NCBI GenBank assembly: GCA_963728205.1
Contig: CAVSIV010000001.1
Span: forward strand, 448,001 to 512,000
DNA: 64,000 nt
Direction of reading: 5' to 3'
Source of the DNA: an uncultured Chloroflexia bacterium
Lineage (GTDB): Bacteria > Chloroflexota > Dehalococcoidia > UBA2979
Both the position numbers and the translations under genes were made by a program. Of this stretch, positions 1 through 64,000 are shown one piece after another. Within the stretch, counting starts at the first letter, position 1; each line of letters opens with the position of its first letter. The notes beneath the pieces were generated by a model. It saw only the letters and a list, made by a program, of their open reading frames with translations. It was not told the DNA's origin and did not search any database.

Positions 1-825
1 CGCCGAACCGCCGGTCAGGTTGCCGTCGACGGTGACGACCATCGTGCCGTCCGTACCCAGCGTGCCCTGGTGCAGCGTGCCCGCGAAGAGCGCGTGAAAC
101 GCCACGAGCGGCGACGGCGTCGCGACCGGCGTCGCCGGAGCAGTGGCGGAGATGGCGATGCGCGCGCCGGACCCGTTGCCGTTGTTCGCGATCGCGTTCC
201 AGCCCGACTGGAACGGCCCCTGCGCGAGTAGGAACGCGCCGATCACGAGGCCGAACAGTCCCGCGGACGCGACCACGGGGTGCTCCCGTCCGCCGAGCGA
301 CGGCATCAAGAGCCGAATCGCGAGCAGCGCCAGCACCCCGGTGCCGGTGGCGGCGTAAAGCAGCACGGCCCACGCCGCCCGCGTGTCGCTCCCCGTGGTG
401 ATCCCGTGCACCAGCGCGAGCCCGAACGCGAGGAACGTGAGGTAGTGGAGCGTGCGCCACACGCGGTAGCCGATCAGCGGTCTCAGGTACTCGGTCAGAT
501 AGAGCGCGATCATCAGGTACGCGCCCACGATTCCGAGCGCGATCCAGATCGGCCGGTAATGGCTCGCCATCGGCACGAGCACCTCGGCCGGCGTGAACGC
601 CATGAACGGGTCGAGGAACACGCCGAGCGTGTGGACGCCGGTGAACACGATCGCGAGCAGGCTGATGTGCCGGTGCAGCTCGTTCGTGACGAAGCGCGAC
701 CACTTCGGGTTGCGCCACTGCAGGCTCAGCGCGAGCCCGAGCATCACCGATACCCAGATCAGCAGGTAGGCGGTGAAGCCGCCCGCGCGGGCGACGTCCC
801 AGGTGATCTGCCCCCATGCGCTCAT
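1..825 (-). CDS. Ferric reductase-like (MsrQ-like) transmembrane protein, 3' end outside window
   Basis: Not in ORF track; hand translation MSAWGQITWDVARAGGFTAYLL...NELHRHISLL...VHTLG...WRTLHYLTF...LVHGITTGSD shows several TM helices with the heme-ligand His pattern; ATGA overlap with apbE stop. Confidence 0.85.
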   Translation of the reverse strand, partial: MSAWGQITWDVARAGGFTAYLLIWVSVMLGLALSLQWRNPKWSRFVTNELHRHISLLAIVFTGVHTLGVFLDPFMAFTPAEVLVPMASHYRPIWIALGIVGAYLMIALYLTEYLRPLIGYRVWRTLHYLTFLAFGLALVHGITTGSDTRAAWAVLLYAATGTGVLALLAIRLLMPSLGGREHPVVASAGLFGLVIGAFLLAQGPFQSGWNAIANNGNGSGARIAISATAPATPVATPSPLVAFHALFAGTLHQGTLGTDGTMVVTVDGNLTGGSA

Positions 826-1838
826 GTGCTGCGCTCCATGTCCGACGCCATGTCCCACGGCGCCGGCTCCCAGCGGCCGACCAACCGCTGCGTGCCTGCC
901 CGATCGACGAGCAGCGCGCTCAGCCCCGCCGACGCGATGAACGCGGCGCCCTCGTCGGCGCCGAGAATGAGCGCGACCTTCGCGGCGACCTCCGCCTGCG
1001 CACAGGACCCGGCGATCGCGCTCACCGCCCGCAGGTCCCCGGCGCTCGGGGCGCCCGTGCGCGGGTCGAGCAGGTGGTGCCGCGCGACGCCGCCCTGGCG
1101 CCAGCGGCGGCGCGACGTCGTGGAGGTGGCGATCGCGCCGCCGCACAGCTCGATCGCGCGCTCCGCGCGCGGGATGCCGGCCGCCTCGTCCGCGTCGAGC
1201 TCGACGCGGACGCCCCACGGCTCGTCACCGCCCGGCGTCGCCGCCACAGCGGCGTCGCCGCCCGCCTCCACCGCGGCCCGCGCGATGCCGGCGTCGGTCA
1301 GCGCGCGGAGCGCCGCGTCCACGGCCATCCCCTTCGCGATGCCGCCGAAGTCGAGCATCACGCCGCGCGACAGGCGCACGGTGCGCGCGCGCGGGTCGAG
1401 CGCGACGTGCCGCCACGCGCCGCCGGGCATCGCGGCGCCGACCGGCGGTGGCTGGAACGCCGGCAACGCGTCGAAGCTGCGGTCGTAGCCGGCGGCGACG
1501 AGCTGGCGCAGCATCGTCGGGTCGAAGATGCCGCCGGTCGCGGCGGCGGCGGCCAGCGCCGTCCGGGTCACCTCGAAGAGCAGCGGGCTCACGGCCACCG
1601 CGTCGCCGGCGCGCGCGTTGAGCCGCGAGAGCTCGCTGTCCTCGCGGAAGCGGCTGAGCGTTTGCTCCCAGGCGGCGAACAGGTCGCGGACGATGCCCGG
1701 CGCCTCCGGCCGGTCGGCCGGTGCGAGCACGCTGACGGTGGTGCCCATCGCCGCGAAGCCGGCGCGCGCAAGGCCCGCCGGCAGGGCGAGGCCGTGCGGC
1801 GCGTCGGCCGTGCGCGCGACCGTCGGCTCAGGAGCCAC
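822..1838 (-). CDS. apbE: FAD:protein FMN transferase (ApbE family)
   Basis: Motifs AMGT, SRFREDSELSRLN, FDPT, LDFGGIAKG, VEAGGD, AIATS, HHLLDPRTG; GTG start at 1838 inferred from overlap with upstream gene. Confidence 0.93.
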   Translation of the reverse strand: MAPEPTVARTADAPHGLALPAGLARAGFAAMGTTVSVLAPADRPEAPGIVRDLFAAWEQTLSRFREDSELSRLNARAGDAVAVSPLLFEVTRTALAAAAATGGIFDPTMLRQLVAAGYDRSFDALPAFQPPPVGAAMPGGAWRHVALDPRARTVRLSRGVMLDFGGIAKGMAVDAALRALTDAGIARAAVEAGGDAAVAATPGGDEPWGVRVELDADEAAGIPRAERAIELCGGAIATSTTSRRRWRQGGVARHHLLDPRTGAPSAGDLRAVSAIAGSCAQAEVAAKVALILGADEGAAFIASAGLSALLVDRAGTQRLVGRWEPAPWDMASDMERST

Positions 1839-2178
1839 GCGACCGGATCGACGGCCGCGCGCGCGGGGCGCTCGGGGCGCTGGGCGCGGAGGCGGAGCCG
1901 CCGTCGGACCCGCCCGGCTGGAACGAGAAGAAGCCCTGGGCGTCGGCGCGGCCCAGGCCCGGCGGCGTGGTCGGTCCCGCCGGCGCACCCGTGGTGACGC
2001 CCGACGACGTCGCGCCCTCGGCGGTCTGCGATGTCACGCCGACCGCGTGGTGTCCCACGAGCGCCCAGCCGCCGCCGAACGCGACGACCGTTGCGCCCAG
2101 GACCACGCGCTTGAGGATGCTTGCTTTGCGATGCTGCCCGGCCCGATCGCGGGGGTCACGGGGAGGTGTCGTGTTCAT
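1828..2178 (-). CDS. Small single-TM, Ser/Thr/Gly/Pro-rich protein; candidate ApbE substrate
   Basis: ATG at 2178 with GAGAG upstream; basic N-terminus, TM helix, low-complexity tail ending RSRGS; stop overlaps apbE start. Confidence 0.7.
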   Translation of the reverse strand: MNTTPPRDPRDRAGQHRKASILKRVVLGATVVAFGGGWALVGHHAVGVTSQTAEGATSSGVTTGAPAGPTTPPGLGRADAQGFFSFQPGGSDGGSASAPSAPSAPRARPSIRSRGS

Positions 2179-2394
2179 GCTCTCAACTGTAGGCAGCCTT
2201 GATGTGAAATCTCTGTGAGGCTTGCGGGCCTCGACCCGACGATCTGCCGGGTCGGCGAGCCGGCGCAGCACCGCGCCACCGCCGATCCCGGCATCCGGCG
2301 CGGCGCGCGGCGCGTCCGCTCCGACCGCGATGACAGCATCCGTACGATGAAGAAGGCCGTGCTCCGCTCTCACCGCAGACCCGGGAGGCGCCCC

Positions 2395-3315
2395 ATGCTC
2401 GTCAATCCGCGCGACTTCCTCGCGCAGGCGCGCGCCGGCGGCTGGGCCGTCGGCGGCTTCAACATGTACGACCTCGAGTCGGCCCGCGCGATCATCGCCG
2501 CCGCGGAGGAGACCCGCTCGCCCGTGCTCGTGCAGACGTCGGAGGGCGCCGTGAAGCACGGCGGGCTCGACAACCTCGTCGCGATCGTGCGCTCGCTCGC
2601 CGCGCACACGCACGTGCCGGTCGCACTGCACCTCGATCACGGCAAGAGCGAGCAGCTCGCGCGCGAGGCCATCGACGCCGGCTATACCTCTGTGATGATC
2701 GACGCCTCGCGTGAGACGTTCGAGGAGAACGTGCACGAGACGTCGGACATCGTCGCCTACGCGCACGAGCACGGCGTGCACGTCGAGGCGGAGCTCGGGA
2801 CGCTTGGCGGCATCGAGGACGTCGGCGAGCAGGAGCAGAAGACGATGCTCACCGACCCGGAGCAGGCCGCTCGCTTCGCGGCGACCACCGGTGTCGACGC
2901 GCTCGCCGTCGCGATCGGCACCTCGCACGGCGCGTACAAGTTCCATGGCACGCCGCGGCTCGACTTCGACCGCCTGAAGGAGATCGCCGGCCGGGTGGAG
3001 CAGCCGCTCGTCCTGCACGGCGCCTCGGCGATGCAGCAGGACGCGATCGCCTTCGCCGAGCGCTACGGCGCGAAGCTGCCCGATGCGAGGGGCGTGCCCG
3101 CGGACATGATTCGCGAGGCCATCGGCCTGGGCATCGCGAAGATCAACACGGACTCCGACCTGCGCCTCGCCGCGCTGGGGCGGATGCGGCAGGTGCTGAC
3201 CGAACGCCCGGATCTGTTCAACATGTACGAGCTGATGGGCGAGGTCGAGGCGGCGATCAAGCAGGAGACCATCGAGCGCATTCGCCTCTTCGGCACGGAA
3301 GGCAAGGCGGCGTGA
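2395..3315 (+). CDS. fba: Class II fructose-bisphosphate aldolase
   Basis: GGFN, ALHLDHG, SVMIDAS, VEAELG, AIGTSHGAYK, LVLHGAS, KINTDSD motifs; GGGAGG RBS. Confidence 0.95.
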   Translation: MLVNPRDFLAQARAGGWAVGGFNMYDLESARAIIAAAEETRSPVLVQTSEGAVKHGGLDNLVAIVRSLAAHTHVPVALHLDHGKSEQLAREAIDAGYTSVMIDASRETFEENVHETSDIVAYAHEHGVHVEAELGTLGGIEDVGEQEQKTMLTDPEQAARFAATTGVDALAVAIGTSHGAYKFHGTPRLDFDRLKEIAGRVEQPLVLHGASAMQQDAIAFAERYGAKLPDARGVPADMIREAIGLGIAKINTDSDLRLAALGRMRQVLTERPDLFNMYELMGEVEAAIKQETIERIRLFGTEGKAA

Positions 3316-3989
3316 GCGAACCCGGTCCCGATCGGCCGCACCGGCTCGTGATCCTGTTCGACGTCGACAACACGCTGCTCGACAACGACCGCGTGCGCGA
3401 CGAGCTCGAGGAGCGCGTCGTCGCCATCGTCGGCGCGGATCTGAACGAGCGCTTCTGGGACATCTACGAGCAGGTCCGCGCCGACCTCGATCACGTGAGC
3501 TTCCCCGAGACCCTCGAGCGCTTCGGGCGGGTCTGCGACGACGTCGGCTGCGTGGAGGGGCTCTCGGAGCTGCTCTACGACTTCCCCTTTCGCGACGACG
3601 TGTACCCGGGTGCGCTGGCGGCGATCGAGCACGCGAGCCGCATCGGCGGCCTGCCGGTGATCGTCACCGATGGCGACCAGTTCTTCCAGCGCTACAAGGT
3701 GCGTTCGGCAGGGCTGGCCGGCGCCATCGACGGTCGCGTGCTGATCTACGTGCACAAGGAGCAGCAGACCGACGACATCCGGCGCCGCTTCCCCGCGCAT
3801 CACTACGTGATGATCGACGACAAGGGCCGCATCCTCACGGCGATGAAGCGCCGCCTGGGCGATCAGCTGACGACCGTGCACGTGCGGCAGGGCAAGTACG
3901 CGCAGGAGGCGCCGGAGCTCCCGCCCGACCGCGCCATCGCGTCGATCGCGGACTTCGTCTCCCTCAGCGCCGCCGAGCTGGGCGCCTGA
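3312..3989 (+). CDS. HAD-superfamily hydrolase
   Basis: FDVDNTL motif I, TDG, MIDDK; GTGA overlap with fba. Confidence 0.85.
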   Translation: MSEPGPDRPHRLVILFDVDNTLLDNDRVRDELEERVVAIVGADLNERFWDIYEQVRADLDHVSFPETLERFGRVCDDVGCVEGLSELLYDFPFRDDVYPGALAAIEHASRIGGLPVIVTDGDQFFQRYKVRSAGLAGAIDGRVLIYVHKEQQTDDIRRRFPAHHYVMIDDKGRILTAMKRRLGDQLTTVHVRQGKYAQEAPELPPDRAIASIADFVSLSAAELGA

Positions 3990-4057
3990 CCGCGCTCGCC
4001 AGTAGCGGCCGTCCCGCGTCACAATCGAGGCCTGCTCCCGCTGGATCCGGAGACCTC

Positions 4058-5002
4058 ATGGCGGAACCCGCGATCACCGTGCGCGGCCTGCGCAAGTCCT
4101 ACGGCGCGCTGGACGCGGTCCGGGGCATCGACTTCGACGTGGCGCGCGGCGAGGTCTTCTCGCTGCTCGGCCCCAACGGAGCCGGCAAGACGACGACCGT
4201 CGAGATCCTCGAAGGGCACCGCCGCCGCGATGCCGGCGACGTCGCCGTGCTCGGCTACGATCCCGACGCGGGCGAGCGGGCGTTTCGCGAGCGCATCGGC
4301 ATCGTCCTGCAGTCGCCGAGCGTCCAGCCGTACCTGACCGTCGAGGAGACCGTCGAGCTCTACCGCGGCTACTATCCGCACCCCCGGCCGCTCGACGAGA
4401 TCCTGGAGGTGGTTGGCCTCGTCGAGCAGCGCCGCACGCGGGTGCGCCGGCTCTCCGGCGGCCAGCAGCGGCGACTCGACGTCGCGGTCGGGCTGGCCGG
4501 CGACCCGGAGCTGCTCTTCCTCGACGAGCCCACCACCGGCTTCGACCCGTCGGCGCGCCGGCAGGCGTGGGAGATGGTGAAGAGCCTCCAGGCGCTCGGC
4601 AAGACGATCTTCCTGACGACGCACTACATGGACGAGGCCGAGTACCTCGCCGACCGCGTCACGATCATGAACCGCGGCGAGATCGTGGCCGAAGGCGCCC
4701 CGCGCGAGCTGATGAGCCGGCAGGGCGGCGCGCTCGTCGCCTTCCGCGCCGCGGCCGACGAGCGCTGGCTCGTCGACGGCCTCCCCGGCGCGAGCGTCGG
4801 CGCCGACGGCCGCGTGACGGTACAGACCGACGCGCCGACACGCATCCTGCACACGCTCACCAGCCGCGCGCTCGACCGCGGCGTCGAGTTGCGCGAGCTG
4901 ACGGTGACGCGCGCGTCGCTCGAGGACGTCTACCTCGAGCTCACCCGCAGCGCCGAAGAGGAAGCGGCGGCCGGCGCCGCGGAGGAGGTGGCGGTCTCGT
5001 GA
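4058..5002 (+). CDS. ABC-2 type exporter ATP-binding protein
   Basis: GPNGAGKTT, LSGGQ, LFLDEPTTG, TTHYM. Confidence 0.95.
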   Translation: MAEPAITVRGLRKSYGALDAVRGIDFDVARGEVFSLLGPNGAGKTTTVEILEGHRRRDAGDVAVLGYDPDAGERAFRERIGIVLQSPSVQPYLTVEETVELYRGYYPHPRPLDEILEVVGLVEQRRTRVRRLSGGQQRRLDVAVGLAGDPELLFLDEPTTGFDPSARRQAWEMVKSLQALGKTIFLTTHYMDEAEYLADRVTIMNRGEIVAEGAPRELMSRQGGALVAFRAAADERWLVDGLPGASVGADGRVTVQTDAPTRILHTLTSRALDRGVELRELTVTRASLEDVYLELTRSAEEEAAAGAAEEVAVS

Positions 5003-5775
5003 GCACACTCCGCCTCGCGCTGCGACAGGTGAAGTACGAGGACCTGGCGTTCCGCCGCAACCCGGTCGCGGCGTTCTTCACCTTCGTCTTCCCGCTGCTG
5101 TTCCTCGTGATCTTCAACCTGCTCTTCGGCAATGGCGACCTGCAGCTGCCGGGCGGCACGACCAACACCTCGACGTTTTACGTGCCGGCCATCGCCGCGT
5201 TCTCGGTGATCAACGCGTGCTACACCGGCCTCGCGATGAACGTCTCGATGGCGCGCGACAACGGCCAGCTCAAGCGGGTCGGCGGGACGCCGATGCCGAA
5301 GGGCGCCTACCTGCTGGGCAAGGTGCTCTACATGACGCTGGTGGCGGTCGCGCTCGTCGTGGTCGTCGTCGTCTTCGGCGTCCTCTTCTACCACGTGGAC
5401 GTGCCACGGCAGACGCTGCCAGCGTTCCTGGTGTCGCTCGCGGTCGGCGCCGCGGTGTTCTCGATGCTCGGTCTCGCGATCACCGCGTTCATCCCGAACG
5501 CCGACGCGTCGTCGGCGGTGGTGAACGCGACGGTGCTGCCGCTGCTGTTCATCTCCGACATCTTCATCCCGCCCAACGCGAACACGCCGTCGTGGCTGAG
5601 CCACCTGGCCGACGCGTTCCCGCTCAAGCACCTCTCGATCGCGCTGCAGACCGCGTACAACCCGTTCCAGTCCGGCGCAGGCTTCGAGCCGGGCCACCTG
5701 CTGGCGCTCGCGCTGTGGGGCGTCGCCGGCGCCGCGATCGCGATGTGGCGCTTCAGCTGGGAGCCGCGAACCTGA
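4999..5775 (+). CDS. ABC-2 type exporter permease
   Basis: About 6 TM helices, RRNP..FF..FP and P..L...FP motifs; coupled to ATPase. Confidence 0.9.
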   Translation: MSTLRLALRQVKYEDLAFRRNPVAAFFTFVFPLLFLVIFNLLFGNGDLQLPGGTTNTSTFYVPAIAAFSVINACYTGLAMNVSMARDNGQLKRVGGTPMPKGAYLLGKVLYMTLVAVALVVVVVVFGVLFYHVDVPRQTLPAFLVSLAVGAAVFSMLGLAITAFIPNADASSAVVNATVLPLLFISDIFIPPNANTPSWLSHLADAFPLKHLSIALQTAYNPFQSGAGFEPGHLLALALWGVAGAAIAMWRFSWEPRT

Positions 5776-5858
5776 GCACCGGCCGGCCGTCCGCGGTCGC
5801 CCCGCTCTCCTCGGCGCAGCCCCCGCCCGCGAGCGGGCAGGGGACGCACCTGCGCGGC

Positions 5859-6698
5859 GTGGCGATCGTGGTCGCCGCCGTCCTCTGCCTCGTGCCGGAC
5901 GCGACGCTGGTCCGCCTCGCCGACGCCACCGACGCCCGCATCATCTTCTTCCGCACGCTCTGCGTCGCCGCGTCGCTGACGACGGTGGTGGTGCTGCGCT
6001 ACGGCCGTCGCACGGCGGCGTCTGTGCGCGCGATGGGCCGGCCGGGGCTCGCGGTGGCGTTGCTGTGGGGCGTCGTGCCGATCCTCTTCGTCTACGCGGT
6101 GGACCACACCGCGGTCGCGAACGCGCTGGTGATCGTTGCGACGGCGCCGCTGTTCGCGGCGCTGTTCACGTGGGTGCTGATCGGGGAGCGGGTGGAGCCG
6201 CGCGTGTTCGTCGCGGCCTTCGTCGCGCTCGGCGGCGTGCTGCTGACGTTCGCGAGCGCGCTGCGCGGCGGCGGCCTCGAGGGCAGCCTCGCGGCGCTGG
6301 CGCTGGCGGCGATCGTCGGCGCGAGCCTGACGACGATCCGCCGCTCCGGCCTCGCGGGCACCGACATGCTGCCGGCGTTTGCGCTCGCCGGCCTCGTCGC
6401 GGCGGCGGTGGTGTCGCCGTTCGCGTGGCCGCCGCGCATGAGCATGCACGACGTGGTGGTGATCGGGCTGCTGGGGGCCGTGCTGATCCCCGTCGCGCAG
6501 ATCCTGCTCACGCGGGGCACGCGCTACCTGTCGTCCCCCGAGGTCGGCCTGCTCATGCTGATCGAGACGATGCTGGCGCCGCTGCTGGCGTGGGCGGTCG
6601 TCGGCGAGGCGCCGCCGCCGCTGGCGGCGGCCGGGAGCGTGGTGGTCATCGGCGCGATCGCGGGCAACTCGGTGGTCGCGCTGCGTCGCTCGCATTAG
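5859..6698 (+). CDS. DMT/EamA family transporter (start uncertain; CTG at 5772 possible)
   Basis: About 10 TM helices, APLFAAL...LIGE and IETMLAPLLAW..GE motifs. Confidence 0.85.
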   Translation: MAIVVAAVLCLVPDATLVRLADATDARIIFFRTLCVAASLTTVVVLRYGRRTAASVRAMGRPGLAVALLWGVVPILFVYAVDHTAVANALVIVATAPLFAALFTWVLIGERVEPRVFVAAFVALGGVLLTFASALRGGGLEGSLAALALAAIVGASLTTIRRSGLAGTDMLPAFALAGLVAAAVVSPFAWPPRMSMHDVVVIGLLGAVLIPVAQILLTRGTRYLSSPEVGLLMLIETMLAPLLAWAVVGEAPPPLAAAGSVVVIGAIAGNSVVALRRSH

Positions 6699-6858
6699 AA
6701 CGGGCCGCGGGGGGCGACGCCTGTGGCCCGCTGCCTCCGCGAACTCCGCGCGTCCCCGCGGAGAAATTCGACCGGTAGCGCGGAACTTATTAACATCCTG
6801 CCGGGTCCGCCGCTCCCGGTGCAGGCGGCCCCGGCGACGACGGGGAGGTCACGCGCTC

Positions 6859-8103
6859 GTGACGTTCGTCATCACACAGCCCTGCATCGACACGACCGAC
6901 AAGTCGTGCGTCGAAGTGTGCCCGGTCGACTGCATCCACTACGACGAGGGCACCGACCGGATGCTCTACATCGACCCGGTCGAGTGCATCGATTGCGGCG
7001 CGTGCCAGCCGGCGTGCCCGGTGAGCGCCATCTTCCCCGAGGGCGACGTCCCCGCCGATCAGCGTCCGTTCGTCGAGATCAACGCGCTCTGGTACCAGGA
7101 CAAGGCCGCTGCGCGCGCGAAGGTGCCGGGCGCCGGCGGCGCACCGGCCGCTCCTGCTGCACCGGCCGCCCCGGCCGCCGCGCCCGCCGAGCCCGCTGCC
7201 GCGCCGGCCGCCGAGGCCGCCGCCGCGCCTGCACCGGCCGCCGCCGAACCGGCCGCCGCCCCGGCGGAACCGGCCGCCGCGCCCGCAGGCGGCGTCGCCG
7301 TCGCGGCCGCCGCCACCGCGACGCCGCTCGACGCCGAGCCCCCCGTGAGCCAGGTGCCAGCCGCCACCGGCGCCGCCCCGGCACCGCATACCCTCACGCC
7401 CGTCGGCCTGGCCGCGCTCGCCGTGATCGCCGGCTGCTGGTTCGCCATCGTGAACTACCCGGGACCGGGATGGCTCCGGCTCGGGTGGCTCAAGATCAAC
7501 ATCGGCCCGTGGCACACGACCGGCGCCATCGGCATGACCGTCATCGTGCTGCTCCCCATCGCCCTCGTCGCGCTGCTCGTCCTGCTGCGCCACGAGACCG
7601 GCATGTTCGCGCGCTTCGCCGCGCGCCAGCCCCGCCGCGGCGATCCGTGGCGGCTCGCCAACTGGCGGCAGCTCCGCCGGAACGAGGAGTCGCGCCGCTA
7701 CTTCCAGACGAAGACCGTCCAGGAGATCGCCGACCAGCGCTTCCGCTTCCCGAACCCGGCGGAGCCGGACTACCGCGCGTATGTGAACCTCCCCGAGCCG
7801 CAGATCGCCGTCGAGATCGGGCCGGGCGGCGACAAGCTCTTCCCGGACATCGTCGTGACGCGCTCGCCCGGCAACTACCCGGCGATGGTGGCGATGGTCG
7901 AGACGCGGGAGACCGTCACGCGCGATCAGGCACAGTACGTGTGGAAGCGCCTCGAGAACCGCGCGGCGCCGCTGTACATCTACGTGCCGTCGGGCATGGC
8001 CGGGCAGGCGAGCGACTACGCGCGCGACGCCGACCTGCACAACTTCCGCATCCGCACCTGGCGCCGCGTCCCCGGCACCGGGATCGTCACCCGCGAGCTC
8101 TAG
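6859..8103 (+). CDS. 7Fe ferredoxin fused via Ala/Pro linker to 2 TM helices and a C-terminal PD-(D/E)XK-like domain
   Basis: N-terminal CIDTTDKSCVEVCPVDC...CIDCGACQPACP; GGAGG RBS; single uninterrupted frame. Confidence 0.85.
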   Translation: MTFVITQPCIDTTDKSCVEVCPVDCIHYDEGTDRMLYIDPVECIDCGACQPACPVSAIFPEGDVPADQRPFVEINALWYQDKAAARAKVPGAGGAPAAPAAPAAPAAAPAEPAAAPAAEAAAAPAPAAAEPAAAPAEPAAAPAGGVAVAAAATATPLDAEPPVSQVPAATGAAPAPHTLTPVGLAALAVIAGCWFAIVNYPGPGWLRLGWLKINIGPWHTTGAIGMTVIVLLPIALVALLVLLRHETGMFARFAARQPRRGDPWRLANWRQLRRNEESRRYFQTKTVQEIADQRFRFPNPAEPDYRAYVNLPEPQIAVEIGPGGDKLFPDIVVTRSPGNYPAMVAMVETRETVTRDQAQYVWKRLENRAAPLYIYVPSGMAGQASDYARDADLHNFRIRTWRRVPGTGIVTREL

Positions 8104-8129
8104 CCACGGCCTTCGCATGATCGACGGGG

Positions 8130-8156
8130 GAGGGGAGGTCGGCCTGACCTCCCCTC
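8130..8156. terminator. 11-bp GC hairpin after the ferredoxin fusion
   Basis: GAGGGGAGGTC-ggcct-GACCTCCCCTC; no U-tract. Confidence 0.5.
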
Positions 8157-8196
8157 GCTACGCCCGGGCGTTCTCGCGCACCGCGCGAGAACGGGA

Positions 8197-8817
8197 GTGC
8201 CGTCCGTGAACGCCGATCAGCAGGCGACGCGCGCGGCGAAGGCCGCCATTCGCGCCGAGGCGCTCGCGGCGCGCCGCGCGCTCGACGCCGACGCCCGCCG
8301 CGCCCTCTCGCTTTCGATCGCCGAGCGCGTCACGCGGCTCGACGCCTTCCGGCGCGCGAGCGTCGTCCACTGCTACATCGACGCCCGCGACGGCGAGGTC
8401 GCCACGCGCGACCTCGTCGCGCGCATGCTTCGCTCCGGCCGCCGCGTCGTCTGTCCCCGCGCCGAGCGCCGTCCGCGCCGGCTCGAGCACTACGCGATCC
8501 GATTGCTGGACGACCTCGAGGAGACCGCGCTCGGCCTCTGGGAGCCGGACCCCGCCCGTGCTCGCACCGTCGACCCCGCCGAGGCGGAGCTCGTGCTCGT
8601 CCCCGGCATCGCGTTCGACCCGCTCGGCTGGCGCATCGGCTACGGCGCCGGCTACTACGACCGCTTTCTCGCGACGAGCAGGGCGGAGACCGTCGGCCTC
8701 GCCTACTCGCTGCAGCTGCGCGCCGCGATCCCGCACGAGCCGCACGACGTGCCGCTCGACCGCATCGTCACCGAGATCGAGACGATCGACTGCCGCGCCG
8801 CACGCGCGGCGCCCTGA
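8197..8817 (+). CDS. 5-formyltetrahydrofolate cyclo-ligase
   Basis: KAAIR N-terminus, LGLWEP, LVPGIAFD..GWRIGYGAGYYDRFL, EPHDVPLD. Confidence 0.93.
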   Translation: MPSVNADQQATRAAKAAIRAEALAARRALDADARRALSLSIAERVTRLDAFRRASVVHCYIDARDGEVATRDLVARMLRSGRRVVCPRAERRPRRLEHYAIRLLDDLEETALGLWEPDPARARTVDPAEAELVLVPGIAFDPLGWRIGYGAGYYDRFLATSRAETVGLAYSLQLRAAIPHEPHDVPLDRIVTEIETIDCRAARAAP

Positions 8818-8846
8818 CGACGCGCGTGCGACCGCCGCCCTCCACC

Positions 8847-8875
8847 TTGCCCGCCCTCACCCCGCTCCGTACAAT
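8847..8875 (+). promoter_or_regulatory. sigma70-type promoter for tRNA-Ser/miaB
   Basis: TTGCCC-N17-TACAAT. Confidence 0.75.
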
Positions 8876-8894
8876 CACGGGACCCGCTGCTTCC

Positions 8895-8986
8895 GGAGGG
8901 GTCGCATAGTGGTCTAGTGCGGGCGCCTGCTAAGCGCTTACCGTGGGAAACTGCGGTCGAGGGTTCGAATCCCTCCCCCTCCGCCA
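8895..8986 (+). tRNA. tRNA-Ser (anticodon GCT)
   Basis: Acceptor GGAGGGG/CCCCTCC, anticodon arm GGCGC-CTGCTAA-GCGCT, long variable arm, GAGGG-TTCGAAT-CCCTC, G discriminator plus CCA. Confidence 0.97.
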
Positions 8987-9033
8987 CCAATCCGCATCGC
9001 GCGCGCTCGGTGCCCAGCCGCCCGGAGACGGTC

Positions 9034-10401
9034 ATGGCGACGTTCCACATCTGGACGCTCGGCTGCCAGATGAACCAGGCCGACTCGCTCAAGCTCGCCG
9101 CCGGCCTCGAGCGGCTCGGCTACCGCGCGACCGACTCCGAGGACGACGCCGACCTCGTCGTCATCAACACCTGCGCCGTCCGGCAGCACGCCGAGGACCG
9201 CGCCTACTCGCGGCTCGGCGTCCTCCGCAAGCGACGCGAGCAGGGCGCGGCGACGAAGATCGCCGTCATGGGCTGCATGGTCGGCCCGAAGACCGACGAC
9301 CTCGCGCGCCGCTTCCCGCAGGTCGACGCCTGGGCGCGCCCCCAGCAGTTCGACCCGATCCTGCGCCTCGCCGCGCACGCGACCGCGCCCGGCGACCCCG
9401 ACACCATCCCGCTGCGGGACGTCTCGCAGGGCGAGCTCGGCGCGGACCTCGGCGCGGTCCTCGGGGACGGCATGAGCCGCACGTACGGGCTGCCGACCGG
9501 TCCGACCGCGTACGTCCCGGTCATCCACGGCTGCGACAAGTTCTGCACCTACTGCATCGTTCCGCTGCGGCGTGGCCGCGAGCTGTCGCGTCCCGTCGCC
9601 GACATCCTCCACGAGGTCCGCTTCCTCGCCGACCACGGCGTGCGCGAGATCACGCTGCTGGGCCAGACCATCGAGGCGTACGGCCACGACCTCGCGACCG
9701 CTGACGGCGCGCGTCCCGATCTCGCCACGCTGTTCGAGGGGATCGAGGCGATCGACGGCGTTGCCCGCATGCGCTTCCTCACCTCGTATCCGAAGGACAT
9801 GACCGACCGCATCATCGACGCCGTCGCCGACCTGCCGAAGGTGTGTGAGCACTTCAACATCCCGGTGCAGTCCGGCTCGAACGCGATGCTCGACCGGATG
9901 CGCCGCGGCTACACCGTCGAGGAGTTCGAGGAGCGCGTCGCGCGCATCCGCTCGCGCATGCCCGACGCCGCGATCTCGACGGACGTCATCGTCGGCTGCC
10001 CCGGCGAGACGGAGGCGGAGTTCCAGGAGACCGTCGACCTGCTGGAGCGCGTGCAGTTCAACGTCGTGCACGTCGCCGCCTATTCGCCGCGCCCCGGCAC
10101 GTTCGCCGCGCGCAGGATGCCGGACGACGTGCCCCTCGCGGTGAAGAAGGAGCGGCTGCAGGTCGTGGAGGCGATCCATGCGGCGTCGGCCGCGCGGCAC
10201 AACGAGCGCATGCTCGGCCGCACCGTCGACGTGCTCGTCGAGCGCGAGGAGCAGGGCCGCGCCACCGGTCGCGCGCGCGGCGGGCAGCTCGTTCACTTCG
10301 AGGGCGTGCGCCGTCTCGGCCGCGTCGTCGACGTCACCATCGAGCAGGCCACCCCGTGGTCGCTGCAGGGCCGCCTCGCCGACGCCATCGCGCTGGTGTA
10401 G
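9034..10401 (+). CDS. miaB: tRNA-2-methylthio-N6-isopentenyladenosine synthase (radical SAM)
   Basis: TLGCQMN, NTCAVR, GCDKFCTYCIVP, C-terminal TRAM domain. Confidence 0.93.
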   Translation: MATFHIWTLGCQMNQADSLKLAAGLERLGYRATDSEDDADLVVINTCAVRQHAEDRAYSRLGVLRKRREQGAATKIAVMGCMVGPKTDDLARRFPQVDAWARPQQFDPILRLAAHATAPGDPDTIPLRDVSQGELGADLGAVLGDGMSRTYGLPTGPTAYVPVIHGCDKFCTYCIVPLRRGRELSRPVADILHEVRFLADHGVREITLLGQTIEAYGHDLATADGARPDLATLFEGIEAIDGVARMRFLTSYPKDMTDRIIDAVADLPKVCEHFNIPVQSGSNAMLDRMRRGYTVEEFEERVARIRSRMPDAAISTDVIVGCPGETEAEFQETVDLLERVQFNVVHVAAYSPRPGTFAARRMPDDVPLAVKKERLQVVEAIHAASAARHNERMLGRTVDVLVEREEQGRATGRARGGQLVHFEGVRRLGRVVDVTIEQATPWSLQGRLADAIALV

Positions 10402-10445
10402 GTCGCGCGGCGCTCGCGGTGGCGGGCGGTTGCGGGGCCCGTGCT

Positions 10446-10530
10446 TCGTGGTTCGACTTCGCTCACCACGAACGGTCGGCAGAGGGGGTGCGGCGGCGTC
10501 CCGTTCGTGGTGAGCGAAGTCGAACCACGA
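10446..10530. repeat. REP-doublet-like element with 30-bp perfect inverted repeat
   Basis: TCGTGGTTCGACTTCGCTCACCACGAACGG (10446-10475) / exact complement (10501-10530). Confidence 0.9.
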
Positions 10531-10548
10531 ACCTGTATGTTCGATCCC

Positions 10549-11190
10549 ATGGGGAGCGGACCGCTCGTCGCCACCATCGTCGTCATCTTCAGCGTGCTCG
10601 ACGGCTCGCTGCAGGTGCTGCTCGTGCACCGGTCGTCCGACCCCGAGCACGGCAAGTGGGCGTTGCCCGGAGGGCGCTGGGACGGCTCGGAGTCCCTCGA
10701 GGCCTCCGCCACCCGCAAGCTCGTCGAGGAGACCGGTGCCCGCGGCGTCTACCTCGAGCAGCTCTTCACGCTGAGCGACCTCGACGCCAGCCGCGACGCC
10801 ACCGTCGCCGTCGCCTACTTCGCGCTCGTCGAAGCGTCGCGCGTGCGGCTGCGCGAGGAGGAGGAGTGGCTGCCGCAGTGGCACCGCGTGGACGCGCTGC
10901 CGGACCTCGCGTTCCACAACAACCAGGTGATCGACCAGGCCGTCGAGCGCGTCGGCGCGAAGCTCGACTACACGAACATCGCCTACGGCTTGCTGCCCGA
11001 CCAGTTCACGCTGCGCGAGCTGCAGACCACCTACGAGGCGATCCTGCGCGACTCGCTCGACCGCCGGAACTTCCGCAAGCGCATGATCTCGACCGGGCTC
11101 ATCGAGCCGACCGGCGAGCACCGCCGCGAGGGGGCACACCGCCCCGCGCTCCTCTACCGATTCACGAGCCGCGAACCCGTATTCCTGTAG
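10549..11190 (+). CDS. nrtR: NrtR-family regulator (Nudix-like plus winged HTH); alternative start 10537
   Basis: WALPGG..ES...A.RKL.EETG, YLEQLFT, LAF, FTLRELQ..YE.IL...LDRRNFRK, HRPALLY. Confidence 0.9.
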   Translation: MGSGPLVATIVVIFSVLDGSLQVLLVHRSSDPEHGKWALPGGRWDGSESLEASATRKLVEETGARGVYLEQLFTLSDLDASRDATVAVAYFALVEASRVRLREEEEWLPQWHRVDALPDLAFHNNQVIDQAVERVGAKLDYTNIAYGLLPDQFTLRELQTTYEAILRDSLDRRNFRKRMISTGLIEPTGEHRREGAHRPALLYRFTSREPVFL

Positions 11191-11240
11191 GGGCCGGGGT
11201 CCCGGTCCAGATGCTCGTCAACTGGTAGATCTGCGGGAGC

Positions 11241-11263
11241 TGGCAACTTCCGTCGTGTTGCCA
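11241..11263. promoter_or_regulatory. Putative TA autoregulatory operator
   Basis: TGGCAAC-N9-GTTGCCA upstream of antitoxin. Confidence 0.5.
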
Positions 11264-11313
11264 CATTTGCTAACATCTGCTGCCTGAGCCTGCATCCGAG
11301 ATCGGAGGGGGTC

Positions 11314-11598
11314 GTGGCAGAGTCCGCGCCCGTTCAGGAGGCCACGGCGCACACGCGGGTGGACGGGCAGGGCCGCGTCCTGATCCCCGCTGACATGCGG
11401 CGCGCGCTGGGCCTGAAGGAGGGGGATCGGGTCACGCTGGTGCTCGAAGACGGCGGCCTGACGCTGCTGACCGCTCGGGAGTCCGTGCGGCGGGTGCGAG
11501 AGGCGTTCGCCCCGTATCTCACGCCGGGGACGTCGCTCGTGGACGATCTGCTCGCAGATCGCCGCGCGGAGGTGGAGCGGGAAGCGGGCGGCTCGTGA
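11314..11598 (+). CDS. AbrB/MazE-type antitoxin (VapB-like)
   Basis: VDGQGRVLIPADMRRALGLKEGD swapped-hairpin motif. Confidence 0.9.
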   Translation: MAESAPVQEATAHTRVDGQGRVLIPADMRRALGLKEGDRVTLVLEDGGLTLLTARESVRRVREAFAPYLTPGTSLVDDLLADRRAEVEREAGGS

Positions 11599-11608
11599 TT
11601 CCGCCCGC

Positions 11609-12007
11609 GTGGTCGCGTTGAGCGAGGTCGTCCTGGACGCCTCTGCGGTCCTCGCGGTGATCGCGGGGGAGCCGGGCGCTGACGTGGTGCTGGCCGCGGC
11701 CGAGTCGTCCGACGCCCTGGTCGGCGCCGTCAACCTCGCGGAGGTGGCGACGAAGCTGATCGAACGCGGCGTGGACCGTGCGCTGGCCGAGACGCAGATC
11801 GGGCGGCTGCCGTTCGCGTGCGTCGCCTTCGATCAGCGGCTCGCATACGTGGCGGGCGAACTGCGAGCGGCGACGCGGGATCGCGGGCTCTCGCTCGGGG
11901 ATCGCGCCTGCCTTGCGCTCGCGGTCGAGCGCGGCGCGAAGGCGCTCACGGCCGACCGTGCATGGGATGCGCTCGACGTCGGCGTGCCGATCGATGTGAT
12001 TCGCTAG
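11609..12007 (+). CDS. PIN-domain VapC toxin (start may be TTG 11618)
   Basis: VLDASA, VNLAEV, GLSLGDRACLALA, LTADRAW. Confidence 0.92.
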   Translation: MVALSEVVLDASAVLAVIAGEPGADVVLAAAESSDALVGAVNLAEVATKLIERGVDRALAETQIGRLPFACVAFDQRLAYVAGELRAATRDRGLSLGDRACLALAVERGAKALTADRAWDALDVGVPIDVIR

Positions 12008-12174
12008 CCATCGGCCCATGCGCGCCGGCCGGGTCGCCGTCGCCGGTTTCCTGTAGGCTCGGACCCGCCCGCGTGGCCACGACGCCCGCTGGAACGGAGA
12101 TCCATCGTGTCCGCTCTCCCCGACATCGCCGCGCCTGCCGCGACGCGCGCGCTCCGGATGCGGGTTCGCCGGTC

Positions 12175-13119
12175 GTGACGGATCGCCCGCTCTCGTTCGG
12201 CGTGCTGCCCGGCGGCTCGACGCCCGAGGAGTTCCTGGCCGGCGCGCAGACGGCCGAGGCGCTCGGCTTCGACTCCGTCTGGGTTGGCGATCACGTGCTG
12301 TGGCACGTCTTCTGGCTCGAGCCGATGTCGCTGCTCGCGGCCGCTTCCGCCGTGACCGAGCGCGTCGCGCTGGGCACGGGGGTGCTGCTCGCGGCGCTCC
12401 GCCGCGCCGCGCCGCTCGCCAAGCGCACCGCCACCATGCAGTGGCTCTCCCACGGCCGGTTCCGGCTCGGCGTCGGCACCGGCGGTGAGTACCCGAAGGA
12501 GTTCGAGGCGTCGGGCGTCCCGCTGCACCAGCGCGGCGCCTATCTCGACGCCACGCTCGAGGCGCTGCAGGCCCTGTGGTCCGGCGAGAAAGTGTCGATC
12601 CACAATCGCGCGATCGACGTCGACGACGCCCGGCTCGACGTCGTTCCCGACGTGCCCATCCCGATCTGGGTGGGCGGGCGTGCCGAGGCGGCGCAGGTGC
12701 GCGCCGCTCGCTTCGGCGACGCCTGGATGCCGTTCGTGATCACGCCCGAGCACTTCGCCGCGGGCTGGGCGCGCGTGCGCGACGAGGCCGAGCGCCGCGG
12801 CCGCGATCCCGACCTGCTGATTCCCGGCGTCCAGATGTGGGGCCAGTTCGACGCCGACTTCGCCGAGGCGCTCGGAACCATGGCCGCACGCATCGAGGCG
12901 ACGTACCGGACCCCCTTCGAGCGGTTCGAGCGCTTCACCGTCTACGGCGACGCCGACATGTGGGACGCGCGCCTGCGCGAGTTCATCGACGCCGGCGTTC
13001 GTCACTTCAACTTCGTGTTCGCCGGCGGCGACCGCGTCGCCCAGCTCACTCACGTCGCGACGGAGGTCGTGCCGCGCCTGCAGGCGGATCACGGCGAGCG
13101 GTCGCAGCCGAGCGCCTGA
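12175..13119 (+). CDS. LLM-class flavin (possibly F420)-dependent oxidoreductase
   Basis: AEALGFDSVWVGDHV, TERVALGTGV, SHGRFRLGVG, IPIWVGG. Confidence 0.9.
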   Translation: MTDRPLSFGVLPGGSTPEEFLAGAQTAEALGFDSVWVGDHVLWHVFWLEPMSLLAAASAVTERVALGTGVLLAALRRAAPLAKRTATMQWLSHGRFRLGVGTGGEYPKEFEASGVPLHQRGAYLDATLEALQALWSGEKVSIHNRAIDVDDARLDVVPDVPIPIWVGGRAEAAQVRAARFGDAWMPFVITPEHFAAGWARVRDEAERRGRDPDLLIPGVQMWGQFDADFAEALGTMAARIEATYRTPFERFERFTVYGDADMWDARLREFIDAGVRHFNFVFAGGDRVAQLTHVATEVVPRLQADHGERSQPSA

Positions 13120-13142
13120 GTCGTCCGCGCGTCGGCAGCCGG

Positions 13143-14006
13143 CTACTGGTCCTGGAGCAGCGCCACGCGCTGCAGCGCCCGCACCCGGCCTTCGAGCCAT
13201 TCGTCGCCGCCGAGCCGATCGAGCGCGAGGAGCAGCGGTTCCACGAGCCAGCGCGCCGACGCCGGCGGCGGCTGCATGGGCTCGAACTCCGTGCCGAAGC
13301 CGCGCGTCTGCGCGGCGAGTCGCGCCGCGAGCACCAGCGCGGGAAGGCTGCGGCGCGTGTGCGCGACGTCCTCCGGGCCGACGGCGCCCTCGAGTAGCAC
13401 CTGCACGAGCCAGCCGGGGAATCCCCACCGCAGCGCCAGCGCGCTCGCCAGCTCCGCCTCGGCGAAGCCGTAGACGGCGGCCTCTGCCTCCGCCACAGGC
13501 AGACGGCTGTCGCGGACGAGCCGCGCCACCTGAGCGAATCGGTCTGGCGTGTGTTGATCCATGACCAGCCGGCCGATCGCGTGGAAGAACCCGGCGGGAA
13601 AGGCCTCGTCCACGAGCAGCCCGTCCATCATCGCCGACACCGTCGCGAGCGTGCCCACCGCCCCCGCGTACCGCCAGAATTCCAGCGCGTCGAGGTGCGT
13701 CGTCGGCTCCGAGAGCTCCGTGACCGTCGTCGACGCGAGCGAGCCGGAGTGCACGCGTCGAAAGCCGAGGTCGCGCATGGCGCTGGCCGTGTCGGCGATG
13801 GGTGGGATGCCGGCCGTGCCGGAGACGTTCCGGAAGCGCTCGCTCAGCCGCTGGCTGCCGGACTCGACGAGCGTAGCGAGCACCTCGTTCGCGCCGCGGT
13901 CGCGCTCGCGGATCGCGAGGAGCTGCGCGGCGATGCCGCATGTGGGGTGGCGCTCGACGACCTGTGCCGCGAGCCGGTCGAGCTGCGTTGACGGGGGGTC
14001 GGTCAC
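13143..14006 (-). CDS. Stand-alone HDOD-domain protein (divergent)
   Basis: AMRDLGF, FWR, EAFPAGFFHAIGR, WGFP motifs. Confidence 0.8.
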   Translation of the reverse strand: MTDPPSTQLDRLAAQVVERHPTCGIAAQLLAIRERDRGANEVLATLVESGSQRLSERFRNVSGTAGIPPIADTASAMRDLGFRRVHSGSLASTTVTELSEPTTHLDALEFWRYAGAVGTLATVSAMMDGLLVDEAFPAGFFHAIGRLVMDQHTPDRFAQVARLVRDSRLPVAEAEAAVYGFAEAELASALALRWGFPGWLVQVLLEGAVGPEDVAHTRRSLPALVLAARLAAQTRGFGTEFEPMQPPPASARWLVEPLLLALDRLGGDEWLEGRVRALQRVALLQDQ

Positions 14007-14356
14007 GACTGGCTCGGCGAGGACTCCGTGCGGCTGCCGTCGCGAGTGGCGGCCAGGTGGCAGGCACAGGTACAGCGATGCCTGCCGGCGCGAAGGCGGC
14101 CGTCGGGGTCCGGCAGCGCGCCCAGGGCGCGGGTGGGGTTGCTCGCGTGACCGCGGCAGAAGCCGTGGAACGCGGTGGCGGGCTCGCCGCGCCGCTCGCG
14201 CGCGGCGGCGATAGCGCAGGGGAGGAAGAGACGGTCGGTCGCGCGCGGGGCGACCGGGACGATGGAGACGCCCCGGGGCGCGCGAAGCGGCGCCGCAGGT
14301 CGCGCCGGGGTCGGCGCAGGGTGTCGTGGTGGAGCGGGGGCGGCGACGGGGGTCAT
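14003..14356 (-). CDS. Small Cys/His-rich protein with CxCxCH motif
   Basis: GGAGAGG RBS; ...LPC...HGFCRGH...HRCTCACH; stop overlaps HDOD GTG (GTGA). Confidence 0.65.
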   Translation of the reverse strand: MTPVAAPAPPRHPAPTPARPAAPLRAPRGVSIVPVAPRATDRLFLPCAIAAARERRGEPATAFHGFCRGHASNPTRALGALPDPDGRLRAGRHRCTCACHLAATRDGSRTESSPSQS

Positions 14357-14436
14357 CGCGAGCGTGCCTCTCCAGGTTGGGCGAAGGGAGGCAGGGGGCG
14401 CGGACCGGCGCACCCCCCACCATGAGCCGGACGCGG

Positions 14437-14847
14437 CTAGGCCAGCGCGACCGCCGGCTTGTACCACTCGGCGTGATGCCCGGCGACGTGGCTCACGGAC
14501 ACGATCGCCCGGTCCTCCTCGTAGTCGACCGTGAGCCGCACGCGACCCCTGTGCGCGTACTCGAGCGGCTTCTCCGGCGCGACCGACCGCAGCTCGAAGC
14601 CCTTGCCCGAGCCGTCGGCGGCCAGCCACGAGGTCATGATGGTCTGGAACATCGGGTCCGGCATCTCCGCGAACTCGAGGCGGATGAGCTCCGCGATGTC
14701 GGCCGGCGCCTGGGCGGCGAAGGCCCCGATCAGATCCTCGCGGGAGGCGCCGCGGGCAAGGAGCTCGCGAACGAGACCTCGAGTCTCGTCCGCCTGTAGT
14801 TCGGAGGTCGTGAACCCGGTCAGGGTGTAGCAGCCAGTGAGAGACAT
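14437..14847 (-). CDS. Hypothetical protein, 136 aa
   Basis: Globular-looking ORF, GGAAGG upstream; no recognised family. Confidence 0.7.
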   Translation of the reverse strand: MSLTGCYTLTGFTTSELQADETRGLVRELLARGASREDLIGAFAAQAPADIAELIRLEFAEMPDPMFQTIMTSWLAADGSGKGFELRSVAPEKPLEYAHRGRVRLTVDYEEDRAIVSVSHVAGHHAEWYKPAVALA

Positions 14848-14926
14848 CTCAAGCCCTTCCGCTGTAAGCGATTGGCAGGAGATTGCCGCACTGGGGGATT
14901 CCCAACGACCGTCAGATGACGTATCA

Positions 14927-16552
14927 ATGGAGCTACGTATTCGTGGGGCCGGAGCCGTGACAGTCGATATCTCCGACGCTGCTCACCAGCTGCTGAGCGC
15001 CCCCGTAGGCGATGTCTCGAGTACGCCGAGCGTGCCGTCAAGTCGCTGCGCCAGATTGGCGATCCTCGATCTTGGGGTCAGGTCTACGAACTCGGGCTCC
15101 GTGAAGCATATCGCCAACACGATATGGACGGGCTTGCGTCTGTCGTATCGCTTGCCGTCATGCGAGCGGACGCAGATGGGCGGCTCGACCAGGCGATTGC
15201 CCATATCGACTTCGCCCTCGCGATGGCGGATGGGATGCCGGATGCTGACACGATCCTTCACAGCATTAAGGCCCCGTACCTCGTTGCCCAAGGAGACTTC
15301 GAATCAGCGGCTGAGTCGCTCGCCGCGGCCTCGCGCGCAAATGCCAAGGCTCGCAGCAACCGATCGCACGCGGAATACATCGACAGTCATCCGTTACGGC
15401 GTGCTGTCGCGCTCGATGTCGAACGAGTCACGGAAGTGCGCCGAGCGGTGGGCAGTCTTGAGCAACTGGGGGATCATCGGCTCGCCGTCTTAGTCATGTC
15501 CTGGCTCATCCCGCTCATGTTCGCCGTAGGGGAGCGGGACGCGGCACAGCCTTGGCTGAATGCGCTGCGGATACATGCCGACGAATCTCGGCCATCCCTA
15601 CCGCATGGCAGATGTGCTGGCCTTCGAACTCGCCAGTGCCGGCGACCTGGGGTCCGGCATCAGATCTCGCAGGGGCTCGCGAGCCGCGTGGCCGATCGGC
15701 GAATTGGCTAGCCCGTTACCGGCTGGCGACTCTCCAGGTGCATCAGGCCATTCTGTTGGGGTGCGCCGGAGACCGAACGCGGTCTGTCCATCATCGAACG
15801 GTTGGCGGGCCACTTCGGTGGGGCGTCGACTGAGGCCCTCGCGAACTACAGGGCATTCGTTGCGGCGTGGCGGGCCACGGACGAGTATGTGCCGTCCATC
15901 GTGCCGCCTCGGCCGACGCTCATGAATCTCGGTGGGCTGCTGGCCGCCGCCGAAGCCAGTGGCGATCGCCGGCACGCAGCAGGACGCTGTTCGATGGCTT
16001 GACCTGGCTTGAGCACCGGAATGCCCACGGGCGTGCGCACCGTCGATGGAATGGCCAGTATCAAAGGACCGCGTCGTGGGCCTGCTGCGTGTTCGCGCGG
16101 GGAGCGTCCGCCAGGCTGTGCGCTCATTCCGCGACGCCATCGAGTGGGCGAGCAAAGCGGGCTACGAGGCCGAGGCGGCGCTCGCGCAGGTCCAGCTCGC
16201 CGAAGTGCTTTCGCTGTCCGAGGTCGCCTCTTCGGAGCGCGCCCGCCAGCGCCTCCGTCGCGCTGGATGGATGAAGCTCCAGGAGCTGAACATCGATCCC
16301 ACGCCGCACGCCTACGCCGCGACGCGCGCGCTCGCGCTGCGCGAGGACGTCACGACCCGCCCGCAGCTCACGCCCCGCCAGGTCGAGGTGCTGAGCCTGC
16401 TCGCCGAGGGCATGACGTACAAGGAAGCCGCCGACCGCCTGGGCACCAGCTGGCGCACCGTCTCCACGCAGGCCTACCAGGCCTATGAGCGCCTCGGCGT
16501 CGACGGCAAGCACGAGGCCGTCAAGGTCGCGAAGCAGCTCCAGATCCTGTAG
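14927..16552 (+). pseudogene. LuxR-family regulator with helical N-terminal region; multiply frameshifted (pseudogene or sequencing errors)
   Basis: C-terminal LTPRQVEVLSLLAEGMTYKEAADRLG..RTV HTH intact in 16046-16552; upstream coding-like segments spread over ORFs 14837, 15124, 15560, 15552, 15802, 15867. Confidence 0.75.
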
Positions 16553-16563
16553 CGGCCCGGTGC

Positions 16564-17739
16564 CTAGATCGCGCCGCGGTCGCGCAGCGCCGTGATCTGC
16601 TCCCACGTGTAGCCGAGCCCGAGCAGCGTCTCCTCGGTGTGCTGGCCCAGCTCCGGCGCCGCGCCCTGCACCCGCCCGGGCGTCTCGCTCAGCGTGAACG
16701 GGATGCCCACCGTGCGATGGCGCTCGAAGCCCGGGTGCTCGACGTCCACCAGGTAGCCGTTCTCCCAGAACTGCGGATCCGACTCCACCCCCGCGTAGTC
16801 GTGCACCGGGCCGCACGGCACGTCGCGCGCGATCAGCGCCTCCAGCCAGTGCGCGCGCGGCCGGCCGCGGAACGTGCCGGCGAGCTGGTCGTGCAGCCAG
16901 TCGCGGTGGTCCAGGCGCGCGAACGGCGTCGCGGAACGCTCGTCCGTCAGCAGGTCCGGCCGCCCGGCCGCGTCGCACAGCAGCGGCCAGTGCTTCGGCG
17001 TGAGCACGCCGACGGTGAACCAGCCGCCGTCGCCGCCTTCGTAGAACGTGAAGATCGGGTTCACGAACCGCCGGCCCTGCGTCCCCGTGTGCAGGTAGCC
17101 GACGAGGCTCAGCGCCTGCAGCGTCGTCATCGCGCCGAGCTGCGAGACGTCGAGCCGCTGCCCCACCCCGTGCCGCTCGCGCGCCAGCAGCGCCGCCATG
17201 ATCCCGTACGCGAACACCATGCTGCCCACCTGGTCGGCGAGCCCCCATGGGATCTGCACCGGCTCGCACCCGGGCCCGCCGCCCTGCGCGATCATCGCCC
17301 CCGACATCCCCTGCGCGACGATGTCGAACGACCCGCGCGGCGACCACTCGCCCTTCGGCCCGAACCCGCTGTTCACCGCGTAGATCAGCTGCGGGTTGTG
17401 CTTGCGCAACTCCTCGTAGCCGAAGCCCAGCCCGTCCATCAGGCCGGGCCGGAAGTTCTCGGTCACCACGTCGGCATCCTCGACGAGCCGGTACACGATC
17501 CGCTTCGCCTCCGGGTCGTCGAGGTCGAGCGTGATGCTCCGCTTGCCGCGGTCGAATGCCTCGAAGTAGGCGCAGAACCCGTCGGGCCGCCGCCCGAGCG
17601 AGCGCCCCGGATCACCCTCGCCCGGCCGCTCGACCTTGAGCACGTCGGCGCCCATGTCGGACAGCATCACCGTCGCATGCGGACCGTTCTGGAAGCGGGT
17701 GAAGTCGAGGACCTTGATCCCCTCGAGCGGTGCAGGCAC
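16564..17739 (-). CDS. Class III (CaiB/BaiF) CoA-transferase
   Basis: PLEGIKVLD, GADVLKVERP, ADVVTENFRPG, SGFG, catalytic Asp in LADQVG, APELGQHT. Confidence 0.93.
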   Translation of the reverse strand: MPAPLEGIKVLDFTRFQNGPHATVMLSDMGADVLKVERPGEGDPGRSLGRRPDGFCAYFEAFDRGKRSITLDLDDPEAKRIVYRLVEDADVVTENFRPGLMDGLGFGYEELRKHNPQLIYAVNSGFGPKGEWSPRGSFDIVAQGMSGAMIAQGGGPGCEPVQIPWGLADQVGSMVFAYGIMAALLARERHGVGQRLDVSQLGAMTTLQALSLVGYLHTGTQGRRFVNPIFTFYEGGDGGWFTVGVLTPKHWPLLCDAAGRPDLLTDERSATPFARLDHRDWLHDQLAGTFRGRPRAHWLEALIARDVPCGPVHDYAGVESDPQFWENGYLVDVEHPGFERHRTVGIPFTLSETPGRVQGAAPELGQHTEETLLGLGYTWEQITALRDRGAI

Positions 17740-17915
17740 GGGGCGCTCCCTTCCTCGACGGCCATAACGAACGTGCGCATCATACGAGAACGCGACCTCG
17801 CGCCGGCGCGTGGGTGGCACGGGCGCGCGCGGCAGCGGCGGGCGAGGTGCGGCTCCCCGCATCGGGGACCGTCGGCAAATCTGGAGTGACCCCGCGACCG
17901 GGCGTCGCGAAGTCG

Positions 17916-17980
17916 TTGACTCCCTGGAGCCCTTTGCGTAGGCTAGACGCAACTCGACTTTGCGTATCGATTACGCAAAG
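17916..17980 (+). promoter_or_regulatory. nadA promoter with two NrtR-type operators
   Basis: TTGACT-N17-TAGGCT; palindromes TTGCGT-N7-ACGCAA (17934-17952) and CTTTGCGTA-N5-TACGCAAAG (17958-17980), both GT-N7-AC. Confidence 0.85.
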
Positions 17981-18004
17981 TGAGAAAACTCAAAGGCAGC
18001 CCCG

Positions 18005-19225
18005 ATGACCACGCAGACCTCGCGGCCTCCGCGGCCGAATCCCTACTTCCCGATCGCGCAGCTCCAGTGCGAGACCGACAGCGGCCTGCAGACCGTCCCG
18101 CTCTCCGAAGAGAGCTCGTTTCGATCCTGGCAGCAGTCGATTCCCGAGCGCTACTGGCACATGGACGCCGACGAGCTGACGCGCCGCATCCGCGCGGCGC
18201 GCTCGGCGCTCGGCACCGACGCCGTCATCCTCGGGCACCACTACCAGCGCGAGGACATCATCGAGTTCGCCGACGAGCGCGGCGATTCGTTCGCGCTCTC
18301 GCAGTTCGCCGCCGAGCGCCCGGAGGCGAAGTACATCGTCTTCTGCGGCGTGCACTTCATGGCCGAGGCCGCAGACATCCTCTCCGGTCCGCACCAGCAG
18401 GTGATCCTGCCGAACATGGAGGCCGGCTGCTCGATGGCCGACATGGCCGCGCCGGCCGACGTCTACTCCGCATGGCGCGAGCTCGAGGACCACTTTGGCT
18501 CGACCGACGACATCATCCCCGTGACGTATATGAACTCCGCCGCCTCACTGAAGGCCTTCTGCGGCAAGCACGGCGGTGTCGTATGTACGTCATCGAACGC
18601 GCCGAAAGTGCTGCGCTGGGCCTTCGAGCGCGGCAAGCGCGTCTTCTTCTTCCCCGACCAGCACCTCGGGCGCAACACCGGAGCGGCGCTGGGCATTCCC
18701 CAGGACGAGATGGTGCTCTGGAACTGGCGCCTGCCGGCCGGCTCGCTGGGCGGGCTCAGCGATGAGACCCTCGAGCGCTCCCGCGTCATCCTCTGGCAGG
18801 GCCACTGCTCGGTGCACCAGCGGTTCTCGCTGACGCAGATCGAGCACGCGCGCGCCGAGCACCCCGACGTGAAGATCGTCGTGCACCCGGAGTGCCGCTA
18901 CGACGTCGTGCAGGCGGCCGACGCCAACGGCTCGACGGCGTTCATCGCGAAGTACGTCGCGGAGGCGCCGGCAGGGTCTGTGATCGGCGTGGGCACCGAG
19001 ATCAACCTGGTCTCGCGGCTCGCGAAGGAGCACCCGGACAAGACGGTGTTCTGCCTCGACCCCGTCGTGTGCCCCTGCAGCACGATGTATCGCGTGCACC
19101 CCGCGTACCTCGCCTGGGTGATGGAGTCGCTGCTCGACGGCCAGGTCGTCAACCAGATCGTCGTGCCCGACGAAGAGAAGCAGCACGCGCGCGTCGCGCT
19201 CGAGCGCATGCTCGCGCTGAAGTAG
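18005..19225 (+). CDS. nadA: Quinolinate synthase
   Basis: LGHHYQ, FCGVHFMAE, GCSMAD, TYMNS, CTSSNA, PDQHLGRN, CSVH, VHPEC, CPCSTM. Confidence 0.96.
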   Translation: MTTQTSRPPRPNPYFPIAQLQCETDSGLQTVPLSEESSFRSWQQSIPERYWHMDADELTRRIRAARSALGTDAVILGHHYQREDIIEFADERGDSFALSQFAAERPEAKYIVFCGVHFMAEAADILSGPHQQVILPNMEAGCSMADMAAPADVYSAWRELEDHFGSTDDIIPVTYMNSAASLKAFCGKHGGVVCTSSNAPKVLRWAFERGKRVFFFPDQHLGRNTGAALGIPQDEMVLWNWRLPAGSLGGLSDETLERSRVILWQGHCSVHQRFSLTQIEHARAEHPDVKIVVHPECRYDVVQAADANGSTAFIAKYVAEAPAGSVIGVGTEINLVSRLAKEHPDKTVFCLDPVVCPCSTMYRVHPAYLAWVMESLLDGQVVNQIVVPDEEKQHARVALERMLALK

Positions 19226-19356
19226 CCGCGACACCCCGCCCGACCGGTGGGGGCGTGACCGAAGGCAAGCGGCGTCAGACACGACGCCGATGCGCGGGCG
19301 CCTGCAGGGCGCGCACTCGCGGCGGCCGCAGCCGCCGCACGAGAGAAAGCGGCGGC

Positions 19357-19794
19357 GTGAGCGAGTTCCGCTTCGAGACGCGCATCCCGCTCCGCCACAC
19401 CGACTCCTTCGGCGGCACCCCGTTTGTCCACGGCGGCGTCCTGATTGCCCTCACCGAGATCGCGCTCGACGCGTACGACCACGCCGCCGCCATCCCGTCG
19501 CACCGCGACGTCCTCCGCTTCCAGACCCACACCGAGGTCCGGTACCGCTCGCCGCTCCGCTGGGACGACGCGGCGGTCGTCCGGCTGCGCTGTGCCGAGG
19601 TGCGCCAGGGCCGGCTGCGCTTCGACTGCGTCGTTGCCGCCGCGAGCGATGGCCGCACCGTTGCGGAGATGGCGCATCGCTACGCGTACCTCAACGCCGA
19701 GACGGGGCGCCCCGAGACGCCGCCCGACTGGTCGAGCATCATCGACGCGATCCGCGCGTACGAGGGCGACGACGTGGAGGTCTTTGATGCCTGA
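19357..19794 (+). CDS. Hotdog-fold (4-HBT-like) thioesterase
   Basis: Size and pattern LRHTD..G...V, VRYRSPLRWDD, beta-rich C-terminus. Confidence 0.7.
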   Translation: MSEFRFETRIPLRHTDSFGGTPFVHGGVLIALTEIALDAYDHAAAIPSHRDVLRFQTHTEVRYRSPLRWDDAAVVRLRCAEVRQGRLRFDCVVAAASDGRTVAEMAHRYAYLNAETGRPETPPDWSSIIDAIRAYEGDDVEVFDA

Positions 19795-21368
19795 CGCTCC
19801 CGCGTCCGATCGCGCCGGCTCCTTCGATTCTCGTCGTGATCGGGTCCGGCATCGCCGGGCTCTACGCGGCGCTGCAGGCGCACGAGCACGGCGCGTCGGT
19901 GCTGCTCGTGACGAAGGGCGCCATCGATGAGGCGAGCACGCGCCACGCGCAGGGCGGCATCGCGGCGGCGCTCGGCCACGGCGACTCGCCCGAGGCCCAC
20001 CTGCAGGACACGATTGCCGCCGGCGCCGGGCTGGTCGACGAGGACGCCGCGCGCATCCTCTGCTTCGAGGCCGCCGCGCGCATCGCGGACCTCGTCCGCT
20101 ACGGCGTCGAGTTCGACGCCGCCGACGGCGAGATCGCGCTCGGCCGCGAGGCCGCGCACTCCGCCGCGCGCATCGTGCACGCCGGCGGCGACTCCACGGG
20201 GCTCGTCGTCGAGCTCTCGCTCACGTCGCTCGCGCGACGGCAGGGCGTCACGATCCTCGAGTTCACGCTCGCCGACCGCATCATCGTCGAGGGCGACCGC
20301 GCGGTCGGCGTCGACGTCTACGACACCACCACGGACACGCACGCGCGCTACGACGCCGGCACCATCGTGATCGCCACCGGCGGCGCGGGTCAGATGTACC
20401 GCGTCACCACGAACCCCGCGGTCTCGACCGGGGACGGCATCGCGCTCGCGTACACCGCCGGCGCCGAGATCACCGACATGGAGTTCACGCAGTTCCACCC
20501 GACGGCGCTCGTCATCCCGGGCGCCGCGGTCTTCCTGATCTCCGAGGCCGTCCGCGGGGAGGGCGCGCGGCTCTTCAATACGGCCGGCGAGCGTTTCATG
20601 CCGAAGTACGACGCCGAGCGCGCCGAGCTGGCCCCGCGCGACGTGGTCGCCCGCGCCGAGCATCGCGAGATGATCGCGACAGGCGCCGACCACGTGCTGC
20701 TCGACATCACCGACCGCGACGCCAACTGGCTCGCCGCGCGCTTCCCGCAGATCTACCGCCACTGCCTCGACGCCGGGATCGACATGGCGACGCAGCGCGT
20801 GCCGGTCTCGCCGGCCGCGCACTACACGATGGGCGGCGTGCGCACGAACACGTGGGGCGAGACGACCGTCCCGGGCCTGTTCGCCGTCGGCGAGGCCGCG
20901 TGCACCGGCGTGCACGGCGCGAACCGGCTCGCCAGCAACTCGCTGCTCGAGACGATGGTGTTCGCGCACCGCATGGTGGAGCGGCTCTTCCAGTCGGCCG
21001 GCGCGCCGGCGGCCGCGCCCGCGCCGACCCCGGACGCGCGGCCGCTGCCGCCGGCGACGAACGGGCGCTACGAGCCGCCGGTGCTCGGCAGCCTGAAGCG
21101 GCTGATGTGGGAGCGCGTCGGCATCGAGCGCTCCGGCGAGGGTCTCCGGGCGGCGGCCGATCAGCTGCGCCACTGGGCGGCCGCGATCCCGGCGCCGGGC
21201 GATCGCGCCGGGTACGAGCTGCGTACGCTCGTCACGGTCGCGCGGCTCGCCACCGAGGCTGCGCTCCTGCGCGAGGAGTCGCGCGGCGCGCACTACCGTG
21301 CCGACTTCCCGTCGCCGATCGACGCCTGGCGCCGGCACCTGGTCTTCCGCGCCGAAGGGAGCGAGTGA
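19787..21368 (+). CDS. nadB: L-aspartate oxidase (1-nt insertion at about 19828, likely error)
   Basis: IGSGIAGL, AQGGIAAA, MEFTQFHPT, LISEAVRGEG, LAPRDVVAR, HGANRLASNSL, ESRGAH. Confidence 0.95.
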
Positions 21369-21370
21369 CG

Positions 21371-22249
21371 ATGGCCGAGTCCCCGCGCACATCCCCGCCC
21401 GATCCCGCCGCCGTCCGCGAGATCGTCGAGCGCGCCCTGGCCGAGGACCGCGCCGGGTACGACGTCACCACGCAGGCGCTCATCCCGCCGGGGCAGCGCG
21501 GCCGCGGCGCGTTCGTCTTTCGCGAGGCAGGCGTCGTGTGCGGCATGGACGTCGCGCGGGCGGTCTTCGCGACGCTCTCGCCGGACCTGCGCTTCGACGT
21601 TGCCCACCCGGACGGCGTCTTCGTCGAGGGCGGCACCACCGTCGCGGAGGTGAGCGGACCGCTGGCGCCGATGCTGTCCGGCGAGCGGGTCGCGCTGAAC
21701 CTCGTGCAGCGCATGTCGGGGGTCGCGACGCTCGCGCATCGCTACGTGCAGGCGGCTGCGGCCGGCGGCGATGCGCGCGTCGTGGACACGCGGAAGACCA
21801 CGCCGGGACTGCGGCTGCTCGAGCGCTACGCGGTGCGCGTCGGCGGCGCGCACAACCACCGCAACACGCTCGAGGACGGCGTGCTGATCAAGGACAATCA
21901 CATCGCGGCGGCCGCGCAGCGCGGGCTCGACCTCGCGGCCGTGATCCGCGAGGCCCGCGCGCACGCCGCGCACACGCTGCGCGTGGAGGTTGAGGTCGAC
22001 ACCGCGGAGCAGGCGCGCGCGGCGATCGCGGGCGGCGCCGACGTCGTGCTGCTCGACAACATGACGCCCGACGAGATGCGCGCGATCGTCGGGGAAGCGC
22101 CGGGCAACGTGATGTTCGAGGCGTCGGGCGGCATCACGCTGGAGACGATTCGCGACGTGGCGGCGAGCGGCGTGCAGCTGATCTCGTCGGGCGCACTCAC
22201 GCACTCGGTGCGCTCGCTCGACGTCGCGCTCGACCTCGAGCCGGCGTGA
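21371..22249 (+). CDS. nadC: Nicotinate-nucleotide pyrophosphorylase (carboxylating)
   Basis: ERVALN, DTRKTTPG, NHR, LIKDNH, EVEV, LLDN, EASGGI. Confidence 0.96.
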   Translation: MAESPRTSPPDPAAVREIVERALAEDRAGYDVTTQALIPPGQRGRGAFVFREAGVVCGMDVARAVFATLSPDLRFDVAHPDGVFVEGGTTVAEVSGPLAPMLSGERVALNLVQRMSGVATLAHRYVQAAAAGGDARVVDTRKTTPGLRLLERYAVRVGGAHNHRNTLEDGVLIKDNHIAAAAQRGLDLAAVIREARAHAAHTLRVEVEVDTAEQARAAIAGGADVVLLDNMTPDEMRAIVGEAPGNVMFEASGGITLETIRDVAASGVQLISSGALTHSVRSLDVALDLEPA

Positions 22250-22352
22250 CGGCGGCGGCACGCCGCACGTGCGGTGGCCGCGCGCGGCGCTTCCTCGACG
22301 CCGTCGCGGCGCGGACGGAAGATCGTGTGCGCACCGAAGGAGCCGCCTCGCC

Positions 22353-23252
22353 ATGACCTCGCAGCCCGCGCCGTTCCTGGCTCTCGTCCACGCGCGCGAC
22401 GCGCTCGTCGCCGCCGTCGCCGCGCTGCCGGCTGCCGCGCTCGAGGCGCGCGTGCCGTGGGCGGGCGCCGACGCGCCGCTCGGCTGGGCGCTGCTCAGCG
22501 CCGGCGCGCACAACGTCGAGCACCGCCTCGCGATCGAGCAGCAGCTGGAGGCGCTCGGCTGGCGCCGCAGCGAGGCGATCCGCCACCTCGCCGACGCGCC
22601 CGTCTCGCGCCGGCGCATCGAGGCGCTGCTCGTCGGTGTCGCCGGCGACGTCCTCGACCGCGAGCCGGGGCCCGGCGCGTGGAGCGCGCGCCAGATGGTC
22701 GAGCACGTGATCGCGACCGACCGCCGCTACTGGCTGCAGGCGCGCCACGCCGCCGACCGCGGCGACGACGATCCGCTGCGTCCGGCGGACGACCTCCTGC
22801 CGGCGCGCGTGCCGCCGCCCGTGCTCGGCGAGCCCGCCGGCGCGCTCGTCGCGCGGCTGCGCGAGACGCACGTGGCGGCGCTCGACGCGCTGGTTGGCCT
22901 GCGCGACGAGCAGCTGCGCCGGCCGACGGACTGGGCCGGCTCGCGCCAGGAGGTGGCCTTCCGCCTCCACCGCTTCGCCGAGCACTACGACGAGCACGTC
23001 GCCGACCTCGATGGCACGCTCGCCGCGATCGGCGTCTCGCGCACGATGCCGGCCCGGATCGCGGCCGCGCGGCTCGCGGAGCTCGGCGCGCTCGAGGCCG
23101 CGCTGCTCCGCGTGCCCGCGGCGCTGATCGACGCGCCCGGCCCGGCGCGCGCGCCCGGCGGCGCCGCCGAGTGGAGCGTGCACGAGCAGCTCGACCACCT
23201 CGCCGCCGAGGACCGCGACCTGCTCGAGCGCGTGCGGAGCCCCGGCGCGTGA
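22353..23252 (+). CDS. Multi-repeat DinB-family protein
   Basis: WSARQMVEHV, HYDEH, WSVHEQLDHL motifs. Confidence 0.75.
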   Translation: MTSQPAPFLALVHARDALVAAVAALPAAALEARVPWAGADAPLGWALLSAGAHNVEHRLAIEQQLEALGWRRSEAIRHLADAPVSRRRIEALLVGVAGDVLDREPGPGAWSARQMVEHVIATDRRYWLQARHAADRGDDDPLRPADDLLPARVPPPVLGEPAGALVARLRETHVAALDALVGLRDEQLRRPTDWAGSRQEVAFRLHRFAEHYDEHVADLDGTLAAIGVSRTMPARIAAARLAELGALEAALLRVPAALIDAPGPARAPGGAAEWSVHEQLDHLAAEDRDLLERVRSPGA

Positions 23253-23824
23253 ACCAGGTGGTCATCCTCTCGGGCCCGCCCGGCGCCGGGAAGTCGTCGG
23301 TCGCGGACGCGCTCTGCGAGCGCTTCGACCGCATGATCCACGTCGAGGTCGACGAGCTTCGCCACTGGGTGAAGGCCGGCTACCGCCACCCGTGGGCCGG
23401 CGATCGCCAGGCCGCCGAGCAGCTCGAGCTCGCCGTGCGCAACGCGAGCGCGATCGCGCGCGAGAGCGTCGCGATGCGCTACGCCGTCGTGATCACCGAC
23501 GTCGTGCGCCCCGACGATGCCGCGCGCTACCGCGCCGCGCTGGCCGGCGCCGGCACGGCCGTGCACCTCGTCACGCTGCTGCCCAGCCTCGAGGTCGCGC
23601 TGGCGCGCGACGCGGTTCGCGAGCACGCGATCGCGGAGCGGGTGCGTGCCGTGCACGCGGAGCTCGTCGACGACATCCGGTCGGGCGCGCTGCCCGGCGC
23701 GGTGATCGACAGCTCGCACGACCGCGACCCGCAGGCGACGGCCGACCGGGTGCAGGACGTCGTCGCGAGCGGCGAGGCGCTGCTCGTCGATGCGTCACCG
23801 GCACACATCCCTGCGGATTCCTGA
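23249..23824 (+). CDS. P-loop kinase-like (AAA_33/phosphotransferase-type) protein
   Basis: ILSGPPGAGKSS, VEVDELR, VALARDA.R. Confidence 0.8.
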   Translation: MNQVVILSGPPGAGKSSVADALCERFDRMIHVEVDELRHWVKAGYRHPWAGDRQAAEQLELAVRNASAIARESVAMRYAVVITDVVRPDDAARYRAALAGAGTAVHLVTLLPSLEVALARDAVREHAIAERVRAVHAELVDDIRSGALPGAVIDSSHDRDPQATADRVQDVVASGEALLVDASPAHIPADS

Positions 23825-23930
23825 TATCGCGGGTTCCGCCCGACTGCCCCTCGCGGTGCGCCCCGTCTAGCATCGGGCGAAAGCAGGAGGAGACGGCCGG
23901 GCGCGCGCCCGGGGACCGCCGGGTCGGAGG

Positions 23931-24587
23931 ATGGGATACATGACGTTCAGGCAGATGTTCGTGCGAACCGCGGCCGCGGCGGCGGCCGTGGCCGCCGTGA
24001 TCGCGCTGCTGCCCGGCGTGCTCACGACCGCGAGCGCGCAGCAGGCGGCCCCGTTCACGGCGTACGGCGTCGGGCTGCAGTCGGGCCAGGTCGTGGAGGT
24101 GTTCGACGGCTCCGCGTCGTGCGGTTCCGTGACGGCCGACGGCAGCGGGCAGTGGCTGATCCAGATCTCGGCGACGTCGCCGTGCGCCCCGCGCGAGGGC
24201 GACACGCTGTCGTTCACGCTCGACGGCGCATCCACATCGGCGCGCGAGACGTTCAAGACCGGCGGCGCGCCCGCGGATGTCGCAAACGGCATCACGCTGA
24301 CCGTCGTGGCGACCGCGACGCCGACGCCCACTCCCGGGGCCGGTCCGGGGACCTTCGCCGGCTCGATCAGCGCGCACGGCATCACGCCGGCGGTGTTCAA
24401 CGGCGGCACGGTCGACCAGGCGGTGACCGCGGCCGGCAGCGGCCTGAACTCGATCTGGTCGTACAACGGCGGCGTCGCGGTCGGCTACACGGTCGGGGCG
24501 CCCGCGTTCGTGAACCAGGCGTTCCTCGCGCTGTTCCCGGGCGGCGCCATCCCGCCGGGGCAGATCCTGATCCTGGTGAAGCCGTAG
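23931..24587 (+). CDS. Secreted two-domain protein with PT linker
   Basis: GGAGG RBS; signal peptide ending ASA; beta-rich domain with Cys pair; TATPTPTP linker; C-terminal GAPAFVNQAF domain. Confidence 0.75.
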   Translation: MGYMTFRQMFVRTAAAAAAVAAVIALLPGVLTTASAQQAAPFTAYGVGLQSGQVVEVFDGSASCGSVTADGSGQWLIQISATSPCAPREGDTLSFTLDGASTSARETFKTGGAPADVANGITLTVVATATPTPTPGAGPGTFAGSISAHGITPAVFNGGTVDQAVTAAGSGLNSIWSYNGGVAVGYTVGAPAFVNQAFLALFPGGAIPPGQILILVKP

Positions 24588-24711
24588 CCGCGGGGGCCGC
24601 CCCCGCGTGACGCACGCGGCGCATGCCACGAGGGGCGGCCGGCACACGTCGGCCGTCCCTCGCGCGGCAGGAGCCGCCCGGGAATGCGCGGGCTCGCCTG
24701 ATTCGGACGGG

Positions 24712-25540
24712 TTACGCCGCGCGCGGCGTGCCCGTCATCGACTCCACGTACCACTCGATTCTGCTTGAGGACCTTCGGGACGCCGCCCAGCTGCTCGAGC
24801 AGCGCGCGGTCGGCGTCCGATAGCTGCGGCTCGTCGCCGCCCTCCTCGACGGGGGGCAGCGGCGGCAGGACGCCGTCGCCGATGCGGAGCTCGCGCGACA
24901 GCCGGCGGCTGTCCGCGATCGCCCGCGAGAGGTACGTGGCGTGCCCGTCGTGGTGGTCGCCGATGGCGACCGCCACGTCCTCCGGCAGGGTCCACACCTC
25001 CGCGACCTCGACGCCCCACTCGGCGTGGTTCCTGCCGAAGATCTGGGACTCGGCCTCGCAGGCCTCGATGCCAGACCGCGCCATCTGGGCGATGCGCGAG
25101 TAGCGGATCGGGTCGGCCTGGGCCATCGCCATGCGACCCACGTCGTGCAGCAGGCCGGCGGTGAACGCGGTCGACCGCGCGCCGCCCTGCGACGTCATGG
25201 CGTCGGCGAGCAATGCGCACGAGAGCACGTGCCGCCAGAGCTCGTTGGGGTCGAGGCCCGCGCGGTCGAAGCCGCGGAAGGACTCGCCGATGACCGCGGT
25301 GAGCATGATGCGCCGCGTGGCGTTGAGGCCGATGCGCACGACGCCTTCCTCGGCCGTGCCGATGCGCCGGGTCGGCGCGGAGGCGGCCGAGTTCGCGGCG
25401 CGCAGCACGGCCGCGGTCAGGCTCGGATCCATCTCCACGATGGACGCGAGCTCCTTCATCTCGAGATCGGGCTCGTTGAGCACCGCCATCGCGCGGGCGT
25501 GCACGGCCGGGATCGTCGGGACTCGATAGCCGTCCGGCAT
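24712..25540 (-). CDS. Stand-alone HDOD-domain protein (1-nt insertion at about 24759)
   Basis: DPSLTAAVLRAANSA, LWRH, AFTAGLLHDVGR, HAEWG...WTLP, HH; corrected end QIEWYVESMTGTPRAA*. Confidence 0.88.
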
Positions 25541-25777
25541 GACTGCCTCGTCTCGACAGGCGCGCGCCGGGAACCAGTCGGCCCCCGGAAACGTCGGTGC
25601 TCCGCGCCGGGCGGAACACGTGCAGAATCCCGCATTTCGATGCCCCGGCGAAATCGGGGCATCCCCTACGGTGCGGCGCCGCGGCGGCGCTGAAGATCAC
25701 CGTGGGGGCCGGGGCGGTGACGACATATGCTGCGGACCGCGCGTCGACGGCGCGCGGCACCCGGGCTCGGAGGCTCG

Positions 25778-26632
25778 ATGACCTCGAACCCCGCGCTGGA
25801 CGACCTCGTCGCCGAGATCGCCGAGCTGCGACCGCTCCCCGCCGCCGCGGTGCGCGTGCTGCAGATCGCCGAGGGTGAGCGCTTCTCCGCACACGAGCTC
25901 GCGCAGGCCATCGGCGCCGACCAGGCGCTGACCGCGAAGCTGCTGCGCCTCGCGAACTCCGCCTACTACGGCTTCTCGCGTCAGATCACGACGGTGCGCG
26001 ACGCGGTCGTGCTGCTGGGGTTCCGCGCGGTGCGGACGGCGGCGCTCACGTCGAGCGTGATCGACGCGCTGCCCGGCGCGAACCACCTGGACCAGGAGCA
26101 GATCTGGGGGTTCTCCGTGACGGTCGGGATGCTCGCCGAGGTGCTGGCGCGCGCGCACGGCCGCCACCAGGACGAGGCGTTCACAGCCGGCGTGCTGCAC
26201 AACATCGGCCGCCTCGCGCTGGACCAGCACCGCCCGGAGGCGCTACAGGCCGCACGGCGCCTTGCGACCGAGCGCAACGTCACGGTGTGGCAGACCGAGC
26301 GTCAGCTGCTCGGGTTCAGCGACACCGAGCTGGGCGGCGGCATGGCGCTGCACTGGAACTTCCCGCAGGAGCTCGTCGACGCGGTGATCATGCAGGACGC
26401 CGACGGCCCCGCGCGGCCCGAGCCAGACTCGCTGGCGATCTTCGTGCGTCGCGCGCGTGAGTTCGCGCGCACGCGCGGCATCACCGACGGCGTCGATGCG
26501 CCGTCCAATGAGCCGCCGCCCGACGAGTGGCTGATCCCGCCGGTCTCGGGCTCGCTCAACCGCGTGGGCGGCATCAACGGCATCGAGGAGCGTGTGCGCG
26601 CCTTCGTCGACGCCGCGATCGGCGCGAAGTAG
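25778..26632 (+). CDS. Stand-alone HDOD-domain protein
   Basis: DQALTAKLLRLANSAYYG, AVVLLGF, AFTAGVLHNIGR, WNFP; GGAGG RBS. Confidence 0.92.
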   Translation: MTSNPALDDLVAEIAELRPLPAAAVRVLQIAEGERFSAHELAQAIGADQALTAKLLRLANSAYYGFSRQITTVRDAVVLLGFRAVRTAALTSSVIDALPGANHLDQEQIWGFSVTVGMLAEVLARAHGRHQDEAFTAGVLHNIGRLALDQHRPEALQAARRLATERNVTVWQTERQLLGFSDTELGGGMALHWNFPQELVDAVIMQDADGPARPEPDSLAIFVRRAREFARTRGITDGVDAPSNEPPPDEWLIPPVSGSLNRVGGINGIEERVRAFVDAAIGAK

Positions 26633-26639
26633 TCCCCTC

Positions 26640-26723
26640 CGTCAAGCGGCGGCAGCATGCCGCCGATACTCGCGGCGGCGCTCGCCGCCGAACGCATCGG
26701 CGGCATGCTGCCGCCGCTTGACG
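26640..26723. repeat. REP-like doublet, 28-bp perfect inverted repeat (CGGCGGC-N-GCCGCCG family)
   Basis: CGTCAAGCGGCGGCAGCATGCCGCCGAT / complement at 26696-26723. Confidence 0.9.
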
Positions 26724-26777
26724 AGGAGTATGCGTACGCTGGGACGACACTCCTCCGCCCATGTCTGGAGCCCGCCG

Positions 26778-28475
26778 ATGCCCGGAACCGCGCCCGTGCC
26801 GTCGCCTGTCTACGCGCTCGCGAGCGACTACGTCGACCGCGTCGCCGCGCTGAACCCGATCGTGGCGACCTCGCTGGGCGTCCCCGGGCACGAGGACGAG
26901 ATGCCCGACCTCTCGCCGGCCGGCGCCGAGGCGCGCGTGGCCGCGGCGCGGGAGACGCTCGAGTCGCTGCGCGCACTCCCCGTGCAGGGCGAACGCGATC
27001 GCGTGGCGAAGGAGTCGATGGAGGAGCGGCTCGGCCTCGCGCTCGAGCTGCACGCCACGCGCGACCATCTGCGCGACGTGCGCGTGCTCGGCAGCGCGAT
27101 CCAGTCGGTGCGCGCCGTCTTCGACCTGATGGCGCGCGGCTCGGACGAGGACTGGCAGCACATCGCGCGCCGCCTGCACCGCGTGCCCGGCGCGCTCGCC
27201 GGCCTGCGCGCGAGCCTCGAGGAGGGGCTCGCGGCGGACGTGCGTTCCACGCAGCGCCAGGCACGCGCCGTCGCGCGACAGGCGCGCGTGTGGGGCGGCG
27301 TCGACGAGGGCACGCGCCCGTTCTTCGACTCGCTCCTCGACGCCTTCGATGCCTCGCCCGTGGGGAGCGCCGGCCTGCGCGCCGACCTCGCGGACGGCGT
27401 GCGCGTCGCCGCCGACACCTATGCCGCGCTCGCCGAGTACCTCGACGAGCGCTACGCCCCGCGCGCCGAGACGCGCGACGCGGTCGGCGCCGAGCGCTAC
27501 GCGCTGCAGGCGCGCGCCTTCACCGGCGCGACGCTCGACCTCGACGAGACGTACCGCTGGGGCTGGGCCGAGCTCGCGCGCATCGAGGACGAGATCGCGA
27601 AGACGGCCGACCGCATCACGCCGGGCAAGGGGCTCGCGGAGGCGCGGGCGCTGCTGGAGAGCGACCCGCAGCGCGCCATCGACGGCGAGGACGCGTTCCG
27701 CCGCTGGATGCAGGAGCTGCAGGATCGCACGGTCGGGGAGCTCGACGGCAGGCACTTCGACATCCCGGAGCCCGTGAAGCGCGTCGAGGCGATGATCGCC
27801 CCACCCGGCGGAGCGCTGGCGATGTACTACACGGGACCGTCGGAGGACTTCAGCCGGCCGGGCCGCACCTGGTACCCGACGGGCGGGCGGACGCGCTTCC
27901 CGCTGTGGTCGGAGGTGTCGGTCGCGTACCACGAGGGCGTGCCGGGCCACCACCTGCAGATCGCGATGGTGCGGTATCTCGCGGACAGCCTGTCTCGGTT
28001 CCAGCGGCTGATGGGATCGACGTCGGGGTACGCGGAGGGCTGGGGGCTGTACGCGGAGCGGCTGATGGCGGAGCTCGGCTACCTGGAGGTGCCGGACTAT
28101 TACCTCGGCATGCTGATCTCGCAGGCGTTCCGCGCGGCGCGGGTGGTGGTCGACATCGGCCTGCACCTCGAGCGGGAGATCCCCGGCGACGCGGCGTTCC
28201 ATCCCGGCGAGCGATGGACGCCGGCGCTGGCGCTCGAGTTCATGACGCCGCGCAGCCCGTTCGACGCGGCGTTCGCGGCGAGCGAGGTCGACCGCTACCT
28301 GGGCATGCCGGGGCAGGCCATCTCCTACAAGGTCGGCGAACGCTACTGGCTGGCCGCGCGCGAGGCGGCGCGTGGCGCCGAGGGCGCCGCGTTCGACCTC
28401 AAGGCGTGGCACGCCCGGGCGCTCGACCTCGGGCCGATGGGGCTGGACCAGCTGCGCCGCGAACTCGGCGGGTAG
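26778..28475 (+). CDS. DUF885 family (zincin-like) protein
   Basis: YHEGVPGHHLQ, YAEGWGLYAE, RAARVVVDIGLH, EVDRYLGMPGQAISYKVGE. Confidence 0.92.
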   Translation: MPGTAPVPSPVYALASDYVDRVAALNPIVATSLGVPGHEDEMPDLSPAGAEARVAAARETLESLRALPVQGERDRVAKESMEERLGLALELHATRDHLRDVRVLGSAIQSVRAVFDLMARGSDEDWQHIARRLHRVPGALAGLRASLEEGLAADVRSTQRQARAVARQARVWGGVDEGTRPFFDSLLDAFDASPVGSAGLRADLADGVRVAADTYAALAEYLDERYAPRAETRDAVGAERYALQARAFTGATLDLDETYRWGWAELARIEDEIAKTADRITPGKGLAEARALLESDPQRAIDGEDAFRRWMQELQDRTVGELDGRHFDIPEPVKRVEAMIAPPGGALAMYYTGPSEDFSRPGRTWYPTGGRTRFPLWSEVSVAYHEGVPGHHLQIAMVRYLADSLSRFQRLMGSTSGYAEGWGLYAERLMAELGYLEVPDYYLGMLISQAFRAARVVVDIGLHLEREIPGDAAFHPGERWTPALALEFMTPRSPFDAAFAASEVDRYLGMPGQAISYKVGERYWLAAREAARGAEGAAFDLKAWHARALDLGPMGLDQLRRELGG

Positions 28476-28481
28476 CGGCAC

Positions 28482-29960
28482 GTGCGCGCGCTCGTCTTCG
28501 GCGCGACCGGGTACATCGGCTCGAACCTGGTGCCGCGGCTCCTCGCGGCGGGATATGTGGTGCGGGCGAGCAGCCGCCGTCGCGACGTGCTCGAGGGACG
28601 TGCCTGGACCGGCGTCGAGATCGTCGCGGCCGACGCGCTGCGGCCCGAGACGCTCGACGCGGCGCTCGCCGGGGTCGACGTCGCGTACTACCTCGTGCAC
28701 TCGATGGCGGCGGGCGGCGCGTTCGCCGTGCGAGACCGCGACGCCGCGCGGCACTTTCGCGAGGCGGCGGCGCGCGCGGGCGTGCGGCGCATCGTCTACC
28801 TCGGCGGGCTGCAGGGCGGCACCGGGGGCGGGGAGGACGGCAGGGGCGCGCCGTCCCCGCACCTGGCCTCGCGCCGCGAGACGGGCGACGAGCTGAGGGC
28901 GGGCGCCGTGCCGGTGACCGAACTGCGCGCGGGTGTGATCGTCGGCCCGGGGTCGGCGGCCTTCGAGGTGATCCGCGACCTCGTCTACCACCTGCCGGTG
29001 ATGATCACGCCGCGGTGGGTGCGCTCACGCACACAGCCGGTCGCGCTCGCCGACGTCCTCGAGTACCTGGTGCGCGTCGCCGAGATCGATGCCGCCGGCG
29101 GCCAGATCTACGACGTGGGCGGGCCCGACGTGCTGACCTACGGCGCGATGCTGCGACAGTTTGCGAGCGTCGTCGGCCGGCGCCTGTGGGTGCTGCCGGT
29201 GCCGGTCCTCACGCCCCGGCTCTCCTCGTACTGGCTCGACCTCGTGACGGCGGTGCCGGCGAGCGTCGCGCGACCGCTGATCGACGGCCTGACTCACGAC
29301 CTGCTTGCGGACGACGGCGCGATCCGTGCGCTCGCGCCGATTCCGCTGCACACATACCGCGAGGCGGCGCTGGCGGCGCTCGAAGCGGAACGTGGCTCGG
29401 CCGTGAGCGGCCGGTGGACGGAGGGCGGGTTCGCGCTGCGAAGGTCTCGCCACGACATCTCGTACTACAGCAAGACCGAGCGCGCCGAGGCCATCGCCGC
29501 CGTCCCCGCGGAATCGGTGTGGCGTCAGATCGAGTCGATCGGCGGACGCAACGGCTGGTACTGGAACACGTGGCTGTGGCGGGCACGCGGCGCCGTCGAT
29601 CGCCTCGCCGGCGGCGTCGGCATGCGGCGCGGCCGCCGCGATCCGCGGACGCTCCGCGTGGGCGATGCGTTGGACTTCTGGCGCGTCGTCGACATCGAGC
29701 CGGGCCGACGGCTCACGCTCCTCGCGGAAATGAAGGTGCCCGGCAGCGCGGTGCTCGAGCTCGCGGTGGAGCCGGACGGCGCGGACCGCGCACGCGTGAT
29801 CACCACCGCGCACTTCCACCCGGCGGGCGTCGCGGGCCTGCTCTACTGGTACCCGCTGCTCCCGGTGCACCGCATGATCTTCCGCGAGATGACGCGCGCG
29901 ATCGCACGTCGCGCCGAGGCAGCTCGGGACGAGGCGCCGGGCGCGCCGGCGGCTCGCTGA
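28482..29960 (+). CDS. Atypical SDR oxidoreductase with C-terminal DUF2867 (YbjT-like)
   Basis: GATGYIG, YYLVHSM, SPHLASR, IGGRNGWY, DALDFWRV, AEMKVPG. Confidence 0.9.
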   Translation: MRALVFGATGYIGSNLVPRLLAAGYVVRASSRRRDVLEGRAWTGVEIVAADALRPETLDAALAGVDVAYYLVHSMAAGGAFAVRDRDAARHFREAAARAGVRRIVYLGGLQGGTGGGEDGRGAPSPHLASRRETGDELRAGAVPVTELRAGVIVGPGSAAFEVIRDLVYHLPVMITPRWVRSRTQPVALADVLEYLVRVAEIDAAGGQIYDVGGPDVLTYGAMLRQFASVVGRRLWVLPVPVLTPRLSSYWLDLVTAVPASVARPLIDGLTHDLLADDGAIRALAPIPLHTYREAALAALEAERGSAVSGRWTEGGFALRRSRHDISYYSKTERAEAIAAVPAESVWRQIESIGGRNGWYWNTWLWRARGAVDRLAGGVGMRRGRRDPRTLRVGDALDFWRVVDIEPGRRLTLLAEMKVPGSAVLELAVEPDGADRARVITTAHFHPAGVAGLLYWYPLLPVHRMIFREMTRAIARRAEAARDEAPGAPAAR

Positions 29961-29972
29961 CCGCGTGGCCCG

Positions 29973-30488
29973 CTACCGCGCGGGCGCGAACTCCACGATC
30001 TCGCTGTGCAGGTGGCCGCCGTTGATCTCCAGCACGGCATAGGTGCCCGGGACCATGAACGACGCGTATCCCTGGCCGGGGTTCACGAACCGCACGCCGT
30101 CCACGATCGCGTTGAGCGGCTCGTGGATGTGCCCGTAGCAGATCACGTCGAGCGTGCCGAAGTCCTCCTCGGGGAAGTCCGGGAACAGCTGCTGGGGTGG
30201 GAACTCCGGGCCGCCCCACGCCGGGTGCGTCACCCCGATGCGCACGCCGTCGATCTCAATCAGCTCGCGATAGGGGAGCGCCTGCCGCAACTCGAACGGG
30301 TCGGAGTTGCCGTGCACCACCACCGCGCGGCGCGTGCTGGCGCGAAAGCCGGCGACGGCATCGAGGTGCACCCAGTCGCCGCAGTGAATGGCGATGTCGG
30401 CGGCCGCGACGGCCGCGCGGAGTGTCTCGTGCGCGTGCTCCCAGCGGCGGAGGTGGGTATCGCCGGTCACCACGATGCGCGTCGTCAT
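29973..30488 (-). CDS. YfcE-type metallophosphoesterase
   Basis: DTH, HCGD, GNSD, GHIH, NPG. Confidence 0.9.
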   Translation of the reverse strand: MTTRIVVTGDTHLRRWEHAHETLRAAVAAADIAIHCGDWVHLDAVAGFRASTRRAVVVHGNSDPFELRQALPYRELIEIDGVRIGVTHPAWGGPEFPPQQLFPDFPEEDFGTLDVICYGHIHEPLNAIVDGVRFVNPGQGYASFMVPGTYAVLEINGGHLHSEIVEFAPAR

Positions 30489-30562
30489 GGCGGCCTAGTG
30501 TGGCGGCTGACGCCCGTGGGATCGAGCGCGGGCCCGCCGCGGGGGCTCAGCCCGCGATCCGG

Positions 30563-31165
30563 TTAGCCTCCGCGCGAGTACGTTCCGACGAGCGTCGCGT
30601 CCGCGATCACGTGGCCGGACATCGCGTCGAGCACCGCCTGCTTGGCCGCGCCCTCCGCGAGCTCGAGCGGTGCGTCGAGCGCGAAGACCCGGAACACGTA
30701 GCGGTGCGTGCCGGACGGCGGGCATGGGCCCCCGTAGCCGGTGCGTCCCCAGGAGTTCGTTCCCGGCGTGCCGAGCGACTCGACCGCCCCGGGCAGCTCG
30801 AGTCCCCGCGGGGAGATGTTGTAGGCCACCCAGTGATCCCACGTGCCGTTCGGCGCGTCGGGGTCGTCCATCACCAGCGCGAGCGCCTGCGCGTCGGCCG
30901 GGATGTCCGCGACGGCGAGCGGGGGCGAGACGTCGTCGCCGTCGCAGGTGAAGCGGGATGGGATCGCGCCCTGGTCGGTGAACGCCGGGGACGACAGCTG
31001 CATGGGGACCTCCTTGGTCGTGAGCGTTGCGGCCGCGGCCGTCGAGGCGGGCACGCCGTGCGAGGGACCGCGGCAGGCGGCGAGCACGAGCGCGAGCGCG
31101 CAGAGGGCGGTCGCGGCCGGAACGCCGCGACCCCGGCGCCACCCGCCCCGCCGCACGGTGCGCAT
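30563..31165 (-). CDS. YbhB/YbcL (PEBP) family protein, possible lipoprotein; start uncertain
   Basis: DDPDAP, HWV, YGGPCPPSGTHRY; LAAC lipobox. Confidence 0.88.
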   Translation of the reverse strand: MRTVRRGGWRRGRGVPAATALCALALVLAACRGPSHGVPASTAAAATLTTKEVPMQLSSPAFTDQGAIPSRFTCDGDDVSPPLAVADIPADAQALALVMDDPDAPNGTWDHWVAYNISPRGLELPGAVESLGTPGTNSWGRTGYGGPCPPSGTHRYVFRVFALDAPLELAEGAAKQAVLDAMSGHVIADATLVGTYSRGG

Positions 31166-31275
31166 AGATCGATCATGCGGGGCGCTGTCACGCGCGTGCG
31201 GCGGGTCGTGTCCCGCGGGCGCGTGCGTCGCGCTATCGTGTCGACTGTCCGGCGGGGTTGCGGGACGGACCCTCG

Positions 31276-32331
31276 ATGGAACTCGCAGCCGCAGCCCTCG
31301 TCGGCGTGCTCGCCGGCCTCCTCGCCGCCGCACTCGCCTTCGCCGCCGTCGCCCGCTCGCGCCGGAGCGACGTCACGGAAGAGCGCCTCCGCACCCTCGA
31401 GCAGGGCATCGACGCCGGGCTGCGCGAGGTCCGCGACTCCGTCACCCGCGTGGCGCAGGTCGTGCACGACGTCGACGGCGCCCGCGGCGAGTCGATCGCG
31501 AACCTGGCGGCGGTGGTGCGCGAGAGCCAGCGACAGGTCGACACGCTCTCGTCGTCGGCGTCGCGCCTGACGACGCTCCTGGGCGGCAACCAGGCTCGCG
31601 GCCAGTGGGGCGAGCGCGTCGCGGACGACATTCTGCGCGCGGCGGGGTTCGTCGACGGCGTGAACTACGAGCGCAACCGCCGCGTCGACGGCGGCGCGAC
31701 GCGCCCCGACTTCACGTTTCGGCTGCCGGAGGGCCGCGTCCTGCACATGGACGTGAAGTTCCCGCTCGCGAACTACGCGCGCTACGTCGAGGCGGTGGAC
31801 GACGTCGACCGCCAGGCCGCGCTGCGCCAGTTCCTCGCCGACGTCCGCACCAGCGTGAAGAGCGTGACGACGCGCGAGTACATCGACCCCGAGGGCGGCA
31901 CGCTCGACTTCGTGCTGCTGTTCATCCCCAACGAACAGGTTTACGGGTTCATTCACGAGCACGATGCGCGGCTCGTCGACGACGCGCTGGCGCAGCGGGT
32001 CGTGCTGTGCTCGCCGCTGTCGCTGTTCGCAGTGCTCGCCGTGATCCGCCGGGCGGCCGACGCGCTGGCGTTCGAGCAGCACGCCGACGAGATCGTGCGC
32101 GCGCTTGGCGCCTTCAGCGCCCAGTGGATCCGCTACCGCGACGCCATCGACACGGTGGCGCGGCGCCTCGACTCCGCGCAGAAGGCGCTCGACGACGTGC
32201 GAGGCGTGCGCACGCGGCAGCTCGAGCGGCAGATGGATCGCGTGGAGCAGCTGCGGCTGGAGGCGGGCATCGAGCTGGACGCGGAGCCGCTGCCGGACGA
32301 CGAGGAGCCCGCAAGCGTGGAGCCCGTCTAG
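31276..32331 (+). CDS. rmuC: DNA recombination protein RmuC
   Basis: N-terminal TM, RGQWGE, RPD...LP, DVKFPL, DFVLLFIPNE. Confidence 0.92.
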   Translation: MELAAAALVGVLAGLLAAALAFAAVARSRRSDVTEERLRTLEQGIDAGLREVRDSVTRVAQVVHDVDGARGESIANLAAVVRESQRQVDTLSSSASRLTTLLGGNQARGQWGERVADDILRAAGFVDGVNYERNRRVDGGATRPDFTFRLPEGRVLHMDVKFPLANYARYVEAVDDVDRQAALRQFLADVRTSVKSVTTREYIDPEGGTLDFVLLFIPNEQVYGFIHEHDARLVDDALAQRVVLCSPLSLFAVLAVIRRAADALAFEQHADEIVRALGAFSAQWIRYRDAIDTVARRLDSAQKALDDVRGVRTRQLERQMDRVEQLRLEAGIELDAEPLPDDEEPASVEPV

Positions 32332-32537
32332 GGGATGCGCCGGTCGCGCAGGCCCGGGAGCGGGGCGGCCAGCGGGTCCGCGGGCAGCGTGCTCTCGTCG
32401 ACCAGCCCCTTCGGACGCCACGCACCCCCCTGAGCCTGAGCGATCGAGGTGCTAGCATGCCCGGCGGGTTCCGGGCAGGGCGCGCCCCGCGCCGTTCGAC
32501 GTGCCCGCCCACCGCATCCGAGCACGGAAGAGGCCGT

Positions 32538-33698
32538 ATGAAGCTGCACGAGTACCAGGCGAAGGAACTGCTCGCCCGCTACGGGGTGCCGGTCCCGCAG
32601 GGCCGCGTCGCACGCACGCCCGAGGAGGCCGAGGCGATCGCCTCCGAGCTGGGCGGCAAGGTCGTGGTGAAGGCGCAGGCGCACACCGGCGGCCGCGGCA
32701 AGGGCGGCGGCGTGAAGCTCGCCAGCTCGCCGGCCGAGGCGAAGCAGGCGGCGTCCGAGATCCTCGGGATGCAGCTCGTCACCCACCAGACCGGGGCGGG
32801 CGGGCTGCCGGTCTCCGCGGTGCTCGTGGAGGAGCAGATCGCGATCGACCGCGAGCTCTACCTCAGCGTGACGATCGACAACTCCGCGGGCATGCCGATC
32901 GTGATCGCGTCGGCCGCCGGCGGCATGGACATCGAGCAGGTCGCCGAGGAGTCGCCGGAGCAGATTCACCGCCAGAACGTGCACCCGACGACCGGATTCA
33001 TGCCGTACCAGGCGCGCTCGCTCGCCTTCGCGACCGGGCTCACCGGGGACCTCATGGCAGGCGCCACGTCGGTCATGACCGCGCTGGTGAAGGCGTTCCA
33101 CGAGAACGACGGCTCGCTCGCCGAGATCAACCCGCTCGTCGTGACGAAGGACGGCCGCATCCTCGCCGCCGACGCGAAGTTCTCAGTCGACGACAACGCG
33201 GACTTCCGGCACAAGGACCTCGTCGCGCTGCGCGACACCTCGCAGGAGGACCCGCGGGAGGTCGAGGCGCACGCGGCCGGCATCCAGAACTACGTGAAGC
33301 TCGACGGCAATATCGGCTGCCTGGTCAACGGCGCCGGCCTCGCGATGGCGACGATGGATGCGATCAAGTTCGAGGGCGGCCAGCCCGCGAACTTCCTCGA
33401 CATCGGCACGGCGAACAGCGTCGACGCGGTGGTCGCGGCGCTGAAGATCATCGGCGCCGACCCCGAGGTGAAGGCGGTGCTCGTCAACATCTTCGGCGGG
33501 CTCGCGCGCACCGACATCATCGCCGAGGGCGTGGTGGCCGCGAAGCAGTCGGGCGCGATCACGCAGCCGACGGTCGTGCGGCTGGCCGGGACGAACGTCG
33601 AGGCGGGCCTGCGCATCCTCGACGAGTCGGGCATCGAGCTGGTGCGCGCGGACGGCTTCGCCGAGGCGGCGCGCAAGGCGGTCGAGGCCGCCGGCTAG
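32538..33698 (+). CDS. sucC: Succinyl-CoA synthetase beta subunit
   Basis: MKLHEYQAK, GGRGKGGG, EINPL, NGAGLAMATMD, ANFLD, NIFGG. Confidence 0.95.
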   Translation: MKLHEYQAKELLARYGVPVPQGRVARTPEEAEAIASELGGKVVVKAQAHTGGRGKGGGVKLASSPAEAKQAASEILGMQLVTHQTGAGGLPVSAVLVEEQIAIDRELYLSVTIDNSAGMPIVIASAAGGMDIEQVAEESPEQIHRQNVHPTTGFMPYQARSLAFATGLTGDLMAGATSVMTALVKAFHENDGSLAEINPLVVTKDGRILAADAKFSVDDNADFRHKDLVALRDTSQEDPREVEAHAAGIQNYVKLDGNIGCLVNGAGLAMATMDAIKFEGGQPANFLDIGTANSVDAVVAALKIIGADPEVKAVLVNIFGGLARTDIIAEGVVAAKQSGAITQPTVVRLAGTNVEAGLRILDESGIELVRADGFAEAARKAVEAAG

Positions 33699-33755
33699 CC
33701 GCGCCGGGCGCCCGCACACACGAGACAGCGACTGCACGGGAGACGCGAGGCAGAC

Positions 33756-34637
33756 ATGGCCGTCCTGATGAACTCCGAGAGCCGGGTCGTGATCCAGGGC
33801 TTCGGCTCCGCGGGGCAGCGCGAGGCGATGACCTCGCGGACCTACGGCACGCAGGTCGTCGCGGGCGTCACGCCCGGGCGCGGCGGTCAGGAGATCGAAG
33901 GCTTCCCCATTCGCAACACGGTGCGCGACGCCGTCGACGAGTTCGCCGCCAACGTGTCACTGATCTTCGTACCGGCGGCCTTCGCGGCCGACGCAATCGT
34001 GGAGGCCGCCGACGCCGGCGTGCCGGTCGCGATCTGCATCACCGAGGGCATCCCGCCGCTCGACATGGTGAAGGTGAAGGCGTACCTGCGCTCGTCGGCG
34101 ACCACCCTGATCGGCCCGAACTGCCCCGGCGTGATCTCGCCGTCCGAGCGGGCGCGCGCCGGCATCATGCCGTACGACGTGTACCTCCCCGGCAACGTCG
34201 GCGTGATCTCGCGCTCGGGCACGCTCGTCTACGAGACCGTCGACCAACTCACGCGTCTCGGCATCGGCCAGTCCTCCAGCGTCGGCGTCGGCGGCGACCC
34301 AATCATCGGGACGACGCAGCGGCAGGCCCTGCAGATGTTCGAGGAGGACGAGGAGACGGCGGCCGTCGTGATGATCGGCGAGATCGGCGGCACGGCCGAG
34401 CAGGAGGCCGCGGAGTACATCAAGCAGATGTCGAAGCCGGTGGTCGCATTCATCGCTGGCGCGACGGCGCCGCCGGGACGCCGCATGGGGCACGCCGGCG
34501 CGATCATCGCCGGCAAGGCGGGGACGGCGCAGGCGAAGCAGTCAGCGCTGATGGAGGCCGGCGCGACGGTGGTCCAGTCGCCGTCGACGATCGGCGAGAC
34601 GATGCAGCGGGTGCTGAAGGAGCGCGGACTGGCCTAG
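33756..34637 (+). CDS. sucD: Succinyl-CoA synthetase alpha subunit
   Basis: ITEGIP, GPNCPG, SRSGTL, GEIGG, RMGHAGA. Confidence 0.95.
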
Positions 34638-34713
34638 CCCCGGCGCGGGGCAGGCGGGCCAAACGCGCGCCCGGCCGACCACGCGGCCGGGCGGCGCGGC
34701 GGCGTGGCGGAGA

Positions 34714-34872
34714 TTACGCCTCGGCCGGTTCCAGGTACTTCTTCGGGTTGCCGATGAAGCGGTTGCGGCAGCCCATGTCGTTGAAGTAGTACCACGCACC
34801 GTCGTGGTTCCACTTCAGGCCCTTCTCCGAGTCGAAGCTCTTCCCGCACACCATGCAGGTCTGCTCGGACAT
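34714..34872 (-). CDS. Small YHS/TRASH-domain protein, 52 aa
   Basis: CMVCG...HDGAWYYFNDMGCRNRF..NPKKY; GGGGAG RBS. Confidence 0.8.
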   Translation of the reverse strand: MSEQTCMVCGKSFDSEKGLKWNHDGAWYYFNDMGCRNRFIGNPKKYLEPAEA

Positions 34873-34969
34873 CTGCTCCCCCTTGCTTGCCACCACGTGA
34901 GCGACCCGGATTATACGACGCATGTCATCTGTGCTTGCGGCGCCGTTCACAATCGCCGCGCCGAAGCGA

Positions 34970-35338
34970 TCAGCGTGCCGCGGCGGAATGTTCGCGGATG
35001 AGCGCGGCGAGCAGGCTGCGGTGGCAGCGCTCGTTCGGGTGCGACCCGCACAACAGGGTGACGCCTGTCGACACTGCCATGCGCGCGACCCACTCGACGA
35101 GCCCGGACCGCCCCGCCATCTCCGCGCGGTAGCGACGCGCGAAGTCGTCCCACTCGATGCGGTCGCGCTGAAAGTCGTCGAGAAGGTCGGGGGACGGGCC
35201 GAGGTCCCGTTCCCACTGGTCGACCGCACCCTTCTTCACGCCGCGCGGCCAGCGGCGCATCACGAGCACGCGCGGGTACGGCTCGTCGGGCGGGTGATAC
35301 ACCGAGCCCGTTGCGATGCGGATCTCCGGCCCGCCCAC
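34970..35338 (-). CDS. DUF488 (YeaO-like) protein
   Basis: RVLVMRRWPRGVKK, LGPS..L, FARRYRAEM, TLLC, CHR. Confidence 0.85.
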   Translation of the reverse strand: MGGPEIRIATGSVYHPPDEPYPRVLVMRRWPRGVKKGAVDQWERDLGPSPDLLDDFQRDRIEWDDFARRYRAEMAGRSGLVEWVARMAVSTGVTLLCGSHPNERCHRSLLAALIREHSAAAR

Positions 35339-35339
35339 G

Positions 35340-36377
35340 TCAGGCTCCGGCGGCGGGGACGGCGGCGCCCACATGCGCCAGCTGTCCCGGGAGCCCGAGG
35401 TCCGGAGCGCCGGCGAGCGACGCGATCGCCGCGAGCTCACCGCTGTGCGCGAAGAGGTGTGCGGCGGTCCACGCCGCGCCGATCGCGTCGGTTGCGTCCA
35501 CCGCCCCGTCGCCGCTGCCGATCGCGGCGATGTGTTCCTCGCTGCGCGCGCACACGCGACGGTAGGCGTCGAGCGCGTCATCGAAGTCGCACGCCGGAGC
35601 CGGCTCGCCCGGCGGGACATCCTCCAGGCGCAGTGCCCGGAGCCAGGCGTCGCGTTCCCGGCCCTGCACGCGCTCGTTCCAGAACAGGTCCTGCGTGAGC
35701 GCGGCGTGGGCGACGACGAGCGAGCCGGCGCTCAGACGAGGCGCGAACAGCGCTCCATAGGCGGGGCGCGGGACGACGCGGGCGACGCGCTCGAGTTCGC
35801 CGCGGGCATCCCGTGCAAGCGCGACCAGCGGCGCGATGGCCTCCACGATCGCTCCGGCATCGGCTGCGGCACGAGTGCGCGTGAGCGCGCCCGGGAGACC
35901 GAGGTCGCCGGCGCCGACGAGCGATGCCACCACGGTGAGCTCGCCGGCGTGCACGAACACGTGCGCCGCGGTGCGCGCGACGAGGTACGCAGCGGGAACG
36001 ACCGGCCAGCGCGGCCCGGGATCCGCCGGCTGAGCGAGCTCGACCGGGCCCGCGGACTCGAGATACGGCCGGCTTCGCTCGGCGAGGCGCCGGAACGCCG
36101 TGCACGCTTCATCGAGATCGACCGGCACGGCAGTGCCGGGCTCAGCCGCGCGCTGTCGGCCCGTGAGATCCGCGCACCAGTCGTCGGCAGACAGCTGCCG
36201 GCAGAACACGTTCAGCCACGCGTCACAGCCGGCGGCCAGATGCCCGATCGCCCACGCGGGTGCGTTCAGCCGCCCGAGGCGGCGGTGCCGGCCGGGCGCG
36301 GGGAGCGCGTCGATCGCGCGCTCGAACTCGTCGAACGCGTCGAGCACGAGGGCACCGAGGAGCGTGCGCGCAGGCAT
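35340..36377 (-). CDS. Tandem-duplicated DinB-like protein
   Basis: Two copies of AH.F.H.GEL...ASL.GA.DLGLPG; WAIGHLA. Confidence 0.75.
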   Translation of the reverse strand: MPARTLLGALVLDAFDEFERAIDALPAPGRHRRLGRLNAPAWAIGHLAAGCDAWLNVFCRQLSADDWCADLTGRQRAAEPGTAVPVDLDEACTAFRRLAERSRPYLESAGPVELAQPADPGPRWPVVPAAYLVARTAAHVFVHAGELTVVASLVGAGDLGLPGALTRTRAAADAGAIVEAIAPLVALARDARGELERVARVVPRPAYGALFAPRLSAGSLVVAHAALTQDLFWNERVQGRERDAWLRALRLEDVPPGEPAPACDFDDALDAYRRVCARSEEHIAAIGSGDGAVDATDAIGAAWTAAHLFAHSGELAAIASLAGAPDLGLPGQLAHVGAAVPAAGA

Positions 36378-36426
36378 GCGCGGAGTCTATGTGCTGCAGC
36401 GGCTCGCGGTGATGATGGACGACAGG

Positions 36427-36594
36427 CTACGCCGCGCGTCGCCTGCGTTCGGGCGGGGCCAGGTGCGGGAACCGCGTGGGCGTGAGCACCGGCCCGGTGT
36501 CGCGCCCGACCACCAGCGCACCGGTCAGCCACTGCTGGACGAGCAGGACGCTTGCGCCGCCGAGGATGAGGCCGAGCACGATCGCGAACAGCAT
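36427..36594 (-). CDS. 55-aa single-TM protein under putative LexA control
   Basis: Not in ORF track; MLFAIVLGLILGGASVLLVQQWLTGALVVGRDTGPVLTPTRFPHLAPPERRRRAA; GGGGG RBS-like; own promoter. Confidence 0.75.
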   Translation of the reverse strand: MLFAIVLGLILGGASVLLVQQWLTGALVVGRDTGPVLTPTRFPHLAPPERRRRAA

Positions 36595-36624
36595 GTGTTG
36601 CCCCCGTTCCGCCGCACGTCGAAT

Positions 36625-36681
36625 AGAACGTGCGTTCGTTCCGAACGGGACGACAGTAGAACGCGTGTGCTATGCCGTCAA
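36625..36681 (-). promoter_or_regulatory. sigma70 promoter with two LexA (SOS) boxes
   Basis: TTGACG-N17-TACTGT; GAAC-GTGC-GTTC (36626-36637) and GAAC-GCGT-GTGC (36659-36670, in the spacer). Confidence 0.8.
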
Positions 36682-36769
36682 GAGGGGGAGCGGGGAGGGG
36701 AGGCAGAGCAGAGCGGAGCCGGAGGGGGCGGAAGTCGCGGCGCGAGCGAGCCCGGGCAGGGGGCCGACT

Positions 36770-36835
36770 GGAGCAGGGGCGGAGCAGGGACGGAGCAGGG
36801 GCGGAGCAGGGGCGGAGCAGGGATGGGGCAGGGGC
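36770..36835 (+). repeat. 11-bp G-rich tandem repeat, 6 copies
   Basis: GGAGCAGGG(G/A)C x6 with minor variants. Confidence 0.9.
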
Positions 36836-36868
36836 GCGCGGTGGAGACCACGGGCTGAGGGCGGCATC

Positions 36869-38206
36869 TCAGCCAGCTGACGCCGGACCGTTCGCCGTGA
36901 TGCTCGATCTGCCGCGGAGGTACGGACGCAGGACGCCGGGGATCTCTACCGAGCCATCTTCGAGCTGGTAGGTCTCGAGCAGGCCGGCGACGGTCCGCGG
37001 CAGCGCGAGGCCCGAGCCGTTGAGCGTGTGCATGTGGTGGATGCGGCCCTCGGCGTCGCGATAGCGGAGGTTCGCGCGGCGGCCCTGGAACGCCTCGAAG
37101 TTCGACACCGACGACACCTCGAGCCACTCGCGGGCGCCGGGCGCCCAGACCTCGATGTCATAGGTCATCGCCGAGGAGAACGTGAGGTCGCCCATCGCGA
37201 GGCGCAGCACGCGGTAGCGCAGGCCGAGCAGCCGCACGATCTCGAGCGCGTCGTCGAGCAGCCGGTCGAGCGCGGCCCACGACGCGTCCTCCGTCTCGAA
37301 CCGCACCATCTCGACCTTGTCGAACTGGTAGAGACGCTTGATGCCGCGGGTCGCCGCGCCGGCGCTGAACTGCTCGCGGCGGAAGCTCGGTGCGTACGCC
37401 GTGTAGCGCATCGGCAGCTCGACGGCGTCGATGATCTCGTCGCGGTAGAGGTTGGTGACGGGGACCTCGGCCGTCGGGTTGAGCCAGAGATCGGTGTCCT
37501 CGAGATGGAACATCGTGTTCGCGAACTTGGGGAGCTGCCCGGTGCCGACGAGCATCTCCTCCTTCACGACGGCCGGGGGGTAGATCTCCTCGTACCCCTG
37601 CTCGCGGTGCACCTCGAGCATCCACCCGATCAGCGCGCGCTGCAGCCGTGCGCCGTCGCCGCGCAGCACGAGGAAGTGCGCCCCGGCGATCTTCGCCGCT
37701 CGCTCGGCGTCGATGATGCCGAGTGCCTCGCCGATCTCCCAGTGCGGCCGCAGCGAAGCCGGTGTCGCGGGCGTCGGGTACGCCTGCATCGGCACCGGCG
37801 TCTCGAGGCGACGCTCCTCGCCGGTCGCGCCGTCGCCCTCGATCACGACGACGGAGTCGGCCTCGCCGCCGAGCGGGACGTCCGGGTGCGGCAGGTTCGG
37901 GATCTCGAGCAGGAGCGCGTTCAGCCGCTCGTCGACCTCGCGCAGGTCGTTCTCCATCGCATCGAGCCGGCCGGCGACGGCACGCTGCTCGTCGATCAGC
38001 TGCTGGCGCTCCTCGGGGCTCTTCGCCGCGCCGATCGCCTTGCCGGCGCGGTTGCGGTCCGCGCGGCGCGACTCGACGTCCGCGAGCAGCTCGCGGCGGC
38101 GATCGTCGAGCTCGAGGATGGCGTCGAGCGGCGCGTCGACGCCGCGCGCGGCGAGTGAGCGGCGCACGTCGTCGAGGCGCTCACGGATGATCGGCAGCGA
38201 GAGCAT
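36869..38206 (-). CDS. serS: Seryl-tRNA synthetase
   Basis: IPNLPH, GTGQLPKF, PTAEVP, FRRE, QFDKVE, EVSSVSN, HTLNGSGLA. Confidence 0.97.
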   Translation of the reverse strand: MLSLPIIRERLDDVRRSLAARGVDAPLDAILELDDRRRELLADVESRRADRNRAGKAIGAAKSPEERQQLIDEQRAVAGRLDAMENDLREVDERLNALLLEIPNLPHPDVPLGGEADSVVVIEGDGATGEERRLETPVPMQAYPTPATPASLRPHWEIGEALGIIDAERAAKIAGAHFLVLRGDGARLQRALIGWMLEVHREQGYEEIYPPAVVKEEMLVGTGQLPKFANTMFHLEDTDLWLNPTAEVPVTNLYRDEIIDAVELPMRYTAYAPSFRREQFSAGAATRGIKRLYQFDKVEMVRFETEDASWAALDRLLDDALEIVRLLGLRYRVLRLAMGDLTFSSAMTYDIEVWAPGAREWLEVSSVSNFEAFQGRRANLRYRDAEGRIHHMHTLNGSGLALPRTVAGLLETYQLEDGSVEIPGVLRPYLRGRSSITANGPASAG

Positions 38207-38208
38207 GC

Positions 38209-38745
38209 TCAGCCCGTTCCTGTTCGTGCGTGCGCCCGCGGCCATGGTGTGGCCTCGCGAGCGGCGGCGATGGCGGCGAACGCCAGCTCGCGCACGTCGT
38301 CCGGGACCGGCGCGCTGTGCCCGCTGCGTTCGTCGGTGAGGACCGGGTTGTCGCGCAAGGTCGCTTCGTCGACCCACAGCCAGTCCTGGTCGTCCGACGC
38401 GGCGGCGGCTGCGGCGTCGGACGCGAACGGCAGCGTGAAGTAGATGAGATCGATGTGCTGATGGTGCTCGGGCAGCGAGCGATCGCCGTGCTGGAGGTCG
38501 TACAGCGCCATCGCCGCAGGGGCCGGCAGGCGCGCTGGGTGGAGGTACCCGAAGTGCGGGCCGGTCTCGAGGACTGCGACGTCGAGCCCGGTCTCCTCGC
38601 GGACCTCGCGGAGCACCGCCTGGTAGGGGTCCTCGTTCGGCTCGACGTGTCCGCCGGGCGGAAGCCAGCGGCCGAGGCGGTGCCAGTGCAGGGCCGTGCG
38701 GCCGTCCTGCGAGACGAAGCCGGTCACCGTGAAGTGGCGCTGCAT
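38209..38745 (-). CDS. Nudix hydrolase
   Basis: RHFT, WLPPGGHVEPNE...AVLREVREETG, HQHIDLIY. Confidence 0.9.
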   Translation of the reverse strand: MQRHFTVTGFVSQDGRTALHWHRLGRWLPPGGHVEPNEDPYQAVLREVREETGLDVAVLETGPHFGYLHPARLPAPAAMALYDLQHGDRSLPEHHQHIDLIYFTLPFASDAAAAAASDDQDWLWVDEATLRDNPVLTDERSGHSAPVPDDVRELAFAAIAAAREATPWPRAHARTGTG

Positions 38746-38769
38746 GGTGGCCGAGCCTAGCACGGGCGC

Positions 38770-38985
38770 CCGGCAGGGGCTCCCGCCCCGGCACGCGGCC
38801 GGCTGGTCCCGCCCCGGCACGCGGCCGGCAGGGGCTCCCGCCCCGGCACGCGGCCGGCTGGTCCCGCTCGGACGCGGCCGGCTTCAGGCCGGCCGTGTGC
38901 CGCGAGTGTCTCACGAACCCGCAGGTGTCCACCTCCCACGGGCAGCGGCTCTCGCTGCACACGGTCGGCCCGAAGCCGACCGCGC
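38770..38985. repeat. Intergenic GC-rich tandem duplication plus inverted REP-like pair
   Basis: CGGCAGGGGCTCCCGCCCCGGCACGCGGCCGGCTGGTCCCGC twice; GCGGCCGGCTTCAGGCCGGCCG and CGGTCGGCCCGAAGCCGACCGC are inverted relatives. Confidence 0.7.
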
Positions 38986-39063
38986 GCTCCGACCCGAGCA
39001 CGCATGACAGGCTGGCGCGGCGTTCCTAGAATGCCGCCCACGAGACGACCGATAAGGAATGTC

Positions 39064-40293
39064 ATGGACGGCCCACTGACCGGCGTTCGCGTGCTCGACC
39101 TCACCGGCTACATCGCCGGGCCATGGTGCGCCCGCATGCTCGCGGGCTTCGGCGCCGACGTGATCAAGGTCGAGCGCCCCGGAGGCGACCCCGCGCGCCA
39201 GTGGGGACCGTTCGCCTCCGGAGCGCCCGACCTCGAGACCGGCGCGTTCCACCTTTACCTCGACCAGACGAAGCGCTCCGTGGTACTCGACCTCGAGACC
39301 GCGGACGGCCGTGAGGCGCTCGGCGCGCTGATCGGCCGTGCCGATGTCCTGCTCGAGTCGTACCGGCCGGGGACGATGGAGCGCTGGGGCTTCGGCTACG
39401 AGCAGGTCGCGCGTGACCACCCGGAGTTGCTCTACGTCTCGATCACCGACTTCGGCCAGGACGGGCCGTATCGCGATCACGCCGCGTGGGAGATCACGAC
39501 GTACGCCCTCGGCGGGCTCATGTACCTGAACGGCGAGCCCGACCGCGAGCCGATCAAGAACGGGGGCTACCTCGGCTCGTACAACGCCGGCCACAACGCG
39601 TTCAACGCGACGCTGGTCGGATTGTGGGAGCGCGGTGCATCGGGGCGCGGGCAGCACATCGACATCTCGATCCACGAGTGCGTCGCGTCGCTGCTCGAGC
39701 ACTTCGACATGGGCTGGATCTACGCCGGCCGCATCATCCCGCGCAGTGGCAACGGCGCGCGGGCGGCATGGGGTGTGTACCCCGCCGCCGACGGCTTCGT
39801 CGGCGTCGTCTCCGGCCCGCCGCGGCGCTGGGCGCGCATCGCGGAGCTCGTCGAGAACCCGGACCTCGCCGGCGAGCGCTACCTCGCCCGCGGCGCGCAG
39901 ACGACGCTGCGCGACGAGATCGACGCGCTGATGCTGCCGTACCTCGTGACGCACGAGAAGGAGGAGACGTACCACCGCGCGCAGGCAATGGGTCTCCCGT
40001 TCGGGTTCGTCGCCACGCCCGAGGACTTCTTCCGCTCCGAGCAGATCGCCTACCGCGAGTTCTTCCGCGCGATCGACCACCCGCTGGCCGGCTCCGTCCG
40101 CTACCCGACGATGGCCGCGCACTTCTCGGATGGCCTGTGGGAGCAGCGCCGAGCGCCGCTGCTCGGCGAGCACACCGAGGAGGTGCTGCGCGAGGTCCTC
40201 GGGTGGTCCGCCGGCCGCATCGCGCCCGCCGCCGGCGGCGCCGCCGGCGCCGCCCTGCCCGCGGCGCGCGGCGCGGACGGAGGTGCGGCGTGA
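39064..40293 (+). CDS. Class III CoA-transferase subunit (BbsE-like, catalytic Asp absent)
   Basis: PLTGVRVLDL, GADVIKVERP, ADVLLE, FGQDGPY; LGSYNAG at the Asp position. Confidence 0.9.
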   Translation: MDGPLTGVRVLDLTGYIAGPWCARMLAGFGADVIKVERPGGDPARQWGPFASGAPDLETGAFHLYLDQTKRSVVLDLETADGREALGALIGRADVLLESYRPGTMERWGFGYEQVARDHPELLYVSITDFGQDGPYRDHAAWEITTYALGGLMYLNGEPDREPIKNGGYLGSYNAGHNAFNATLVGLWERGASGRGQHIDISIHECVASLLEHFDMGWIYAGRIIPRSGNGARAAWGVYPAADGFVGVVSGPPRRWARIAELVENPDLAGERYLARGAQTTLRDEIDALMLPYLVTHEKEETYHRAQAMGLPFGFVATPEDFFRSEQIAYREFFRAIDHPLAGSVRYPTMAAHFSDGLWEQRRAPLLGEHTEEVLREVLGWSAGRIAPAAGGAAGAALPAARGADGGAA

Positions 40294-41627
40294 GCCCGCA
40301 GGACGCGACGCGCGACTGGGGGGCGGTCGTCCCCGAGCGGCGCGGACCGCTCGCCGACGTCACGGTGCTCGACCTGTCGATGGTGTGGGCCGGTCCGTAC
40401 GCGACGAAGCTGCTGGCCGACATGGGCGCGCGCGTGATCAAGCTCGAGGTGAACAGCCACCTCGACTCCGTGCGCGGCCAGGTGCTGGTCGAGCCGGACA
40501 GCCCGATCGGCGTCTACCCCGCGGACGGGCCGGGCGACGAGCCGTGGAACCGCTCGGGCTACTTCAACAAGCTGAACCGCAACAAGCTCGGGCTGTGCAT
40601 GAACATCCTCGAGCCGCTCGGCCGCACGGTGTTCATGGAGCTGGCCGCGATGGCCGACGTCGTGATCGAGAACTTCGGCGGCGGCGTCTTCGAGCGCATG
40701 GGCTACGGCTACGACGTGATCCGCGAGGCGAACCCGGACGTCGTGATGGTGTCGATGCCGCCGAGCGGGAACGGCGGGCCCGAGGGCAACTACGTCGGCT
40801 ACGGCGTCGCGATCGAGCAGCTGGGCGGCATCGTGCACCGCACCGGCTACCCCGGCGAGATCCCGATGAAGAGCGGCATCAACTACGGCGACCCGATCGC
40901 CGGCATCCACACGATGGGCTACATCATGGCCGCGCTGCTGCACCGCCGGCGCACCGGCCGCGGATCGTTCATCGACGTGTCGCAGCGCGAGGCGTCGATC
41001 ATGTGGCTCGGCGAGGACGTGGTCGCCTACGAGACGACGGGCCGCATCCCGGAGCGCATCGGCAACCGCGACGAGCACATGGCGCCGTCGGGCGCGTACC
41101 CGTGTTCGGGCGAAGACGCGTGGGTGGCGCTGGCCGTGGGTTCGCTGGACGAATGGCGCGGGCTGGCCGCCGCGATCGGGCACCCGGAACTGGCGAACGA
41201 CCCGGCGTACGCGAGCGTCGTGGGGCGGCGCGAGCGGCACGAGGCGATCGACGCGCTGATCGGCGCGTGGACGCGCGAGCGCACGCCGGACGAGGCGATG
41301 GCGGGGCTGCAGCGGCACGGCGTCGCCGCGGGGACGGTCGCCGACGAGCGCCGGCTCGTCGAGGACCCGCACCTGCGGGCGCGCGGGTTCTGGCCGGAGG
41401 TCGAACACGCGAACGTCGGCCGCCACACGATCGCCGGCGTGTCGTGGCACTTCAGCCGCACGCCCGGCGCCGTGCAGACGGCGGCCCCGACGCTGGGCCA
41501 GCACACGGACTACGTGCTCCGCGAGATTCTCGGCAAGAGCGACGAGGAGATCGCGTTGCTGCGTCGCGCCGGCGTACTGGAGTCGACGCCGGTCGAGATC
41601 CTCGCGCAGCGCGACGGAAACGGCTAG
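40290..41627 (+). CDS. Class III CoA-transferase subunit (BbsF-like)
   Basis: PLADVTVLDL, NRNK, ADVVIENF, YGDPIAG, APTLGQHT. Confidence 0.92.
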   Translation: MSPQDATRDWGAVVPERRGPLADVTVLDLSMVWAGPYATKLLADMGARVIKLEVNSHLDSVRGQVLVEPDSPIGVYPADGPGDEPWNRSGYFNKLNRNKLGLCMNILEPLGRTVFMELAAMADVVIENFGGGVFERMGYGYDVIREANPDVVMVSMPPSGNGGPEGNYVGYGVAIEQLGGIVHRTGYPGEIPMKSGINYGDPIAGIHTMGYIMAALLHRRRTGRGSFIDVSQREASIMWLGEDVVAYETTGRIPERIGNRDEHMAPSGAYPCSGEDAWVALAVGSLDEWRGLAAAIGHPELANDPAYASVVGRRERHEAIDALIGAWTRERTPDEAMAGLQRHGVAAGTVADERRLVEDPHLRARGFWPEVEHANVGRHTIAGVSWHFSRTPGAVQTAAPTLGQHTDYVLREILGKSDEEIALLRRAGVLESTPVEILAQRDGNG

Positions 41628-41894
41628 CCAGGCGAGCAGGGGCAGGCGCCCGCTGTTTCGGCCACGTGCGCCGAGGACGTCCCTCTGCGGCGACGGGGTG
41701 CCGCCCGGCGCACGCACGGTGAGGACGCGGCTCGGCGTCCGGTTGCCATCGCCCGTCGCGGGTGACCGGTGACAGCCAGCGCATGCCCCTGCTCGCCGTG
41801 GCGCTGGCCTTCCCCGCACGCCACGCGCTCGACCGTAGCGGCCCGCTCGCGTTCGATCGGCGCCGACCCGCAGGCCGATCGAAGCGAGGCGCAG

Positions 41895-42671
41895 ATGGCA
41901 GACGCGTTCTTTACCCACGACGGCGAGCGGTTCGTGCCGGGCGAGGCCGCGCGCGGGCCATGGGACCGCGAGTCGTTGCACGGGCGCGTGCTATCGGGCC
42001 TGCTCGCCTACGCGATCGAGACGCGCCACGGCGACCCCGACTTCCAGATCGCGCGGCTGACCGTCGACATGTTCCGGCTGGCGCCGCACGCGCCCGTGGA
42101 GGTCGACACGCGGCCGACGCGCGAGGGCAACCGCATCCGCGTGATCGACGCGACGATGCGCGTTGGCGAGGTCGAGGTCGCGCGCGCAAGCGCCGTCATG
42201 CTGCGCCACGCGCCGCAGCCCGAGGGCGCCGTCTGGAGTCCCGACGACTGGGACGCGCCGCGCCCCGAGGACCTGCCCGCGCCGGTGCGCGAGGGCCGCT
42301 ACGCGTTCGACGCCGGCTGGGATACGCGCAACATCAACGGCGGCTTCGCCGCGCTCGCGCGGAAACGGTCGTGGATGCGCTCGACGATCGACTTCGTCGC
42401 CGGCGAGCCGACGACGCCGTTCGTGCGCGCCGCCGCGGCCGCCGACTTCGCGAACCCGCTCGCCAACTCGGGCGAGCGCGGCCTCAACTTCGTGAACGCC
42501 GACGTGACGATGTATCTGCACCGCATGCCCGTCGGGGAGTGGATCGGGTTCGAGGTCGCGAGCCACCACAGCGCCGAGGGCGTCGCGGTGGGGGAGTGCG
42601 CGCTGTACGACGTCGATGGCGCGATCGGCCGCAGCACGGTGTGCGCGGTGGCGCAGGTGCGGCGCGGGTAG
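41895..42671 (+). CDS. Double-hotdog thioesterase family protein
   Basis: ARGPW...LHG, RLTVD, FVNADVT.YLHR.P.GEW. Confidence 0.85.
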   Translation: MADAFFTHDGERFVPGEAARGPWDRESLHGRVLSGLLAYAIETRHGDPDFQIARLTVDMFRLAPHAPVEVDTRPTREGNRIRVIDATMRVGEVEVARASAVMLRHAPQPEGAVWSPDDWDAPRPEDLPAPVREGRYAFDAGWDTRNINGGFAALARKRSWMRSTIDFVAGEPTTPFVRAAAAADFANPLANSGERGLNFVNADVTMYLHRMPVGEWIGFEVASHHSAEGVAVGECALYDVDGAIGRSTVCAVAQVRRG

Positions 42672-42790
42672 CCGCGGGCGCGGGATGGCGGTCCACCGGG
42701 GCGCCCGACACCCTGCACCGCGGGGCGGACGGGGCGGGCCACCGACCCGCGATGCCAGCGGGCTGGCCTCTCTGCTCGCCGAGTCGCGAA

Positions 42791-43225
42791 CTACCGGTCG
42801 CGGACGGGGACGAGCTCGGTGAGCACGCCGCCGGTGCTGCGCGGGTGGAAGAACGCCACCGTCCGCCGGCCGTCCTGCGCGCGCGGCAGGGCAATCTCCT
42901 CGAGTCCCTCGGCGCGCAGGCGCTCCGCCTCGTCGTGCACATCGACGCACGCGTAGCAGATGTGATGCAGCCCGGCGCCGCGCTTCGCGAGGTAGCGCGC
43001 TGTCCCGGACGTCGCGCCCGGCGCCGGCACGAGCACCTCGACGACGGTCTCCCCTTCGCCGACCTGGAAGAAGAAGTTGAACGTCTGCTCGGGCGCGAAG
43101 TAGCTGCCCTCGGGCCACTTCGAGCGGTCCTTGTCGATGACGAGCCCGAGGCGGTCGCCGAGCACCGCTCGCGCCTCGTCGATCGACGGCGCAACCAGCC
43201 CCACGTGGTCGATCCTGGCGAACAT
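42791..43225 (-). CDS. VOC family protein, methylmalonyl-CoA epimerase-like
   Basis: RIDHVG, VE, GLHHICY, AFFHPRSTGGVLTELV; GGAGG RBS. Confidence 0.85.
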   Translation of the reverse strand: MFARIDHVGLVAPSIDEARAVLGDRLGLVIDKDRSKWPEGSYFAPEQTFNFFFQVGEGETVVEVLVPAPGATSGTARYLAKRGAGLHHICYACVDVHDEAERLRAEGLEEIALPRAQDGRRTVAFFHPRSTGGVLTELVPVRDR

Positions 43226-43429
43226 CGGCGCCTCCCTCCAGGCGCGGGGAGTGTAGCGGGTCCGGCGCTGGGGCAGGCTTCCGGTCCACCGGTGATCGGG
43301 CACGCGGTAGACCCTCGGAGGGCCGTGGGTGGGAGAGACTCACGCGACGGGAGGGGCGCGACTGTGATGGTGCGAGGTTGCCACTGTACACGGCAGTCGG
43401 CATGCCCCGGGGGCGCGCCGTGCGCGCAT

Positions 43430-43541
43430 GAACGTCACCCACAGCGGCGGCAGATATGCCGCCGACAGAAGCGCGGCGCCAGCCGCGGACTGCGTCGGCG
43501 TGCTGTCGGCGGCATATCTGCCGCCGCTGTGGGTGGCGTTC
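43430..43541. repeat. REP-like doublet, 39-bp inverted repeat (1 mismatch)
   Basis: ...ACAGCGGCGGCAGATATGCCGCCGACAG / complement at 43503-43541. Confidence 0.9.
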
Positions 43542-43599
43542 CGACGAGGTGTGAAGCCTTTGACAGGCTCTGCCGCGCGCCCGAGCCGGCGGCAGGCGG

Positions 43600-44316
43600 C
43601 TAGCGCAGCGGGCGGGGGCCGAGCCAGCGCGGGTCGAAGGCCTCGAGCGAGGGAATCACGGCGTCTGCGAGCGGCTGCGGCGGCGCGGCGTGCTTCGTCT
43701 GGCGCGACTGCACGACGACCATCCCGGCACGGTGCGCCGACGCCACCCCCGGCGCGGAGTCCTCGATCGCGAGGCACTGCTCCGGGGCGACGCCGAGGCG
43801 GTCGGCCGCGTGCAGGTAGATGTCGGGCGCCGGCTTCGGCCGCGGGACGTGGTCCGCGGTGATCACGAGGTGGAATGCCTGCCGCAGACCGCACGAGCGC
43901 AGCGTCGACTCCACCCAGGTGCGCGCCGATTGCGACGCCACGGCCAGTTGCAGCCCGCGCGCCCGCGCACGGTCGATCAGCGCGCGGGTGCCCGGCAGCG
44001 CGTGCACGCCGTGCCGCAGGTGGTCGCCCAGGAGCGCCGAGTACTCCGCGCGCAGCTCGGCGACCGATTCCGGCCGGCCGTAGGTCCGCTTGATCCACTC
44101 CATCGTGGGATGAATGCCGGTGCCGACGAGCGTCGCGTACTGCGCGTCGCTCAGCCCGGCCGGCGCGACGAAGCGCCGCATCGCACGGAGATGCACCGGC
44201 TCGGTGTCGGCGATCACGCCGTCCATGTCGAAGATGACGGCGCGCAGGCGTGCCGGCCGGTGGTGGCGGTCGATCGCGCGCGGGAGCGGCCGGCCTCGGC
44301 GGGGCGGAAGCTTCAT
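43600..44316 (-). CDS. HAD family phosphatase (beta-PGM-like)
   Basis: FDMDGVIADTE, KPAPDIY, IEDS..G. Confidence 0.9.
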   Translation of the reverse strand: MKLPPRRGRPLPRAIDRHHRPARLRAVIFDMDGVIADTEPVHLRAMRRFVAPAGLSDAQYATLVGTGIHPTMEWIKRTYGRPESVAELRAEYSALLGDHLRHGVHALPGTRALIDRARARGLQLAVASQSARTWVESTLRSCGLRQAFHLVITADHVPRPKPAPDIYLHAADRLGVAPEQCLAIEDSAPGVASAHRAGMVVVQSRQTKHAAPPQPLADAVIPSLEAFDPRWLGPRPLR

Positions 44317-44774
44317 GCGCCGCGCTCCGCGCGCTGCTTGAGGTTCCACAGCGTCTCGCGCAGCGCCTGCGTCCGGTACGGGCGGTGCAGCAGCGCCTCG
44401 AGCAGGCCGCCGAACGGGCCGCGCGCCGGCTCGTACACGGCCTCGACGGTGAGATGGACCTCGCGCGGGCTCTCGGGGTGGAACGCCCAGCTCAGCTCGA
44501 CGAGCTCGCCGCCGCTCCCATTGCCGACGAACGTCAGCGCGTGCGTCTCCTCGCGGTCGCGCCTCAGGTGCGCGGTCTCGGTGCGCAGCGGCAGGGCCAG
44601 CGAGAATGCGATCACGTCCTCCTCGACGACGGTGAAGTCGTGGAAGTGGTGGGCGAGCCACTCGCCGTGCCGTGCGATGTCTTCGAGCACGCGGTAGACG
44701 GCGGAGGCGGGCGCGTGGATGTGGACGTCCTCGCGCACCCGCAGCACCGCTGGCTCGTCGTGGCCGGCGGTCAC
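44313..44774 (-). CDS. SRPBCC family protein
   Basis: IHAPASAVY..L.D....EW, C-terminal LWNLKQRAE helix. Confidence 0.75.
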   Translation of the reverse strand: MTAGHDEPAVLRVREDVHIHAPASAVYRVLEDIARHGEWLAHHFHDFTVVEEDVIAFSLALPLRTETAHLRRDREETHALTFVGNGSGGELVELSWAFHPESPREVHLTVEAVYEPARGPFGGLLEALLHRPYRTQALRETLWNLKQRAERGA

Positions 44775-46309
44775 GGCACCGCGTCCCTCGAGGCGCCTTC
44801 GGGCTCGAGATCGGGCTCGACGGGGGGCTCCGCGGCGCGCTCGCGCATGGCCGGAAAGAGGATCACCTCGCGCAGCGAGTGCTCGCCGGTGAGCAGCTGC
44901 ACCATGCGGTCGATCCCGATGCCGAGCCCGCCGGCCGGCGGCATGCCGTGCTCGAGCGCGACGAGGAAGTCCTCGTCCGCGAGCTCGACCTCGTCGTCGC
45001 CGGCGGAGCGCTTGCGGGCCTGCTCCTCCATGCGCCGGCGCTGCTCGACGGGGTCGTTCAGCTCCGAGTACGCGTTCGCCATCTCGTAGCCGAGCATGAA
45101 CAGCTCGAAGCGCTCGACCGCTCCCGCGTCGTCGACCTTCTGCTTGGCGAGCGGCGACAGCTCGATCGGGTAGTCGAGGACGAAGGTCGGCTGGACGAGC
45201 TCCGGCTCGACGAACGTCGACATGAACTCGTCGAGGATCGTTGCCCACGAGGCGCCGGGCGCGACGTCGAGGTGGCGCTCGGCGGCGAGGGAGCGCAACG
45301 CCTCGGTGGTGGGGTAGTCGCGGTAGTCGAAGCCGGCGTGCTCCTGCAGCGCGCGGCGGTAGGTGGTGCGTGCGAACGGCGGCGTGAGGTCGACGGCGTG
45401 CTCGCCGTGCGTGAGGCGCAGCGTCCCGTGGACCTCCAGCGCGACGCGGCTGAAGAGCTCCTCGACCATCCGCGCCACGTCCTCGTAGTCGGCGTAGGCC
45501 TCGTAGGACTCGAGCAGCGTGAACTCGGGGTTGTGGCGCGCGTCGATCCCCTCGTTGCGAAAGACGCGCCCGATCTCGAAGACCTTCTCCAGGCCGCCGA
45601 CGAGCAACCGCTTGAGGTGCAGCTCCAGCGAGATGCGGAGGTAGAGGTCGCGGTCGAGCGCGTTGTGGTGCGTGACGAAGGGCCGGGCCGCGGCGCCGCC
45701 GGCCTGCTCCTGGAGCACCGGCGTCTCGACCTCCATGAACCCGCGCTCGACGAAGAAGCGGCGCACGGCGGCCACGATGGCCGCGCGGGTGCGCGCGATC
45801 TCGCGGGCGCGCTCGTTCGACATCAGGTCGAGGTAGCGCTGGCGCGAGCGAGTCTCGATGTCGGTCACGCCGTGCCACTTCTCGGGCATCGGGCGCAGGG
45901 CCTTCGTGATCACGCGCCAGTCGGCGACCGCGACGGTGATCTCGCCGGTGCGGGTGCGAAAGAGCGTGCCGCTCGCCTCGAGGAAGTCGCCGAGGTCGAC
46001 GAGGGACAGCCGTTCGAAGGAGTCGGGGAGGGCGTCGCGCCGGAAGTGGAGCTGGATGCGGCCGGTGCCGTCAGTGAGGTCGACGAAGGCGGCGCGGCCC
46101 ATCATGCGCTGCGCGGTGACGCGGCCGACGACGCTGACGGGGATCGCGGCCGGGTCGTCGGCGGCGGGCTCGCCGGCCGCGGCGAACGCGGCGGAAGCGG
46201 CGGCGGCCGTATGCGTGCGCTGGACGCGCGCGGGATAGGCGTCCGCCTGGTCGAGGAGGTGCGCGCGCTTCTCGACGCGCTGGGCGAAGAGCTCGGCTTC
46301 GGACGGCAT
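44771..46309 (-). CDS. lysS: Lysyl-tRNA synthetase (class II)
   Basis: RQRYLDL, GGAAARPF, FRNEGID.RHNPEFT, ELNDP, GMPPAGGLGIGIDR. Confidence 0.97.
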   Translation of the reverse strand: MPSEAELFAQRVEKRAHLLDQADAYPARVQRTHTAAAASAAFAAAGEPAADDPAAIPVSVVGRVTAQRMMGRAAFVDLTDGTGRIQLHFRRDALPDSFERLSLVDLGDFLEASGTLFRTRTGEITVAVADWRVITKALRPMPEKWHGVTDIETRSRQRYLDLMSNERAREIARTRAAIVAAVRRFFVERGFMEVETPVLQEQAGGAAARPFVTHHNALDRDLYLRISLELHLKRLLVGGLEKVFEIGRVFRNEGIDARHNPEFTLLESYEAYADYEDVARMVEELFSRVALEVHGTLRLTHGEHAVDLTPPFARTTYRRALQEHAGFDYRDYPTTEALRSLAAERHLDVAPGASWATILDEFMSTFVEPELVQPTFVLDYPIELSPLAKQKVDDAGAVERFELFMLGYEMANAYSELNDPVEQRRRMEEQARKRSAGDDEVELADEDFLVALEHGMPPAGGLGIGIDRMVQLLTGEHSLREVILFPAMRERAAEPPVEPDLEPEGASRDAVP

Positions 46310-46474
46310 TGGTTCAGTAACGCATATCGACCGGTTGGCGGCGAGTCTGGATCGCGATGGCCTGGATGGGCCGAGCACAGGGCAGACGCCCCGCGCTCGA
46401 TCCGCGACCGACGCTCTCGCGACGACCGAGCACGGGGCGTCTGCCCCGCGCTCGCCGGCGGGCGCGGGGGGCGG

Positions 46475-46948
46475 CTACGAGATCGTGGTGACCGTCATCA
46501 CCACGTCGCCGGCGGGGGCGCGCACCGTGACCTCTTCGCCGCGCTTCTTGCCGAGCAGCGCACGGCCGACGGGCGACTCGTGGCTGATGCGGCCCTCGCT
46601 GGGGTTCGCCTCTGCGGGCCCCACGAGCATGAACTTGCGGCTCTTGCCGTCCTTCGTCTTCAACGTGACGGTCGAGCCGACCCGCACTTCCTTCGATTTG
46701 TGCGCGGCCGCCTCGTCGATCTCGACGGCGCGCTCGAGCATGCGCTCGATCTCGCTGATGCGGCCTTCGAGGAAGGCCTGCTGGTTCTTCGCGTCCTCGT
46801 ACTGGCCGTCCTGCTGATCCGGGCCCAGCTCCTGCGCCTCGCGGATCGCTTCGGCGACCTCCGCGCGGCGCACGGTGCGCAGCTCGGTGAGCTCCTTCTT
46901 GAGCTTCTCCAGGCCTTCCTTCGTGAGGAGCACTGTCTCTTCCGGCAT
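46475..46948 (-). CDS. greA: Transcription elongation factor GreA
   Basis: LTKEG...L..EL, YEDAKNQQ..LEGRI, ISHESPVGRALLG, APAG. Confidence 0.93.
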   Translation of the reverse strand: MPEETVLLTKEGLEKLKKELTELRTVRRAEVAEAIREAQELGPDQQDGQYEDAKNQQAFLEGRISEIERMLERAVEIDEAAAHKSKEVRVGSTVTLKTKDGKSRKFMLVGPAEANPSEGRISHESPVGRALLGKKRGEEVTVRAPAGDVVMTVTTIS

Positions 46949-46973
46949 GACCTCTGTACCCCTGTCGCGGGTG

Positions 46974-47011
46974 AAACAAAAGGCGGACTCGCCGTACACC
47001 GGCAAGCCCGC
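46974..47011 (-). terminator. Intrinsic terminator in the greA leader
   Basis: 12-bp stem GCGGGCUUGCCG/CGGCGAGUCCGC followed by CUUUUGUUU. Confidence 0.8.
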
Positions 47012-47023
47012 GAAACGCAAAGC

Positions 47024-47052
47024 ATTCTAGCGGCTGCACCGTTTCACGGCAA
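47024..47052 (-). promoter_or_regulatory. greA promoter
   Basis: TTGCCG-N17-TAGAAT. Confidence 0.8.
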
Positions 47053-47128
47053 CCGGATCCGTACACACGTTCGTATCGATTGCGCCACAACCCGCGCGCG
47101 CCGCGATCACCGGGCGTTCCGGCCGCCG

Positions 47129-48334
47129 GTGGTACGATTCGGCCCGGCGGGATTGCCGGCACGTGGAGCCCGGTGGGGGCGCTTCCTCATTCGCAGACGC
47201 ATCACGGCACCATGGGTTGCGCTCGTCGCGTTCGTCGTCGCGATCGGGCTCGGTGCCGGCCTCGCCGGTGGGCTGATTGCCCTCGCGCTGCATGGTGCCC
47301 CGACCGCCGCCCCCGCACCGACGTCCACCGCGATTGCCACTGCCGCCGCACCCCCCGCGCCCGACGACTCGGCCCGCATGGAGGCCGCCATTGCGCGGGC
47401 GCTGCCCGCCGTGGTCACCGTCGTCGCCGACCTCCCGCCGGAGCAGACTCAGGCTGGACAGCTGCAACAGGAGAATCTCGGGTCCGGCATCGTGATTGAC
47501 GACCAGGGTCATGTGATCACGAACTTTCACGTGATCGACGGCGCCCAGACGGTGTCGGTCGTGCTCACCACCGGTGAGCGCCGCCCGGCGCGCGTCGTCG
47601 CCGACGACTCGCCGTTCAACGACCTCGCCGTCCTGCAGGTGTCGCCGGCCGGCCTGCGCGCTGCGACGGTGGGCGACGCATCTACGCTGCGCCTGGGCGA
47701 GCCCGTGGCGGCGATCGCCAGCGGGCTCGTGACCTTCGACAACCAGGTGAAGGTGGGCGTCGTCTCAGCGACCCACGTCACCTTTCCGCGCCCGGGCATC
47801 ACGATGCTCGACCTGATTCAGACCGACGCGTCGGTGAACCACGGCGACTCCGGCGGGGCGCTGATCGACGGCAACGGGGACGTGGTGGGGCTGATCACGA
47901 CGGTCGTGCGCAGCACGCCCGATGGGCAGGTGGTTGAGGGCGTCGCGTTCGCGCAGTCGATGGAGGTGCTGGAGCCGGTGATCCAGGCGATCGTGTCGAA
48001 CGGGTTCAACCCGCGGCCGCGCTGGGGCATCGAGCGGCCGGGCAGCGAGCACATCGCGATCACGAGCGACGTCGCGCAGCAGCGGGGGCTGCCCGTAGCA
48101 ACCGGAGCGTTGATCATCGGCGTGGCGCCGGGCAGCCCGGCGGCGCAGGCGGGTGTACGGAACGGGGACATCGTCGTGGGCTTGAACGGAAACCCCGTGG
48201 ACGGCGACCATCCCCTCGTGAACGAACTCGAATCGCTCCCCGGCAATGGCGAGGCGTCGTTGACGATCCTGCGGGGCACGCAGCGACTCGTGATCACCGT
48301 CACGCCCGTCCCCGGAGGACCGCCCAGTGGATGA
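47129..48334 (+). CDS. HtrA-like trypsin serine protease with PDZ domain (start uncertain)
   Basis: TM anchor, GSG, TNFHV, DLAVL, IQTDAS.NHGDSGG, PDZ GSPAAQAG. Confidence 0.92.
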   Translation: MVRFGPAGLPARGARWGRFLIRRRITAPWVALVAFVVAIGLGAGLAGGLIALALHGAPTAAPAPTSTAIATAAAPPAPDDSARMEAAIARALPAVVTVVADLPPEQTQAGQLQQENLGSGIVIDDQGHVITNFHVIDGAQTVSVVLTTGERRPARVVADDSPFNDLAVLQVSPAGLRAATVGDASTLRLGEPVAAIASGLVTFDNQVKVGVVSATHVTFPRPGITMLDLIQTDASVNHGDSGGALIDGNGDVVGLITTVVRSTPDGQVVEGVAFAQSMEVLEPVIQAIVSNGFNPRPRWGIERPGSEHIAITSDVAQQRGLPVATGALIIGVAPGSPAAQAGVRNGDIVVGLNGNPVDGDHPLVNELESLPGNGEASLTILRGTQRLVITVTPVPGGPPSG

Positions 48335-50198
48335 CCGCCCCGAGCGTCGCCGCCGCGACCGCGACCAGGACCCCGACGCGCCGAGCGGCTCCGCACGCGC
48401 GCCCTCGCCGCCCGCCGACGGCGGCCGGCGGCTGGAGCCGCCGCCCTTCGCGCCCGTGATCTTCGACGAGGACGGCGGCGGCCGGCGCGGGCGCGGCGAT
48501 TCCGGCGATTACGACAGCGACGCGGGACTGCTCCGCGTGCTCGGCCTGATCGTCGTGCTCGGCATCGTGATCATCGCGCTCGTGCTCCCCGGCTCGCCGA
48601 TCCGGCTGGTCGGCGGGTCGTCGACCAGCAGCGGCGGCATCAAGACGACCGCGCGGGGCGAGATGCCGGCGGTGCCCGACGGCTTCATGGCGCTGAGCAA
48701 GCTCTACGACATCTCGACCCAGCAGACCGCCGAGGGCCCGTGGACGCTCACGGTCCCGCTCGCGGACGCGAGCACCGACGGCCGCAACGTCGCGTTCTAC
48801 CGCTACGACGGGTCGCGATGGGTGCGCATCGCCGGCGTCGACCTCGTGAACGGCGGCAAGGACGCGCAGGGCGACGTGCAGGCGATCCCGGCGAACATCG
48901 CCGTCCTGCGGCGCACGTCGGTGATCGTGACGATGAACGTCAGCGTGGCGAGCGGCGCCGTGCCCGACAGCGCCGCGCTCGGAGCGGCGAAGGTGATCGC
49001 AGTCGGCGCCGGGACCGTGGCACAGTCGTCGGATGGGACGACGGGGACGGTGCGGCTCGACACCGGCGCGCTCGACGCGGCGATCGCGGCGGCGAAGGCC
49101 GCCGGCTCTGGTGACGTCTACATGCGCGTCTCGGCACCGGCCGGCGACGCCGCCGATGCGGTGAACCGCATCCTCGCGTCGCCCGACCTCGTGCAGGCGC
49201 ACGTGAGCGAGCTGGTCGACGCCGCGACGGCCGCCGGCGCGGCCGGCGTGCAGATCGACTACCGCCTGGTCGACGCGAAGCTCCGCGGCGACTTCTCGAC
49301 CTTCGTCTCGCAGCTGGCCGCCGCGCTGCAGGCCAAGCACCTCGGCCTCGTCGTCAGCGTGCCGACGCCGGCCGCCGCCGACACGGGGGCGTACGACTGG
49401 TCCGCGCTGGCGAAGTCCGCGTCGTTGTGGCTGTACGGCCCGGACGACCTCTCGGCGTTCTACGCGCAGGTGGAGGCGGCGCTGAGTGCGCAGCGCGCCG
49501 CCGGTCTCGACCTCTCGAAGGTGTCGCTCGTGATCGACCGTATGTCGCGCGACCAGTCGCGGCGCACGGTGAACGCGATCACGCTACAGGCGGCGCTCCA
49601 GCTGGCGAGCAACCTGCAGACGAATCCGTCAAGCGGCATCGCGCCGGGCTCGGCGGTGACGCTGAGCGCGGCGAACCTCGACAGGGCGTCGGGCAACTCC
49701 GGGCTGCACTGGGATGACTCGGCGCGTGCGGTCGCGTTCTCGTACTCCGACCGGCTCGGCCCGCACACCGTGTGGATCGCGAACCAGTACTCGCTCGGGT
49801 TCCGCCTCGACCTCGCCGAGCGGTTCGGCCTCGGCGCCATCACTATCGCCGGCGCGCAGAAGGACGACGGGCTGCCGCCGACGTGGGACGTGGTGAAGGC
49901 GTTCGTCGACGACGGGGCGGTGACGCTCGAGCAGCCCTACGGTCCGTACCTGGTGCCGTGCTGGAAGGCCTCGGGCGGGACCATCGACGGCTACGGCGCC
50001 GGCTGCTGGAAGCCCGGCATGGAGGACGGCGGCACGGCGACCTGGCACACGCCGGACCAGGCCGGGACGTACGACCTCACGCTCGTCGTGTCGGACGGCA
50101 CGCGCTTCGTCGGCCAGCAACTCGGCGTGAAGGTCGCGGGCGCGCTCGCACCGGAGTCGCGCCCGACGCCGACGGCGACCGCGAGCGGCGGCGGGTAG
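48327..50198 (+). CDS. Membrane-anchored GH18-like TIM-barrel protein (degenerate active site)
   Basis: TM helix; GVQIDY, GAYDW..L, WD..A...F.Y..G.HTVW...SL.FRL.LA.RFGLG pattern. Confidence 0.7.
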   Translation: MDDRPERRRRDRDQDPDAPSGSARAPSPPADGGRRLEPPPFAPVIFDEDGGGRRGRGDSGDYDSDAGLLRVLGLIVVLGIVIIALVLPGSPIRLVGGSSTSSGGIKTTARGEMPAVPDGFMALSKLYDISTQQTAEGPWTLTVPLADASTDGRNVAFYRYDGSRWVRIAGVDLVNGGKDAQGDVQAIPANIAVLRRTSVIVTMNVSVASGAVPDSAALGAAKVIAVGAGTVAQSSDGTTGTVRLDTGALDAAIAAAKAAGSGDVYMRVSAPAGDAADAVNRILASPDLVQAHVSELVDAATAAGAAGVQIDYRLVDAKLRGDFSTFVSQLAAALQAKHLGLVVSVPTPAAADTGAYDWSALAKSASLWLYGPDDLSAFYAQVEAALSAQRAAGLDLSKVSLVIDRMSRDQSRRTVNAITLQAALQLASNLQTNPSSGIAPGSAVTLSAANLDRASGNSGLHWDDSARAVAFSYSDRLGPHTVWIANQYSLGFRLDLAERFGLGAITIAGAQKDDGLPPTWDVVKAFVDDGAVTLEQPYGPYLVPCWKASGGTIDGYGAGCWKPGMEDGGTATWHTPDQAGTYDLTLVVSDGTRFVGQQLGVKVAGALAPESRPTPTATASGGG

Positions 50199-50206
50199 GC
50201 GTCGCG

Positions 50207-50791
50207 ATGATGCGCGTGACGGCCGGCTCGGCGCGCGGCATCCAGCTGCGGTCGCCGCGAGGGCGCGGCACGCGCCCCACGGCAGGCCGGCTGCGCGAGG
50301 CGCTGTTCTCGATGCTGCTGGCGGCGGACGTCGACTTTGCCGCCGTCCTCGATCTCTACGCGGGCAGCGGCGCGCTCGGCATCGAGGCGCTCTCGCGCGG
50401 CGCCGAGCGCGCGACCTTCGTGGAGGGGGATGCGCGGGCGTGCGCGACCATCCGCGACAACCTCGCGCGCGCCGGCTTCGCGGGGCAGGGGCGGGTAGTG
50501 CGCGCGCAGGTCGGCCGCTGGGCCGGCGCCGCGGACGGGCCGTACACGCTCGTACTGGCCGATCCCCCGTATGATGACCCCGCCTCGTGGGGTGCCGTCG
50601 AGCGCACGCTCGCCGGGGCCCTCGCGGCGCACGCGACGGTCGTCGTCGAGCACGCCGCGCGCTCCGCGCCGCCCGCCGCGCTCGCCGGGCGCGCCCTCTG
50701 GCGCGATCGCCGACAGGGCGAGGGGGCGGTCGCGATCTACCGGGAAGCCGCACCGCAGCAACCGCAGCAACGGGGAAAGGTGGCAGGATGA
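50207..50791 (+). CDS. rsmD: 16S rRNA m2G966 methyltransferase
   Basis: MRVTAG.ARG, TRPT..RLREALF, LDLYAGSGALGIEALSRGA, DPPY. Confidence 0.93.
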   Translation: MMRVTAGSARGIQLRSPRGRGTRPTAGRLREALFSMLLAADVDFAAVLDLYAGSGALGIEALSRGAERATFVEGDARACATIRDNLARAGFAGQGRVVRAQVGRWAGAADGPYTLVLADPPYDDPASWGAVERTLAGALAAHATVVVEHAARSAPPAALAGRALWRDRRQGEGAVAIYREAAPQQPQQRGKVAG

Positions 50792-51267
50792 CGATCGCGC
50801 TGTATCCGGGGCGTTTCGACCCGGTGACGAACGGTCACCTCGACATCGCCACCCGCGCGGCCGCCGTCTACGAGCGCGTGATCGTCGGGATCGCGGACAG
50901 CAAGTCGACGCTGTTCACCACCGACGAGCGCAAGGACCTCTTCTGCCGCGCCGTCGAGCACCTGCCGAACGTGAGCGTGATGTCGTTCACCGGGCTCACG
51001 GTGGACGTGGCGCGCGACTGCGGCGCGACCGTGCTCGTGCGCGGTTTGCGCGCGGTGACGGATTTCCACTACGAATTCGACATGGCGCTGATGAACCGCA
51101 AGATGGCGCCGGACGTCGAGTCGGTCTTCATGATGACCGCGCTCGAGGACCTGTTCATCAGCGGGACGCGCATCCGCGAGCTCGCGGGTCTCGGGCGCGA
51201 CGTGAGCGACCTCGTGCCGCCCGGCGTGAACGCGGCGCTGCGCGAGAAGCTGGACGGGCGCCACTAG
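50788..51267 (+). CDS. coaD: Phosphopantetheine adenylyltransferase
   Basis: YPGRFDPVTNGHLD, VRGLR, YE..MA.MNR. Confidence 0.95.
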   Translation: MTIALYPGRFDPVTNGHLDIATRAAAVYERVIVGIADSKSTLFTTDERKDLFCRAVEHLPNVSVMSFTGLTVDVARDCGATVLVRGLRAVTDFHYEFDMALMNRKMAPDVESVFMMTALEDLFISGTRIRELAGLGRDVSDLVPPGVNAALREKLDGRH

Positions 51268-51349
51268 CCGGCTGCGTGCGGCAGCGGGGGCGGACGAGGC
51301 AGCGAAGGCGCGGCGGGTCACCGCAGGGAATGCGCCGGGAGGCCAACGG

Positions 51350-52231
51350 ATGGACTTGATGCACCTGGTGGACCGGCTCGAAGAGCTGGTGGCCAGCGCC
51401 CAGAAGATGCCGATCGGGAACCGGGCGATCATCGATCGCCGCCGGCTGCTCGACATCATCGACCAGATGCGCATCGCGATCCCCGAGGAGGTGCGCGAGG
51501 CGCAGGCGATGGTGCTGCGCCGCGAAGAGGTGCGCCGCGAGGCCGAGGAGGAGGCGCGCATCGTCGTGGCCCGCGCGGAGGAGCACGCCGCGCAGCTCGT
51601 CGAGGCGCACGAGATCACCGAGGCGGCACGCCGCCGCGCCCAGGAGGTGGCCGCGCAGGCCGAGTCGCGCCTCGAGGAGCGCATCCGCGAGGCGAACGAG
51701 GACATCCAGGCGCGCATCGATCAGTCGCGCCAGCTGGCCCGCCAGCAGATGGAGGCGGCGGACGATTACGCGCGCGAGCTGCTGAGCCGGCTGCACCGCC
51801 AGCTCGAAGCGTTCGTGCGCTCGGTCGACTCCGGCATCCGGCAGCTCGAGCCCGACCGCCCGAATGCCGCCCGGGAAGCGCACGGCGAGGCCGCGACCGC
51901 CGCGGACGCCGCGCCGGAGGGCGACGGCACGCCCAGGTTCGCCGAGGACGCATACCCGCCGCCGCTCGACGACGAGGGCTTCGACGAGGAGTCGTCCGCG
52001 CGCGACGAGGAGCACGAGCGCGAGCCGGTGCCGCTGCGCCAGCGCGCGGCGCGCACCGAGCGGCCGGCCGAGGACGACGAGCTGGAGAACCTGCTGCGTC
52101 GCCACCCCGCCCCGCGCATGCCGGCCGAGAGCGAGTCGGGTCCGCGCGTCATCGACGACTTCGCGAACCCGCAGCTCGACGACGACCCGACGCGCTACGA
52201 GGATGAGGACGACTACCCGCCGGAGTCCTGA
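51350..52231 (+). CDS. Coiled-coil (DivIVA/F0-b-like) protein with acidic tail
   Basis: LVDRLEELV...MP...ID...LLDIIDQMR.AIPEE; typical coaD neighbour. Confidence 0.75.
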   Translation: MDLMHLVDRLEELVASAQKMPIGNRAIIDRRRLLDIIDQMRIAIPEEVREAQAMVLRREEVRREAEEEARIVVARAEEHAAQLVEAHEITEAARRRAQEVAAQAESRLEERIREANEDIQARIDQSRQLARQQMEAADDYARELLSRLHRQLEAFVRSVDSGIRQLEPDRPNAAREAHGEAATAADAAPEGDGTPRFAEDAYPPPLDDEGFDEESSARDEEHEREPVPLRQRAARTERPAEDDELENLLRRHPAPRMPAESESGPRVIDDFANPQLDDDPTRYEDEDDYPPES

Positions 52232-52288
52232 GCAGCGCTCACCCGTGCACCCGGTCGCCGCGCGCCCCGGACGCCCCTCCCGGCGCGG

Positions 52289-53065
52289 CTAGCGTGCGGC
52301 CCACATCGCGTCCATCTGCACGCGCGCTTCCGCCATCAGCGCCGCCGCGTTGTCGGACGCGAACATCGCCGCGCCGTGCGCGTCGCCGGGGAGGATGCGG
52401 ACGTCCTGCGGCGGCAGGTCGGCGACCGCGTCGAGCTGGCGGATGGAATCGCGCGCCGAGACGTCGCCGTCGGCGGCGACGAGCAGCATCGCCGGCTCGT
52501 GGTCGCGGATCGCCTGGACGGCGTCGAGGCCGCCGAAGCGCGCCGCGGGCGAGATCGCGACTACGCCCGCGATGTCCGGGTCGCCGGAGGCGACGATGAG
52601 CGCGGTCGTCGCGCCCATGCCGGCACCGCAGAGGATGATCGATCGATAGCCGAGGCCGCGGGCGAAGGAGACGGCCGCCTCCGCGTCGGTCACCAGGCCC
52701 TCGCCGGTGCTGCGGCGGCCGTCCGACGCACCGTATCCGCTGAAGTCGAAGGTCAACGCGGAGGCGATGCCGTCCCGCGCGAGGTCGTGTGCGACCGGAA
52801 ACCAGTCGCGCTGATCGCCGTCGTACTCGTGCAGCAGGATCACGAGGCGCGAGCCGCTCGCGGCGAAGAGCCGCCCGTCGAGCGCGCCGCCGGCTGCGGT
52901 GGGGACGCGCTCGCGGGTCGCCGCGGCGTCGGCGGGCGTGCCGGCGCCGGGGGTGGCGGTCGCGGCGGGCTGCCGGCCGCAGGCGGCGAGCGGGAGCAGC
53001 GCGAAGAGCGCCGAGACGACGATCAGCGCGGCCTGCCGATGCCGGCTCGCCCGGCGGGGGTGCAT
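52289..53065 (-). CDS. Alpha/beta-hydrolase-fold lipoprotein
   Basis: LAAC lipobox, LLH, FDFSGYG.S, GAGMG elbow, AHG. Confidence 0.8.
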   Translation of the reverse strand: MHPRRASRHRQAALIVVSALFALLPLAACGRQPAATATPGAGTPADAAATRERVPTAAGGALDGRLFAASGSRLVILLHEYDGDQRDWFPVAHDLARDGIASALTFDFSGYGASDGRRSTGEGLVTDAEAAVSFARGLGYRSIILCGAGMGATTALIVASGDPDIAGVVAISPAARFGGLDAVQAIRDHEPAMLLVAADGDVSARDSIRQLDAVADLPPQDVRILPGDAHGAAMFASDNAAALMAEARVQMDAMWAAR

Positions 53066-53111
53066 GCGCGACGCGTCGTCGCTCGTCGGCTGCACCCCGT
53101 ATGGCCGGCCG

Positions 53112-55586
53112 CTACTTCACCACGATGTTGAGCAGGCGGCCGGGGACGTAGATCACCCGCGCCACCGCGTGACCGGCGGTCTGCGCCGCGACCTGGGGAT
53201 GCCCCTCCGCCGCGGCACGGGCCGTGCCCTCGTCGGCGTCGGCCGGGATCTCGATGTGCCCCCGGACCTTGCCGTTCACCTGGACGGCGATCGTGACGTT
53301 CGCGCGCCGCGCCAGTGCCTCGTCGAACTCCGGCCACGGCTGGCGGTGCACGGAGTACGGGCGCCCGAGCCGCTCCCACAGCTCCTCGGCGATGTGCGGA
53401 CACGGCGGCGCCAGCATCAGCACGAGCCGCTCGCACGCGTCGCGCCACGCGTCGCCGTCGGCTTCGCCGGCGTCGCGGATGCGCTGCATCGCGTTCGTCA
53501 GCTCCATCATCGCGGCGATCATCGTGTTGAACTGGAACGCCTCGACGTCGCGCGTGACCCTGAGGCCGGTCTCGTGGACCAGCCGGCGCAGCTCCGCCGT
53601 GTCCGGCGCGTCCGGCTTCGCGACCAGCGCCGGCGGGTCGACGACCACGTTCCACACGCGGTTCAGCCAGCGGTAGACGCCGACGATGCCCTCGACGTCG
53701 TACGGCCCGCCCTGGTCCCACGGGCCCAGGAACATCAGGTAGGCGCGGAAGGTGTCGGCGCCCCACTGCGAGACCTGCGAGTCCGGCGCGATCACGTTGC
53801 CGCGCGACTTCGACATGCGGCGGCCGTCCGGGCCCAGGATCTGCCCCTGGCTGTAGTAGCGCGTGAACGGCTCGTCGCCGGGCACGATGCCCAGGTCGCG
53901 CGCGACCTTGTAGAAGAAGCGCGCGTACAGCAGGTGCATCACGGCGTGCTCGGAGCCCCCCGTGTACTGGTCGACCGGCAGCCACGTCTCGGCGGCGTCG
54001 CGCGAGACGGCCCGCTCCGGGTTGTGCGGGTCGGCGTAGCGCATGAAGTACCACGACGAGCACATGAAGGTGTCCATCGTGTCGGTCTCGCGCTTCGCCG
54101 GTTTGCCGCAGCGCGGGCAGGTGGTGTTCACGAAGTCGTCCGACAGCGACAGCGGCGACTGGCCGGTCGGCAGGAACTCGACGTCGTAGGGCAGCTCGAC
54201 GGGCAGCTGATCCTCGGGGACGGCGACGGCGCCGTGCTCGGGGCAGTAGACGATCGGGATCGGCGCGCCCCAGTAGCGCTGGCGCGAGATCAGCCAGTCA
54301 CGCAGACGGTAGTTCACCTTGCGTTCGCCGATGCCCTGCTCCTCCAGCCAGGCGATCGCGCGCTCGATGGCGGCGCCCTTCGAGAGGCCGTCGAGCCACT
54401 CGCTGTTGATGGCGACGCCATCGCCCGTGTATGGCTCGTCGCCCCAGCCGTCGGGCGGCTGGACGGTGCGGATGATCGGCAGGCCGTAGGCCTTCGCGAA
54501 ATCCCAGTCGCGCTGGTCCTCGGCGGGAACGGCCATGATCGCGCCGGTGCCGTACGAGGTCAGCACGTAGTCGGCCAGGTAGATCGGCACGGGCTGCGCG
54601 TTGAACGGGTTGATCGCGTACGCGCCCGTGAAGACCCCGCGCTTGTCCAGCGCGCCCTCCGTCGAGAGGCGCTCGATCTCGGTCTCGTGGCGAACGCGCT
54701 CGACGAACTCGTCGACGGCCATGCGCTGCTCGGGCGTCACGATCTGCTCGACGAGCTCGTGCTCGGGGGCGAGCACGGCGAACGTCATGCCGAACGACGT
54801 ATCCGGGCGCGTGGTGAAGACGCGCAGCCCGAGGTCGTCGTGGCCCTGGATGCGCATCGTGAACTCGGCGCCCTCCGAGCGGCCGATCCAGTTGCGCTGC
54901 ATCAGCTTCACGTGGTCGGGCCACTCCAGCGCTTCGTTCGCCAGCAGCTCCTCCGCGTAGTTCGTGATGCGGAAGAACCACTGCTCCATGTCGCGCGTCT
55001 CGACCAGCGTGTCGCAGCGCTCGCAGCGGCCGTTGACGACCTGCTCGTTGGCCAGCGTGGTGTTGCACGACGGGCAGAAGTTCGCCGGCGCGCGCCTGCG
55101 GTAGGCCAGCCCGCGCTCGAAGAACTGCGTGAACCACCACTGGGTCCAGCGGTAGTACTCGGGGGCGCTGGTGTTGACCTCGCGCTCCCAGTCGAACATC
55201 GCGCCCGTCGACTTCAGCTGGCTGCGCATGCGGTCGATGTTGGCGTTCGTCCAGTCGCGCGGGTGCGCGCCGCCCTTGATCGCGGCGTTCTCGGCGGGCA
55301 GGCCGAAGGCGTCGAAGCCGATCGGGAAGAGCACGTTGTAGCCGCGCATGCGGTAGTAGCGCGACAGGGTGTCGGACGGCGTCATCGCGAACCAGTGGCC
55401 GACGTGCAGGTCGCCCGACGTGTACGGGAACATGGTCAGGTGGTAGCGGTTGGGCCGTCCCTCGACGTGATCGGGGGTGCGATAGAGGTTGTCGGCCTCC
55501 CAGCGCTGTTGCCAGCGGGTCTCGATCGCGTCGGGCGCGTACCGGTCGGCGCCGGTCGTGGACTCGGTGGTGGATTCGGCAGTCAT
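53112..55586 (-). CDS. leuS: Leucyl-tRNA synthetase
   Basis: MFPYTSGDLHVGH, FTTRPDT, GTGAIMAVP, LRDWLISRQRYWG, RMSKS. Confidence 0.97.
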   Translation of the reverse strand: MTAESTTESTTGADRYAPDAIETRWQQRWEADNLYRTPDHVEGRPNRYHLTMFPYTSGDLHVGHWFAMTPSDTLSRYYRMRGYNVLFPIGFDAFGLPAENAAIKGGAHPRDWTNANIDRMRSQLKSTGAMFDWEREVNTSAPEYYRWTQWWFTQFFERGLAYRRRAPANFCPSCNTTLANEQVVNGRCERCDTLVETRDMEQWFFRITNYAEELLANEALEWPDHVKLMQRNWIGRSEGAEFTMRIQGHDDLGLRVFTTRPDTSFGMTFAVLAPEHELVEQIVTPEQRMAVDEFVERVRHETEIERLSTEGALDKRGVFTGAYAINPFNAQPVPIYLADYVLTSYGTGAIMAVPAEDQRDWDFAKAYGLPIIRTVQPPDGWGDEPYTGDGVAINSEWLDGLSKGAAIERAIAWLEEQGIGERKVNYRLRDWLISRQRYWGAPIPIVYCPEHGAVAVPEDQLPVELPYDVEFLPTGQSPLSLSDDFVNTTCPRCGKPAKRETDTMDTFMCSSWYFMRYADPHNPERAVSRDAAETWLPVDQYTGGSEHAVMHLLYARFFYKVARDLGIVPGDEPFTRYYSQGQILGPDGRRMSKSRGNVIAPDSQVSQWGADTFRAYLMFLGPWDQGGPYDVEGIVGVYRWLNRVWNVVVDPPALVAKPDAPDTAELRRLVHETGLRVTRDVEAFQFNTMIAAMMELTNAMQRIRDAGEADGDAWRDACERLVLMLAPPCPHIAEELWERLGRPYSVHRQPWPEFDEALARRANVTIAVQVNGKVRGHIEIPADADEGTARAAAEGHPQVAAQTAGHAVARVIYVPGRLLNIVVK

Positions 55587-55716
55587 CGCTCTCGTCTTCC
55601 CGGGTGGCGCGCCGCGCGGGCATGCCCTGCGGTGAACCGGCGGGCGCGCGCTGAGTGTACGTGAGGCACCCGCCACGCGGGCGCGGGCGATCCTCCCGGC
55701 AGACCGGGCGGATCGC

Positions 55717-55800
55717 CTAGGTAAGGACGAGGAGCGTTCGCGCCGGCCGGGGGCCGGCGACGCGGGGGAGGTGCGCGGTGAACGGACGTATCGCGTTCAT
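55717..55800 (-). CDS. Putative leuS leader peptide, 27 aa
   Basis: MNAIRPFTAHLPRVAGPRPARTLLVLT*; ATG 8 nt after GATACT; ends CTC CTC GTC CTT ACC TAG. Confidence 0.7.
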   Translation of the reverse strand: MNAIRPFTAHLPRVAGPRPARTLLVLT

Positions 55801-55808
55801 GGAGTGCC

Positions 55809-55838
55809 AGTATCCCGGTGGGTGCGAGAGGGCGTCAA
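55809..55838 (-). promoter_or_regulatory. leuS leader promoter
   Basis: TTGACG-N18-GATACT. Confidence 0.65.
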
Positions 55839-55926
55839 CCGAACGCGAGGCGAGGCGCGGGGACGGGTGCTCCGGGCGGTCTGGAGGAGCGCGGAAGGTG
55901 CGTGGAGCGGGCCCGCGGGGCGCGCC

Positions 55927-56103
55927 CTAGAAGGCGACCAGGATGAGGACGACGAGCAGCGGAACGCCCAGGGACACGACGAGCAGCAGGGTGCGGGCCT
56001 GGCGCAGGCGCGCCTCCGGGGAGCGGGTGACGAGCGTGCGCCGCGCCTGCCAGAGCGTGGCGACGACGTACAGCACGAAGAGCGCGACGAGGATCGGGAT
56101 CAT
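55927..56103 (-). CDS. 58-aa two-TM membrane protein
   Basis: Not in ORF track; MIPILVALFVLYVVATLWQARRTLVTRSPEARLRQARTLLLVVSLGVPLLVVLILVAF; GC3-rich codons; TATCAT 8 nt upstream. Confidence 0.8.
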   Translation of the reverse strand: MIPILVALFVLYVVATLWQARRTLVTRSPEARLRQARTLLLVVSLGVPLLVVLILVAF

Positions 56104-56220
56104 CGCCCGGGATGATAGCCGCGCCCGCGGTCACGGGGGAGCGGTTCCCGGCTCCCCGGCGTGCGCACGGTCGCGAGGCATGGCACCCTCAATCGGCGCG
56201 GCGGCGGAAGGCGGGGCAGC

Positions 56221-57414
56221 GTGGTCGAGGTCGGTGGCGGCGGCGGGGCGGACCGCGACGCCGCGGTCGTGGTGGTGGGCGCCGGCGTGGTGGGCCTCGC
56301 GGTCGCGGCGCGCCTCGCCGAGCGCCACAGCGTGATCGTCCTCGAGCGGAACGACTCCTTCGCGCGCGAGACCAGTTCGCACAACACCGGCATCGTGCAC
56401 GCCGGCATGTTCTACGTGACCGGCTCGCTGAAGCACCGGCTCTGCCTCGAGGGCAACCGGCTGATGTACGCGTGGTGCGAGGCGCACTCGGTGCGCTGCG
56501 AGCGCACCGGCAAGCTGATCGTGGCGCTCTCCGCCGACGACCTCGGCGGGCTCGACGCGCTCATGGACCGCGCCGAGCGCAACGGCGTCCCGGGGATGTC
56601 GCGGCTCGACGGCGCGCGGGCGCGCGCGATGGAGCCGGCGATCCCCGCGGTCGCCGCGCTGTACTCGGAGACGTCGGGCGTGGTCGACCAGTGGGGGTAC
56701 GCGCGCTCGCTGGAGGCGGCGGCACGCGCGCACGGCGCGCTCGTCGCGTACCGCCACGCGCTGCGCGCGGTCGAGCGGGACGGCGACGGCTTTCGCCTGC
56801 GCCTCGCGGACCCGGACGGCGCGGACGCCGAGCTGCGCTGCGGCGTGCTGGTCAACGCCGCCGGCCACGGCGCGCCGGGGGTGGCGGCGGCGCTCGGCTA
56901 CCCGCTCGACGGCAATCGCGCGCGCGACGTGCCGCCGCTGCGGCAGCGCGCGAACAAGGGCCGCTACTACGACTTCGCGCGTCCGGAGCTCGCACGGGTG
57001 GTGTCGCGGCCGGTCTACCCAATCCCGCCGCAGGCGAAGACGGTGCTCGGCCACCAGGCGTCGGCCGGCGGGCTGGGCATGCACCTCAGCGTCGACATCG
57101 ACGGGGTCGCGCACCTCGGTCCCGACACCGAGTGGCTCGCCGACGACGCGCCGCGCGACTACCGCGCCGACGACACGCGCCGCGCGTCGTTCGTCGAGGC
57201 GGGGCGGCGGATGCTGCCGGACCTCGCACCCGACGACCTCGTGCCGGGGCAGGTGGGGTACCGGCCGAAGCTCGTCGGCGATCCCGGCAGCGACGCACCG
57301 CCGGACTTCCTGATCTGGCCGGACCGCGGGTACGTGCACCTGGGCGGCATCGAGTCGCCCGGGCTCACGTCGAGCCTCGCGATCGCGCGCGATGTGAGCG
57401 ACATCGTCGGCTGA
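56221..57414 (+). CDS. FAD-dependent oxidoreductase, L-2-hydroxyglutarate oxidase-like
   Basis: VGAGVVG, ETSSHNTG.VHAG, KG.YY, VYP.P, GYRPK, GIESPGLTSS. Confidence 0.85.
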   Translation: MVEVGGGGGADRDAAVVVVGAGVVGLAVAARLAERHSVIVLERNDSFARETSSHNTGIVHAGMFYVTGSLKHRLCLEGNRLMYAWCEAHSVRCERTGKLIVALSADDLGGLDALMDRAERNGVPGMSRLDGARARAMEPAIPAVAALYSETSGVVDQWGYARSLEAAARAHGALVAYRHALRAVERDGDGFRLRLADPDGADAELRCGVLVNAAGHGAPGVAAALGYPLDGNRARDVPPLRQRANKGRYYDFARPELARVVSRPVYPIPPQAKTVLGHQASAGGLGMHLSVDIDGVAHLGPDTEWLADDAPRDYRADDTRRASFVEAGRRMLPDLAPDDLVPGQVGYRPKLVGDPGSDAPPDFLIWPDRGYVHLGGIESPGLTSSLAIARDVSDIVG

Positions 57415-57444
57415 GGGCGTGGTGCCGCCCGGTGGTTCGCGCGC

Positions 57445-58636
57445 CTATGACGCGCGGACGGCGGCGGCGAGCGCGCCGGCGAGGTCGCCGCGAGGCTCGA
57501 TCGCCACGTGTTCGAGCGCGAGCCAGTCGGCCATCGCGCGCAACTCGCCGGCGAGCGCGGCCGCGACGGCGTCGCCGGCCTCGCCGGGCTCCGCGTGCGC
57601 GCCGCGCACGCGGAGCGCGCCGGCCGCGCGGTCGGCCTTGAGGTCGACGCGGGCGGCGAGCCGCTCGTCGAACACGAACGGCAGCACGTAGTAGCCGAAG
57701 CGGCGCTGCGGTCCGGGCGTGTAGATCTCGATGCGGTAGTGGAAGTCGAAGAGCCGCTCGACGCGCTGGCGGCTCCACATCAGCGGGTCGAACGGGGCGA
57801 CGAGCGCGCTCGCCGAGATGCGGCGCGGCAGGCGCGCGCCGGCGTGCAGATAGGCGCGTTCGCGCCAGCCCTCGACGCGCACCGGCAGCAGCCGGCCGTC
57901 GGCGACCAGCCCGGGGAGCGCCGCGCGCACGTCCGACTGCAGCAGTCCGTAGTACTCGCTGAGAATCGCGGACGGTGGCGACGCCGCAGGCGCGTGCCGC
58001 CTGGAGCACGAGCGCGCGCTGCGCCTCGCGCGCGGGAGGCGGCTCCGCGTAGAGGACGTCGTGCGGGATGACGCGCTCCGGGACGTCGTAGACGCGCGTG
58101 AAGTTCGGCCGGCTGTGCGCCGCGACGTGGCCGGCGTCGAACAACGCCTCGAGCGCCTGCTTGCCTCGGCTGTACCCCCACCACGGGCCGCTGCGCGCGC
58201 CGGGATCGGAGAGCGCCGACGCGGGGAGAGGGCCGTGCGCGCGCACCTCGGAGAGCACTGACGCGACATAATCACTCTCGCGTGCGGCCCAGCGCTTCCA
58301 CCGGCGCTCGGCGCGCTGCGCCATGCGATGGCGGAAGAGCGGGTAGAGGTGCATCGGGATGAGGCAGGCGGCGTGGCCCCAGTACTCGAAGAGCTCGCGC
58401 CGGCGATAGGCGAGGTCGTCGAGCAGCGCGGCCGGGTACGGCCCGAGGCGAGAGAAGAACGGTAGGTAGTGGGCCCGCGCGAGCACGTTCACGGAGTCCA
58501 TCTGGATGAGGCCGAGCCGGTCGACGACGCGCCGCAGGTGGCGGGCGTCGACGCGCCCGCGTGGGCGCGGCTCGGCGAAGCCCTGCGCGGCGAGGGCGAT
58601 GCGGCGCGCCTCGGCGATCGAGAGGTCGGTCTTCAC
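57445..58636 (-). CDS. YcaQ/AlkZ (HTH_42) crosslink-repair DNA glycosylase-like protein (1-nt insertion at about 57965)
   Basis: IQMDSVNVLARAHY, FEYWGHAA in one frame; PFDPL.W.R, YRIEIYTP..QR.FGYY, RVDLKADR in the other. Confidence 0.88.
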
Positions 58637-58688
58637 GCGCGTGAGCCTAGCGCGCCGGGCGGCCCGCCGGGCAGGCCCGGGCGCCGCG

Positions 58689-59132
58689 TCAGCTCCCGGC
58701 GGGGCCGCCGGGGAGATAGTGCGTGGTGGTCACGGCGGCGACGAGGGCGCCCGCCTCGTCGCGGACCTTCGTCTCGACGACGGCCGTGGTGCGGCCGACA
58801 TGCAGCGGCACGGACTCGGCGCGCAGGGTGGTGTCGCGTCGGGCGCGCATCACGTTGCCGCTGACCTGGATGCCGAGCGGGAAGCGGGCGGGGTCGAGCG
58901 CGTCAGGGTCGAGGCCGTCGCGCTCGGCGAGCGCCGACCGGAGCAGGTTCGTGGCGGCCGAGTCGGCGAGCGCGAGGATCGCGCCGGCGTGGAAGAGGCC
59001 GAGCGGCTGGGTAGCGGCGGCCGAGTAGGGCATCTCGATCACGCACCGCCCGGCGCTGCGCTCGACGACGCGCAGGCCGAGCGTGGTCAGGAGGTTGTCG
59101 GGCGGGCTCGCCCCGCCGTTCGGCTCGGTCAT
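58689..59132 (-). CDS. PaaI family thioesterase
   Basis: TQPLGLFHAG..LALADS, HVGRTT.V. Confidence 0.88.
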   Translation of the reverse strand: MTEPNGGASPPDNLLTTLGLRVVERSAGRCVIEMPYSAAATQPLGLFHAGAILALADSAATNLLRSALAERDGLDPDALDPARFPLGIQVSGNVMRARRDTTLRAESVPLHVGRTTAVVETKVRDEAGALVAAVTTTHYLPGGPAGS

Positions 59133-60745
59133 GCGCTGCCTCCATCCGCGCCGTCGACACCGGCGAGTGCTGCCACCGGGGCTGCCCCCGGCACGGCCGC
59201 GACGGCGGCGGTCTCCACCGCGTGCGCCCCCGCCTCGGCCTCCACGCCCGTCTCCGCCGCGCGGGGGCGGATGAAGAACGACGCGCCCGCGGCGATGAGG
59301 GCCATCAGCGACATCGCCTTCGCGATCGCGATGAATCCGTCCAGGATGCCCTGCTGCACCACCGCGTGCGCGGCGCCCGGCGCGGCGTTGACGAAGTGGG
59401 CGGCCGCCTCGAGGACGGCCGGCGTCGCCGCCCCGCCCGACGCGGCGGCCAGCTGCGGCGCGAGCGTGCCCTGCACGTGCTGCGCGTACACCGCCCCGAG
59501 CACCGTGACGCCGACCGCCGTGCCCACCTGGCGCGCCATCGTCAGCGTGCCCGACGCCAGCCCCGACCGCGCCTGCGGCACGGCGTGCATCACGGCGAAC
59601 GAGCTGGCCGACATGAACAGCCCGATGCCCAGGCCGCGCGCCACGTACGCCGGCAGCAGGCCGTCGAGGTAGCCGCTCGCCGTCGTGAGCCGCAGCAGCA
59701 GCAGCGCGGATGCCACCACCGACGCCGCGGCGAACATCAGCAGCAGGTGGATGCGGTGGCCGAGCCGCTGGCCGAGCACGCCGGAGACCGGCATCAGCAC
59801 CGCGACGAGCGCCGTCGCCGGGAGGAACGCGAGTCCGCCCTCGAGCGGCGAGAAGCCCCAGTAGTTCTGCATGAACAGGCTGCCGAACGGCTGCATGCCG
59901 AACACGGTCGCGGAGAACAGGAACGCGGCGAGCGACGCGGCGACGAACGTGCGGTTGCGGAACAGCGTGAGGTCGACGAGCGGAGCGGCGACGCGTCGCT
60001 CGACCTGGACGAACGTCGCGATCAGCGCCGCGCCCGCGGCGAGCGCGATCAGGGTCGCGGGCGCCGTCCAGCCGAGCTCGCTGCCGCGCGTGATCGCGAA
60101 GAGCACGAGGAACAGGCCGAGTGAGAGGGTGGCGAATCCAGCCCAGTCGATGCGGCGAGAGGCGGTCTCGTCGCGCGTCTCGGGCACCCACAGCGCCGTC
60201 ATCGCGATCGCGATCAGGCCGACCGGGACGTTGACGAGGAACACGAGCCGCCACGCGCCGAGCTGCACGAGCAGTCCGCCCAGCAGCGGGCCGGCGATCA
60301 GGCCGAGCCCGGACACGCCGCCCCAGATCCCGATCGCCAGGCCGTGCTCTCGCGGGGGGAACGCGTGGGTGATGATCGAGAGCGTGCCGGGCATCATCAC
60401 GGCCGCGCCGGCGCCCTGGAGCACGCGCGCGGCGATCAGCCACTCGACCGACGGCGCGAGACCGGACGCGAGCGACGAGCCGATGAACACCACGAGCCCG
60501 ACGAGGTAGACCCGTCGCCGCCCGAGGATGTCGCCGAGCCGGCCCATCGCGATCGGCATCACGCCGAGCACGAGCACATACGCCGAGACCACCCACTCGA
60601 CGAGCCCGAGCCCCGCGTGGAAGTCGCGCGCGATGGTCGGGAGCGCGACGTTCACCACGAACGTGTCGATCATCAGCATCGCCAGGCCGACGCACATCGC
60701 GGCGAGCACGCGCCACTTCCGAGCACGGGGGGCGGTCGTGGCCAT
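59129..60745 (-). CDS. MFS DHA2 (EmrB/QacA-like) efflux pump
   Basis: DTFVVNVALP, GRLGDILGRR, GPLLGG, WRLVFLVNVPVG; about 14 TM. Confidence 0.93.
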   Translation of the reverse strand: MATTAPRARKWRVLAAMCVGLAMLMIDTFVVNVALPTIARDFHAGLGLVEWVVSAYVLVLGVMPIAMGRLGDILGRRRVYLVGLVVFIGSSLASGLAPSVEWLIAARVLQGAGAAVMMPGTLSIITHAFPPREHGLAIGIWGGVSGLGLIAGPLLGGLLVQLGAWRLVFLVNVPVGLIAIAMTALWVPETRDETASRRIDWAGFATLSLGLFLVLFAITRGSELGWTAPATLIALAAGAALIATFVQVERRVAAPLVDLTLFRNRTFVAASLAAFLFSATVFGMQPFGSLFMQNYWGFSPLEGGLAFLPATALVAVLMPVSGVLGQRLGHRIHLLLMFAAASVVASALLLLRLTTASGYLDGLLPAYVARGLGIGLFMSASSFAVMHAVPQARSGLASGTLTMARQVGTAVGVTVLGAVYAQHVQGTLAPQLAAASGGAATPAVLEAAAHFVNAAPGAAHAVVQQGILDGFIAIAKAMSLMALIAAGASFFIRPRAAETGVEAEAGAHAVETAAVAAVPGAAPVAALAGVDGADGGSA

Positions 60746-60773
60746 CGGAGCCTGCCTTCGCTATGCGAGCCGC

Positions 60774-60815
60774 AAGTGACTTAAATAAGTGATAGTCACT
60801 ACTTGGCGACAAGTC
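60774..60815. promoter_or_regulatory. AT-rich operator region between MFS and HxlR-type regulator
   Basis: AGTGACT-N12-AGTCACT and ACTT-N-AAGT palindromes. Confidence 0.55.
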
Positions 60816-60838
60816 AACCGCGTGGGTATGCTCGGCTC

Positions 60839-61198
60839 ATGGCGCGCACCTACCAGAAGCAGCAGGCGTGTCCGATCGCGCGGTCGCTCGACATCATCGG
60901 AGAGCGCTGGACGATGCTCGTCGTGCGCGACCTGCTGCGCGGGCACAGGCGGTTCAACGAACTGCTCGAGTCGCTCACCGGGATCTCGCCGAACCTGCTG
61001 TCGGACCGGCTGAAGACGCTCGAGGAGCACGGGATCGTCGAGCGGTCCTTTTACAGCGACCACCCGCCGCGCGCGGAGTACCAGCTCACCGAGAAGGGGC
61101 AGGCGCTCGGCCCGGCGATGCGCGCGCTCTTCGACTGGGGTGAGCGCTACGAGCCCCGCGCCACACATGCCGCCGCACGGAGCACGCCCGAGTCCTGA
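60839..61198 (+). CDS. HxlR family transcriptional regulator
   Basis: CPIARSLDIIGERW, RRFNEL, GIS...LSDRL..LE, PPRAEYQLTEKG. Confidence 0.92.
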   Translation: MARTYQKQQACPIARSLDIIGERWTMLVVRDLLRGHRRFNELLESLTGISPNLLSDRLKTLEEHGIVERSFYSDHPPRAEYQLTEKGQALGPAMRALFDWGERYEPRATHAAARSTPES

Positions 61199-61205
61199 GC
61201 GCGCC

Positions 61206-61934
61206 TCAGCGCTGCGAGATCGTCGATGCGCCCGTGGTCGACACGCTCCCGAGCGACGCCCCTCCGCCATAGAGGAGGCGCGACGCGCCCGAGAGGTCCA
61301 CGCGATCGATCGCGCCGCTGACCGTCACGTCCGCACTCGTGGCTCCGCTGAGCTCCACCGTCGCGTGCTGCAGCGTGCAGTCCCCCAGCGTGATCCGGCT
61401 GGCGCCCGAGCCCTTGAGCGACGCGGCGTCCGCGTGGCCGCTGAGGTCGACGCGGCTGGCGCCCGAGACGTCGACGCTCAGCTTCGCGCCCGCGACGTCG
61501 CCGCTCACCGTGCTCGCGCCCGACGCCGTGAGGTCGACCGTCCCGATCGACGTGAAGCCGGACATCGTCGCCCGGCTTGCGCCGCTGGCCGTCAGCGCGT
61601 CGAGCTCCGGCATCGTCACCTTCGCCCCGAGTGTGGTGGTCCCGATGAGCGTCGTGCCGTTGCGCATGCCGATGCGGAGCGTCGCGCCATCGCGCTCGAC
61701 CAGGATGTCGTCGAAGACGTTGTCGTCGGCGGTGACCGAGACTGCGAAGGTGTCGCCGCGTGAAACGTCCAGCTGGAACGCGCTCGACACGTCGACCGAG
61801 CGGAAGCCCGCGAGATCGTACGTGCGCGTCACGGCGTGGCCGGAGCCCGTGATCGCGTGTCCGCCGACATTCACGCCGCAGGCCACCGCGAGGAGCAGCA
61901 TCGCCTCGATCAACACGCACGCCAGCGCCCGCAT
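61206..61934 (-). CDS. DUF2807/GIN-domain beta-helix lipoprotein
   Basis: AVAC lipobox, ITGSG, ADDN, repeated SGAS. Confidence 0.88.
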   Translation of the reverse strand: MRALACVLIEAMLLLAVACGVNVGGHAITGSGHAVTRTYDLAGFRSVDVSSAFQLDVSRGDTFAVSVTADDNVFDDILVERDGATLRIGMRNGTTLIGTTTLGAKVTMPELDALTASGASRATMSGFTSIGTVDLTASGASTVSGDVAGAKLSVDVSGASRVDLSGHADAASLKGSGASRITLGDCTLQHATVELSGATSADVTVSGAIDRVDLSGASRLLYGGGASLGSVSTTGASTISQR

Positions 61935-62056
61935 GCTGTCCTCCCGTTCGCCGCGGCACGGGGCGAGGTCTCCACCCTAGGCGGCGTCGCGCCGCCCGGG
62001 CAGGGCGGTTCGTCGGTTTGCGGGGCGGACGAACGGCCCCGTGCGCCGGAGGGCGA

Positions 62057-63049
62057 TCAGCGCGGGGAGTCACCGCGTCGGTACTCGGCCGTCGCGTCGT
62101 CGAGTCGCGACTTGAGATCGGGGGACAGCGTCGCCTCCGCCGCGGCGAGGGTGGCGTCGAGCTGCTCGGGGCGGCTCGCGCCGACGATCGGCGCCGTGAT
62201 CACGGGGTTCGCCAGCACCCACGCGACGGCGAGCGTCGTCATGTCCATGCCGGCCTCCACGGCCAGCGGGCGCAGCTCCTCGACGGTGGCGAACTCGCGC
62301 TCGTGCCAGTAGCGGTCCTGGTAGCGCGGCCCGGCATTGCCGAGCGTGAAGCGCGATCCCTCCTCCGGACCGTCTTCGCGGCGGTGCTTGCCCGTGAGCA
62401 GGCCGCCGGCGAGCGGGTTGTAGGGGATCACGCCCACGCCCTCCTCGGCGCACAGCGGCAGCAGCTCGCGCTCGATCTCGCGGAAGAGCAGGTTGTAGCG
62501 CGGCTGCACGGAGTCGAAGCGAACGACCCCGAGCGTCTCGGAGCGGCCGATGGCGCGCGCCAGCCGGTACGCGAGGAAGTTCGACGCGCCCACGTACCGC
62601 ACCTTGCCGGCGCGCACCACGTCCTCGAGCGCGCGCACCGTCTCGTCGAGCGGCGTGCGCGGGTCGTCGCCGTGCAACTGGTAGAGGTCGATGTAGTCGG
62701 TCTGCAGCCGCCGCAGCGAGGCGTCGACGGCGTCGAGGATGTGCTTGCGCGAGTTGCCCTGGTCCCACGCCTGCGGGCCCATGCGGCCGCTGCACTTCGT
62801 GGCCACGACGAACGACTGGCGCTTGCCCTGCAGCCAGCGGCCGACGACCTCCTCGGTGCGGCCGACCGTCTCGAGGCCGCCGCCGAGCGGGTAGACATCC
62901 GCGGTGTCGAGGAAGGTGATGCCGCCGTCGGCGGCGCGATCGAGGATGGCGTGCGAGGTGGGCTCGTCGCACTGCAGGCCGAAGGTCATCGTGCCGAGGC
63001 AGAGGCGGGAGACCTGCAGGCCGGTGCGGCCGAGGCGGGTGTGTCGCAT
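62057..63049 (-). CDS. Aldo/keto reductase
   Basis: LGRTGLQVSRLCLGTMTFG, DTADVY, SLRRLQTDYIDLYQLH, GKVRYVGASN. Confidence 0.95.
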   Translation of the reverse strand: MRHTRLGRTGLQVSRLCLGTMTFGLQCDEPTSHAILDRAADGGITFLDTADVYPLGGGLETVGRTEEVVGRWLQGKRQSFVVATKCSGRMGPQAWDQGNSRKHILDAVDASLRRLQTDYIDLYQLHGDDPRTPLDETVRALEDVVRAGKVRYVGASNFLAYRLARAIGRSETLGVVRFDSVQPRYNLLFREIERELLPLCAEEGVGVIPYNPLAGGLLTGKHRREDGPEEGSRFTLGNAGPRYQDRYWHEREFATVEELRPLAVEAGMDMTTLAVAWVLANPVITAPIVGASRPEQLDATLAAAEATLSPDLKSRLDDATAEYRRGDSPR

Positions 63050-63100
63050 GAGGGGGCTCCGTTCGGTGCGTGGCGAGGATCGCACGGGACGCCCCGAGCG

Positions 63101-63388
63101 TCTCGTCGCAAGCGGCGGCAGACACGCCGCCGATTCCAGGCGGGCAGAAGCCCGCCGCTGATGTCGGTGGCATGTCTGCCGCCGCTGTGGCGGATGTTCG
63201 CCCGCGGGAAGTCGGCGGCGTGTCTGCCGCCGCTGTGGCGGGTGTGCGCCCGCGGGAAGTCGGCGGCGTGTCTGCCGCCGCTGTGGCCGGTGTGCGCCCG
63301 CGGGAAGTCGGCGGCGTGTCTGCCGCCGCTGTGGCCGGTGTGCGCCCGCGGGAAGTCGGCGGCGTGTCTGCCGCCGCTTGCCACGAGA
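63101..63388. repeat. BIME-like array: one forward plus five reverse REP-like copies with 48-bp period
   Basis: GTCGGCGGCGTGTCTGCCGCCGCT (first copy with 2 variants) at 63163, 63211, 63259, 63307, 63355; about 33-bp terminal inverted repeats. Confidence 0.92.
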
Positions 63389-63419
63389 CTCCGGTGCGGT
63401 CGCGCGTGACAATGCGGCG

Positions 63420-64000
63420 ATGAGCCAACGCGCGCGTGGCATCCTCGGCGGGGCGACACGGACCGTGCTGCTGCTCGGGCTCGTCTCGCTGCTCACCGAC
63501 GTCTCGTCGGAGATGACGCTCAACGTCCTGCCGATCTTCCTCTCCGGCACGCTCGGCATCTCGGTCGCGACCATCGGCGTGATCGAAGGGGTGGGCGAGA
63601 GCACGGCCGCGGTGGTGCGGCTGTTCGCCGGCCAGCTATCCGACCGCCTGCCGCGTCGGTTGCCGCTCGTGATGGGCGGCTACGGGATCTCCGCCGCGAC
63701 GAAGCCGCTGTTCGCGCTCGTCACCGGGCCGTGGCTCGCCGGCTGGCTGCGCTTCGCCGACCGCGTCGGCAAGGGCGTGCGCACGCCGCCGCGCGACGCG
63801 CTGATCGCGGACGTGGCCAGCCAGGCGCGGCGCGGGCTGGCCTTCGGCATTCATCGCGCCTCGGACACGGCCGGGGCGGTGCTCGGGCTGCTCGGCGCCG
63901 CGTTCGTCGTGTGGATCGCCGGCGGCGGCATGGAGCTCTCGCGCGGCGAGTTCCAGCGCGTCGTCCTCGTGGCGACGGTACCGGCCGCCCTGGCGGTGCT
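63420..64000 (+). CDS. MFS transporter, 3' end outside window
   Basis: Hand translation MSQRARG...VSLLTDVSSEM...IEG.GE...LSDR...DRVGKG.RTPPRDALIAD...FGIHRASDT.GA. Confidence 0.9.
   Translation, partial: MSQRARGILGGATRTVLLLGLVSLLTDVSSEMTLNVLPIFLSGTLGISVATIGVIEGVGESTAAVVRLFAGQLSDRLPRRLPLVMGGYGISAATKPLFALVTGPWLAGWLRFADRVGKGVRTPPRDALIADVASQARRGLAFGIHRASDTAGAVLGLLGAAFVVWIAGGGMELSRGEFQRVVLVATVPAALAV

Follow-up and report, generated by a model that had tools for sequence, protein, structure and literature searches.

In translational attenuation of the ermC and cat type, the downstream ribosome-binding site (RBS) is hidden in a helix that melts when a ribosome stalls while reading a short leader ORF. 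For leuS itself, leader-peptide attenuators have been published in Streptomyces, namely leuL2 of S. lividans and predicted elements of S. coelicolor and S. avermitilis, according to the sections of the two reports used here (PMC1262725, PMC8079986). In the same portion of the first source the LEU element of actinobacterial leuA is described as a stem between the run of Leu codons and the Shine-Dalgarno (SD) box (Seliverstov et al. 2005; PMC1262725). It is important to keep in mind that codon mutants of the S. coelicolor ilvB and leuA leaders departed from the predictions of classical attenuation, as reported in that part of the paper, a result that counts against the stalling model (PMC1262725). 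Leaderless leader peptides upstream of aminoacyl-tRNA synthetase genes (e.g. cysS) and of amino-acid genes have been reported from Deinococcus deserti, again as stated in the sections of the paper drawn on here (PMC4007540).

The window analysed here is a stretch of 64,000 nucleotides from the genome of an uncultured member of the Dehalococcoidia, and the features discussed below are collected in Table 1. Upstream of leuS it holds a leader element that is real: reading frame, CTC/CTT codons, TAG stop and the hairpin after the stop are all conserved in 39 of 39 orthologous leaders. Its anatomy includes an ORF at the 5' end upstream of the gene and a cluster of cognate codons, as in leader-peptide attenuators generally; the combination of intrinsic terminator and antiterminator that marks the classical attenuators was not found in the window's leader. 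The reading that we lean towards, if without great confidence, is that of a ribosome-mediated attenuator which senses leucyl-tRNA and acts mainly on the initiation of leuS translation. A sequence-only reading of the window had described a promoter, a leaderless 27-aa ORF ending in Leu-Leu-Val-Leu-Thr-stop and a 13-bp hairpin. All three were found again, the promoter as a predicted, promoter-like site, the ORF with its frame and its Leu codons kept throughout the orthologues and the hairpin conserved in 39/39 and covarying. The lineage is not an actinobacterial one, the titles of the orthologous loci being Dehalococcoidia or Chloroflexota.

Table 1. Features of the leuS leader region in the window. 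Every coordinate in the leader and leuS region refers to the minus strand.
Feature	Coordinates	Strand	Remarks
Host genome			Dehalococcoidia (Chloroflexota) MAG; G+C 72%
-35-like hexamer TTGACG	55833..55838	(-)	from sigma-70-like promoter scan; putative promoter function
-10-like hexamer GATACT	55809..55814	(-)	18 nt from TTGACG; 8 nt before leader ATG
Leader ORF, MNAIRPFTAHLPRVAGPRPARTLLVLT*	55717..55800	(-)	27 codons + TAG; ATG at 55800; 130 nt before leuS
Sensor codons CTC CTC GTC CTT (ACC T)	55719..55736	(-)	5' arm of P1; anti-SD-like
Hairpin H1, 13 bp	55686..55717	(-)	G of the TAG stop forms part of the first pair
Hairpin H2, 8 bp, GCGCCCGC GTG GCGGGTGC	55666..55684	(-)	no U tract after it
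TACACT in block CA(C/T)(G/A)TACACTC	55654..55659	(-)	possibly an internal -10
Hairpin H3, 13 bp in MFE fold	55607..55649	(-)	variable among orthologues
P1 3' arm, GGGAAGACGAGAGCG	55587..55601	(-)	leuS positions -15 to -1, ribosome-binding region
leuS, leucine--tRNA ligase, 824 aa	53112..55586	(-)	single copy in genome

The TTGACG/GATACT pair is the sole sigma-70-like site in positions 55300-56300 (mean of 0.0 in 50 shuffles). By a strict regular expression, a TTGAC[GCT]-18-GATACT-like arrangement precedes 30 of the 39 orthologous leaders, with a distance of 5-9 nt between the -10 and the ATG; inspection of the remaining nine by eye showed that the TTGAC box is absent from some. As the -10 lies so close to the leader ATG, the transcript is predicted to be leaderless or nearly so. 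The TACACT element is possibly an internal promoter. Its block is conserved in four leaders of the host's genus only and is absent from the other 35, and the promoter scan of 55300-56300 gave no -35 partner for it. The protein encoded downstream reaches 955.9 bits against TIGR00396 (cut-off 548.4), and the start of leuS is the ATG at 55586; in most orthologues a motif rich in purines, (A)GGACGAG-like, comes before this codon. Because the 39 orthologues begin with M-T/A-T/A-E/D at the ATG, a GTG in the same frame at 55676 was rejected as the start of leuS.

Orthologous leaders were sought with the pattern CTCNNNCTTANNTAGGCG in 99 genomes of the host's family, 53 of which gave matches (82 matches in total versus 13 for the reversed control). 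From these we took the 40 non-GTA matches as loci. One of them ends at a contig end, and in all 39 that have downstream sequence the leader module lies upstream of leuS, in 15 of the 21 genera of the family, counts from which more diverged leaders may have escaped as the search was pattern-based. No further large motif-bearing groups came to light when the pattern was run across the class or when the relatives of G115 were scanned.

The leader ORF behaves as if it were translated, judging from three features of the orthologues. All 39 leaders have a start codon in frame after the -10 (38 ATG, 1 GTG), the N-terminal sequence and the length of the peptide (about 8 to 29 residues) are unconserved, and two leaders with a longer 5' UTR, L065 and L066, carry an SD-like GAGGAA box of their own ahead of the leader ATG. 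Conservation is concentrated at the other end of the ORF, where Leu makes up three of the last five sense codons. CTC at position -4 and CTT at position -2 are present in 39/39 leaders. Both codons were preset by the search pattern, but all 10 leaders that were found independently, by their peptide, carry them as well. Outside the pattern, Leu occupies position -5 in 22/39 and position -6 in 18/39 leaders, while position -3 accepts Val, Ala, Leu or Gly. The three Leu codons of the window's leader, CUC, CUC and CUU, are all read by one tRNA-Leu(GAG), and CUU is rare, making up 2.5% of the Leu codons of the host genome.

These properties bear on the view that the ORF is a constitutive upstream ORF whose translation unfolds the 5' UTR or aids re-initiation, setting a fixed level of leuS expression with no sensing of leucine. 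Three Leu codons are few, the tolerance at position -3 fits RNA pairing as well as a constraint on the amino acid, and leader ORFs have been proposed as general expression enhancers, at least in the part of the literature source used here (PMC4833913). We nevertheless regard this view as improbable. The genome contains just two copies of the module and these stand ahead of leuS and ilvB only, a specific association. Codons of a single tRNA are retained, the rare CUU included, and Leu recurs at positions -5 and -6; in sister families the same place upstream of leuS is held by a Leu T-box.

H1 and H2 are the most conserved parts of the leader, a fact that stalling and RBS sequestration leave unexplained. 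In alignment A1, 95.8% of the H1 cells are paired and 6 of 11 pairs have changed on both sides, values that none of 500 shuffles attained. Many leaders of both leuS and ilvB have a CCCGCG..CGGG hairpin like H2 after H1. A scan of the window's leader region for terminators made of a hairpin and a U tract found none, and its spacer has at most 2 T in any 8-nt window. An Rfam 15 scan of positions 55000-56600 at E<=10 returned three unrelated matches only, all at chance level (E 0.34-1.3), and as no T-box was matched even at this threshold we conclude that the window's leader has none. The scan had positive controls in two sister families, where Leu T-boxes (RF00230) upstream of leuS were found at 79.3 bits (L030) and 85.5 bits (L031), full length but below the 93-bit gathering score. 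At the gathering score, Rfam recovered tRNAs only from 20 related loci. Thus the claim of the sequence-only reading that the leader has neither a T-box nor a U-tract terminator holds by Rfam scan, terminator scan and T count.

The main rival to translational attenuation is transcriptional or Rho-dependent attenuation. Here, too, the leader would sense Leu-tRNA, with the outcome being premature termination before leuS, and the helix between the Leu codons and the leuS RBS (P1) would be secondary or incidental. H2 could then be a weak U-less terminator or a pause site, or Rho could load on the C-rich spacer. We think this unlikely, while giving weight to several observations that speak for it. 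In the homologous leaders L109/L136 and L139, Leu codons, CTT Axx TAG and H1 are followed by a 10-bp stem and UUUUUCUUU directly upstream of leuS, and the 10-bp stem with UUUUUCUUU also comes after the module upstream of leuS in L140 (an unpublished genome). T-rich tails follow H2 in the ilvB paralogues, and at least 4 T in 8 nt are reached in 9 of 39 leuS leaders. In its distal half the spacer is rich in C and poor in G (mean C 0.44 vs G 0.29; C at least 1.5 times G in 20/39 leaders), as expected of a Rho loading site. The Streptomyces leuS attenuators, as far as they are described in the sections used, are of the terminator type (PMC1262725, PMC8079986). Against termination as the output, the window's leader shows neither the U tract nor the terminator, and its stall site lies about 50-65 nt from the 3' end of H2, too far for direct occlusion. 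Furthermore, in thermodynamic folds, masking the footprint of a stalled ribosome lowered the probability of the terminator hairpin in none of 13 interpretable terminator-bearing relatives (14 were analysed, and the genome's own ilvB leader, L002, lost its hairpin through the cut of the folded segment). Since masking is without effect on these hairpins, no antiterminator is evident, and the classical model of alternative terminator and antiterminator structures was dropped.

For translational attenuation the central element is P1. In the MFE fold of positions 55803-55560 it is a 15-bp helix that joins 55736-55719 to 55601-55587, its 5' arm bearing three single-base bulges, exactly the complementarity between Leu codons and pre-leuS sequence that had been pointed out from the sequence. 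Folding of the whole leader gives z = -2.34. The P1 duplex has an energy of -18.5 kcal/mol. Of 18,280 same-length segments taken across the 64 kb, 2.2% attain this value, as do 1.85% of the 3' arms obtained in 2,000 shuffles. Judged from the window's sequence alone, P1 is thus only modestly above chance in a genome of this G+C content, and the case for it has to rest on the orthologues.

Among the orthologues, 27 of 39 leaders have 5 or more P1 pairs in their MFE fold, and the helix is weak or absent in the other 12 folds. When the codon 16-mer is compared with the 25 nt before the leuS start, perfect Watson-Crick runs of at least 6 occur in 26/39 leaders (8.4% of shuffles) and of at least 7 in 20/39 (2.2% of shuffles), spread over 10 of 15 genera. 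The same test is positive in 3 of 18 ilvB leaders and in 2.6% of pairings of ilvB arms with leuS pre-start regions. By this test P1 is weak or absent in 13/39 leaders and 5/15 genera, and in some of the P1-poor leaders the partner of the RBS is instead a stretch nearer the beginning of the leader ORF. Cognate arms bind with -13.7 kcal/mol versus -12.7 kcal/mol for non-cognate ones, a difference matched by 12 of 5,000 permutations; relative to shuffles, the z of the duplex energies averages only -1.2, and 11 of 39 leaders fall within the 5% tail. In a MAFFT alignment the 7 core pairs of P1 are 77% paired, and P1 and H1 together are 88.5% paired when unslid versus 34-66% when slid. Covariation of P1 is modest: two core pairs are altered on both sides, in 7 cells in total. 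RNAalifold on an unbiased alignment did not keep P1, H1 being the only helix it retained. It should be noted that runs of CUC and CUU are anti-SD-like by nature, so part of the pairing comes free, and that GACGAG- or GACGGGA-like motifs also precede leuS in L020 and L021, family members without the leader ORF. Taken together, comparison of the orthologous sequences supports a pairing between Leu codons and RBS in about two thirds of them. Of the conservation and covariation expected of the two arms in the sequence-only reading, this fraction and some compensatory change stood up, whereas the helix is lacking or weak in the rest and is lost in RNAalifold.

The effect of a stalled ribosome on the RBS was estimated by masking its footprint. 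In the window's leader, the energy needed to open the RBS falls from 14.5 to 9.7 kcal/mol, so that 9.7 kcal/mol is left after masking. The reduction exceeds 2 kcal/mol in 20 of 39 leaders, and the change is at most 0.5 in 14 of 39.

A structured RNA with a closing stem over the RBS need not depend on a ribosome. Its binding partner might be a protein (LeuRS autoregulation, cf. E. coli thrS), tRNA or a small ligand; P1 would then close the structure and hide the RBS, and the ORF would be incidental. The compact multi-helical architecture, in which the closing stem overlaps the RBS, and the H2 loops, alike in many leaders, would suit such a receptor, and a similar argument is made for the LEU element in the part of the source used (PMC1262725). 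A bound RNA is very improbable here all the same. The region from H1 to P1 varies in length (74-135 nt) and in sequence, has no unpaired positions conserved across genera and matches no Rfam family, and conservation of the reading frame in 39/39 leaders is unexpected for an incidental ORF.

Ribosome-mediated attenuation of leuS translation would work as follows. Transcription would begin at the leader ATG or no more than a few bases away from it, and a ribosome would translate the 27 codons. With plentiful Leu-tRNA(GAG) it would read CUC CUC GUC CUU, terminate at UAG and depart. The leader RNA, freed of the ribosome, could then form H1, H2 and H3 closed by P1, in which the Leu/Val codons (anti-SD-like CUCGUCCUU) would be base-paired to positions -15 to -1 of leuS, so that the ribosome-binding site of the gene is hidden. 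If charged tRNA-Leu is scarce, due to low leucine or low LeuRS, the ribosome would stall on CUC/CUU and cover the 5' arm of P1, leaving the leuS ribosome-binding site open for increased synthesis of LeuRS. Rho may in addition cut short untranslated leuS RNA downstream of the C-rich spacer and so reinforce the effect. In this way the leader probably adjusts the production of LeuRS to how much charged leucine tRNA is available. A switch in which stalling frees the RBS had already been proposed in the sequence-only reading. Its ORF, its Leu codons, its independence of a T-box and, in about two thirds of the orthologues, its helix agree with our findings, while the conservation of H1 and H2, the 13 of 39 leaders with weak or absent P1 and the terminators of homologues elsewhere do not follow from it.

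The history of the module can be approached through its second copy. The leader of ilvB (ilvBN-leuA) in the same genome is 79% identical to the leuS leader over about 65 nt (E 5e-7), and by this similarity the leuS leader is a paralogue of the ilvB leader. The two share the type of promoter, an ORF starting at the 5' end, the ending ...LVLT* with CTT ACC TAG, H1 and H2. They differ in the codons that precede CTT: ilvB copies have CTC GTA CTC GTA CTT, containing the rare Val codon GTA, whereas leuS copies use GTC/CTC/GCC, which creates the anti-SD-like UCCUU. The ilvB copies usually keep a U-rich tail (TTTTCGTGT-like) after H2, which the leuS copies mostly lack; at least 4 T within 8 nt are present in 12 of 18 ilvB leaders, in 11 of which the tail comes directly after H2. 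Pairing with the RBS shows the opposite distribution (3/18 ilvB versus 26/39 leuS leaders, as given above). The canonical terminators in homologous leaders of another lineage together with the U-rich ilvB tails suggest that the older output of the module was probably termination of transcription.

The specifier of the T-boxes in the sister families appears from the alignment to be CUC, which would mean the same tRNA. We tentatively suggest, as a possibility about which we are more doubtful than confident, that the host's family swapped the Leu T-box of leuS for a duplicate of the ilvB leader and then rewired its terminator control into RBS sequestration. The change of GUA to GUC would have turned the Val-Leu codons into an anti-SD (UCCUU), and the U tract would have decayed. 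If this replacement is true, a T-box, a transcriptional attenuator and a translational attenuator would have succeeded one another at a single gene, all reading tRNA-Leu(GAG).

The literature search for leader-peptide control in Chloroflexota found no paper. The leader described here adds a well-conserved RNA element without an Rfam family, from a phylum which is almost wholly uncultured. Leaders of this kind also form a natural series in which the exchange and rewiring of RNA elements that sense tRNA charging can be followed. Its stages are the ilvB paralogue, which retains a U-rich tail, the leuS copies of a few genera, which have the tail too, and those of most genera, which have the RBS-hiding helix; in sister families the T-box is found at the same position. 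In practical terms, leader ORF and promoter motif can aid the annotation of leuS and ilvB starts and of leaderless transcripts in such MAGs.

How far does the leader resemble the systems already described? The sequence-only reading took the switch to be newer than it is, as both leuS leader attenuators (Streptomyces) and stems between Leu codons and SD (leuA) are in print, in the portions of the sources consulted (PMC1262725, PMC8079986). The type of control is known; in the literature searched, its lineage and arrangement have not been described before. Like the window's element, the Streptomyces leuS attenuator is described there as a short ORF translated leaderlessly, with three Leu codons, directly before leuS and without a T-box (PMC8079986, PMC1262725). 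The Streptomyces elements, on the same descriptions, possess both an antiterminator and a terminator hairpin with its U stretch, whereas the window's leader has no U tract and its Leu codons are predicted to pair with the leuS RBS. The peptides are also unrelated (MRAVRLLLSEPR in Streptomyces, as printed in the part of the source used, versus ...TLLVLT in the window), and the phylum is a different one.

With the leuA LEU element, compared by its description in the section used, the window's leader shares a base stem from the Leu codons to the SD region, here the predicted 15-bp P1 that recurs in 26-27 of 39 orthologues (PMC1262725). The LEU element belongs to leuA of Actinobacteria, and a pseudoknot or alternative hairpin is conserved inside its stem; the window's P1 precedes leuS of a member of the Chloroflexota and encloses ordinary hairpins that vary among genera.

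The T-box (RF00230) serves the same gene, leuS, and the same signal, the charging of tRNA-Leu, apparently via a CUC codon. It binds the tRNA directly and has no ORF, whereas the window's leader has an ORF and no T-box match. The ermC and cat leaders would work alike, except that the ribosome is stalled by antibiotic and nascent peptide and not by a lack of charged tRNA. The leader peptides of D. deserti likewise start at the 5' end of the transcript upstream of synthetase genes, and in the part of the paper used they are proposed transcription attenuators of another phylum (PMC4007540).

Our results indicate that the DNA upstream of leuS holds a conserved cis-regulatory leader, made up of a predicted Leu-rich ORF, three hairpins (H1, H2 and H3) and a helix, P1, in which the Leu-codon segment is paired with the ribosome-binding region (RBS) of leuS. 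The leuS product scores 955.9 bits against the leucine--tRNA ligase equivalog TIGR00396 (cut-off 548.4), and the gene is present in a single copy in the genome. The sequence-only reading had described a promoter, a leaderless ORF of 27 aa, a 13-bp hairpin and a bulged helix between Leu codons and RBS, and each of these items was recovered in the same place (see table). The sigma-70-like site is the single one in 55300-56300 (mean of 50 shuffles, 0.0), and the MFE fold of 55803-55560 (-116.1 kcal/mol, z -2.34) contains all four helices, with the 3' arm of P1 spanning leuS positions -15 to -1. The absence of a T-box and of a U-tract terminator was likewise confirmed at this locus: no Rfam family matched the leader region, and the scan gave no terminator-like site in the leuS leader, whose spacer has at most 2 T per 8-nt window. 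The P1 duplex energy of -18.5 kcal/mol is equalled by 2.2% of 18,280 windows across the 64 kb and by 1.85% of 2,000 shuffles; in the window's sequence by itself P1 is modestly unusual, little out of the ordinary for a 72% G+C genome.

Features of the leuS leader and its paralogue (G000, genome of the window; MFE, helix taken from the MFE fold)
Feature	Coordinates	Strand	Remarks
-35-like hexamer TTGACG	55838-55833	minus	sigma-70-like promoter scan; predicted
-10-like hexamer GATACT	55814-55809	minus	18 nt from TTGACG
Leader ORF ATG	55800	minus	8 nt past -10 hexamer
Leader ORF, 27 codons, MNAIRPFTAHLPRVAGPRPARTLLVLT	55800 to TAG 55719-55717	minus	
P1, 15 bp	55736-55719 with 55601-55587	minus	MFE; three single-base bulges, all in 5' arm
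H1, 13 bp	55717-55686	minus	MFE; first pair formed by G of TAG
H2, 8 bp	55684-55666	minus	MFE
H3, 13 bp	55649-55607	minus	MFE
leuS ATG	55586	minus	
Paralogous leader L002	G000 contig C6, ~1501905-1502140	minus	outside the window

Two further features of this region were noted. Directly 5' of the leader promoter lies a hydrophobic 58-aa ORF (MIPILVALF...VLILVAF; 55927-56103, minus strand) that matched no NCBIfam family; small ORFs akin to it are found upstream of leuS in many family members, including the A+T-rich locus L022. At 55650-55665 (minus strand) the block CA(C/T)(G/A)TACACTC is kept in all four leaders of the genus (the window's own, L005, L007 and L008), constant despite differing flanking H3 sequences. 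Other genera are without this block, which might serve as an internal -10 or have a structural role.

Comparison of the 255-nt leader with the window's own genome gave one extra match (79% identity over ~65 nt, E 5e-7, contig C6), the paralogous leader L002. It has the same promoter type, and its ORF begins at the 5' end, reads MTRTHILTGATSQTAILRGLDLLVLVLT up to the stop codon, terminates in LDLLVLVLT and contains the rare codons GTA and CTT. The ending CTT ACC TAG GCG, H1 and H2 are shared by the two leaders, and in L002 H2 is followed by TTTCCATGT. The distance from L002 to an ilvB-like gene is 129 nt; ilvN-like and leuA-like ORFs come next, these ORFs being identified by N-terminal sequence and a LeuA_dimer domain alone. 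Judged by this identity, the leuS leader duplicates one for branched-chain amino acids, which is hard to square with a chance ORF.

LeuRS was searched in 40 relatives, and with a filter of at least 3 Leu among the last 8 residues of the upstream-ORF peptide a leader ORF preceding leuS was found at 10 loci besides that of the window, and all of them, the window included, have CTC NNN CTT ANN TAG GCG in common. This pattern matched 53 of 99 family genomes, with a tally of 82 matches versus 13 for the reversed-pattern control. The CTCGTACTTA-type class has 42 matches in 41 genomes, and all 18 that were fetched lie upstream of ilvB. The class whose middle codon is GTC, CTC, GCC, GCG or GGC has 40 matches in 40 genomes, which represent 15 of 21 genera. 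Every one of these loci was fetched; the 39 with downstream sequence are all upstream of leuS, L057 ending at a contig end. Neither leader type is present in six genera of the family, one of them with 19 genomes and three A+T-rich, with a strong A+T bias around leuS and small genomes (L022, L024 and L028; 1.2-1.9 Mb), a composition sharply different from that of the window's 72% G+C genome. Loci L017 and L021, from genera of this kind, retain the promoter and have no ORF; leaders at L011, L012 and L018 are degenerate. In a class-wide sample the pattern occurred in 12 of 25 family genomes versus 5 of 375 genomes from 87 other families, the latter no higher than the reversed-pattern control there. 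Among 185,579 species genomes CTCGTCCTTANNTAGGCG had 53 matches, 26 of them upstream of leuS. For 25 of these 26 the record title names Dehalococcoidia, Chloroflexota, Chloroflexi or Dehalococcoidaceae, so the host belongs to Chloroflexota, class Dehalococcoidia, and not to the Actinobacteria; the remaining one, L109, comes from a MAG that bears the title 'uncultured Actinomycetes'. Unrelated taxa account for the other 27 matches, which have no leuS downstream and appear chance-like.

In all 39 leuS leaders a start codon (38 ATG, 1 GTG) follows the -10-like hexamer in frame with the Leu codons and TAG. A strict TTGAC[N]-18-GATACT-like regex matched 30 of the 39 and the remainder were inspected by eye; L065 and L066 have a longer 5' UTR and a GAGGAA box preceding the ATG. 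The peptide is ~8 to 29 residues long and its N-terminal sequence is unconserved. Leu codons, whose conservation had been put forward as a check on the initial reading, are kept: counted back from the stop, CTC at -4 and CTT at -2 are invariant in the 39 leaders together with TAG, positions that are set by the search pattern and that the 10 leaders found by peptide alone share. Leu is also found at -5 (22/39) and -6 (18/39), both outside the pattern, and position -3 is Val in 26, Leu in 6, Ala in 6 and Gly in 1. Note that in 624 long ORFs of the window's genome 2.5% of Leu codons are CTT and 2.9% of Val codons are GTA, which is present in the ilvB copy; a single tRNA-Leu(GAG) gene reads both CUC and CUU. 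Sequence comparison makes a good, if indirect, case that the leader ORF is translated.

H1 is the best-supported RNA structure of the leader, because its pairing and covariation exceed those of shuffles and RNAalifold recovers this helix alone, P1 being dropped. In MAFFT alignment A1, which holds the 39 leaders, 95.8% of H1 cells are paired, and both partners have changed in 6 of 11 pairs. All five measures for the complete structure under test were above each of the 500 shuffles, and slid controls were 34-66% paired. The proposed conservation of pairing between Leu codons and RBS holds in part. In 27 of 39 leaders the MFE fold joins the codon/stop segment to leuS -20..+3 by at least 5 pairs. 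The 16-nt codon segment has a perfect Watson-Crick run of at least 6 with the 25 nt ahead of the start in 26 of 39 leaders versus 8.4% of shuffles, and a run of at least 7 in 20 of 39 versus 2.2%; by genus the figure for the Watson-Crick run is 10/15. Runs of at least 6 to their own pre-start region occur in 3 of 18 ilvB leaders, and between ilvB arms and leuS pre-start regions in 2.6% of pairs. Covariation is modest: with MAFFT columns held rigid, pairing over the 7 core pairs is 77%, and both partners have changed in 2 of them (7 cells in total). Cognate arms have the stronger pairing, at -13.7 versus -12.7 kcal/mol for non-cognate ones, matched by 12 of 5,000 permutations, a figure inflated by kinship. 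Duplex energy has a mean z of -1.2 against shuffles, and 11 of 39 leaders reach the 5% tail. A run of at least 6 is missing in 13 of 39 leaders, from 5 genera, in one of which the RBS region is paired with a GCCCUCG segment further 5' in the leader ORF. The complementarity has a simple source, as CUC and CUU codons are anti-Shine-Dalgarno-like. The purine-rich (A)GGACGAG before leuS is likely the ribosome-binding site and is at the same time the complement of CUCGUCCU; two family members without the leader ORF likewise have GACGAG/GACGGGA-like motifs ahead of leuS.

According to the sequence-only reading, a ribosome stalled on the Leu codons would free the leuS RBS (translational attenuation). 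In a model computation, the stalled ribosome was represented by masking -15 to +14 relative to an A site placed on CUU. For the window's leader the energy for opening leuS -16..+5 was 14.5 kcal/mol without the mask and 9.7 kcal/mol with it; the mean of 39 leaders fell from 10.5 to 8.3 kcal/mol. The drop was above 2 kcal/mol in 20 of 39 and at most 0.5 in 14 of 39. With moderate confidence, we would take this mechanism as the best single reading for the leuS locus.

The main rival, which we consider rather doubtful, is transcriptional or Rho-dependent attenuation, and it draws on relatives that carry terminators. In L109 (= L136), where the peptide ends ...ALLVLI, the stop is followed by H1 and then by a stem of 10 bp with UUUUUCUUU, immediately 5' of leuS; the LeuRS encoded there has an N-terminus ~49% identical to that of the window. 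The pattern matched 5 of 81 genomes sampled around L109, in three cases upstream of leuS (L136, L139 and L140), and H1 with a canonical intrinsic terminator is present in 3/3, the third case resting on the unpublished genome G120. Family ilvB leaders have at least 4 T in 8 nt in 12 of 18, and 11 of these T-rich tails, typically TTTTCGTGT, adjoin H2; 9 of 39 leuS leaders also reach at least 4 T in 8 nt, the window's maximum being 2. The distal half of the leuS spacer (window 55602-55665 and orthologues) resembles a Rho-loading site in being C-rich and G-poor, with mean C of 0.44 and G of 0.29 over the 39. Given the canonical terminators in relatives and the T-rich ilvB tails, the older output of the leader module was probably transcription termination, which may still operate in some leuS leaders. 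However, when the stalled-ribosome mask was applied to 14 terminator-bearing relatives, 13 of them interpretable (the cut window of the own ilvB leader lost the hairpin), terminator-hairpin probability was lowered in 0 of 13 thermodynamic folds, and under the same mask no antiterminator was visible in ilvB-type leaders, L136 or L139. As modelled, the folds of these relatives do not fit a classical attenuator. L136, L139 and L140 represent a distant second lineage (title 'uncultured Actinomycetes') with the Leu-codon/TAG/H1 module 5' of leuS.

T-boxes are known in Chloroflexi (PMC3766115). Two other families of the class have full-length matches upstream of leuS, L030 1225-1476 (79.3 bits, E 2.7e-16) and L031 1154-1380 (85.5 bits, E 6.8e-18), with CUC at the specifier position as read from the alignment. 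Both are under the 93-bit Rfam gathering score, so annotation run at that score would miss them, and our own scan at that score reported neither. L109, six family loci that lack the leader and four further class loci gave no T-box at E<=0.01. The sole T-box-like match in the window's genome (L146, G000:C1:283660-283934, plus strand, 44 bits, E 2.8e-8) precedes a trpE-like gene for anthranilate synthase component I. An attractive but speculative history would be that an ilvB attenuator was duplicated, lost its U tract and gained an anti-Shine-Dalgarno, with a T-box at leuS in sister families.

Our literature search found no publication in which leuS or ilvB of Chloroflexota is controlled by a leader peptide. 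The degree of novelty is smaller than first supposed, as leuS leader peptides and a stem between Leu codons and Shine-Dalgarno box are already described in PMC1262725 and PMC8079986. The former predicts classical attenuators (leader peptide, antiterminator, U-tract terminator) for leuS of S. avermitilis and S. coelicolor; it also describes the LEU element of actinobacterial leuA, a leader ORF whose Leu-codon run is paired with the Shine-Dalgarno box, with the published caveat that codon mutations in S. coelicolor did not follow the classical prediction. The leader peptide leuL2 of S. lividans, which precedes leuS, is leaderless, has 12 residues of which three are Leu, and has a terminator after it (PMC8079986). 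Classical attenuators have a U-tract terminator, whereas the window's element is without one in our scan and is therefore placed outside that type. Nor is it the LEU element, since gene (leuS versus leuA) and phylum differ and the pseudoknot of that element was not seen. In its modelled operation it would resemble the Streptomyces leuS attenuators and the LEU element.
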